A DNA stretch of 63,341 nucleotides, the filler included, from Sminthopsis crassicaudata (lineage: Eukaryota): assembly GCF_048593235.1 (NCBI RefSeq). It is 3 parts of 3 records of this genome, joined end to end, with 100 filler letters (N's around TTAATTAATTAA, not from the genome) between each part and the next. Parts side by side here need not be neighbours in the genome. Positions count along the whole stretch, not along the records: positions 1 to 20,191 come from NC_133620.1; 2 more parts are not named here. One strand, written 5' to 3'. The translations under genes were made by a program, and so were the position numbers. Under the pieces are notes generated by a model. That model was given only the letters and a program-made list of their open reading frames with translations. It did not search any database and was not told where the DNA came from. Of the stretch, positions 1 to 63,341 are shown one piece after another; positions within the stretch are counted from its first letter, which is position 1; each line of letters starts with the position of its first letter.

Positions 1-110
1 GGCCCTGAATTCAGGAGGACCCGAGTTCAAATTTGGTCTCTAGACACTTAACACTTCCTAGCTGTGTGACCCTGGGCAAGTCACTTAACCCTAGCCTCAG
101 GGAAAAAAAA
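1..110 (+). mobile_element. tRNA-derived marsupial SINE (WSINE1-like), cut at its 5' end by the window edge
   Basis: B-box GAGTTCAAAT, core CTGTGTGACCCTGGGCAAGTCACTTAACC and an A-rich tail. The same family recurs at 4312, 9705, 45043 and 61812. Confidence 0.8.
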
Positions 111-973
111 TGAATATATACAGAAATTTAAATTTAATTAAAATTATATGGAGAAATTTAGAAATTAAAAACAAAACAAAAACCATTTGCCACTTAGAAG
201 CAAGGTAAACTTGTTCCCTGCTCTCGATCTATTTCCTCATCTGTAAAGTGAAGTGATTGGAAAAAAGAGTTTTCGGGCTTCTTCCAGCTCTTTCAACTCT
301 TCCTGAATTCTTGGGCTGTGGAAATATTTGCCTTTTTGTCTTCATGCTCTCTCCCTGAGTCCCTTCCAGGCCAATTTACACTTTTCTCCCTGATTGCTTT
401 TTGTGAGATTGAGGAAAACTGCATAAACTTGGAGTTTACCTCTTTTGAAGAATATAGGACTAGGTTAAAAAGCAAAATACACAACTAATTCAGCCCTGCT
501 AATAGACTCCAAGGCTTAAACACCCTTCTTTATTCCTTTAGTTAATAATTATTAAGTGCCTGGCTATTCTGGTTACAGTGACTCTCTAGGTTATGTTTGC
601 TAAAACTTGTACATAATGATAGGGTCTCCCACTAGAACAAGGAAGTGCAGACTAAAAACAAATCCAGCTAATTCAGTTTAGTTAAAATTCATTTATATGG
701 ACTGAGCTGACTGAAAATTTGTGGTCATTCAACCAGACCTGGAATGAAGCTCACCTTTGTTCTTTCATGGAGAAAGGACTTGTTTAGCAAATTCATGGTA
801 CAAACACTATTCCAAGAGGTATATTTAACCTGTTTAATAAAACCAAAAAGATTTTTCAGGACATTGTTAGTATGCAAATAATGCTATTTCAAATGAGCTA
901 TTTATTTGGGCTTTCTTCCATTTGGCAGCTTTTTGTTAGCCATTAGTTCCAGTTACTGTTTGCACTTGAAACT

Positions 974-979
974 AATAAA
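974..979 (+). terminator. possible poly(A) signal of an upstream gene
   Basis: AATAAA followed by a U-rich tract, at the end of about 500 nt of non-repetitive UTR-like sequence. KIF18B would be expected here from human synteny, but no coding sequence is visible. Confidence 0.25.
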
Positions 980-1639
980 ATTTCATTTCTTTCAAAAAGG
1001 CCAGTGCTTTTCCTCTTCGATTACCCCATTAGTCTTAATGAAACTTTATTGTAAGGGCTGTTCACCAGTGGTGTAAATGGCAGAACATCTGGCCAGAAAT
1101 TAGCATTAGTGGAATAGAGTGGGCTGAGACTGGTAGGGTGAGGTGGGAGAGGGGACACAAGTCAGCTGGGCTGGAAGGAGGATCAGAATCCTGAAGCAGC
1201 AGCTCTGCCATCGCTTTGCTCTTGGTAATCAAAAAGTGTTAATATTCTTTACAAATGAACTTTTTTTTTGTCCTTTGATTTCAATGCTAGGCCTTTTTTC
1301 CACAGGCCCCTACCTCCCAATGTACTTGGTGAGGGGTGCCACTAAGTCTGGCTGGTTGCAGAGTCTCACAGAAAGAGAGCAAGGGGCCAAGGGGAGCAAG
1401 TGCAAAGCAGGCATTGTGTTGACAGCAGAGTTCCAGCAGTGACATCTGTGGGTAGCTCTGAGGCTCCAAGATTGGATTGTTCTCACACAAAAAGAGTCAT
1501 CTGTGAGATCTGTTGATTGGTGCCTCAGTCCATTCACTGGTGCCCCAGTTGGGCAAAGTTGCCCTCTCTCATCCCACGTCCTCATCTAATCCTGTTGCCT
1601 CCCACCTTGGAGCTTTTGTAGAGATCATTTCCTTCATCA

Positions 1640-2230
1640 CAGCATAATGACTCCCTCTTCTGAGTAGCTCTGTGCCTTCTCTTTTCTGGAGAAAGCTCTC
1701 TAATCCATCCTTCCTAAATTCCCTATTTCAGTGGAGTGCACCACCATCCTTCCAGGTAGCCACGTTAACAGCCTCTGCTCTTCCCTCTTTATTTCTCACA
1801 TCCAGAGTGGACAAGGCTTGTCACACTACTCCACACGTATCTTGCCTCTCTCCTCACATAGAGCCCCTGTTCTTGTGCAGCCCCTTATCACTTCTTGCTT
1901 GGACTATTTTAGTATCTTTCTAACTGTTTTGTCTGTCTTCAGTCTCTTCCCTTTCCACTGCATTCTCCACATAGCTGACAAATTGACATTCTCATACCAA
2001 GAATCTGACCTGTCATTCCCCTACTCAATAAATTCCTATTCCAGTAAATTGCCTCCTTTCCCCTCATCCCCAGAGGAAAGTCCTTTGCACTGCTTTCCTA
2101 TGTTCATGTTGTACCCTCCCTCTGAAGATCTCCAATGGAAGCTGCTTGAGATTAGGGACAGCCTTATGTTGGGCCTTTTCCCTCCAGGTGCTAGCACAGT
2201 GCCTGGTACTTTGTAGTTAAGTCATTTCTA
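1640..2230 (-). mobile_element. L2 LINE remnant
   Basis: Degenerate L2 3' region ending in CCAGGTGCTAGCACAGTGCCTGGTAC; boundaries approximate. Confidence 0.55.
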
Positions 2231-2299
2231 AATCTTTCTGACCCCATTTTGGGTGTTCTGAGCAGAGGCACTGGAGTTGTTGTCCCTTTCCTCCTCCAG

Positions 2300-2440
2300 C
2301 TCATTTTACACATGAGGGAACTGAGGCAAACGGGGTTAGGTGACTGGCCCAGATCACACAGCTAGTGAGTGAAGGCTGCTCTTGAAAATGAGTCTTCCTG
2401 AGTCCAAGCCCAATGAGTGCTCTAACCACTGTGCAGCCTG
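2300..2440 (+). mobile_element. MIR SINE
   Basis: MIR core CATTTTACACATGAGGGAACTGAGGC...GTGACTGGCCCAGATCACACAGCTAGT. Confidence 0.6.
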
Positions 2441-2879
2441 GCTGAAAGCCTGGAACATCGTAGGCAATCAAGCTTGTCTATTATGGGAAAAAAACTAGAT
2501 TGGAAAGCAGAAGACCCTGGGATTTACTTCCTTGCGCCGCCATTCTAATTTGAGCATCATTCCTTTCTCTAGATCTCAACTTCCTGAGAAGACTGAACTA
2601 GGTGATCTTTTAAAATCCCCTCCAGCTCTAAAGTCCCATTATCGTACCCAGCAAGGAGCTCTACTCTCACTGGGGGGATGAAGGAGATTGCGGAAGCCTT
2701 ATTGGATTGACATAAGCTCAGGAGTCCCGATTCCCAGTCAACCCTCTTCCCTGACCCCTCCTCTAGACATCCCATTCCTCAAGGAGTGCTCCTTTCTGCT
2801 GTGCTCTGAAGCTGCTGCTGGTGGATGCTGAAGGATCTCCGCATCTCCCCCTCCACCCGCTGGGAGGTCCAGGCTGAGC

Positions 2880-3800
2880 AGGAGGCAAGGGGAAGGGAGG
2901 GGGCGGGAGGAGATGGAAGAAGCCGGCTGGCGTGTCCGGGCTTCGGGGACCCGCCTTCTGGGAAGCCGAGTCTATCCCTAGGGCGGGCGGGCGCGAGAGC
3001 GAAGATCCCAGGAAGCCTCTCTGGGAAGACGTACAGAAGCTTTTTTCCAGTTCACCCCGGAGACCTCCCTCCCTTGCTCACCCCCTGGCACTAAGTTCCC
3101 CGCTCGCTCCTTCCTGTTAATTTGGAGAGCTGCTGGGTTGGAAATAACACGCAGGCTGCCGCCGCTGCTGCTGTGACCGCCGTTCTTCCCCCGCCAGCGC
3201 ACATCTGGCCCCCGCACCTCTCCCCCTCTCTGGTGAGGAAGGGAGGGGGCCAGTGGCTGGCGAAGAGAGGGGGAGAGAAGCAATTTAAAAACTGAGCGCA
3301 GGTCAAAGGTTTTGGATTGGGGGTGGGAAAAGTCTGAGTTTATTAACCCCCCGTGGCGCCCTGCCCCCCTCCAGTCCAGCTCCCCCGCATTTCTGTCCCC
3401 CTCTGCCACCCTTGGGGACCTACGGAGGAAGCTGAGCTTATGTCTTTAATTAGCTCAGGGAGAGTTAGAGAGAAAGCAAGAGGAACAAGTCCTGTTCTCA
3501 TCTTCTCTTGAGCCCTTCTTCCCCGACAAGCTCCGCGGGAAGTTCGGGGCAGCCTCTGGAAACGAGATAAAATGACCTTGTGCCGGGAACCACGAGCAGG
3601 GGATGGGAATCCAGAGGGGAAAGACCCGGTCCCCTCACCAACAAGCCTTGGGGTTAGAGAACCAGTCCTTGCTCCGGCGGACTGCCGGGACCTAGGAGAG
3701 CTCCCGGGAGCTCCGCGACAGTCTGCTGTGTAAGGGAGAGACTCCCATCAGGGAGCCCCCAGTGAAGCGAGTCCTTCCCTCGGAGAGACCCCAGGCCAAT
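2880..3800. promoter_or_regulatory. orphan CpG-island-like element about 13-14 kb upstream of GFAP
   Basis: Local CpG enrichment, GC boxes (GGGCGG), E-box CATCTG at 3202-3207 and DR1-like AGGTCAAAGGTTT at 3300-3312, in an otherwise CpG-poor region. Confidence 0.45.
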
Positions 3801-4311
3801 AGGCCGTGCTCTTGAGAACAGCAGTCTTGGGCTCAGGGGGCTCTAGACATCAGGTCCTGGGGGGTGAAAGGGCAAAATAAGCCAGATGAGGAGAGCGGGA
3901 AAAGGCCCGCAGGAACTGGAAGGGGGAAAGGATAACGTGGGTCCCCAAGGATATCACCAGGCCAGCACACCTAAGTGTCTGCAAAGCATTCGGCAGAATC
4001 TCCCGGGTGTCTGCGTGGACAAGTTGAAGATATGTAGTCAGGTAATAACATAATTAGGGGATTTCAGAATTAGTTGAACAATAGAACTGGAGTGGTGAAT
4101 CATTGGTTGATAAGAATCAGATCAGGTGAGGGAGATAGAGGGATCAGCCTTTGACACTGCCAGTCACACATGAAGGCTGGGGAAGCATGCTCATCCAATT
4201 TGTAAATGACTCAATTCTATTCAACTCGCGTCTGTTTTATCCAAGGCATTGGAAGTACAAAGATAAAATCTTTCCCCTCAAGGATTTATGGCCCTTAAAA
4301 AGATGTGCCTA

Positions 4312-4440
4312 GGGGCAGCGAGGTGGTGCAGTGGATAGAGCACCAGCCCTGAAGTCAGGAGGACCTAACACTTCCCAGCTGTGTGACCCTGGGCAAGTCA
4401 CTTAACCCCATTGCCCTAGCCCCCCAAAAATTTTAAAAAA
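4312..4440 (+). mobile_element. WSINE1-like SINE with an internal deletion of the B-box
   Basis: GGGGCAGCGAGGTGGTGCAGTGGATAGAGCACC...GGACCT joined directly to AACACTTCCC; the GAGTTCAAATC...GACACTT segment seen in sibling copies is absent. Confidence 0.75.
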
Positions 4441-5849
4441 GAAAAATAAGAATTGTTTATTGTAAGGGACAAGAGTGTGCCACCATGTAGGTAGGAGCTC
4501 ACATTCTGCAGGGTGAGGAGAAAGTACATTCTATATATGTCAATACAAGAAAATCCTGATATGGGGAAGAATACCAACACTGGAGAGACTGGCCTTACAC
4601 AGGAAGTAGCTTCTGAGTTGAGCCTTCAAAGGAAGACAAGGATCCCGAGAGGCAGAGTTGAGGAGATACTGTATTTGTAGCCCAGGAATGGCTTGTGCAA
4701 ATAAATGGAAATAGAGATAAAAGCTGAATGGAAATTTAGAAAACAGCTAATAGTTCAGTCTGGCTTGAATAAAGAGTAAGTGAAGGAGATAAAATAAGCA
4801 TAAATAGAACAAAATAAGATTAGAAAGATGAGGATTGGAGTCAAACTGCAGAGAACTTTAAATGCTGAGCTAAGGCATTTCTCTTTTATCCCACAGGCAG
4901 AGGCAATTCAGTGAGATTTTTAAGCAAGAGAATATATCAATCAGCCAACAAGCATCTATTGGTCAGATCTGGGCTTTAAATATACTTCAGTTTGGCAGTT
5001 GTGGAAGAGATGAATTGGAGAGGGAAAAGATTTGAAGGGAAACCAAGTAGGAGGCTGATGCAATAATCTAGGGATAGAATCGGGCCCAATTGGGGTGATG
5101 ACTACTTTAGTTGAGAAAGGGAATCAATCAACAACAGAAATTTCTGATATCTGATTTATTTAATATTTTCCCTCAGTTATATCTAAAACAAATTTTTGTT
5201 TACATTTGTCTTAAATTTTTGAGTTCTACACTTCCTAGCTGTGTGACCCTAGGCAAGTCACTTCACCCCAATTGCCTGGGGGGGGGGAAATAATTTTTTT
5301 GTATGTGTGAATTCTAGGTTCTTTCCCTTCTTTTCACTTGTAATCAAGAGACCAAATGTGAAGTTATGCAAAACATTTCCATAAAAGTCAACAACAGGCA
5401 TTTCTTAAATGTCTACTATGTATAAGTTTCTATACTAAGGAAAAGCAAAATAGATCTGTCCTCCAGGAGGTTATAATTTAATCAAAAGAATCCAGGGTGA
5501 TTCTGAAGTTACAAAATTGGTTGATTAGAAAAATTAGAGAAATAAGATTTGGAATTTAAAATAATGAGCTGTTTCCAGCGTGTAGCACACAGAGAGACCA
5601 GGATAGAAATATCTCTATCATCTCTTCCTTCCCACTCCTTCACTTCTACAAAGGAGACTTTAGTTCTTATCAGGAGGAGAAGCCAGAGGTGGAAGGTAGA
5701 GGTTAACTATTCTTCTCTCCTTAGAGAAGAGATTATTGAATTAAAATTATGTCTCTCTGCCTCCTGTATTATTAGTCATGGGGATGTAAATTTCAGATTA
5801 AAGCTAAACTCCTGATTATTTCTTAATGGGAAAGGAAGGCAGCAAGCTT

Positions 5850-5907
<58 letters not shown>
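5850..5907. repeat. (TA)n microsatellite
   Basis: Direct reading. Confidence 0.95.
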
Positions 5908-5910
<3 letters not shown>

Positions 5911-6660
5911 TCTCAATAGTATTTTATTTTTTTCCAAATATATATATATAGTTTTCAACATTCATTTTTGTAAGATTTTTTGTTCTAATTTTTTTCTTTT
6001 TCCCTTCCTTCCCTCCCCTCTCCCCAAGATAGCAAGTAATCTGAAATGTTATACATGTACAATACTTTTAAACATTTTCATTTTTGTCACGTTGTGCAAG
6101 AAAAAAGCAGCCTAAAAGAGGGGGGGGGAACCATGAGAAAGAAAAAGCAAATAACCAAAAAAAAGATGAAAATACTATTATTATTTGATCCACATTTGGT
6201 CTCCATAATTTTCTCTCTGGATGAAGATGGCATTTTCCATGCCAAATCTATTGGAACTTCTTGGATCACTGTATTTCTGAGAAGAGCTAAGTCTATCATA
6301 GTTGACCATCACATAATCTTGTCACTATGTACAATGTTTTCTTGGTTCTGCTCACTTCATTCAGCATTAGTTCATGTAAGTCTTTCAAGGCTTTTCTGAA
6401 ATCAGCCCGCTAATCATTTCTTATAAAAGAGTAATATTCCATTATATTCATGTACCATAACTTATTTCAGCCATTCCCTAAACGACAGGCATTTAATTTA
6501 CAATTCTTTGCCACCACAAAAAGAGATGCTATAAACATTCACATGTAGATTCTTTTTCCTCTTTTCTGATCTTTTGGGGATACAGACCCAAAGTGACACT
6601 GCTGAATCAAAGAGTATGCACAGTTTTATAACCCTTTTGTTCTAAATTGTTTTCCAGAAA
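5908..6660 (-). mobile_element. older L1 3' fragment (ORF2 C-terminus and 3' UTR)
   Basis: The reverse complement is a degenerate version of the ORF2 end seen at 7290-7680 (GAATGGCTGAAATAAGTTATGGTACATGAAT...GAAGTGAGCAGAACCAAG). Confidence 0.75.
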
Positions 6661-8150
6661 ATTAGTATGGCAGAAACTAGGCATGGACCCACATTTAACA
6701 CCACATACTAAGATAAGATCAAAATGGGTCCAAGATTTAGGCATAAAGAATGAAATCATAAATAAATTGGAGGAACATGGGATAGTCTACTTCTCAGACT
6801 TGTGGAGGAGGAAGGAGTTTGTGTCCAAGGGAGAACTAGAGACCATTATTGATCACAAAATAGAACATTTTGATTACACCAAATTAAAAAGTTTCTGCAC
6901 AAACAAAACTAATGCAAACAAGATTAGAAGAGAAGTAACAAATTGGGAAAACATTTTTACAGTTAAAGGTTCTGATAAAGGCCTCATCTCCAAAATATAC
7001 AGAGAATTGACTTTAATTTATAAGAAATCAAGCCATTCTCCAATTGATAAATGGTCAAAGGATATGAACAGACAATTTTCAGATGATGAAATTGAAACTA
7101 TTTCCACTCATATGAAAGAGTGTTCCAAATCACTATTGATCAGAGAAATGCAAATTAAGACAACTCTGAGATATCATTACACACCTGTCAGATTGGTTAA
7201 GATGACAGGAACAAATAATGATGAATGTTGGAGGGGCTGTGGGAAAACTGGGACACCGATGCATTGTTGGTGGAGTTGTGAAAGAATCCAACCATTCTGG
7301 AGAGCAATCTGGAATTATGCCCAAAAAGTTATCAAAATGTGCATACCCTTTGACGCAGCCATACTACTACTGGGCTTATATCCCAAGGAAATACTAAAGA
7401 AGGAAAAGGGACCTGTTTGTGCCAAAATGTTTGTGGCAGCTCTTTTTGTAGTGGCTAGAAACTGGAAAATGAATGGATGTCCATCAATTGGAGAATGGTT
7501 GGGTAAATTATGGTATATGAATGTTATGGAATATTATTGTTCTGTAAGAAACGACCAACAGGAGGAATACAGAGAGGTTTGGAGAGACTTACATCAACTG
7601 ATGCTAAGTGAAACGAGCAGAACTAGGGGATCATTATACACTTCAACAATGATACTGTATGAGGATGTATGCTGATGGAAGTGGATATCTTCAACATAGA
7701 GAAGAGCTAATCCAATTCCAATTGATCAATGATGGACAGAATCAGCTACACCCAGAAAAGGAACACTGGGAAATGAGTGTAAACTGTGAGCATTTTTTGT
7801 TTTTCTCCTTTATTTTTGGTTCTGCCAATCCCCTGAAATCCTTTCATGAGGTCTGTGAAGTCAAAACTATTTTTATAATACTGAGGCATTTCAGTTATTT
7901 TTACCTTCCTAATCCAATTCTTCCTTTGCAACAACAACAACAACAAAATTCTGTTCTGGACATATATATTGTATCTAGGTTATACTATAACATATTTAAT
8001 ATGTATGGGAAAGCCTGCCATCTAGGGGTGGGGGTAGAGGAAAGGAGGGGAAAAATTCAGAACAGAAGGGAGTACAAGGGATAATGTTATAAAAAATTAC
8101 CTATGCATATGTACTGTCAAAAAAGTTATAATTATAAAATTAATAAAAAA
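6661..8150 (+). mobile_element. young 5'-truncated L1: uninterrupted ORF2 C-terminus, 3' UTR and A tail
   Basis: ORF 6647-7675 has L1 ORF2 motifs HSPIDKWSKDMNRQFS, CWRGCGKTGT.MHCWW.C and WYMNVMEYY, with a stop at 7675, a 3' UTR and AATAAAAAA at 8142-8150. Confidence 0.95.
7816..7893 (-). repeat. 78-nt exact inverted copy of 8762-8839 inserted in the L1 3' UTR
   Basis: Base-by-base reverse-complement identity over 78 nt; TTATTTTT direct repeats at 7810-7817 and 7895-7902. Confidence 0.95.
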
Positions 8151-8344
8151 GAAATTTCTTCATCTAAAAATTGTTCAAATCCTCTGACCACTTGAAATTT
8201 AAGATCTTAACAAATTAAAATGATGATTCAATTCTACAAGTTTATATTTAATAGGAATAAATGTAAAGTCCCACACAAGTTCAGTCAACTGCACACGTAT
8301 AGAATGGGAAGAAGTCATGATCAAAATAACAATTTACATTCATG

Positions 8345-8600
8345 AGGCAGTTAGGTGGGACAGTGGCTAGAGCCTTAGGCTTGAAGTTAGAAAGAAGAGA
8401 GTTCAAAATCAGCCATAGGCACTCACCAGTTCTGTGATTTCAGCAGCAAATCACTTAACTGCTGTTGTCTCAGTTTCCTCATCTGTAAAATGGGAACAAT
8501 AATACCTACCTTCTAAGTTTGTGTTGAGGATCAAGTGAGGCAATATTTATGAAGCACTTTGTAAACCTCTACATAAAATATAAATGCTACTTATTAATGT
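8345..8600 (+). mobile_element. MIR SINE
   Basis: GAGGCAGTTAGGTGGGACAGTGG...CTCAGTTTCCTCATCTGTAAAATGGG MIR core. Confidence 0.65.
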
Positions 8601-8654
8601 TTTTAAAAAATTATATTCTGAACTTAAATGCCAAAAAATAGGTGTTTACATATA

Positions 8655-8828
8655 CATCAATTTTCAAACTTTTTAATCTCAGGATCCCCTTTACATGCTT
8701 ATAAAGCTTAGAACCCCTGTTTATGTGGGTTACATATATCAATATTTATTATGTTAGAAATTGAAATGCCTCAGTATTATAAAAATAGTTTTGACTTCAC
8801 AGACCTCATGAAAGGATTTCAGGGGATT
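8655..8828 (+). mobile_element. old non-autonomous DNA-transposon (hAT/MER-like) remnant; source of the 78-nt copy
   Basis: TTTCAAACTTTTTAATCTCAGGATCCCCTTTAC...TTTATGTGGGTTAC...ATAGTTTTGAC resembles mammalian hAT-Charlie MITEs from memory; family not confirmed. Confidence 0.4.
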
Positions 8829-11800
8829 GGCAGAACCAAGATAGTGGCCATCCAACTGAATTCTCTCAACATTCCCCAGAGTTCCAGGGGCAGAGAGGGA
8901 CACTGGTGGTTGGTCACAAAGGAGGAGATGCCTAGACACAGTTCCAAAGCAGAAGAGAGTGCTAGAACTTTGGGATGCAGTGGATCAGAGGTCCTTCCTG
9001 GGTAAAGACCAGAACACAGATCGGAAGAGCAATGACCATATTTCTAGAATCACATCACCTTAGAAGCACCAAAAACTTGCAGACTCTCAGAATTGAAGCT
9101 TGGCACAATATCTCCCCACTCCCAGGTAACAGAACCCCAAAACTTCGAGTCAAGAGATAGTCTGGAAAAATGAGCAAACAATAATATCAAAAAAATTAAT
9201 TAAAAAATAACTAAAATAGTAGGGAAGATGGATACATAAACTCAGAAAAAATAGAACAATGTGAAAACAGCTTCCAAAACCCCTCAAAAGTGCTAATTGG
9301 ACCCAAGCTCAACAAGAATTCATGAGTTAAATAAATAAATTAGAATAGTGGAAGAAAATTTAGAAAATTATGAAAAGAAAATTAATAGTTTGATAAAGGA
9401 GACACCAAAAATATTGAAGAAACAATACCTTTAAAAACAGAATTGGACAAAAGGTGCTTACAAAAATTTACTGAAGAAAAGAACTCCTTAAAAAAAAGCA
9501 AAACTGGTCAAATAGGAAAAAAGATACAAAAAAAAAAGATACTGAAGAAAATAGTTCTTTAAAAATTAATTTGGGTAAGATAGAGCTACTGACTCCATGA
9601 GACATCAAAAAAAAATAACATTAAGTCAAAAGAATGAAAAAATTGAAGAAATTGTGAAATATTTAATTGGAAAAACAGTTGACCTAGAAAATAGATCTAG
9701 TAGAGGTAGCTTAGGAGTAGAGTATCAGTCCTGAAGTCAGGAAGACCTGAGTTCAAATCTGGCCTTAGACACAACATTATCTAGAGACGTGACCCTGGGC
9801 AAGTCACTTAATTCCAATTGCCTCAGCTTAAAAAAATTATTGGTGAAAGTTATGCTCAAAGAAAAGGTCTAGACATCATATGTCAAGAAATTATCAAGGA
9901 AAACTGCCCCGATATCTTAGAAGTAGAGAGTGAAATATAAATTGAAAGAATCCACCAATCACGTCCTAAAAGAGATTCCAGAATGAAAACTTCCAGAAAT
10001 ATTATAGCAAATTCTAGAGCTCTCAAGTAAAAAAGAAAATATTTCAAGTAGCCAGATAGAAACAATTCAAATAACATGGCATCATAGTCAGGATCAAAGA
10101 AGAGATTCAGCAGTTTCCACATTCAAGAAAAGGGCTTGGAATAGTATTCCAGAAAGCAAAGGAAGCAGGATTACAAACAAGAATAATCTACCTAGCAAAA
10201 CTGAGTGTAATCATTTCAAAGGGAAATTAATATTTAATGAAATAGAAGACTATCAAGTATTCCTGATGAAAAGATCAGAGCTGAATAGAAAATTTGACAT
10301 TCAAACACAAAACTCAGGAAGAGCATGAAAAGATAAACATGAAAGAGTAATCGTAAGGGACTCAATAAAATTAAACTGTCTATATTCCTATGTAGGAAGA
10401 TGATACATGTATTTTCCTAAGAACTTTATCATTATTAAGGCAGTTAGAAGGAGTCTATATAAACAGAGGGCAATGGGGATATATCAATTATGTTGAGATG
10501 ATTTTTTTAAAAAGTGAAAGAGTGAGCAAGATGGAAGGTGACAAGGGGGAAAAGAGGCTGAATAGGGAAATTTTTCTTATATTAAAAAAGTGTGCAAGGA
10601 AAAATATTTATAGTGAAGGGGGAAATGAAAGGATGTGCAATGCTTGAACCTTACTGGAATTGGTTCAAAGAGGGAAGAACATACACACCCACACATGCAT
10701 ACATGTATATACACATGGGAGTAAGTGGAAAGATGATAAAAGGCAGAGTGGATTAAGGAAGCAATAGTCAGACATACACACAAAAATTAGTCAGACATAG
10801 GATAAAAAAAGAAAGAAGAAAAAATAGAAGAAAATGGAATGGAGAAAATACAGTTTTCATTACTTTAACTATGAGTGAGATGAGCTTACTCATAAAACAG
10901 AAGCAGATAGCAATAACTTTTAGAAGTTAGAATACAATATTATGTTGTTTCCAAGATGCAATTGAAACAGAAAACACACACACACAGTTAAAGGAATGGA
11001 GCAGAATCTAATGTGTTTTAGCTGAAGAAAAATAAGACAGGAATAGCAATCATGATCTCAGACAAAGCAAAAGTAAAAATAGATTTAACTGAAAGAGATA
11101 ATTAGGGAAACTACATTTTGCTAAAAGGTACCACAGATGATGATGTAATATAAAAATATTACAAGAAGTTTCTCATAGAGAACTGAGTCAAAGTTGTAAA
11201 AATAAGAGCCATTGCCCAATTGATAAAGGGTCAAAGAATATGAATGGGCAGTTTTCAGAAGAAGAAATCAAAATTATCTATTCTCATATAAAAATTCTCT
11301 GTATTACTATTGATTAAAGAAGTGCAAATTAAAACCTCACATCTATGAGAAATGAGAAATGCTGGAGGGGATGGGGAAAACAGGTATACTAATGCATTAT
11401 TAATTTAATTGTGAACTGTTCCAATTATTCTGGAGAACAATTTGGACAATGCCCAAAGGATGATAAAATTGTATATACCCTTTGGCTGAACAGTACCACT
11501 ACTATATCCCATAGAGATCAAAAGGAAAGGAAAATGATCTAGGTATATAAAAATATCACAGCAGCTCTTTCTGTGGTGGCAAAGAATTACAAATTAAAGG
11601 GATGACTATTGATTGAGGAATAGCTGAACAAATTATAGCATATGATTGTGATGAAGGGGGGGTAGTTTCAGAAAAAACATGGCAAGAAATATATGAACTA
11701 ATGCCAAGTAAAATGAGAAAAACCAGGACATCATTGTGTATAGTAACAGCAATGCAGTAATGATGATCAGCTGTGAAAGACTTGGCAATTCTGATCAATA

Positions 11801-12100
11801 AGATGATTCCAAGAGACTTATGACGTAAAAATGCTATTCACCTCCAGAGAGAGAGAAGTTTATACTTGGAGTGCAAACTGAAGTATAATTTTCTCATTTA
11901 AATTTTTTTGTCTTTTTTTTAATATTGTTAATATGGAAATCGTTTTCTGTGATTTCACTTGTATAATTAATATTATATTGCTTGCCTTCTCAGTGAATGA
12001 GAGTGTGGGTAGGAGGGAAGGAAAGGATTTTGAAATCAAAATTTAAAAAGGTTAGTAAATAAGTAATCATTTAATATGTGATATATTTAATATAAAATAA
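8829..12100 (+). mobile_element. degenerate near-full-length L1 with a large internal ORF2 deletion
   Basis: Decayed L1 start (CCAAGATAGTGG, resembling CCAAGATGGCGG) and ORF1 remnants (IERIHQSRPKRDSRMKTSRNIIA, about 9940-10010). An endonuclease remnant (GIAIMISDKAKVKIDL, about 11040-11130) jumps directly to the ORF2 C-terminus at about 11200; 3' UTR to about 12100. Confidence 0.7.
9705..9835 (+). mobile_element. WSINE1-like SINE nested in the L1
   Basis: GAGTTCAAATCTGGCCTTAGACAC...GTGACCCTGGGCAAGTCACTTAA plus an A tail. Confidence 0.7.
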
Positions 12101-24000: not shown

Positions 24001-27000
24001 ACCCGGGGATGGTGCACGGGCCCCCCCCCCCCAATGGCATTGAGCCTGCGACGCAGCCGCCAGGACACGGGGAGGGGGCAGAGTGAGAGGCCCGGCCCTG
24101 ACTCCCAGCGGCCCCCGGGGGTTCTCCCTGTCCCTGCAGGTCTCCCCGCTGCCTAGGCCCAGGATCTGCTGCGAGCCCCAAAAGCTCCTCAGGCTTCTCT
24201 CAGGGCCCCTCCCACACTCCCACATTGCCCCGTAGGCCCCACGTACCGGTCTGCTGCAGGCACTCCAGCTGCTCATTGGTCAGCTCCTTGATGGACGCCA
24301 TCACGGCCTTGAAGGCCGCCTTCAGCCGTTTGCCCAGGACCATGTGGTCAGGCTCGGCCCTCAGCCGGATGCCGTACTTGTTCTTATCCGTAGACAAGGT
24401 CACCCGCCGGACGTTCAGCTCCTGAGGTGAGAAGGTCAAAGGGCGTGCAGCCAAGAGGGGTCTCAGGCGCCCCGACTTCCGGAGAGGGCCCAGGGCTGGG
24501 GGCCGGCCCGAAGCTGCCCACAGACAAGCAGTTCTTCCCCCCCGGGGCACGCTGGGGTCCAGGCTCTGGGAACTTGGAGAAGGAAGCGTTGGCCGGGGAG
24601 GTTTTCCCAGTGGGGGTCCGCCCTCCAGCGGGAAATGGGCACCAGCTTCCCTCCATTCTCCAGGAGACCCAAAAGCCACCTAAGTCACAGCCCCAGCAGA
24701 GCACGTCCCTTTGTTGGGGGGGGTCCCGCCCCCGCCGGGCCCCCACAGGTCTCACCTCAAGGATGTACTTCTCCAAAGACCGGATGTCGTTCAGGGCCTC
24801 GGGATCTTGATGGATGACCACGATCTCCTTCAGAGGATACTGGGGGGAGAAGAAGGGTCACAGGACGCTCTCCTGGCTGCCCCCAGGCCGCAGGGGCAGA
24901 AGGGCCAGAAGCGGGGACTCCTTGGGGGGGAGGGGGGGCCACCCCGAGGGCTCCGCCCGTCCCACCTTGATTGGAATGGTCTTCCGGTCCCGGATGACGC
25001 GGCCCAGCTCGATGACAGATTGCATTCTGGAGACGGCGTTCTCCGTCTTCTTGTCGATCAGATCCTCCCTGGGGGGAGGGGGAGCACCTGAGTGGCCGGG
25101 ACCCCTGGGGAGCTTCTCACCGCTGGGCCTCTGGGTGAGCCCCCAGGCACCCCAGCCTGCTCCTGCACCCCCCACCCCCTCCCCACTGACTGCTCCTGCC
25201 TTGAATGTCTTTCAGGCGAGGGGCCGGCCTCCTCAGAGAAGGAAACTAAATGGCCGATGGCCCCCCGGGCCCGGACCGAGGAGTCCCGCCCTCCCGGACA
25301 GCCGGCTCCCCCGTAACGAGAGCGAGAATGAGGACGCCCCGGCTGGACAGGGGAAGGTGGGCAGGGTGGCGCTGGCCCCCCCCAGCCCGGCCCATGGCCC
25401 GTCCCTGTGCCGGCCCCCAGAGGGAGGGGCACCCAGGCTGCTGCAGCCGATGCGTACCGGACGCGAGGAAGCATGAGGTAGTGGATGCTCAGCGTGTCCT
25501 TCTCCCGCACCGAGGCCGGGTCAATGAGGGTCTTTAGGTTCTGGTAAATCAGCTCCGTGAGGAAGGGCGTGTAGGGGGCCTGAGAAAGGGGGAGAAGGAG
25601 GCCCACCTGGTACAGCGGCTGCCGGCACGGCCCTGCCCAGTGACCGGAGGAAGGGCCCTAGGCAAAAGATGGCGGCCGGCCCCGGGATCCGAATGGGAAG
25701 GGGCCAAACTGGGGGGGGGGTGAGCGAGCTCACGGGGCGGCAGGGAGCACGCGCAGGGGGGCTCTCCGGGGGATGTGAGGTGAGACCCAGGAGGCGCGGC
25801 CAGGGGAGAGGGAGGAGCGCCGGGTGGGACTGGGCAGAATGCCGTCTGAAGGCCCCGAGCCCATCCTGGCATCAACGAAGAGATTAAGCAAAGGGCCCCC
25901 GCCCGGGACGCCGCGGGGACCAGGGGCTGCTGCCAGGGCTGGGGGGCCCTCACCATGAGTTTGCAGAGGGAGAACAGGATGCTGAACAAAGTCTCCAAGG
26001 CCATGACACAATCGTCCGTCCCATTCTCACCCTGAAGAAAAAAAGGTCAAGAAAACCACCGGTGTCTGGGTGAAGACAGGAAAGGCAAAGTCTGAGCGTA
26101 CGTCCTGTGAGACCCCGGCTGGAGTCCCCTCCCCCCCACACCCTTGGGGGCCTCTCCCTGCTGTCTGGGGGGCTCAGACCTCCTCTGTATCTTCCAGGAG
26201 CAGTCCTTAGAGAAGGGCTCTGGGGGGGGGGTCTCAGGCCCAGGGCCTCCTCCATCCCCCGACCGCCCAATGGGGAGTTTCCTCTCCCAGCCCCCGGGGC
26301 CCCCGATGGCCGTGGCCCTGCTCGGAGCCCCCGGAGCGTTTGCTCACCTTGAGCCGCCTCCGGTTCATCCGGACGTACCAGTTGGTCAGCACATCCACAA
26401 ACTTGACGAGACGCGGCACCACGGTGTACAGACGATACGCTGAAGTGGCCCAAGGGGGAAGAATCGGGTCAACACCCCCGGCTCATCCCGGGGCCAGGCC
26501 CTATGCTTGCCCCCCCGCCCCAGGGCCTGCGCGCGCTCACCTGCCATCTCGACCTCAAAGAAGCCGATGAGCGACTGCATGAAAGACAGGATCCAGCGGT
26601 CGGTGATGTTGCCGCTCTCCCTCACGGCGTTCTCGTTGTAAAGGAACTCTACGCCCTCCTCCTGGCAGGGAAAAGGAAGGCACGTTTAGGCGCAGCGCGG
26701 CTGCCTGAGGGGCCATCTGTGGGTGGCTGCACGGGGGTGGGGGTCTTTCCGGGGGTGCTGAGAAGGGCACAGCTGGCACGGGGCACCCACCTTACGCAGA
26801 CGGAGGATGTTCTGAATGAGGAAGCGGTAGGCGTTGTACCAGGGGAGGAGGACGTCTTTGAGCACGTCTCGGACCCCCTCCTCTTTAAAGCGGAGGTTCT
26901 CTGCTCGGACCACAGGGGAGTTAATGAGGTACAGCCTGCAGCGAGCAAAGAAAGCCCTCACTGCCACCAGCCGGGCTGAGCCTTCCCTTGGGGGCCCATG

Positions 27001-30000
27001 TGCTCCAGAAGGTCTCCAAGCCCCCCCTCCCCCCCCGCCCCAGGGCGGCGCTTCCCAGAGCTCAAGAGACTTGTGCCTCTGGGCAGGCAGAAGGGGGGGG
27101 CTCCTCACCGCAGGGCGTCGGCTCCGTATTTGCTGATGATGGAGGTCGGGTCAGGGTAGTTCTTCTTTCGCTTGCTCATTTTCTGACCATCACTGAAATG
27201 ACACAAGCGCGGCGCCTTAGAAGGCTCCCCGGGGGGCCAGAGCCGGCCTCAGCCCTTCCAGAAAGGACTTTTACCAGGACGGCGTCCGCGGCAGCCTCTG
27301 GCGACTCCTCCCAAAACTCTCTCTCAGACCCTCTAAGCTGCGCGTACTCCCGGGCTTCCATGACAGAGACCCCCAGACCCACAAGCAAAAGGCCCCCTGG
27401 TGGCTGGGCAGGGGCCACACCCATGACACCCGGAGGGGATTGTGGGAGAAGGCGTGAAGGAAATGGGGGAGACCCACACAGATCCTTCCGCCGGCCCTTC
27501 GTGACCTGTCAGGAGCGCAGGGTCGGGCCCCCCGCCATTCATTCCCCACGCTGGCTGAGCGTGGCCTGACTCCAAGGGGACAGGAGCCCCGGGAACGTGT
27601 GCAGGGGGGCCCCTCGAAAGGATCTGTGCCAACGATGTTGTGTGGATGGCGGAGGGGGGGCAGCGCCCCGTACCTGGCCAGGATCAGCCCGTTCACAATC
27701 ACGTTCTTGAAGGCGGGCTTCCCGAAGAGCGCGGTGGCCAGCACCAGCAGGGTGTAGAACCTGGGAGGGGGCGCAGAGCGTCAGCAGGCCGGGAAGGGCC
27801 CACAAGCTGCCCCCACGGCTGCAGCGCTCTCAGGGGAGCTGGGCGTCCCCCAGCACGGGGCCAGGGACCATGGGGGCCCCGAGTGACCTCCTGCTCCTGG
27901 ACACAGAGACCCCTGATCTGACCCGGCTCATCTCCCGCCGCATGGCCGTGGCCCCTGCCCACACTGGGGCCCCCCAGAGCCCCTCAGTAACACAGCTCGC
28001 TTCCTGGGGGCAGGAGTTGTGTTCTCCCTCCTCCTCCGGCCGAAGCCTCGGACAGGACGGGCAGAAGGGATGCGCTCTGGGCTGTGCTCTCCGCCACCTG
28101 CAGGGCGCCCAGCCCTATAAGCCTGAGAATGCCAAGGACAGAGAGGAAGTACTTTCTGCCCTGGAGGGGCGTCCTCCACCCAGGGGAGGCAGTGGGGACT
28201 CTGAGACCCCCCCCAAGGGCAAACGAGCAGCCAGGCGGGGCCAGAAAGCGGGCGTGAGGCTCTCGGGGCCCAGGTTCTGTGCCGTGACAAGCTGGGCAGC
28301 GCGCTCACCATCCGCGGGTCTGGTCGATGCCCTCGGCGATGAAGTCGGCAGGAAAGGCCTCCTCAAACTCCCGCCGGCTCTCGAAGGGGTAGTGGACCTG
28401 GGCGTAGGGCATGCTCCCGCTCTCGAACCAGCAGTCGAAGACCTCGGCCACGCGGCGCAAGGGGCCTTTCCCCAGGCGGGAGGGGATGGTCAGGTGATCG
28501 ATGCTGCAGAAGGGAGCGAGCACCGTGAGCGTGGGGCTCCGGGCCGAGACCCCGAGGGAGCCCACGTGCCCGCCGCGGTTCAGCCCGAGCAGGGCCCAGA
28601 CTGACCTCTCCCTGTGCAGGTCCGAAATCTTCGCCCCTGTCAGCTCCTCCAGCTCCGCCACTGACCCGACGCACACCACCTGCCCAGGACCGTGGGCACC
28701 GGGTCAGACAGCCCCGGACAGGGCGTGGGCCCCGATCCTGGCCACCGTTCTCACAGGGGGGGGGGGGGGACACGGACTCCCACAAGTTCAGTCCCACTCC
28801 ACCCCCTCCGGGCAGGCAGCACGCCCCAGCAGCGAGAGTCAGCCTCACAGCTGGAGCTGGGCCAGCAAGGGGACCGGGGGGCACAGCCTCAGCCAGCCTG
28901 GGTGACCCCCCCCCCCGAGGGCCTAGGGCTGGAGCCCGCACCTCTTCAAAGTCGTCGCTGACCCACAGGGGGATGGGGGTGCCCCAGTATCTGTTTCTGG
29001 AGATGGCCCAGTCACGCGCATCTTTGAGCCAGTTCCCAAAGCGCTTTTCTCTCACAAACTCGGGGACCCTGCGGGAGAGAGGCAGGCCGTGAGGGCGGAG
29101 CTTCAGGGCCCGAGGCCTCCTCTCCGAAGCCCCTGACCAGTGGCCACGCCGCCCCTTCTGGAAGGCCCCCAGAGGCTCCCCGGTCTCTAAATGGGCGCCT
29201 GCCCTTCCGTGGAAGGCGTGTGTGGGTGACAGACTGAGGGGAAAGGCAGAGAAGCAGCGAGAAAGGAACAGGGAGGAGACCGAGGGGCCCGCTGCCCACG
29301 GCCGCTTCACCAATAGCACTGGTCGTTGTTCTCCAGAAGCCGGTCCACCATGTGCTCCACTCGGACAAACCAGCTCGGGACGGCTTTGTAGATCAGTGGC
29401 GTGTCGGACCTGAGGACGCGGACGGAGCCTCAGCCGGCCGCTCTGCACCCTGGTCCTCTGCCCCCTTGGGCCGCCCCAGGGCTCCAAGCACAGCTCCAAG
29501 GAGGAGCAGTTAGCCTACGGTGCTCCCCACTCTGACCCCTCATCCAGGACTTAGCGGCTCCCAGGCGGGGCAGGGAGACCCTGGGGCCTGCGAGGACCCT
29601 CAGAGGGCCACACCCGAGCGCCTGGGAGCACGGCCCGGCCCCCAGCCCCGCGCGGCGTCCTCACCTCCAGCAGAAGGGGTAGTTATGGTTGAAGGTGCCG
29701 GCGAGCAGCAGGCGGCCCTTCTCCTTGATGGCGCGGATGATGTTCTTGTCAGCGTCCTGGGTGAAGAGACAAGACACACAAGGGATCCTGGGGAACAGGG
29801 AGGAGGCAGCGAGGGGGTGTGCAGGGCCCCTCCCCAGACCTGCCATGCCAAGATGGCCCTGGGCGCCAGCCCCCAACCCAAGAAGTCGCAGGAAGCAGAG
29901 GCGGCCTCAGGCCGACATCCATGATAACTCCGGGTGCCAGGTTGGGGGGGGCTGGGCCGAGGGGGCGCGCTGGATCGAGAACAACAGCAGGAACGGACTT

Positions 30001-33000
30001 CACATTAATGGCCGACCCCAGGGAGACCAGCGCCATCGTCACCTTCGTTTTTACATGTGGGGGGGAGGGGGTGCTGAGGCTCAGAGCTCTATGGTGCCAG
30101 AGGCAGGATTCGCACTTGGTGCCTCCTGGCTCCCAGTCCTATGGGTCAGCTCTCCGCCAGGGGCACGCTCCAGTACCCAGCATCCTGCCCCCTCCCTGGT
30201 CCCCTCACCACCTCACGGGCCATGGAACCAGCCCTCGGCTCTCACCTGATGCCCCTGCACCAGCCGGTCAGTCAGTAAAGTGTTCGTAAAAGCTTAGTGG
30301 GCACCAGGTACTGAGCACCGAGGGTGGCAAAGGGCAGCCCCCATCCCAGTGCCTTCAGAGGCAGAAAGAGCCAACTCTGGAATGGGGGGGAGGGGTGGCC
30401 AGTGGGCACGGCAGGGGAGCGGGAGCGCCCCGGGCAGGGGTCTAAGAGCAGAGGCGGCACCGCAGCCAGCCTCTGCCACCTTCCTGTGCCACTGCCCCAG
30501 GCCGGCCCGCCTCCCTCCGGCCCGGGGTCTGAGCTCGGAGCAGCCCCAGCTCGGGCTCAACGTTCGGGGTGGGACGGAGCCTCCGTGTTGGGGACACCAG
30601 GAACACACCAGCCCCCAACGAGAAACTAGGACAAAACCTGGCAGGCGAAGGCGCGGCCCGAGCCCCGGAGCCCCGCCGGCTCGTCCCGGTCGCCCTACCT
30701 TCACGTACTGCCCGGCGAAGTCGCTGACGTCGGCCGTGAAGCAGCCGGACGCGTCCACGGGGCACACGGGGACAGAATCCTTCTGGATGATGTTGGAGTC
30801 CATGCAGACCCGGTAGTCGTCCTGAAAAAGCGCCACCGGCTCCTCAGACTCCCTCTGCCCAGCCCCGGGGCCCCTGGCTTTCTGTCCCGGCGTCTCAGTG
30901 TGTCCCCGACTTTACCCCCCACTGACGCTGAGATAAAAGTCCCCCCCAGGGCTGGCGCCCACCTGGACACGGGGGATGGGAAAGGCCCCTCCACCCCGCC
31001 CCAGAGCCCCGGCTCGTACTCACAGCCCCGAAGTACGGCGCCTGGTGCACGACGCCGGTGCCCTCCTCTTCCTTCACGTAGTGATCCACGAGCACCGTGA
31101 AGGCACCATTTTCCCTGCACTGCAAGGAAGGCAAGGACGCAGCCACGCCTGAGTGTCGGCAGCTTGGGGAAGGAGAACCATGCTCTCCCCAGAATCAGCC
31201 GAGGCCCCGAGGCCTCCATGGTCCGGCCTGGCAGAACCACGGCCAAAGGACGCCGTCCAGCCCGACCCAGGTGTGGGGAGGGGCCAGCAGGCTCTGTAGC
31301 ATCCACCATAAACCTGCCCCCTTGTCAGGTCCCCCAGCTCCTCTGGGACAAGACACGTCCATCGGGACTGGACCTGGGGTTCGAGGGACCCAGGAGGAGG
31401 GAGAGAGGGGCGAAGGAGGGAAGGAGGTTGCAATGGGAGAGCCTGAGGCAGCTGGCACCGGCCGCAGAGAAACCAGACGCATTCTCACCTTCACAAAATA
31501 CTCGAACATCGGCTTGTAGCGCTTGCCTTTGAGGGAAATGCCGGGAAACCTGCAAGAGGACGACGGCTTGTCAATGAAAATGAGTTCCTTTTTGTTTCCG
31601 GATGCTGGACGGTGCCGCTGACCCCAGGGGGCGGAGCCAGGCGGGGCATGCCGCTCCCGCACTCACCTCTCGAGGATCACGTAGTCGCTCTCCGACTTGT
31701 ACAGGGCCACCAGCCTGGCTTCCATCATGATCAGGACCTTTCCGGTGGCAGCATCTGGGAAAGCAGCCCAGGGAAGCAGGGGTCAGTCGGTGGCACGAGT
31801 GCCAGCCAGGCAAGGTCAGGGATGCATTCTAGCTGGTAACTCAGTCAGCAGGGACATCGGGGGCCTGTTTCCCTGATGCCAGGAGGGCCTTCCACAGCAG
31901 ACCCACGGGCGAGTGACCAGCCTGCCGTCCAACCAGCAGGACCCAGAGGCTGCCTCCTAGAACGAGGCCCTCTAGGGGCGGGGGTGCAGCAAGCCCCAAG
32001 GACTGGTAGGGTGGGAAGCAGGCTGAGCCACGCCCCTCAGGCTCTCTGCCCCTTGGATTGAAGTGGGGGGCCCTCTAGTGGAGGGAACTGGCAAGTGGAC
32101 GGAAGAGCTTTCATGCTGCCCTACTTTGACCAGAGCCACTGAATCTACTCCCTGCAGCGCTCCCGCTGAGAAGTGATTGGTAAACCTTCCCTCAGAATAA
32201 CAATCGTAGGGCCACTGGGAGCCTGGGATTGGGGGTGAGCATCAGAAGGGAAGCTCAGGGCCTTTTTTTTTTTTTTTGAGGTGGTATTTCTAAATTATTT
32301 TAATTTTATTTCTTTCTTAGCAAAGCTTTTTATTTTCAAAACATTTGTGTGGATCATTTTTGGACATTAACCTTTGCAAAAGCTTGTGTTCCAATTTTCC
32401 CCCTTCCCCCAAGCCCTCCCCTTGATGGCAAGTAACCCAATGTATGTTAAACTTAGAAGTTAAATTCAATATATTCATGCAGATTTGTAGAATTCTCTTG
32501 TTGCACAAGAAAAATCAAATGAAACCGGAAAAAAAAAATGAGAAGGAAATTAAAATGTTAGCAGATAACAAGGGATGAAGATGCTTTGTTGTGACCCACA
32601 CAGTTCCCACAATCCTCTCTGGGAGCAGATGGCTCTCTATCACATCATCTCAATGCTGAGGAGAGCCACGTCCATCTGATCATCTATAGTTCCCTTGGTT
32701 CTACTCCCTCCAGGCCTCTCTGAAATCCTCCTGCTGGTCGTTTCTTACAGAGCAATAATATCCCATAACATTCATATATCATAACATGTTCAGCCATTCT
32801 CCGATGGGCAGTTTCCAGTTTCTGGCTACTACAAAGAGGGCTGCCAAAGCACTTGTGCATATGTGAGTCCCTTTCCCTCCTTAAAGATCTCTATGGGATA
32901 CAGGCTCGGTAGAGACACTGCTGGATCAAAGGGTGTGCACAGTTTGACAACTTTTTGAGCATAGTTCCAAACTGCTCTCCAGAACAGCTGGATCTGTTCA

Positions 33001-36000
33001 CAACTCCACCAACAATGTGTCAGTGTCCCAGTCACTCCACACCCCCTCCAACATTCGACATTGTCTTTTCCTGTCATTTTAGCCAATCTGACAGTTGTAT
33101 CTGAGTCTTAATTTGCATTTCTCTGATCAATAGTGATTTAGCGCACTTTCTCATGTGGCTACAAATAGTTCCAATTTGTTCACCTGCAAATTCTTTTCAT
33201 ATCCTTTGACAATTTATTAATTGAGGAATGGCTTATATTCTTATAAATTTAAATCAGTTCTCTATATGTTTTGGAAATGAGATCTTTATCAGATCCTTTG
33301 GATGTAAAAATGTTTTCCTAGCTTATTGCTTCCCTTCTAATCTTATCTGCATTAGTCTTGTTTTTACAAAAACTTTTTAGCTTAATATAGTAAAAATTTT
33401 CTACTTTGTGATCAAGAATGATCTCTAGTTCTTCTTTGGCCCCAAATTCCTTCCTCCTCCACAGATCTGAGAGGTAAACTATCTTATGATCTTCTAATTT
33501 GCTTAAGATATCACTCTTTACGTTTAGATCATGAACCCATTTCAACCTTATCTTGGTACAGGGTGTCGGGTGTGGGTCACTGCCTAGTCTCTACCATACT
33601 AGTTTCCAAATTTCCCAGCAGTTTTTGTCAAATAGTGAATTTTTAATCCAAAAGCTGGGCCTTTTGAGTTTGTCAAACACTAAATTGCTATGGTTGTTCC
33701 TTATTTTGTCCTGTGAACCTAACCTATTCCACTAATCAACTAGTCTATTTCTTAGCCAGTACCAAATGGTTTTGGTGATTGCTGCTTTTTACTATAGTTT
33801 TAGATCAGGTACAGCTAGGCCAGGCCACCTTCATTTGCATTTTTTCATTAATTCCCTTGAAATTCTTGACCTTTTGTTCTTTCAGATGAATTTTGTTACT
33901 ATCTTTTCTAGATCTGTAAAATAATTTCTTCAGAGTTTGACTGGTAAGGCACTGATTGAATAGATTAACTTAGATAGTATTGGTATTGTTATTATATTTG
34001 CTCGGCCTGTCCAAAAGCACTAGATGTTTTTCCAATTGATTAGATCTGACTTTATTGTTGTGGAAAGTGTTTGTAGTTGTGTTAGTATAGTTCCTGACTT
34101 TGCCTTGGCGGATAGACTCCCAAATATTTTGTTATCATCTACAGTTATTTTAAAGAGAAAGAGTTTCTCTTTGGATCTCTTGCTACTGGATTTTGTTAGT
34201 GGTGTATAAAAATGTGGATGATTTCTGTGGATTGATTTTGTATGCTGCAACTTTGCAAAAGTTGTGAATTGTTTCTAGTACTTCTTTAGTTGATTCTCTA
34301 AGTACATCATCATATCATCTGCAAGAGTGATCACTAGGTTTCCTCATTACCTACTCTAACTCCTTTAAAGCTCTGAGATATTAGGAACTACTTCACTTTC
34401 ACACTCTCTGGCACACAGTAGGTGCTTAATAAAAGTGAATGGCTTGCTCCAATGACCCTGAGGGCAAGGGAAAACCCAGAGCAGCCCCAGAGCTGAATCT
34501 GCCTCCTCAGCCTCCAAATCTAGTAAAACAGGCCAACGGGGAGAGCAGCTTCAGCTCTGTAAACCCCTAATAATGACTGATGGTTCTTACTGCCCTGTCA
34601 GCTCAGCCGGCCAGCAGCACTTCAGGGCTTTGTGCAAGTAGCCGCCCACTGGAATTGGCCTGCAAGGCTCATGCCCAGTGTGGAGTCCCCAAGAGACAGT
34701 GGGGTCCCCTCCCACCCTGGCACATGAGCTCATCAAATGAGGACACCCCCTACTTGCCTCGAAGCTTCACATACTGGAGATCTGGATTCACGCAGAGTGC
34801 CAGGTTACTGGGCAGAGTCCAGGGCGTGGTGGTCCACGCGACCAAAGAGACAGCTTCATCTTCCTCCAAAGGGAAAGTGACAAAGACAGAGGGATCTTGG
34901 ACATCCTGAAATGAAGACGCGACAAGATGGAGAGATCACCTTGAAAAGAGGTAACACATCAATTTGCAGGCTATAAACTTGCACTGTTTCTTATTAGGTT
35001 TTTTCCCCCAACAAGCACAGAAATATTTAGTGTAACAGTCAACTGCAAAGAGTAAATCAGGTGTTATGCTTGTTTATTTGTGGTCATCAAAAAAAATGCT
35101 TTCCCAAATGATTAACATTTATGACGACTTTTCTTTTTCTTTCACACACTTGTGAAAAAACTTTACAAAATTTATCAGGCACTTCCCTGCCCGGGAAAGG
35201 TCTATCAAATGCAGTCAGCTCCCCCTTTCCTAATATCCTGCAACAAAGATGCTCACGGCCAGCAGGCAGTGATGTTCTTTGACTACTTGTCCCTGCTTGG
35301 TTTTTACAATTCCAGTCTGCGGAGCTGAGCACAGGAGAAAGTTCAGTCCTTTAATCTCTTGCTGGGCCAGGAGGAGAATAGGACACAACCCCTGCCTCTG
35401 CAGAGCCTTGTGCAAACCCCACTGGAACCTCCTAATCTGAGGACAGCTGAGCTGCTCCAAGACAGACTCCCAGGGCGAGGGCACGTTTCAGCCATGCTGC
35501 CAATCCCTTCAGAAAGCCAAGGACTGCGTGCCCCCCCATCCCCCACCTGTCCAGTGTCGAGGAGCTTAAACCTCTGGGGTCAGGCGCTCACTCACTCATT
35601 GCTCAACATGTCTGCTCTGAACACCGAGCTCCTTCAGGCTTCTTCCTTGCAGCTGAAATCCCACCTCCTCCAGGAAGCCTTTCCCAAAACCTCAAATTCC
35701 AGCCCTTTCCCTTTGTCAATGACTCCCCTTCACCCTTTATCGGGTTTGTCTGCTTCTGGCCTCCGTTGGATGGCAAGCTCCTGGAGGGCAGGGCCTCCAT
35801 CCCCGGGGGCCTGGGGCACAGTAAGCGCCGAATCGAGAATGCCCGCTGGTAGGCCCCTCTGTGAGTCTCCCGGATGCCGGCTTCCCCCTTATTACACTCA
35901 TCCCTCTCAGGCCCACGTGTGTCCCCCAGCTGCTGGCCCTGCTCAGACCCACCCCCTACTCCGATTTCTCATCAAAGACACCACAGGCTAATAGGGCCGA

Positions 36001-38479
36001 GCGCGGGCAGCCCGGCTTTCCCTCGATCTTACTGGGCCGGCAGCCAGCATTTCTCCATCTCTCCATCTCGACTCATGAGGCTGGTGTCTGAACCTGACCA
36101 AACACTGTGGTTTGTGTGACCTGTGATCACCTACACCTGTCACCAAGCCCAGGAATTGTTTCCCAAGGGATTTATAACTCAAGCGAAATGTCAGTTATAA
36201 TAAAAAGGTTCAAAACAAAAGAAATGCCCGAGGAGCCCAGAGCTGGGCAGGAGGAGTCTGAGAAAGCTCAAGAAACGCCCCAGCTGGCCCCGAGGCTCTG
36301 AGCACCGGCTTGGAACCTAGCGGGGCGGCCTCTGGCCCCGGTCCAGCTACAGGGAGAGCCAGGGAGGATCAGAAATGGGCCAGGTTCCGGTCAGAGTCCC
36401 TCAAGCCTTCCCGTTCTGTCCTCTTGCCCTCCCGCTGCTGGGTGCCCGTGCTCACACCCACACGCACGGGCAAACACGCCTCATGCGCGCTGTCCAAGGG
36501 CAAGAAGCTGGAAACGCGTGTCATGCCATGAGCAGGACGCCCTGGGACCAGGGCAGCCTCACCGCTCCAGAGGGACTCAGGGAGGACCCTCTGAGCCTGG
36601 CAAGAGCAAGCAGGCCTGGGAGCCACGCCAAGGGGAAGGAGAAGATGGGCAGGACCTGGGCCCCAAGCAACCAGCACACACGGACTTCCTGCTCGATACA
36701 AGGGGCACCGGATGGGAGGCGATCAGAGCGGCCAAATGAAAGAGTCCGTCAGGGGCCACGGGATGGCCACAATCGCCCCTGGCCCCCACGGGCAGCTGCA
36801 AACAAGCCCCGTGCCCCGCTCCGGGGCTTTCCACTCGCCAAGATCGCACGGCTGGGGCCCTGGGCATCTCCCCGGGGCCGGGGGGGGCCTCACGAGAAGC
36901 CGAGGAGCCCCCGGTGCCCGGCCCTCCGCCTGTCACCCCGGCCTACCTTGTAGTTCTGGTGGGACTCGAAGTTGGAGAGCGGGGTGTTGCAGGCCGTCGA
37001 GAAGGGCATCACCTTCACCCCACGGTAAACCAGCCCTTTGTCGTAGAGCTGCCGGAACACCCACCTGGGAAGCCAGGAAGCCGTCAGCCTCCCTGCCGGG
37101 CCCGGGCGCAGCCCCCGCGGGGGCGCCGAGCGCAGCCTCTGGGTCCCCTCCTGCAGCGTCACGCTCAGCCTGGCAAAGCGGCCCGCGGACAGCTTGGTCT
37201 GCCCTGACAAACGGGGCCCCGACAGCCTGGCCTGTCCCGCTCCGCCTGAGCCCCAAAGCAGCCCCCGACTCACCACACCGACTCCATGAACTGGGGGTAC
37301 AGGGTCTTGTAGTCATTTTCAAAGTCAATCCAGCGGCCCAGCCTGGAGACAGTGACCTGGCGAAGCGGGACGCAGAGGTCAGGGAGCGGCCCGCGGACGA
37401 TCCCGGGCCCCCGAGGAAATGCTGGGGACGCTCGCCCCGGGGAGGCTGAACTAGCCGGGGAGAGCCCCCCCGGACCGGAGCCGCGGGAGACCCGACGTCA
37501 CAACGCCAGCGGGAGGCGGAGTGGAGGAGCCCGGGGCGCGAGGGAGCACTGCGTGGGGCCCCGGGCGGGATCCCCCCTCCAGAGGCGCGCAGGCCGCCTT
37601 CTGCCCAGTGCCCGCGCCTGGCTATGGTGGGCGGGGAGTGGTGAGCGCTGAGCGGAGGCGGCGGTTTTAAAGAACGTTTTACAAACTGGGAAGGAGAGCA
37701 GGACTTTACAAAAGGAAGGGAGGCGGGCGGGGTGCAGGCAGCCCCACGGGGCACTCTGCGGGGCTCTGGCACCTTCCACTCGGCCGCGTATCTCATCACG
37801 ATGCCCCGGCACTGGCGGTTGTACTCCGCGATGCCCATCGCGGCCACGTCCTCCGGTCCCCTGATCCCCAGAGTCTTGTCGATCTCGTACTCCTGAAGCG
37901 GAAGGTGGCGGAGGCTCAGCCCGCCCGCCCCCCTCCCCCCCCAATCCTGAGACCCCTCCCCCCCCATCGGGAGGGGCCGTACCACAGGTAAGCCGTGGCA
38001 GTCCCAGCCGAATCTCCTGTCCACGTGGAAGCCGCTCTGGTGGGCGTATCTGGTGACGATGTCCTTGATGGTGCCCGCCAGGATGTGCCCGTAGTGAGGG
38101 AGCCCGGTGGCAAAGGGGGGCCCATCGTAGAAGGTGAACCTGCGGGAGCGGCGGGAGGAGGGGGCGCTGACGGTCCCTCGCAGCCCCCAGGAAAGGGGCC
38201 CGAGGCATGGATGACAGACGGCCAGGCCGGCCTGGGGCCCGCCTGGGGAACTGTGCGGGCCGGGAGGAAGGGGCCCCGACCAGAAACTTCCATGGGGGAG
38301 GGGCTGGGCCTCACGTGACCCAGGGCAGGGGGGGGGGGCGGACCCAGGGAGGACGCTCACCGAGGCCTGCCCTTGGATTGCTTCAGGCACTCTTTGAAAC
38401 AATTGAAGCGGGTCCAGAACTCCAAGATCTTCTCCTCCTCGCCGGGGAAGCTGATGGTCTCTGGGACCGGCTGGACCAT
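21093..38479 (-). CDS. IARS1: cytosolic isoleucyl-tRNA synthetase; 32 coding exons, terminal coding exon missing, one apparent +1 frameshift
   Basis: Exons in transcript order: 38361-38479 (ATG at 38479), 37983-38139 (HYGH, HIGH-like motif), 37773-37892, 37274-37356, 36947-37064, 34758-34905, 31667-31754, 31489-31549, 31024-31119, 30699-30821, 29665-29756, 29311-29409, 28942-29068, 28606-28679, 28309-28503, 27674-27760, 27109-27192 (KMSKR), 26791-26935, 26541-26661, 26348-26439, 25954-26031, 25458-25579, 24966-25068, 24756-24839, 24247-24421, 23875-23987, 23625-23721 (97 nt, extra base), 23294-23470, 22440-22545, 21979-22104, 21423-21563, 21093-21245. Phases chain consistently to about 1,234 codons once one base is removed; the translation follows human IARS1 throughout. 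Confidence 0.97.
32263..34350 (-). mobile_element. 5'-truncated degenerate L1 in an IARS1 intron, same sense as the gene
   Basis: ORF2 fragments at 32829-33086 ([17 protein letters not shown]), 33318-33545 and 34020-34250; AATAAA (minus) at 32305-32310 and an A15 tail (T run 32263-32277). Confidence 0.9.
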
Positions 38480-38554
38480 GGTGTCGCTGGGAGAGACGCG
38501 GCGGGTCACTGTCCCCTCCCCCCCCACCCCGTGGCCTCGGGCGGGCTGCTTCCC

Positions 38555-38687
38555 GCGTGTGCCAGTGACCGGGCTGTGGGGCTGCCGGCAGGCGCGGCCC
38601 CCACGCTTACGTCACTGGGCGCGTTCCTCTCGGCCCTTTCCCTCCCGGACAGCCGGACGGACACACGGCGTCCAGGAACCACGGGGC
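38555..38687 (-). ncRNA. SNORA84: box H/ACA snoRNA, SNORA84 orthologue, in IARS1 intron 1
   Basis: 133 nt hairpin-hinge-hairpin-tail: 5' stem GCCC/GGGC with CCUGGAC/GUCCGGG, H box AGAGGA at 38630-38625, 3' stem CCAGUGAC/GUCACUGG, and ACA three nt from the 3' end. The ends (GCCCCGUGGUUCCUGGA...CACAGCCCGGUCACUGGCACACGC) match my recall of human SNORA84, which is hosted by IARS1. Confidence 0.88.
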
Positions 38688-39168
38688 CGCGGCAGGCGCT
38701 CAGCAGGGGGGTGGGGGAGGGGCCGCACGCCGCCACCGCCCCTCCCCCCAGCGAGATGCACGCAGTGGGGACGGGACCCTCATCACCACCCTGGGGGCCC
38801 GCTCTCAATGCCCCCACTTCACAGAAGAGGAAACTGAGGCGGGCAGCGGGGAAGGGACCCGCCAGGACTCCATCTGGGCACCTGTGGATTCCCGAGGGGG
38901 CGGGGCCGTGACCTCACGAGCCAGGACACGCCCCCGGGCCGGCAGCGGTGCGGCCGAACGCCTCCAGGCTTCAGCTCCCCCCTCCCCCGCACGCCGAAGG
39001 GCCCTGAGGCTCCCGCTCCCTCCGGGTGAAGCGCCCCGGGCCGCGAGACGATCCCCAGGCGCCCCCAGACGCGGCCGAAGCCGGGCACGCGCCCCCACGG
39101 CCCCCCAGCCACGCGCGGAGGCTGCGCCCCCTCTCCCCCCCAGGCCGGGCAGACGCCGCAGGACTCAC

Positions 39169-39235
39169 CCTCAGAACCTCGGAGGCGGCGGTCCGGCAGA
39201 ATGATGCAAGCAGAGAAAAGCATGAGCGGAAGCGG
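39169..39235 (-). other. IARS1: IARS1 non-coding exon 1 (5' boundary approximate)
   Basis: Strong donor GG|GTGAGT at 39169/39168, located between the promoter motifs and the snoRNA-containing intron. Exon 2 acceptor at 38486 leaves 7 nt of UTR before the ATG. Confidence 0.7.
39202..39209 (+). promoter_or_regulatory. IARS1: C/EBP-ATF response element (CARE/AARE), ATF4 site
   Basis: TGATGCAA, a perfect CARE core, at the IARS1 start region. Cytosolic aminoacyl-tRNA synthetase genes are established ATF4 targets. Confidence 0.75.
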
Positions 39236-39420
39236 AAGGGCGGGTCCGGCCGGCGGCGCGGCCAATCGGCACGCAGGACAGAGGCCACCCAACAAGGCGG
39301 CGACTGATTGGCGGTACGCGTGTCCGGGCAACGGAGGACGCCGAGGGGCGGGTCCCAGCCGCCAGAGGGAGCTGAGGAGGGGCGCGAGGGAGCCCTTCCC
39401 CTGGCGACCTCCCCTCCCCC
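39210..39420 (-). promoter_or_regulatory. IARS1: IARS1 CpG-island housekeeping promoter
   Basis: Tandem ETS/GABP sites CGGAAGCGGAAG at 39227-39238, two opposed CCAAT boxes (about 39262 and 39306), GC boxes and no TATA. Confidence 0.75.
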
Positions 39421-39989
39421 CGGCCCTCTGGGCCTCAGTCTCCCATTCCAGGAAATTAGTGATCTCCATAATGACATCTCCATAAGGACGGCGCTTCTAA
39501 GTGCAGAGCTCCAGAGACCCGCCCCCCCCAGGGGCTGCTCTTATCTGGGCCTGTGCAGGCTGCAGGTGCTAAGCATTGGGCTTCCGGGGAGAGCCCCCCC
39601 CTCATGGGACTCCTCCCAGCACCCCCCCCACCCCCCACCCCCCCCCCCCCCCCCCCCCCCGCCTGCAGGCCTGGGTGACCCGACCACTGTCCCTTCACTG
39701 TCCCCCCTGAGCCCGTTCTCCTGCTGGGGCAGCCGCCAGACCTGGGCGGCTCGGGCGGGACCGCGGGCTGGGCATCCACAGCAGGCCCTCCTCCCGGTAT
39801 CCTTCCGGGCCGTGATCTTCAGGCCCGGCTCAGGCACCCCCAGCCAATGGCCCCTCCCCTTTTGTGTCCGGCCTCCTCCACCCTCCCCCAGGTTCCCAAC
39901 TCATGTAGGCTGGGGAGGCCTGGGCCTGACTGAGCAGCAGGGGGCGCTCGGGAGCTCCGCGCACATGCCAGGCAGGGACAGCACCCAGG

Positions 39990-40511
39990 CACGCCTGCAC
40001 ACGCACACACATACACACGTGCACACGCACACATTCATGCACACGCCCACATATATGCACACGCACATGTGCACACGCCCACACATACACACATGTGCAC
40101 ACGTGCACACCCGCGCACACACATATGCACACNNNNNNNNNNNNNNNNNNNNNNNNNNNNNNNNNNNNNNNNNNNNNNNNNNNNNNNNNNNNNNNNNNNN
40201 NNNNNNNNNNNNNNNNNNNNNNNNNNNNNNNNNNNNNNNNNNNNNNNNNNNNNNNNNNNNNNNNNNNNNNNNNNACAGCACACATACACATGTGCACGCA
40301 CACATTCATGCACACGCCCGTACATATACACACGTGCACGCCCGCACACACACGCCCGCACACACACGCCCGCACACACACATGCACACACGTGCATGCC
40401 CGCACGCGCACACACATATGCACACGCACACACGTGCACACCCGCACACATATGCACACGCCCGCACACGCACATACATGTGCACACATATGCACACACC
40501 AGCACATACAC
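39990..40511. repeat. alternating purine-pyrimidine (CA/CG/TA) low-complexity minisatellite interrupted by N gaps
   Basis: Degenerate CACACG/CATGCA units; gaps at 40133-40274 and 40512-40659. Confidence 0.9.
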
Positions 40512-41025
40512 NNNNNNNNNNNNNNNNNNNNNNNNNNNNNNNNNNNNNNNNNNNNNNNNNNNNNNNNNNNNNNNNNNNNNNNNNNNNNNNNNNNNNNNNN
40601 NNNNNNNNNNNNNNNNNNNNNNNNNNNNNNNNNNNNNNNNNNNNNNNNNNNNNNNNNNNACTAAAAAGCCACAAAACAGGCCACGGACACTTCTGCGGAG
40701 TTGTCAATAAATAGTCATCTTATTTACACGGAAGGCGGCCGGCCGGCCCTGCAGCCGCTGGGGTTCTGGAAAAATAAACTTTGCCTTTTGTCGGGACTCA
40801 GGACCACGTGGCGTCCCAGAGAGAAGCGGAAGCCGCCTCTGCCCGAGAGTCTGAGGACGACGCCCGGCGGGGTCTCGGGCCTGTGGGACCCGTGGTCGGA
40901 AGGACCAAGGAGGCCGCCGGGGCCCTCGGGGCGGTGCAGGGCCGGGGCCGCGTGTCCGAGGCGGGGCCCTGGTGCGGCCCCTCCGCCAGCCTTCTGGAAG
41001 CCTAGTCTAGGGAGGGCGCCGTGGC

Positions 41026-44000
41026 CTAGGGCTTGGCCTTCCTCCGGGCCGCTTTGTGCTTCTTCCGGCAGTCCTGGAGAGAGGAGAGCTGGGGGTGGGA
41101 ACCAAACCTCCAGGGAGGCGAGCTGGCCCCGGGTCACGCCAAGGGAACAGCAGAGGGGCCCTGGGCTGGCCCCTCCCCTCCCCTCCCCCCCAGGGTAGCC
41201 CCCTCCCCCTCCCCCCCCTCACCTGCAGCAGAGCCAGGGTTCTGGATTCCCAGTCTTCGCCGCTGGGCTGGCTTCCGGAGCCCTGCCAGAACGACCCAGG
41301 ACCCGCTAAGAGAAAACAGAAAACCGTTGTTTCCAGACAAGCCGCCGAGCCCCTCCCATCAAGTCAGTCCTTCCTCCCGGAGCACCCTCTGGTTCCTCAG
41401 TGCTCCCCCCTCAGGAGCCCCGGGGGTGCAGAGGTTCCCCGAGGCTCCATCCCTGGCCCCTGCTCCTGGCTCCGAAGGGGGGGAGGACTCGCTGAGTTCC
41501 AGAAGGGGTGTCCTCACTGAGGACCCGCGCGGGGCCTGGGCCAGTGAGCCGGGCTGGAGATCCTGCAGGAGGGAGCCACGGGGCGGACGTCCCCCAAACG
41601 GGGTCCATGGGGCCTCCGTGGGGTCTCCAGGATCCAAAGGGCGCAGAAAACACACACGAGGTGGGGAGAGGGGCCGGGCCGACCTCCCCAGGGGCTCTCT
41701 GACCTGAGCTCGTCCAAGGCAACACATGACGCACAGGCCTCATGCCCCCCTGCAGGCAGGACCGTGCTGTGCACATACGTGGGTGGGGCACAAGCCCAGG
41801 CACACACGCTCACACGCACCCCCCAGAGCTGGGTACGCCTCCTCTGACCTCGCTGGGAAAGAGGGAGGAAGGAAAGGGGAGGGGCGTTAGGGGACACTAA
41901 GGGAGGCCCTGGGGCTGGAGACAAGCTGGCCCCGGGGGTCGTCTCCTTCCTCGGTGGCCCGTCGGGAGGCCCCTCCACGTGGCCTGACAAGGAGGGGCCC
42001 CGCGCCCTCCTGGAGCCGGCACCCCAGCCCTCCTTACCCCGTAACCGCTCGTCGTCCTCGGAGAAAAAGAAGAACCTGCTGCTCAGAGCCTTGGACACCG
42101 GGATCTCCCTGGAGAAAGACCAAGAAGCGCGTCCTTCGGGGTGACCAGAGAGGGGCCGAGGCGGGCAGCGGGGCAGGGCCTCGGCACGCCCCCTCTGGGG
42201 TCCCACCTCGTTGGGAAGGCCTGATGGGATCCACGGCTTGGGACCCCGCCCCCAGCCCCTCCAGCGTGCGGGCCCTCACAAGGACAGAGATCAGCCTCTC
42301 CCTCACTGCCCAGAAGCCCCCCATTTCCCGGCCCTCAGATGGGCTCTTGAGCCCAACTCACTCTGGCTGGGCTGCTGCCGTGCTCCCATCTGGAGGCTGG
42401 GGCTCCTCCTCCTCCTCCTCCTCCTCTTCCTCCGAGCTGCTGTCCTGGAAACGGGGGTCCTGCTGCCAGGCCTTGCGCCCCGCTGTCTTGGTCTCAACCC
42501 TATAAGGAGCTACCACAGAAACAGCGGGGTCTCGAGGGCCGCTCGCGCTGCGCTCATGGCTCCGTGACGATCCGGGGAGTTGCCGCCTCCCTGGGGACGG
42601 GGCCTGGGGGTACCCCGGGACCTTGGGCAGGATGGTGGGGATGGCCCCTCAATCTCCCCAGGCCCTTGTGCAGATCCAGGGCTGAGCCCCTTCCTGGGGG
42701 CGGGCACTGGGGTCACCACAGGCCAAAGCAGGGCCAGGTTTTCCTCAGGACACTTGGGGTGACCGGGCTGGCGGGAGCCAGGACACACCCCCAAAGGATC
42801 TGAAATCTGGCGCCTGAGGTTCCCCCCCATGCCATCACAGGGGAAACATACTCCGCACAGCAGAGAGGGGAGCGAGCCCCTGAGGACTTGGGGCCTGAGG
42901 TGTCACCCGCCCTCCCAGGGGCACCGGGCAGAGCGCCGGCGCGCCAAGCTAAAGACCAAGAATCCCAGAACAGGCGGCTTCATGGGACATGGACGATGGA
43001 CTAGGGACCCTGGGCATGAGGGCTGAAGAAAGCCTTGGAGCGGGGAGGCCACTGCCCGAAGGGGACCCCAGGGCTGAGGGGCAGCCGGCCGCAGCGGGCA
43101 GGGGCTTGTTCTCCCTGCCCCGGAGGGGATGCGAGCAGCTGGCACCTCCCTGGCCGACTGCGCCCACAACCAGCCCGGGAGGGGGGCCCGACGATGACGC
43201 CGACATTAGAGACGGGGACCTAGCCGGCCAGTGCCGGCGGCTCGGGGGCGAGGCCAGGGCTGCCCCCCAGGGCTCTGCTTTACCTTCCTCGTGCTTCCCG
43301 ACGTCCGGGCCGAAGAAGGAGAAGGTGAACTCGCCGGAGCCGGGCGGGGGGCCGGCCGTCTCCCCCACCTCGGGAGTCTCGCTGCCAGGGCTGCCGGCTC
43401 CCGCCTCCGGCTCTGGCTCCGGGGCCCGGAATCGCTCCTTGAGGTCGGCGGCGATGCTGTAGTACTGGTCCTTGGAGACGGCGGGCAGCGCCTCGGCCTC
43501 GGCCCGTTTCTTCCTGCGTTTGGCTTTGCTGCAGAGGAGGAGGGAGACAAAGGGTCTGAGGGTGGAGACCGAGACGGAGAGCCCACCTCACGGGAACGTC
43601 CCACGCCATGTTCTCGGCAAGGGGAAGGAGGCTCTCGAGGGGCCCCGGGAGGTGGCCACGGAGCGCCAGTGAGCAGCTCCTGGGTGCCAGGTGCCAGGGA
43701 AGCCAAGTGCAGCAGGGGCGGCCCCCACCGGCAAGGGGCGGACCATCCAGTGGGGAAAACACGCGGACGAGTCTGCCTGGAGCAGCTGTGGACCGCGTAG
43801 ACAGGAGGAGGTCCCGGAGGCTCCTTGACAGCTAAGGCCACTCGCCCTGAGAGGCCGCAGTCAGGCCCTCTCCCTTGGGGATAGCGCAAGCCCCCCAATC
43901 GAGGGACGCGTGAGACAAGAGGAGCCCCGGGCGCTCACCTCTCCTTTTCCTCGGGCTCGGCTTTCCTCTCGAACGTGGCGTGGTCCAGCCTCGTTGGGTC

Positions 44001-44302
44001 ATAGCGTACGACGTTCCTATGGCCAAGAGCAGAGGGTCAGGGGCGAGCCCGGAGGGGCGGGGCGGCCCCGTGGCCCTCCAGCCTGCGGAGGCCCCCGCCC
44101 AGCACCCCGGTTTCCCCTTTGGGCCCTCGCTCGGGAGCCGCGCGCTTGGGGAGCCCCCACCTGAAGCGCCTGGAGGCCGCTTCCTCTCGGCTGGGTTTCG
44201 GAGCCTGCTGGCCCACGTGCAGGATGTTCCTGAGCAGCTCCAGGTTCTTCCTCTTCTCTGCCACGAGCTCCTCCTCCTCAGCTGTCGGAGCCTCTTTGAG
44301 CT
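41026..44302 (-). CDS. NOL8: nucleolar protein 8, last 7 coding exons (5' part lies beyond the linker)
   Basis: Exons 44161-44302 (TAEEEELVAEKRKNL), 43939-44016 (YDPTRLDHATFERK), 43284-43528 (KAKRRKKR...YYSIAADLKE...FTFSFF), 42362-42509 (YRVET...WQQDPRFQDSSSEE), 42038-42108 (RFFFFSEDDERL), 41223-41305 (FWQG...WESRT) and 41026-41073 (DCRKKHKAARRKAKP, TAG). GT-AG with consistent phases; NOL8 upstream of IARS1 on the same strand matches human gene order. Confidence 0.93.
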
Positions 44303-45019
44303 CTTGGGAGCCAAGAGTCCATATGTGAGAAGCTGCCCTCTGAGCAGGACCCCGACAGAGCCCCCACGCCCCGTCTTTAGCTTTCTTAGAGGCCCCCCAC
44401 GGTGCCCCCTCAGCTGCCCTCCAATGTGCCCCGCGTGGCTGGGCTTTCTCCCCCCCCCCGGCCAGTGCCTGGCACCCAGCAAGCACCAGAGCCAGCTGGC
44501 GACGCTAAAGCTTGAAACCTAGAGTGGGGGCCAGCTGCGGGGTTCCACAGAGGCAGGGGGCCCCGAGCCTTCAGCGGCCCCGGGCCCCGCTTCCTCCTCT
44601 CTAAGGGGCTAAGCTCCCTCGATGACGGGGGCGCCAGAGCGGCCCTGTAACAGAACACGGCTGTGCTGCGAAGAACGCTGAGCAGGTGGGCTCAGAAAAA
44701 CCCGGGCAGCCCCCGGGAGCAGCAGCAGCACGGAGCGCGCGGTCACAGCTGCCCGTGGCAGTCAGCTCCTCTCCACGCTGCGATGGACTGAGGCACTCCC
44801 GAAGAGCCCAGAGAGCCGCCCGAGGCCGCAGATCCCAGCAGCCCCCGCGCCCCCGCTTTTGCCGGGCTTCGGCTTGGTGACACGTGCACGCGGATGTTTG
44901 CTTTGCACGAGCGCGAGCGCGAGGGGGCGGGGAGGAAGGAGAGCATTTGGAACTTCAAGTTCTAAACGTGTCCTAAAAGTGGTTTCTGTGTGTGATTGTC
45001 AAAAACGCATTAAACTTTC

Positions 45020-45166
45020 CTTTTTTTCTTTTATCTGAGGCTGGGGTTACGCGACTCGCCCAGGGTCCCACAGCCGGGAAGTGCTAAGTGTCTGAGACCA
45101 GATCCGAACTCGGGTCCTCCTGAATTCAGGGCTGGTGCTCTCTCCACTGTGCCCCCTAGCGGCCCC
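45020..45166 (-). mobile_element. WSINE1-like SINE with GC-shifted sequence
   Basis: Reverse complement GGGGCCGCTAGGGGGCACAGTGGAGAGAGCACCAGCCCTGAATTCAGGAGGACCCGAGTTCGGATC...GTAACCCC plus an A-rich tail. Confidence 0.85.
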
Positions 45167-45416
45167 AACGTATTAAATTTTAAAATAAATAAATGAATGT
45201 TAAAAAAAAGTCTTTACAAGTAATAAGGAAAAAAGATACTGTTTAGAGAAAGAGAAAGGCCGTTTGAGGGAGAGCCCCCAGGCCGCGCGGCCCTCCCCAG
45301 TGTCCACCCCCCTCTAGGGTGCTCCACACTGAGTGAGGGCCAAACTGAGGGGTACCCCGCTCCCCTCCTGCTCCGTGCCCGCGGCTGTCCTGAGAGCTAA
45401 TTGCACCCCAGCCACA

Positions 45417-45516
45417 NNNNNNNNNNNNNNNNNNNNNNNNNNNNNNNNNNNNNNNNNNNNTTAATTAATTAANNNNNNNNNNNNNNNNNNNNNNNNNNNN
45501 NNNNNNNNNNNNNNNN
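45417..45516. other. artificial scaffold linker (44 N + TTAATTAATTAA + 44 N)
   Basis: Identical to 20192-20291. Confidence 0.95.
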
Positions 45517-45640
45517 ACAGACAAACTGGAAAGAAAGATAGATAGATATATAGATAGATGATAGACAGATGGACGGACATATAGATAGAGAGATGGAAAG
45601 ATAGACAGGATAGATACAAAGATAGATATTCTTATATATA
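45517..45640. repeat. (GATA/GACA)n microsatellite at the scaffold end
   Basis: Direct reading. Confidence 0.85.
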
Positions 45641-47689
45641 TTAAGAAAAGTGGGATTCCAATAGATACTTGCTTAAAATATGTTTGGGAATTTTGGCATG
45701 TGTGCCATTTTTCTTTGTTATTCTTATTCCCAGATACTCAGCCTTGGATTTCCCAGGAATCCAAGAGGGACAAATTAGTTCTAAGCAGGCAGGGCCTTCT
45801 GAGCAGGGAATGCTATCAGATCCTGTAATCTCCCCATGGCCAGGGGAATAGATGTGCTTTCTGGCAGACAACTTGCTTATTATTAAAATTCTTGGTGAAC
45901 ATTAGGAAAAGTGTGTTTATGAAAGATTCTGAGTAGTTCTTGGAAGCAGCACTAGAACTTTAAAATGATCTGTTTGGGGGTAGAGATTGAATGTTTATTA
46001 AATACTTAATTGAGAGTGATGCAAGACGAGGTTTAGCAACCTTTCCAACAGGCCACTGGAAGTGTTCATAATCTCTTTCAGTAATGTAGTTGATTGACAG
46101 GCTCACCAGCTCATCTGAAACTCACTCTTAAATACTGCCTCTTCCAAGAAGCCTTCTTTGATTCTCAGATGGAAAATGATCTTTTCTTCCTGAGACCTAG
46201 TATAGCATTTGTTTGTACCTCTCTTGAGCACATATCATCATCATCATCAAAAATCCTCTACCAAATTGTAGCAGAAAGAGCATTGGACTTAGTGATGGAA
46301 GATCTGAGTTGAAATCTCATTTGTTATCAACTAGTTTTATGATCTTGAACAAATACATACATAGCCTTTCTGGATCTTATTCTCTTTATCTATAAAATAG
46401 ACTTACTAATATTACCCTAACCCTCTGAGTTATTAGGAGGAAAGCACTTTATAAACCTTATACCCATGTATAGAAATATAAGTTCTTTCATTCAACAAAC
46501 ATCTCATCTGGTGTGGGCAAGGCACAGTGCTTGGCAATAGGGTCAGAAGGATAACAAATGACATAGATTCTGGCCCCAAGGAATGTTTACATTTTACTAG
46601 GGATTATCCTAGGCTTCCTGAGAGCAGAGATTATGTCACATCATTTTTATATAGTTCCTCTAGCACCAAGCACAGCACTCAGTACAGAGTAGATGACAAA
46701 TGTTGGCTGAAACTAAACATAGACTTTAGGATTAAAAGGGACCTCAGATATCATCTAATACAAGGCTTTTCTTTTACAAATGGGGAAACTAAGGCTCAGA
46801 TTCCAGAAGTTCTCACAAATAATAGATAACAGAGCCAAAGTCATTGTTCACACTCAAGTCCTCTGATGCCAAAGACCGTATACTTTCCATAACACTGAAC
46901 TGCTTCTGTCTCATCAGTCACTAATTTAATCTCTTATCTCAAAACAATTCTGGAAACGCAAAGGCAAGTCATCAACCTACCCAACTAGTCCTAGTAGCAA
47001 AGAGCCAGCTGAACTTCAGTGAAACCCAGAAGCATCCCATCGTCTGACTTTAAGGCAGCACATTGAAGAGAGAAAGTCCCAAGTGGATTTTCAGTATTGC
47101 TTTTCTGGATACACTGAGGGAATAAACAAATGATGTGTCCAGGTACAGTGTGTCATGGACATGACATGAGAGTCACCAGTTATAGGCTCTAATAGAAGAG
47201 CCCAACTCTCATAGAGGAGGAGGATCAATAATCATTTCTAGGAAGAATATTCCATGGTACTTCTAGATCAAAGGTCAGTAATCTCATTTTGTATCATGAA
47301 CCTCTTTGGCAGCATGGCAAAGTCTATGGGCATCTCAAAATAATGCTTTTAAATATATAAAATAAAAATTTATTGGATTACAAAGGAAATTAATCCTATT
47401 GAAATAAAATTATTTTTGCAAACAAGTTCATGAATTCCCCAGGTTAAGAATCTCTGTTTTAGGTAATACCAGCCTCAATATCTTTTCTTCATATTCCTAG
47501 GCTTTAGCACTAATTTTTTTTTATCTTGATGATGACATTATGATGAGTGAGGGGAAATAGGGAGGAGAGAGTAAGGAAGAATGAGAGGAATAAGCATATA
47601 TGATGTGCCAAGCTCTGTGCTAAGTCTTTACAATCCCACTTTTTTTATCTTCTCAATAACCTTGTGTGGTAGATGCTGTTGTTATCCCC

Positions 47690-47820
47690 ATTTCATATGA
47701 TGAGACTGATGTAGACAGAGATTACATGACTTGTCCAGGGTCACACAGCTAGGAAGTGTCCAAGGTCAGATTGAACTTTGAATTCAGCTGTTCTTGACTC
47801 CAGACCCATATCCATGTACC
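47690..47820 (+). mobile_element. MIR SINE
   Basis: CCCATTTCATATGATGAGACTGATG...GACTTGTCCAGGGTCACACAGCTAGGAAGTG. Confidence 0.6.
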
Positions 47821-48804
47821 ATCTCAACGACTTTGGACAGTCCCAAAGGAACTATTTGGTTTTCCACAAATTATCTATAGCATCAATTTTTTGAGCCCAG
47901 CTCATCCTGTATCTGTTAACCACACCACAGCCCCCTGGAATCATTTCAGTTCCTTGTCCTATTCTCTGACAGGGGCCCTGGAGCTTCGGGACACTTCATT
48001 CAGCCCCAGAGAAAGATTAAAGTTAACAATGAACTTGAAGTCAATGTCTCCATGCAGTGGATTATTTCATGTAGTTAGGGCTATTGAAGGAATGGACCAC
48101 TCACATCTTACAAGCTATGCATCTAATAGTGGAAACTTAGAAACCCAACAGGTCTGAATACTGAGATTTCCAAGTGTCCTAGAAGCACTTGGCCCTAGTT
48201 TCTATGGTTAACACATGTGGGTTGGAAATCAAAGTTAAGATGAAGGGGCCTTCAAAGCTAAGGATGGAGCCTATCTTTCATCTGCTTAGGACACTGAGGG
48301 TTTGGATTATAGCCATAATTAAAACAGGAATGATACAGCAACTTCAAGTTCCAAAATACATAGCAATACTTTTTGGAAAATATTATAGGTATGACACAAG
48401 ATAAATACAGTGCACCTAGCTATAACATTTGTAAAAATGTAACATTCATCAAGACACAAACCAGAGGCCTTATCACTGCCAATTTGGCTCTTTTTCAGCC
48501 CAACACAGAGCAACAGAAATTCTTCCAAGGACCTCAAAGTGTTTCTGTCTATCATCTCATTAACCTGGAAAGCTGATATTATTCTTCCCATTTTACAAAT
48601 TGGGAAACTGAGGCCCACAGAAGGGAGGAGATTATTTTTTAGAGTCTTTTAACAGATAAGCAATTATACACATTAAAACACATTTACATATGCATATATA
48701 AGGCAGGAAATTAAAAAGAGAAGTGCAGCACTTTTAGGGATGAGAACCAACTCCCAAAGGAGATATTACTAGAAACTATATCATTTTAAGATGCATAAAT
48801 AAAA

Positions 48805-49030
48805 TCATCCTGTTTTTGCTGTTGTTATTCCTTCATTCTCAAAGAGGATCAAAGACGTTGTGAGGGTATTCCAGCAAGAACATGAATCAGATTTAATGAG
48901 ACAGAGCTGTGCAAAATCATCAGGCTCATTCTGTTCCAGAGTCACAAATGCCCAGTGGACAGACAAAATCCAAAATGACTGACCATACATAGCACAGGAT
49001 GCAGCAGATGACTTTGGCCTTTGTTAGATA
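48805..49030 (+). mobile_element. marsupial MAR1-like SINE
   Basis: GTTGTTATTCCTTCATTCTCAAAGAGGATC...GAGCTGTGCAAAATCATCAGGCTCA resembles MAR1 from memory; a related minus-strand copy lies at about 61965-62120. Confidence 0.5.
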
Positions 49031-50649
49031 GATGGCAAAGTATTATTACTTCCTTTTAAAAATCAGGTCTCAACTAGGATAGTGTTCACTTCTAGGGATC
49101 ATGATTTTTTAAAAAATAGAGACAAACTAGAGTCGTATTAAATGAAAAAAGCTTAATTTAAGGAGGGAAGCTAGGTTTCACCAAAAACATGAAGGGACAG
49201 AAGAAACTTAAATCATGATATTCTAGAGGCTGGAGGCGAAGGGTAACTGTGAAGTGATGTAGACTAGAAATAATAATAACAGGACATTCAAGCACTCTGC
49301 ATGTATTATCTCACTTTGTAAGCTAGGTAATTATAGGTATTATGAACCTCCTTTCACAAATGAGAAAACTGAAGCTCAAAGAAGTCACAATTCTATAGTT
49401 GGAAGAATTTGAATCCAGATCTCTCCTGATTCCAAGCCAATATTCTCTTCTTTTTAGGGCTCACAGGCCCAAGTCCTCAGCAAGAGCAGTGAGACAGTGT
49501 GGTGGTCATTCTCTCCCAGCAAATGCAGACTTCTCCAGGGACCAAGAGCATGGCACGACCAAACCCCAAATTTACACAGCAAATGTGATCTAGTCCCTCT
49601 CAGACAATACACAGCTTGTTCGGCCTCCCTATCTACCTACCCCCCACGTGCTGAGAAACTCTCACACAATTTGTCTATTCCCTCAGACATAGAAAACACA
49701 CACAAATATCCCCCTAAAAAACATGCACTAACATTCATACATATCAGCAAAGCACTCACAGTCATTCTCATAAACCCTCAGGAAAACATGCTTACCCAGC
49801 ATTCTCCCCCACAGACGCAAATACACAGACACAAATTTTGTTGTTCAGTGGAAAGCCAAAAGACAAGGCTGCGTCAACCAGGAGACAATATTTTAAAGGA
49901 GGTCCTGACAGCCCAGCAAGGGAGTCAGAATCAGAGTCTGAAATGGTGTTGACCAGGTTGTATATCTAATGTACAGTATTTCAAAAGAAGAAAAAAACAT
50001 TTCCAAGAACAATGGTGGAAACAGCCCAAAAATGTACTTGGAGAAAACCAAGTGAATTTAGATTTGGATCCAAGTTAAATATCAAAAGGATGAATCAGAA
50101 AAATATATATGAGAGCTTTGAAAAGTTATTTTTCTTTTCAAAGTGAATGGCAGTGTTTCCAGTGGAGTTTCAAGTGCAAAAGAGATGTGTCAAAGGATCC
50201 CGTTGTGGCTTGTGACCATCCTGGAGGGGAAATGATAAAACATTGTTTTGATTATGGGTCTAAGATTGTTTCAATAAACACAGCCCAGAAATCACATTAA
50301 TATCAACTACAAAAATGTGTCTTTCTCTTGCCCTGGACTTCATTTAGATTTTTGTTTTTGTTTTTTAACTCTGGGATACTTGAGATTTCCTGCAACTAAA
50401 GCCTCTTACTTATCCTACTATTAAGTGAAATCCTTTGGGCCCTCCTGATGAACTGGATTGGCCACAGAATTTGGAATCCAGAAGTCTGAGATGGGAATCT
50501 GGTCTCTGATCCTGTGTGACCCACCAAGTCACTCTCTAAACCTCTGTTGTGTCTCAGTTTCCCCAGTGATAAAGTGAGGATCACAATACTGGTAGAATCC
50601 GAGTTGTTGTGAGGGTCAAAGTGAGATAATACAGGGAAAACACTTCTTT

Positions 50650-51120
50650 TTTTTTAAAGTATTTTATTTTTCCCCAGTTACACGTAAAAACAATTTTTAA
50701 TGCTAGTTTTTAAAACTTTGAGTTCCTTCTTCCCTCTTTACATGTCCCATCATCATCTCATAGAATATATAAGCAATTCAATAGAGGTTATACATGTGTA
50801 GTTATGCAAAACATTTTTATAAGTCATGTTATGAAAGAAAATATAGACCAAAATAAAAACAAAAAACAAACCCTTAAAGAAAACAAAGTTTAAAAAAAAC
50901 CATGCTTCAATCTGCATTCAGCTATCATCAGTTTTTTCTCTAGGGATGAATAGTATTTTTCATCATAAGTCCTTCACAGTTGTTTTGGATCATTGTATTT
51001 GAGAATAGTTTTGTCATTCATGGCTGATCATCTTATAATATTGCTGTTACTTTGTAAGTACATTTCACTTTGCATCAGCTCATGGAAGTCTTTCCAGGTT
51101 TTTCTGAAACCATACTGTTC
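50650..51120 (-). mobile_element. old L1 3' UTR / ORF2-end fragment
   Basis: Similar to the 5908-6400 fragment (TCATCAGTT...GGATCATTGTATTT...CACTTTGCATCAGCTCATG). Confidence 0.55.
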
Positions 51121-51189
51121 ATCGTTTCTTATAGCACAATAATAGGGAAAAGCACTTTTGAAAAGTATGAAAAACACTTGAAAAAAATC

Positions 51190-51606
51190 TTAAATTGCAT
51201 GCTGATCAATTCTAATGGACATTGCTCTTTATAAAAGTGGGGTGATTCAGGCCAGGTCCAAATATCTTATGCTGAAGGGAGCCATCTACACCCAGAAAGA
51301 GTACTGTGGAGACTGAGTGTGGAGTTCAACATAGTATTTTCACCTTTTTATTGTTGTTTGCTTGAATTTTGTTTTTTCTCATTTTTTTTTCTTTTTGATC
51401 TTATTTTTCTTGTGCGCCATAATTGTAAAAATATGTATAGAAGAATTGCACATGTTTAACAAATATTGGATTTCCTGCCTCCTAGGGAAGGAGGGAGGAG
51501 GAAAAAAGAAAAAAAAATTGGAACACAAGGTATTGCAAGGGTGAATGTTAAAAATTATCTATGCACATGTTTTAAAAAATAAAAAGCTTTAATCAAAAAA
51601 AGAAAA
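51190..51606 (+). mobile_element. L1 3' UTR fragment with A-rich end
   Basis: CATCTACACCCAGAAAGAG...GGAACACAAGG...GAATGTTAAAAATTATCTATGCACATG...AATAAAAAG parallels the 3' UTR at 7740-8150. Confidence 0.7.
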
Positions 51607-51890
51607 AATTAACCATCTAAAATTATCTTTTGACAGCACTTAACACAGTATATGGCTTAATAAATACCTTCTTACTGACTAAAAACATAATAATACATGG
51701 ATATAAATAGAGAACTACAAATGAAAAATCAGCCACAAAAGAATGATTCAATTCTAAAATTGAGGTTTCCAACAGATATTTTTCCAATAGTTTTAGTTTC
51801 TGAAGAAAACTATAGTGGTGTAGCTCTTTCCAAGGCAAGCTGGTACTATATATCTTCTGCTGTCAGTAAAAATCTGTTCTTAGCAAAAAA

Positions 51891-51892
<2 letters not shown>

Positions 51893-51932
<40 letters not shown>
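51893..51932 (+). repeat. pure A40 tract
   Basis: Direct reading. Confidence 0.95.
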
Positions 51933-51935
<3 letters not shown>

Positions 51936-52256
51936 AAAGTGTGATACAGAAACAGAGGTTAAGTAAGTTATTTTTATAATTGTTAGCTTAGAATTAATAA
52001 GTTACTAAGATAACATAGTTATTACTTAGATAGATGTTAAACTTGTTATTATAAACTTGGAGGTTTGGTGAATTTTCCAAGCTCCCAAATTAAAAGGGTA
52101 AAGAATGAACTCATTTCTTCTGACTCTTTATTCAGTGCTCTTTCTCCTAATCTACAATGCCATATTTTACAAATAAGTAAACTACACTCTCTAGTGGTTT
52201 AGACTCTGTCTAGGTGATCTTGTGAGCTCCTATTATCTCCTCTAAACACATGACCC

Positions 52257-52406
52257 NNNNNNNNNNNNNNNNNNNNNNNNNNNNNNNNNNNNNNNNNNNN
52301 NNNNNNNNNNNNNNNNNNNNNNNNNNNNNNNNNNNNNNNNNNNNNNNNNNNNNNNNNNNNNNNNNNNNNNNNNNNNNNNNNNNNNNNNNNNNNNNNNNNN
52401 NNNNNN
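52257..52406. other. assembly gap (N run)
   Basis: 150 N. Confidence 1.
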
Positions 52407-53829
52407 AGTAACGTGACTTTCCATGATCCTATTTGTGGTTTCCTCAGCAGAGGTACTGTTTTGCCATTTCCTTTTTCAGTTCATTCTACAGATGTGGCAG
52501 AATTAAGTGACTTGCCCACGATCACACAGCTAATAAATATTTGAGGGTAGATGTGAATTCGGGTTCTCCTTACTCCAGACCCAGTGTTCTATCCACTGTG
52601 CCATGCATGCATATTCACATGAAAATGTGTATATATATATATATATATATATATGCATATGTGTGTATAAATATATATGTATATACATATAAACATATAT
52701 GTGTGTGTGTATAGATATGTGTTTGATATAGATGTAGATTTCTAGCCTCAGGGTATCATCTAAATTATAGTCCTGAATTCAATAATTAAGGAAACTAACT
52801 CTCAAGGGAAGTGGCTTCACTAAGCTTATATGAGAAGTTAGTAGCACAGAAAGAATTTTTTGCCTATGTTCTCTAACCTCAGATCTAGTACTCTTTCTAT
52901 TGGACCCTATTGTCTCTCCTGTACCACCCTGGTACATGTCAGAGATCTGTGATCAGAATACTAGCCATTCCTCATCACCCCCAACTCTGACCAGAACCAC
53001 AGAGCTTTTGCTATTATGAAGATATGCTTCTTTTTTATAGAAATCCATCTTTTTTCAAATTTAAAATTTTGCCTACAGTTGGGGAAAAGGAAAAGGTAAT
53101 TTCTAGAGCCTTGACACAATTTTAGTCCTCCTTCCTCTCAACCTGCTGCCAAATACTAGATAAAGTTGGATTTAGACGCCACAAAAAAAAGAAATGGAAT
53201 GGGTATTTGCGTTAGAATAATCCTCCTCCATTGTATGAAACTGCGTTTGACTCAGACTAAAGCCAGCTCTGATGAATATACATCAAGTTGCTTTATAATT
53301 TTTAAATCCTATCATCTGAAACCTTTCAAATTGCTAGGAAACCATCCTCAAATTATTAGTGCTATCTCTGTTCTCTAATTACCTTGCTTTTACCATTGTA
53401 AAAGTATGATTACTCTGCAATTTGCCATCTTGGAGAATTGCATAGAGGCAATTCAAGGTTAAATGCCTTGCAGAGGTCCTCACAGTCAATACTTGCTAAG
53501 TTAGCACTTGAACCCAGGTTTTCTGCCTCCAAAGCTGCCTCTCTGACATATATGAGTGCTTAAAAATTATCTGTTGGATTGAATTGAACTCATAGGCTTA
53601 TAGTTCATAGATTTAATGGACCAACTTTAGGGACCACCTAGGCCAAACTCTTCATTTTAAAGTTTGGTAAACTGAGGCCCAGAGGAGTTAAGTGACTTAC
53701 CCAGAATCAGACAAGTAATGAGTAACAGAGCTGAGTTTTGATCCCAAGTTTTCTAACTCAAAGTCAAGTATTCTTTCAACTTTATTACTCTGAACCTGGT
53801 CCTATTTTATTTAGCAGTTTTATCATTGA

Positions 53830-54720
53830 CTTGGATAAATGCATAAAAGAAATTTTATCATTTTTTAAAGATGATAAAGGGTATGTATAAAGATAAATGG
53901 TATGTAACATGTTTGGATGACAGAATACATATCTAATAAGATATCAACAGAGCAGACTATTAAACCAAGCCTGGTAAGTTAAATTTAATGGCACAACTTT
54001 ACCAGTACAAAATGAGAGAAGCTTGGCTAAAGAACAATTAGTTTAAGAAAGATCTAGGTTTATTTTTTATTGTTGTTCTGTTGTTTTGGAGGTTTTGTTG
54101 TTGGTTTGGGGGTTTTTTTGGTGGGGTTGGAGAACTATACATTTGATATGAGCTAATAATGTGCTGTTGTAGACAAGAGAACTAATGCAATTTTGGGCCG
54201 CATTAAAGAGGCACCCTGTCCAGAATTTGGAAGGTGTTTAGCCTGCTATATTCTATCCTATTTAGATTAAATTAGAAGTATTATGTTACTTCTAGGTGTC
54301 ACATTTTTAAGAAGCATCATTAGGCCAAAAACTTTCAGAAAAGAGCAAACAGGAAGGTAAAGGGCTTTAAGATCATGTGACACAATGACCCACTAAAAGA
54401 ACTGTGGTTGTTTAACTTGGAGAAGAGTATATACATAGAAAATGCCAGTTGACTTAAGTATTTGAATGGTTATATGGAATAGGGTTCGACATACTGTGCT
54501 TGATTCAAAAGAGTAGAACAAGTAACAATGAGAGGAAGTTGGCAAAACAAAAAGGTGGCAAAACAAAAAGAAAAAGAAAAAGAAAAAACTTCCCCAAAAT
54601 TGGTTCTCCTAAAGTAGAGTGGGCTCTTTAGGAAGTAGTAGAATCTATTCTCAGTAGAGGTCTTCAAACACTTTAAGAGGAGTTGTTGTTCAAGCATGAA
54701 TTGGGACTAGATGATTTCTC
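53830..54720 (+). mobile_element. CR1/L3 LINE remnant
   Basis: Degenerate reverse-transcriptase C-terminal motifs (KDDK.., KFN.., YS.L....EY.V...) and a CR1-type 3' end; boundaries approximate. Confidence 0.55.
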
Positions 54721-54789
54721 CAGCCCATAGAATTCTGATATACTAGTCTGTGATTCCTCTTTCTCCATCCTTTAAAACCTTTTTAATTC

Positions 54790-55530
54790 TGAGTTCCAGA
54801 CCTGTTATCTCAAGCTGTCTACAAGATATCTCTGCCTAAATGTAGATATGTCCAAAATGTGTCTGACACAATATGTCTAAAATCAAGTCTTCCCCTTAAA
54901 TCAATTCCTCCTTGTAACTCTTTTTTCTTGTAGCATTTCCAGTTATCTCCACTCCTATGTTTGAAACCTTAAAGTTGTCTTTGACATTCTCACTTACACC
55001 ACTGCCAGAATAATCTTTATTATCCATATGCTCTATCATATCCCTCCTCTACTCAAAATCTTCAGAGGCCCCATATTGCCTATCAAGGAAAGTTCAAACT
55101 TCTCTGTCTGTTAGCCAAGGCCCTCCACAATCTAGTACCACCCAACTTTTCCAATTTTATCTCATATTACTCTTCACCATGCACACTGCTCAAAATGATT
55201 TACTCCCTGTCCCCTAAACATGCTATTTGTCTCCTCATCTCCATGTATTTGTTTACACTGTTTTCTATTCCTGGAATGACTTCCCTCCCCCTTTTGGTCT
55301 GACGAATTCCTGGACATTCTTTAAAGTCCAGTTAAATGCTATCTCCTCCATGTTACTGACTAGTTCTCCTCAGTCTGTTATTAAACAGACTTCTACTTCA
55401 GTCTGCACAGAGCACTTTATTTTCCTACGTTCTTGTGCCTGCACCTTATAATACTGTGCATTTTAGTAACCTCTGTTTATACCAATCCCCTTACTATAAC
55501 TTCATGAGGACAAATACTATGTCTTAGCTA
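54790..55530 (-). mobile_element. L2 LINE remnant
   Basis: CCACTGCCAGAATAATCTT...CTCAAAATCTTCAGAGGCCCC...GCCCTCCACAATCTAG...CCTGGAATGACTTCCCTCC L2 pattern. Confidence 0.55.
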
Positions 55531-58500
55531 AAGGTTAGACAGATTTGTATTGTTACTATATAATTTATGAAGATGGTTGGTTCAAATGCAGCATTGACAA
55601 TTATCTGATTGGAGATCTGACCCACTTTGATTTCTGCCTTTGAGGGGAGCTTCAGAAGGTGGACTATAGCTGTGTGTTCGCTCCTTCCAAAGAGGTAGTG
55701 GACTAGAATTATATCTATCATATTTCAAATATTTCTAGTCAAGGCGTACAATAGGTTCAGAATGAAAAAAAGACCTTATTCCTGATAGCTTTCAAAGGGG
55801 GAGGTGCTTAATAAAAATATCACCACCTTTTCTCCTTTGCACTGATGCTATTTACACAATAGACCATCATGAAAAGTGACTGAACCTATTTCCAAGGAAA
55901 ACACTAAACAGAAGTTAGGGGGATTTTACAAATTACAAGAGAACAAAGAGTACACAATAGTAAAGGAACTCTGAGTGAAAGAGAAATAAAAGTCAGATCA
56001 ACCAAGGAGGCAGAAAATGATCTCACCAAGAGGAGTCCATTCTCAAGTCTCTGAGGTTGTGAGTACTAGAAGTCAAAAGACCGGATGGAGAATTTCCCTT
56101 TCTGTGCTCCTGAGGGGCCCAGCAGTTTTTCAAAAATTCACACTTGCTTCTTATAAAATTCTCTCTTGAATCCCTTTTCTGAAATGTGTTTTCCAATAAT
56201 CTCCCCTTTATACCTATTTTCCTCAGCATTCTTTCAACCAATAAGGGATCCTATCTCCCTTCAAGCAGAAATCTAGGACAATTTCTGCAGGGGGGAAAAT
56301 AAAACCTATCTCTCACCCTCAAAGGGAGTATTACCTGGATTCTGTGTCTCCCTTTACAATGCTCAGTACATAGTAAGAACTTTGAAAATATCATTGGGGA
56401 TGAGTAGAGAGGGAGTGTAGAATCCTTAAATATAAAGATTCTATGTGAGCAGATTGATTTCAGAAAAGGGGAAAGACATGAACTGATGCTGAATGAAGTG
56501 AGCAGAACCAAGAGAGCATTGTACAGCAATATTGTATGATGATCCACCTAGGTAATCCTCAAACCATCGATAAAAGAGCTTCACTAGACCTATTCAATTA
56601 TTCTTGGATGGTTTGATTTGCCAGAAGTTGTACTAAACTGGTCTATCCTCCAGAAACCTAGAGAGTGATGAAATATTAGAAAAAAATTTCAGTGGAGGAG
56701 ACACCCAAATATTTGCTTAAATGATTTTTTTACAATAATGGTAATTATTTAAAATTTCTCATCATTTTATTTTTAAAAAGCACTTTGTATACATTATCTC
56801 ATTTCTGACTCTTCAGCCCTATAAGACCATCATAATCAGCCTGTGAGGTAGGCTGTATAAGTATCATTATCTTCATCTTATAGTCATAATCCTGTGAGGT
56901 AGGCAGAAGATAAAACTGTTCTCATTTTACAGATGAAGAAACTGAGATTCAATAAAACTTCCCCTTGTCACACAAGGGTTAAGGCTCCTAACTCTAGATA
57001 TAGTTTTCTTTCCACTATACCATAGTTGGTATTGTGCCATAATTATATTCAAATAAAGACATAAAAACCTATCTATCTCTAATAAAGTGGATCAGAGATA
57101 AATTTAGAAAAAACTGTCATAAGAACTCTTTGCAACTGGGGCAACAAACACTATCTACTTCACTTAAAGATTTGATGGGAAATTATGAAAGCACAGCATG
57201 ATTCTTTCTCCCTTCCTAGAAGGGAACATATGCATGTGTATACCATGAGGATCATCTGAGGAAGACATCTGTTTAGCATCATTGTCCCTATGTACGCATT
57301 CCCAACACTTTCAGAATTAAGAACATCCTATTCCTCTGAGATCTACCTAGAGCTTGACTATGCTCACCATCAACACAGGAAGGAAAAGGTAGGTGCCTGG
57401 GATTGTGGAAACTTGGGTTGGGGGAAAGAATAGATTAAAAAAAAAAGAAAGGAAAAGTTGAAAAAGGTAAATGGCATAAAATCCACCACCCTTATCATAT
57501 TATTGGCTTCCTGAAAATAAAGACACATAGCCCTTTGGTACCACCATGCTCTGAGACCTTATTGCCTCACCAACTTCCAAGTACCACAGGACTGACAATG
57601 AAAAATCATAATAGTTCCTGATCCTTTATATTTGTTTAAGACAACATGACTCAAAAGATTTTTGCAGTTCCTTCCAGATTGATAAATAAATTCATTCAAA
57701 GATAAATAAATGTAATCTTTATAGAAAAGACTGAATACCACAAGGATTTTTCTAACAATAGATTCATAGAGCTGTAGCCAGACATGCTTATCTGGATATA
57801 AACTTGAGGTAGATGGTAAAGCAGAGACGACTTACTCCCTTCTCTGTCCTCTGTCTTTGGAATGTGAACATTCCCCCCAGTTACACCTTTTCTCCTCCCA
57901 TAGGACAATTCTAACTTCATAGTCACTCTTCAGCTCCACCCAGGAGACTACTTTCTCAGGGCAAGCGTGATAGAAAGGGGAAAACAAATAAGGCTACATA
58001 CAATGACAGCCCAGCCTTGTCCCAGACAGCAAAATGTTATTCTAATTCGTCTTTAGACGAGGGCAAAGGAAGAAACACATTAAGTTTGGTTTGATTCTGC
58101 CTTTTGGGAAGTATGTTTTTTAAAATTACTAATAAATCATAACTTTAGATTCTTTCTTTCAATTTACCTCAACCTCCAGAAAGGGAGAAAAACTTGACAT
58201 TTTTGGACCAGGACTCAAACTACAACCCCTTCCATAGCTCTGCATACCAAAAGCCAACACTTTTCCTCTCTGCTTCAGTCCCTCCCAACTCAAAAACAAG
58301 TAAGACAACACAGAGATCAAGAGCAGTTAAATCACTCTGATTTGTCTACCCAGCAAAAGATATTCGAGCTACTTAAACAGAAATTAGAAATTAACTTGAC
58401 AGAACAGAATAAATGTTGGAAACAGCTTCTGCCTTACTTGGCAAAGAGAAGGCAGAGAGAAAGAGAGACTCTCCTCCACTGTATGATAACTCTTCTCCCA

Positions 58501-59029
58501 AATGTAAAATCAGGACCACCATCCCTCGTTACTAAAAATAGAGACAATGCTCCAGTAGTTCCCACAGATTATTATATCTCAATTCTCAGAGCCCCAATGT
58601 CTAGCCTTCTATTCTAGCTACTATTCTATCTCCTCATTCACAAAACAAGTACCATCCTTCTGCCAGTGCCACAGCCAACTACTCCTGCCTCTGCAACAAT
58701 GCTCAGTTCATAAGATCAGACCCAATGTTTGTGCTTTCACAATCATATTCTATTCATAGTTCATGGTAGTCTCAGTTCTTCTCAAAACTTTCTGTCCAAG
58801 ACTACAACTCCCAGAAATCCATAGTTACATTCCACTTTTATGAACCTGAAAAAAGAGTTCTCTCAAAAGCTGGCTACAATTGAAAGCAAACCTACAGATC
58901 ATGTAAACAAACTACTCATTCTAGACATGAAGAATAATGATAAATATAACATCTTGTACTTATGCTTAAGAAATTTATTTCATAAGTAAAGAAGAATAGA
59001 AGGAAAAATATGGTCAGATAATATTTTGT

Positions 59030-59630
59030 CTGATAAAGAGCTGAAGGTTAGAGTGGATTGCAAAATTAATATGAGTCAATAGTGTGTCATGAGGTCAAAA
59101 AAGCTAATGAGATTGTAGCTTCATTGACAAGCATAATTTCTATAAATAAAGATGTGTTAGATAATCTGTCCTGTTCAAACTACATTTGAAGTATTGTTTT
59201 TAGTTCTGGAGAGCACAGTTAAAGAATGACTTAGATAAACTAGAGAGAAATCCAAAGGAAGGCAGTCAGAATGGTGAAAAAACTCAAGTCCACACTATGT
59301 AAGGATCAGTTAAAGGAACTAGAGATGTTTAGACTACAGAAAATGACTCAAGGAAGATATGATAGCTGCCTTCAAACATTTAAAAGGTTACCATGTGGAA
59401 ATAGAAGAAAGCTTGGACTGTTTAGCACTAGAAGGTAAAACTAGAGGTAATGAGTAGAAATTGCAAAAAAGACCATGTCAGGGAAAGCTTCTCATAAATA
59501 AAATGGATGGCCCAAGGAGATGGAACTCTCTTCATTGAAGATCTTTAAGCAAAAGCTAAATAGCTACTTGTCATGTATGTTCTACCGGGAATTCTTTTTC
59601 TAGTATGTATTGGACTAAATAGCTACTGAG
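59030..59630 (+). mobile_element. CR1/L3 LINE remnant
   Basis: GTCAATAGTGTGTC...AAAAAGCTAATG...CAAACTACATTTGAAGTATTGT...TTCTGG...ATAAACTAGAG CR1 pattern. Confidence 0.55.
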
Positions 59631-60239
59631 AACTCAGATCTGAACTTCTGATTCTGCAGAAAAGTCTAGGAATCTACCTCATACAGGTAAGAATGAAGAA
59701 AATAGCAGCAAACCCAAATTCCTAAGAACCAGCTTCCCTGGGCTGCTAGAAACATCAAATGGACATCACTCAGCTTTGGCTTTTTCTAAGAGTAGAGAAT
59801 ATCTTCTCCAACAGAATCAGATGGTTTAAATCTCTACTTAGTGGCCTATGATCACAAGAGAACCTACTCACTGACAATGGGGCTGTATTTCACTGAAGAC
59901 AACAGTCTATAAATAAATGATAAAACATAAGAGAGAATTCATGCTAAAGGAAAACCTCAGACTCCACAATGTCAGTCATGCCTCATAAATCCTCTTACTC
60001 TGGATTGCCCCATTTAGAGGCAGATTAGGTGTAAAATACTGGTTTTGAATGAGGTCCAGCCAAAATTTACACAGTCCAAAGGACTTAAAGAAAGAATTGT
60101 GATTTTTGGAAGGTTCTGGCTTCTGGATAAAAAATACATCTTTGATTGTGAATCTTTGAAGGAGACTCAATTTAATCATAATAGTTGAAGTCTATACATT
60201 AGTACAACATACAAGGCAAGAGGAGAATTGTAAGGGAGC

Positions 60240-61280
60240 CAAACTAAGACCCCAGAGTTATAGACCATGATGTCTTGGAGTTGGAAAGGACCTTAGGCTA
60301 ACCATTTGCAGCTAACCTAACTTCATCCTGAATTATGAATCCTGTCTACCGAACCTCCCCAACAAGTAGTCATTGTACCTCTATTTAAAGACCTCCAATG
60401 AACTCACCACCTCTAGAGGAAGTCCATTCCATTTTGGGACTGCTCTAATTGTCTGGAATTTTTTCTTACAGTAGTCAAAAATGACCTTCCTGTAATTTCC
60501 TCTCTAATCACTCTTCCACATGACATCTTCAAATATTTGAATACTGTTATCATGGTTCCTCTAAGTTTCTTATTCTCCAGGCTAAACATCCCCCTAGTTC
60601 TTTCAACTGAATGTCATATTGTACAGTTGATAATCCCCTTAACATATTGTGTATTTTCCTTTAAACAAGGTACAACTCATCCACATTCTTTCTATCTCAC
60701 CCAGATTCTTCACAGAAGGGGGGGGGGCGCGAGATTGATATGGAACACTATATAAAATGCTGGACTTCTTTTTTTTTGATATTTTGGTTAGTTTTGTTTA
60801 ACTGGCTTTCTCCCCTCCCTTTTTAAAATTTTCTGTAATTAGAAATAGCTCTCAAGAGTGAGAGGGGGAAGTATAGAAAGGCAATTTTAGGTGATTATAA
60901 GGATATTCCTACAAATTTATTTTTAAAGATGAATATTTTCTTTATTAAAAAAAGAAAGAAAAATATGTAAACAGTAGCATGAGATGTCCAGAACTGAACA
61001 TAATAGTCCAAATGTGGTGTGACCAAAGCAGAGGATAACCTATCACCTCCCTCAAACTGGATACTATTAATGAGTAATTCTTTTGGCTGCCATATTGTAT
61101 CAAATACTAATATTGGGATAGCAAAATCCTTCAAAATCCCACATAGACTTTTCTATTTATATCTTCCTAAACTGTACCATGATTGTTGATTTTTAAAACT
61201 TAATTACAAAACTTTAAATTTACTCCCTTTTAATTTTCATCTTTTTATCACAATGTTCCAATAAGCCCCTTGAAAGAAGG
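60240..61280 (-). mobile_element. CR1/L3 LINE remnant
   Basis: ORF 60895-61134 contains SALVTPHLDYYVQFW, a degenerate CR1 SALVRPHLEYCVQFW motif. Confidence 0.65.
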
Positions 61281-61489
61281 AATTGTTCTATGTATTATCT
61301 TTGTTTCCAAGTGGCTAACATCATATCTAACATATCTTAGTCACTCAAAAAAATTATTTGTTGATTGACTAAGATTTTTTGATAATATTTTTATCCACTG
61401 TATTAGTTATCTCAAACTCATCCCTCCAACTTTATGTCATTCAAAAATGTGGTGAGCATGCTATCTGTAGCATGGTACTCAGGCAGCTG

Positions 61490-61720
61490 GGTGGTACAGT
61501 GGTTAGATAGAGTGCTGTGCTTGAAGTCAGGAAGACCTGACTCAGACTCTACTAATTGTATGATCCTGGGTGAGTCTGTCTGCCTCAGTTTCATCAACTA
61601 TAAAATGGGGACAACAATACCATTTATCTTGCAGGTTTGTTTCAAGAATTAAATGAGATAATATTTGTAAGATGTTTAACACAGTACCTGGTACATAGTA
61701 ATACTTCAATAAATGCATAT
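61490..61720 (+). mobile_element. MIR SINE
   Basis: GGTGGTACAGTGGTTAGATAGAGTGC...GCCTCAGTTTCATCAACTATAAAATGGGG...GAATTAAATGAGATAAT. Confidence 0.65.
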
Positions 61721-61811
61721 TCCCCTCCTCCCCACCCTGCATTGATGCTTTCTTCAAAATCATTGGTTAAAGATAATGAAAAGAACAGTCAGATCCTTAA
61801 ATTTAAGAATA

Positions 61812-61952
61812 GAGGCAGCTAGAATACAGTGGATAGAGCATCTGCCCTGAAGTCAAGAGGACCTGAGTTCAAATCTAACCTCAGACACTTAACACTGCCT
61901 GGCTGTGTGACCCTGGGCAAGTCACCTAACCCCAATTGCCTCAGAAAAAAAA
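61812..61952 (+). mobile_element. WSINE1-like SINE
   Basis: GAGGCAGCTAG...GTGGATAGAGC...GAGTTCAAATC...GACCCTGGGCAAGTCAC plus an A tail. Confidence 0.8.
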
Positions 61953-62149
61953 GAATTCCCTAAAGCTTGGCAGGGGCCACTGGACATCAATGACTCTGGA
62001 GGGGAGGGGGAAACTAATGATTGCACAACTCTGCCTCACTTAAATCCAATTCCCTGGAATGTTAGGACATCACTCTCAGGATGTCTTTAGTCCTTTTCAA
62101 GTAAGTAGGACAAACAACAGAGGTTGACACTAATATATCAATCAACACT

Positions 62150-62600
62150 CCTTGAGATTCATCAGCTATCTAGTTTCAAAGCTACCCAAGTATACTATCA
62201 ATCTAATCCATGTCCTTCTATATTGTTTGCAAGGTTATTGTAAGATGATTTGTCGATTGCTTTGATAAAATCCAGAGATACTGGGTCAATGGCATTCCCC
62301 AGATCTTTCAGCCTAATACTCTCATTTAAAAAAAAAAAAAGTAAAGTAAATAAGATTAATCTGACACAACTTGTCCTTAATGAACCCATGCTGGCTTTTA
62401 GTAATTACTTCTTTCCTTTCTAAGTGCTCATAAACCATCCCTGGATAAACAGTTCTAAACTTTTACCAGGAATCAACATTAAGTTCTTTGACCTATTGTT
62501 CTTCTTTTCAAGCATTTACTTCCTTCCCCTTTTTGGAAATCAGGTCAACATTTGCCCATCTCCCGTTCCGAGGCACCTCTCATATGCTACTCAAGTTCCC
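62150..62600 (-). mobile_element. CR1/L3 reverse-transcriptase remnant
   Basis: ORF 62198-62389 (GNAIDPVSLDFIKAIDKSSYNNL...GLD) matches the CR1 RT motif GNAVDxxYLDFSKAFDxVxH...GLD. Confidence 0.75.
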
Positions 62601-63341
62601 AGATTGCCTAATTCTAGGCTCAGCTGCTTACTGCAGCTCTGTCCTGTTAACTTATGTTGTTTCTTTTTCTGTGTAACAGCAAGTGGGGCTGGTATGTTTA
62701 TTGTTTCAATGGTCCTGAGAGGCTGCGGAGTAGAGCTTAGTGTTACAGTATTCAACACCAGTTCATCTGGGAAACAGTTTATCTCTTCACCACAAGCAGG
62801 TAAAAGATGTGAAGTTGTAAACATGTGCTATAAAATGTCCCAAAGCAAATCCTGCTCAGAATGTCACACTGTCTTTCAGATCCCTGCCTGACCCCTGCGG
62901 AGAAATACAGTACATTTCTGGCAAGGAGAGAGTATTGTCTGGGTGGTGTTTCTGGCTCAGAAAAGCAGTCGGCTGCCGCCTAGCAGAGCAACTAAGAGAT
63001 CCAGGATTCCTCAGTTCTTTTCCAGGGATCATCCCTGGCTTGAGGTGGAATTTTTCCACTGGTTGCTTTGTGCCTCAGTTTCTCCTAAACACATCTGGTG
63101 CCTAAATTGACAGAGATGAATTTGCTTTAATATCCTTCAGAATCATAAAATGCTTGGGAAATTGGATCTCCTCTATTGTACAGGATGACTTCGATTTTGA
63201 GCCCTAGGTTCTGAGGTGACCAGGAGGACTGTGCATAGAACACAAGCTGCTAGGTCTACCTATGGTATAGCAGAAAGGACATTGCATGTAAAGTCAAGAG
63301 ACCCGAGTGTAGTAGTCTGAGACCCCTCTGGAATGTGGGAC

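What the first reader, a model, noticed from the sequence alone, without database searches (positions are those of the whole stretch)
7810..8839. 78-nt exact inverted templated insertion with an 8-bp duplication inside a young L1 3' UTR
Seen: 7816-7893 is the exact reverse complement of 8762-8839, about 870 nt downstream. The insert is flanked by TTATTTTT at 7810-7817 and 7895-7902, the second copy is followed by A (TTTTT/A), and the left junction shares TT/AA microhomology with the donor end. Established: TTTT/A is the L1 endonuclease nick motif, and target-site duplications with microhomology priming mark L1-mediated or break-repair templated insertions. Inference: local DNA or RNA was copied into the break, by trans reverse transcription without a poly(A) tail or by fold-back template switching. 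Perfect identity to an otherwise old, decayed donor implies a very recent event. The donor end coincides with the apparent start of the neighbouring old L1. The pair could also form a long-range RNA duplex.
Basis: partly seen in the sequence, partly recalled or inferred. Interest (0 to 1): 0.7.

Follow-up and report, generated by a model that had tools for sequence, protein, structure and literature searches.

The report
Inverted local patch inside an L1 tail
A 77-base stretch in the tail of a young marsupial L1 is a perfect back-to-front copy of DNA 868 bases downstream, flanked by a duplicated 8-base motif; this is most likely an ordinary template-switch mutation, and I could not check it against raw reads.

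Summary
7816-7893 is the exact reverse complement of 8762-8839 (self-BLAST E 7.6e-35). TTATTTTT stands at 7810-7817 and 7895-7902, followed by A. An octamer match at such an offset has an empirical chance of about 1e-4 per site.

The patch lies in the 3' UTR of a 5'-truncated L1 whose ORF2 tail is still open for 342 codons. Its closest relatives are Tasmanian devil L1 proteins.

The downstream copy is probably the original. It sits inside an old repeat whose second, about 59% identical copy (5357-5532, minus strand) aligns across the 8762 boundary. Two older L1s in the window also lack 60-85 nt at the patch site.

Best reading: a polymerase left the T-run, copied 76-79 nt of nearby DNA in inverted orientation using 2-nt microhomology, and returned 6-8 nt behind its point of departure.

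Which polymerase did this, and when, stays open. It could be a replication or repair polymerase after the L1 arrived, or L1 reverse transcriptase during that L1's own integration.

Trans-retrotransposition of an RNA is unlikely, because there is no poly(A) and the donor lies in cis.

Perfect identity bounds the age only to under about 9-19 Myr.

This is a new example of a known kind of event, of modest interest.

The parts
7818..7894 (+). Inserted patch of 77 nt. 7818-7893 (76 nt) is unambiguously templated by the opposite strand of 8762-8837. 7894 (g) does not match the donor. The TT at 7816-7817 could belong to either the patch or the L1.
   Evidence: Exact identity checked by script; the repeat finder I1; BLAST E 7.6e-35.
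7810..7817 (+). Left copy of the duplicated octamer TTATTTTT. Its last two T overlap the donor end (AA at 8838-8839), giving 2-nt microhomology.
   Evidence: chance about 1.25e-4 per site.
7895..7902 (+). Right copy of the octamer TTATTTTT, followed by A (TTTTT/A). Its first two T also pair with 8759-8760, so the duplication is 6-8 bp depending on how the ambiguous bases are assigned.
8762..8839 (+). Donor (template) of the patch. It is the last 78 nt or so of an old interspersed repeat.
   Evidence: A second diverged copy of the same repeat aligns across 8762 and on to about 8842. No duplication flanks this copy.
8644..8843 (+). Old repeat that holds the donor. From memory it resembles a MER5-type hAT miniature element; this was not tested.
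   Evidence: Local alignment to the reverse complement of 5357-5532 scores 24, against 12.4 +/- 2.7 for 336 random window segments, none of which reached it. Inverted termini were not demonstrable.
5357..5532 (-). Second, about 59% identical copy of the old repeat. It is used as the outgroup for the direction of copying.
6647..8163 (+). L1-A, a young 5'-truncated L1. The ORF2 C-terminal part is open from 6647 to 7675, and the 3' UTR with its A-rich tail runs to about 8150-8163. Its ends are approximate.
   Evidence: Sarcophilus L1 proteins are 78-83% identical and Vombatus 66%. tblastn places homologues at 6659-7666 in one frame. The only stop is the terminal one.
8840..12900 (+). L1-B, an old L1 with a 5' UTR-like part, an ORF1 ATG at 9171 and many stops. 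A SINE is inserted at 9718-9837. The start at 8840 and the end are approximate.
5885..6668 (-). L1-C, an old L1 3' fragment on the minus strand that abuts L1-A. Its 3' UTR served for the length comparison.

Best explanation
This is a DNA-templated template-switch insertion made in cis after L1-A was in place, during replication or break repair.

A growing plus-sense 3' end stopped at the T-run (TTATTTTT, 7810-7817). It left its template and annealed by two bases (TT on AA at 8838-8839) to the plus strand about 1 kb ahead. It copied 76-79 nt leftwards, down to 8762 or 8759. It then returned to its proper template 6-8 nt behind the point where it had left, so the octamer was copied twice.

The mirror-image order gives the same product: a snap-back of the minus-strand 3' end that primes at the TT of 8759-8760.

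Shown: the anatomy, the significance of the repeat and of the duplication, and the direction of copying. Inferred: the polymerase, the initiating lesion (a stalled fork, or a staggered nick that may even have been made by L1 endonuclease at TTTTT/A) and the timing. The only demonstrable consequence is a perfect 78-bp inverted repeat with an 868-nt spacer. It would fold into a long duplex if transcribed.
For: - The inverted copy is exact and has a nearby template.
- The left junction has 2-nt microhomology. The right junction has 2 nt after one mismatch. This 'microhomeology' pattern is described for microhomology-mediated templated insertions, which also occur as germline variants (PMC8421209).
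- Short-range template switches create perfect nearby inverted repeats, and T10 was the most significant and most frequent enriched motif in the 10-20 nt motif search around the first switch point (PMC7954356).
- The donor is in its native context. A second old copy of its repeat aligns through 8762.
- Between two conserved anchor blocks, L1-A has 204 nt, against 144 in L1-C and 135 in L1-B. Without the patch and one octamer it has 119 nt. MAFFT opens a 57-nt gap in both older elements opposite 7846-7902.
- A donor in cis at 868 nt is what a local DNA mechanism predicts. An RNA-mediated mechanism has no reason to produce it.
Against: - Known short-range switches use templates within tens to hundreds of nucleotides (PMC7954356; within 100 bp in yeast, PMC8421209). 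Here the distance is 868 nt and the patch is rather long.
- The clean 8-bp duplication ending in TTTTT/A is also the signature of L1 endonuclease.
- No read support, no empty allele and no same-family L1 copy could be examined.
- The evidence for direction rests on weak alignments of about 59% identity.
Confidence: 0.45

Rival explanations
1. The patch was made during L1-A's own integration. While L1 reverse transcriptase was copying the L1-A RNA, about 260 nt in from the 3' end, the cDNA end left the RNA at the U-run. It folded back onto the minus-strand target DNA to which it was attached. The donor lies 600-675 nt from the L1-A 3' junction, on exactly that primer strand. The enzyme copied about 78 nt of DNA, then returned to the same RNA 6-8 nt back and went on to 6650.
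For: - The strand logic fits. The cDNA strand of a plus-oriented L1 is joined to the minus strand to its right, and the patch requires that minus strand as its template (sequence logic).
- L1-A is itself young, with 342 open codons, so its age range overlaps that of the 78/78 identity.
- This reading explains why the patch lies inside an L1 and next to its insertion site.
Against: - It needs the primer strand to be single-stranded over 600 nt or more, and it needs two switches, out of and back into the same RNA.
- Described L1 chimeras sit at the 5' junction, not inside a colinear L1 (10.1101/2025.02.02.635956).
- L1s are common in this window, where I annotated three, so a patch inside one needs no special explanation.
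- The ends and target-site duplication of L1-A could not be fixed.
Confidence: 0.18
2. L1 endonuclease nicked the plus strand at TTATTTTT/A. A plus-sense RNA covering 8762-8839 annealed by its terminal AA to the T-run and was reverse transcribed in trans. This gave a tailless retro-insertion with an 8-bp target-site duplication.
For: - A duplication of at least 5 bp and the TTTT/A site are two marks of class 1 templated sequence insertions (PMC5110952).
- The AA/TT overlap lies on the side where the RNA 3' end would pair with the primer.
- TSDs of 7-15 bp are reported for small-RNA/L1 chimeras.
Against: - There is no poly(A) tract and no polyadenylation signal, both of which are marks of class 1.
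- An RNA-mediated event has no reason to land 868 nt from its source, and class 1 donors are distant.
- No RNA with a 3' end at 8839 is known.
- The extra base is C in RNA sense, not the G expected from copying a cap (own knowledge).
- In the experimental human system, full-length and 5'-inverted insertions showed discrete TSDs of 12-18 bp, longer than the 8 bp here.
Confidence: 0.08
3. This is an assembly or gap-filling artefact. The mate of a read pair, which by construction is the reverse complement of sequence one insert length downstream, was pasted between two contig ends that really overlap by the octamer.
For: - The window holds a 134-N run (13270-13403). If it is an assembly gap rather than masking, its odd size would suggest an estimated-size gap of a scaffolded assembly.
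- The unambiguous templated part, 7818-7893, is 76 nt, which is a classical short-read length. The only mismatch is the base right after it, as with a poor last cycle.
- The best runs hold only 0.87 of the sampled words of 7600-9000.
Against: - Graph and overlap assemblers join on long shared words, not on 2 nt.
- The junctions look biological: microhomology plus a short duplication at a T-run.
- Runs of two independent samples and studies of the same organism hold 0.74-0.87 of the words. The junction words are too few, about 4%, for this to decide anything.
Confidence: 0.15
4. The direction is reversed, or the feature belongs to the family. The 78-mer would be native to this L1 subfamily's 3' UTR, and 8762-8839 would be the copy, for example filler at the 5' junction of L1-B.
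For: The donor ends where L1-B seems to begin. No same-family L1 copy was available to exclude this.
Against: - 8762-8839 is continuous with an old repeat family on its left, across 8762.
- L1-B is old, with 7 stops in 161 codons and a SINE inside, so filler at its junction could not still be identical.
- The octamer duplication flanks the L1-A copy and not the other one.
- The older L1 UTRs are shorter at that site.
Confidence: 0.05
5. This is aberrant local transposition by a hAT transposase. The patch is the terminal 78 nt or so of what looks like a hAT-type miniature element. It was moved a short distance and has the 8-bp target duplication typical of hAT elements.
For: - The duplication is 8 bp.
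- The donor ends within 1-4 nt of the old repeat's tip.
- From my own knowledge, untested here: hAT elements hop locally, and a hAT family was active in the dasyurid lineage.
Against: - The donor is still in place.
- The patch has no second terminus, and terminal inverted repeats of the old repeat are not detectable above shuffles.
- A 59%-decayed element should not be recognised by a transposase.
- The octamer does not fit the usual nTnnnnAn target (own knowledge).
Confidence: 0.02

Closest known systems
Short-range template-switch mutations and microhomology-mediated templated insertions (four-point model, PMC7954356; MMB-TI, PMC8421209)
   Same: An inverted copy of nearby sequence is inserted. 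This produces a perfect inverted repeat, with 2-nt microhomology at one junction and microhomology interrupted by one mismatch at the other. The polymerase returns to the original template, and the switch occurs in a T-run context. Such events are known as germline variants.
   Different: The template is 868 nt away rather than tens to hundreds of nucleotides. The patch is long, at 76-79 nt. The return point lies 6-8 nt behind the departure point, which gives a clean flanking duplication.
Class 1 templated sequence insertions and other L1 ORF2p-mediated trans insertions (PMC5110952)
   Same: There is a flanking duplication of at least 5 bp, the target ends in TTTT/A, and the inserted sequence is not L1.
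   Different: There is no poly(A) tract and no polyadenylation signal. The donor is in cis rather than distant. The duplication is shorter than the 12-18 bp seen at full-length and 5'-inverted insertions in the experimental human system (PMC11702581).
Rearranged L1 insertions: twin priming, template-switching RT and self-annealing at ORF2p-made ends (PMC11702581; 10.1101/2025.02.02.635956)
   Same: An inverted segment is associated with an L1, and flanking DNA is used as the template. ORF2p is known to switch templates.
   Different: Known cases sit at the 5' junction or join L1 to another RNA. Here a patch of flanking genomic DNA lies inside an otherwise colinear 3' UTR.
Polymerase theta snap-back templated insertions at double-strand breaks (own knowledge; yeast foldback insertions of mostly about 5-34 bp, PMC11724301 abstract)
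   Same: Inverted templated synthesis is primed by 1-3 nt, and the first added base can be wrong.
   Different: Those inserts are much shorter, their templates lie next to the break, and they usually come with deletions rather than duplications.

Membership tests
Template-switch / microhomology-mediated templated insertion | The insert is a copy, often inverted, of a template on the same molecule nearby | tested here: met
   78/78 identity in inverted orientation, with 868 nt between the arms.
Template-switch / microhomology-mediated templated insertion | Microhomology or microhomeology at both switch junctions | tested here: met
   Left junction: TT/AA, 2 nt. Right junction: TT after one mismatched g. 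This matches the microhomeology described in PMC8421209.
Template-switch / microhomology-mediated templated insertion | The template lies within tens to hundreds of nucleotides of the switch point | tested here: not met
   The distance is 868-1020 nt, against 'tens to hundreds of nucleotides' (PMC7954356) and within 100 bp in yeast. This feature is a habit of the surveyed events and of the detection methods, not a strict definition.
Template-switch / microhomology-mediated templated insertion | The ancestral allele lacks the insert | not testable with these tools
The only indirect evidence is the length budget against two older L1 UTRs.
L1 ORF2p-mediated (TPRT, class 1) insertion | Target-site duplication of at least 5 bp | tested here: met
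   The TTATTTTT octamer occurs twice, with a chance of about 1.25e-4 per site.
L1 ORF2p-mediated (TPRT, class 1) insertion | Insertion at a 5'-TTTT/A-3' endonuclease site | tested here: met
   The plus strand reads TTATTTTT/A at 7902/7903. The surrounding UTR is 31% T and 36% A, so this is weak evidence.
L1 ORF2p-mediated (TPRT, class 1) insertion | Poly(A) tract with an upstream polyadenylation signal in the insert | tested here: not met
   The insert abuts the T-run with only AA. No A or T tract lies beyond the octamer.
L1 ORF2p-mediated (TPRT, class 1) insertion | RNA intermediate: a donor that is transcribed, and usually distant | not testable with these tools
   No RNA data were obtained. 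The donor is in cis at 868 nt, which argues against this route.
L1 twin-priming 5' inversion | The inverted segment is L1 sequence lying 5' of the direct segment | tested here: not met
   The inverted piece is flanking genomic repeat DNA, and L1-A is colinear on both sides of it.
hAT transposon insertion | 8-bp target-site duplication | tested here: met
hAT transposon insertion | Terminal inverted repeats at both ends of the inserted unit | tested here: not met
   The test for inverted termini scored 24, against a shuffle mean of 23.8. The 77-nt unit has only one natural terminus.

The most novel reading that the evidence does not exclude
The patch may be a fossil of L1 reverse transcriptase using target DNA as a template in the middle of an integration. 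During target-primed reverse transcription of L1-A, the cDNA end would have folded back onto its own primer strand 600-675 nt away. It would have copied 78 nt of genomic DNA and then resumed on the L1 RNA a few bases back. That would be a natural record of an internal RNA-to-DNA-to-RNA template excursion by ORF2p. It would also show that the target strand was single-stranded over about 1 kb, as at a replication fork.
Probability: 0.17. Interest if true: 0.55.

Novelty: new member of a known kind. Interest (0 to 1): 0.27.

Why it matters
If real, this is a clean, datable example of a long-range (about 0.9 kb) inverted templated insertion in a marsupial germline. It creates a perfect 78-bp inverted repeat in one step. 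Such repeats can stall forks, and if transcribed they form double-stranded RNA (-147.5 kcal/mol).

Its mixed signature is the main lesson. It combines template-switch junctions with an L1-like 8-bp duplication at TTTTT/A. Surveys that class insertions by the target duplication and endonuclease motif alone could therefore mislabel repair events as L1-mediated.

A single locus without read support does not change what is known about either mechanism.

Tried and rejected
**Read evidence**
Those places were handled only in local scripts. All database queries used the flanks (7770-7791 and 7904-7924) or other regions.

**Attempts to fetch other copies of this L1 family**
2. A protein search found only relatives at or below 83% identity, all from UniRef, with no DNA attached.
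4. Exact scans with flank 21-22-mers found nothing in metagenome contigs or genome contigs.

**Models considered and rejected**
6. Inversion by staggered breaks, which leaves inverted duplications at both ends of an inverted segment. Rejected because the L1-A 3' UTR is colinear with older L1 UTRs on both sides of the patch.
7. Twin priming. Rejected because the inverted piece is not L1. L1-C next to L1-A is a different, 69% identical element, not an inverted part of L1-A.
8. A frameshifted ORF2 running through the patch (the 141-aa ORF at 7659-8084). Rejected because homologues end at 7660-7666, and Pfam finds nothing in the ORF.

**Tests that gave nothing significant**
9. Terminal inverted repeats of the donor's old repeat.
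10. The target-site duplication of L1-A.
11. A 14/15 match of the right junction (7888-7902) to the reverse complement of 9203-9217. It could hint at a second template, but it is at chance level.


Full report
**Observation**

- 7816-7893 is the exact reverse complement of 8762-8839. The repeat finder reports 81-nt arms at 99% with 862 nt between them, and the self-BLAST E-value is 7.6e-35.
- The match stops at 7815/8840 and at 7894/8761. The next two bases pair again: 7895-7896 (TT) with 8759-8760.
- TTATTTTT stands at 7810-7817 and 7895-7902, after CTCCT and before A.
- In this window an octamer recurring at an offset of 60-140 nt occurs at 1.25e-4 per site. At offset 85 the only hit outside a (TA)n tract is 7810.

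The inverted repeat and the flanking duplication are therefore both real features of the assembled sequence.

**Context**

The ORF at 6647-7675 (342 aa) is the C-terminal part of an L1 ORF2.
- Its best relatives are Sarcophilus harrisii proteins at 78-83% identity and a Vombatus protein at 66%. The genome is therefore marsupial and probably dasyurid-like.
- Homologues align in one frame from 6659 and end at 7660-7666. The stop at 7675 is therefore the true end of ORF2, and the patch lies in the 3' UTR of this 5'-truncated element, which I call L1-A.
- The 141-aa ORF at 7659-8084 that reads through the patch has no family match and is a chance ORF.

L1-A is young: its only stop in 343 codons is the terminal one. 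The downstream element L1-B starts at about 8840 and has its ORF1 ATG at 9171. It has 19 stops in 376 codons and 7 in 161, and a SINE is inserted at 9718-9837. A third old fragment, L1-C, lies on the minus strand at 5885-6668.

**Which copy is the original**

Three lines of evidence point to 8762-8839 as the original.
1. 8644-8801 aligns with the reverse complement of 5357-5532. The score is 24, against 12.4 +/- 2.7 for 336 random window segments, none of which reached it, and 1 of 300 shuffles reached it. The alignment runs straight through the 8762 boundary. It can be followed weakly to about 8842. The downstream arm is thus part of an old repeat family, about 59% identical between its two copies, and is in its native context.
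2. The octamer duplication flanks the upstream arm only.
3. In a MAFFT alignment of the three L1 3' UTRs, both older elements receive a 57-nt gap opposite 7846-7902. Between two conserved anchor blocks L1-A has 204 nt, L1-C 144 and L1-B 135. Without the patch and one octamer L1-A has 119 nt.

These UTR alignments are weak, at 55-63% identity. They fix neither the breakpoints nor the empty-site sequence. From memory the old repeat resembles a MER5-type hAT miniature element. I could not test that, and its terminal inverted repeats are not detectable above shuffles.

**Junction anatomy**

Read on the plus strand, the order is as follows.
- CTCCT.
- The octamer, whose last TT can also be read as the complement of the donor's terminal AA.
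- 76 nt that can only come from the donor.
- One g that the donor does not template.
- The octamer again, whose first TT also matches the donor.
- ACCTTCC.

The duplication is therefore 6-8 bp and the templated tract 76-81 nt, depending on how the ambiguous bases are assigned. The donor end at 8839 lies within 1-4 nt of the tip of the old repeat and of the apparent start of L1-B. I regard this coincidence as unexplained. Run-off at a strand end, such as the 5' end of an Okazaki fragment, would explain it without reference to the repeats.

**Age**

Seventy-eight identical bases without any CpG give a median age of about 2 Myr and a 95% upper bound of about 9 Myr at 2.2e-9 per site per year. At 1e-9 the upper bound is about 19 Myr. 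If the g at 7894 is a later substitution in an 81-nt copy, the estimate is similar. This is recent compared with the donor repeat and L1-B. It is not necessarily 'very recent', and it cannot be separated from the age of L1-A itself.

**Mechanism**

The product requires a polymerase to leave one template, copy the opposite strand about 0.9 kb away, and come back a few bases behind its departure point.

*Favoured reading (0.45): an ordinary DNA-level template switch in cis, after L1-A was in place.*
- The junctions match those of microhomology-mediated templated insertions. Those events have microhomology mostly of 2-12 bp, often extended by allowing one mismatch, and they occur as germline variants (PMC8421209).
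- Short-range template switches are known to create perfect nearby inverted repeats, and T10 was the top enriched motif in the 10-20 nt motif search around the first switch point (PMC7954356).
- The cis position of the donor is exactly what a local DNA mechanism predicts.
- Against this reading, the distance and the length exceed the usual range, and the tidy duplication ending in TTTTT/A is also what L1 endonuclease leaves. The initiating nick could indeed have been made by L1 endonuclease and then repaired with local DNA as the template.

*Second reading (0.18): the excursion happened during L1-A's own target-primed reverse transcription.*
- The cDNA of a plus-oriented L1 is attached to the minus strand on its right. 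The patch needs precisely that strand as its template, 600-675 nt from the L1-A 3' junction.
- Experimental L1 insertions show templated insertions, self-annealing of ends and template-switching reverse transcription (PMC11702581).
- Described chimeras sit at the 5' junction rather than inside a colinear element, and this model needs a long single-stranded target.

It fails on the poly(A) tract and the polyadenylation signal (PMC5110952). It also has no explanation for a donor in cis.

*hAT-type event (0.02).* Only the 8-bp duplication suggests it.

**Artefact (0.15)**

They were used only in local scripts.
- Flank scans of metagenome and prokaryote genome collections found nothing.

Three things keep an artefact alive.
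- The 134-N run at 13270-13403, if it is an assembly gap rather than masking, suggests a scaffolded assembly with size-estimated gaps.
- The unambiguous templated part is 76 nt, a classical read length, with the mismatch right after it.
- The donor lies roughly one large paired-end insert downstream in reverse orientation, which is what an unplaced mate would look like.

Against an artefact, assemblers join on long overlaps, not on 2 nt. Runs of organism A from two independent samples and studies hold 0.74-0.87 of the sampled words of 7600-9000. The junction words are too small a share for this figure to decide anything.

**Consequences**

If both arms are in one transcript they pair. The duplex energy is -147.5 kcal/mol, and 76 of 78 arm pairs are kept in the minimum-energy fold of 7760-8890. 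Nothing here shows that the region is transcribed. The nearest recognisable gene is exon 1 of a type III intermediate-filament gene, 8 kb downstream at 16623-17423.

**Verdict**

This is a new example of a known kind of mutation, a locally templated inverted insertion. Its mixed junction signature is instructive, but it is not yet validated by reads. Interest 0.27.

Noticed in passing
window 16623-17423 (+): This open frame of 266 aa carries the Pfam Filament_head and Filament domains (E 5.7e-07 and 1.8e-24). Its best solved relative is vimentin (E 8.9e-37). It is exon 1 of a type III intermediate-filament gene, about 8 kb downstream of the finding.
   Followed up: partly
window 13921-14043 and 14416-14536: Two adjacent inverted-repeat pairs (60 nt at 85% and 56 nt at 75%) enclose about 370-500 nt. 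This may be a TIR-bearing element or a palindromic rearrangement of about 616 bp.
   Followed up: no
window 13270-13403: A run of 134 N. If it is an assembly gap and not masking, its odd length suggests an estimated-size gap of a scaffolded assembly. That bears on how much to trust small structural features nearby. It was not filled or looked up.
   Followed up: no
window 7888-7902 vs 9203-9217: The right junction of the patch, including the untemplated g, matches the reverse complement of a 15-mer in L1-B at 14 of 15 positions (pair I7). This is probably chance in A/T-rich sequence, but a second template switch would look like this.
   Followed up: partly
window 6640-6653 vs 8162-8179: By eye these are candidate target-site duplication halves of L1-A (TCTAAATTGTT against TCTAAAAATTGTT). 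They are not significant in a shuffle test, so the exact ends of L1-A remain open.
   Followed up: partly
window 4-111, 2302-2432 (-), 4363-4415, 5223-5277, 8340-8600, 9718-9837: Several copies of MIR/marsupial-type SINEs share the ...GACCCTGGGCAAGTCACTTAA... core. One is inserted inside L1-B, which supports its old age.
   Followed up: no
window 5843-5922: A long (TA)n microsatellite sits at the 3' end of the minus-strand L1-C fragment.
   Followed up: no
window 6328-6659 vs 7295-7640: L1-C (minus strand) and L1-A (plus strand) abut head to head and overlap in ORF2 coordinates at 69% identity. The arrangement looks like a twin-priming inversion but is two different elements.
   Followed up: yes
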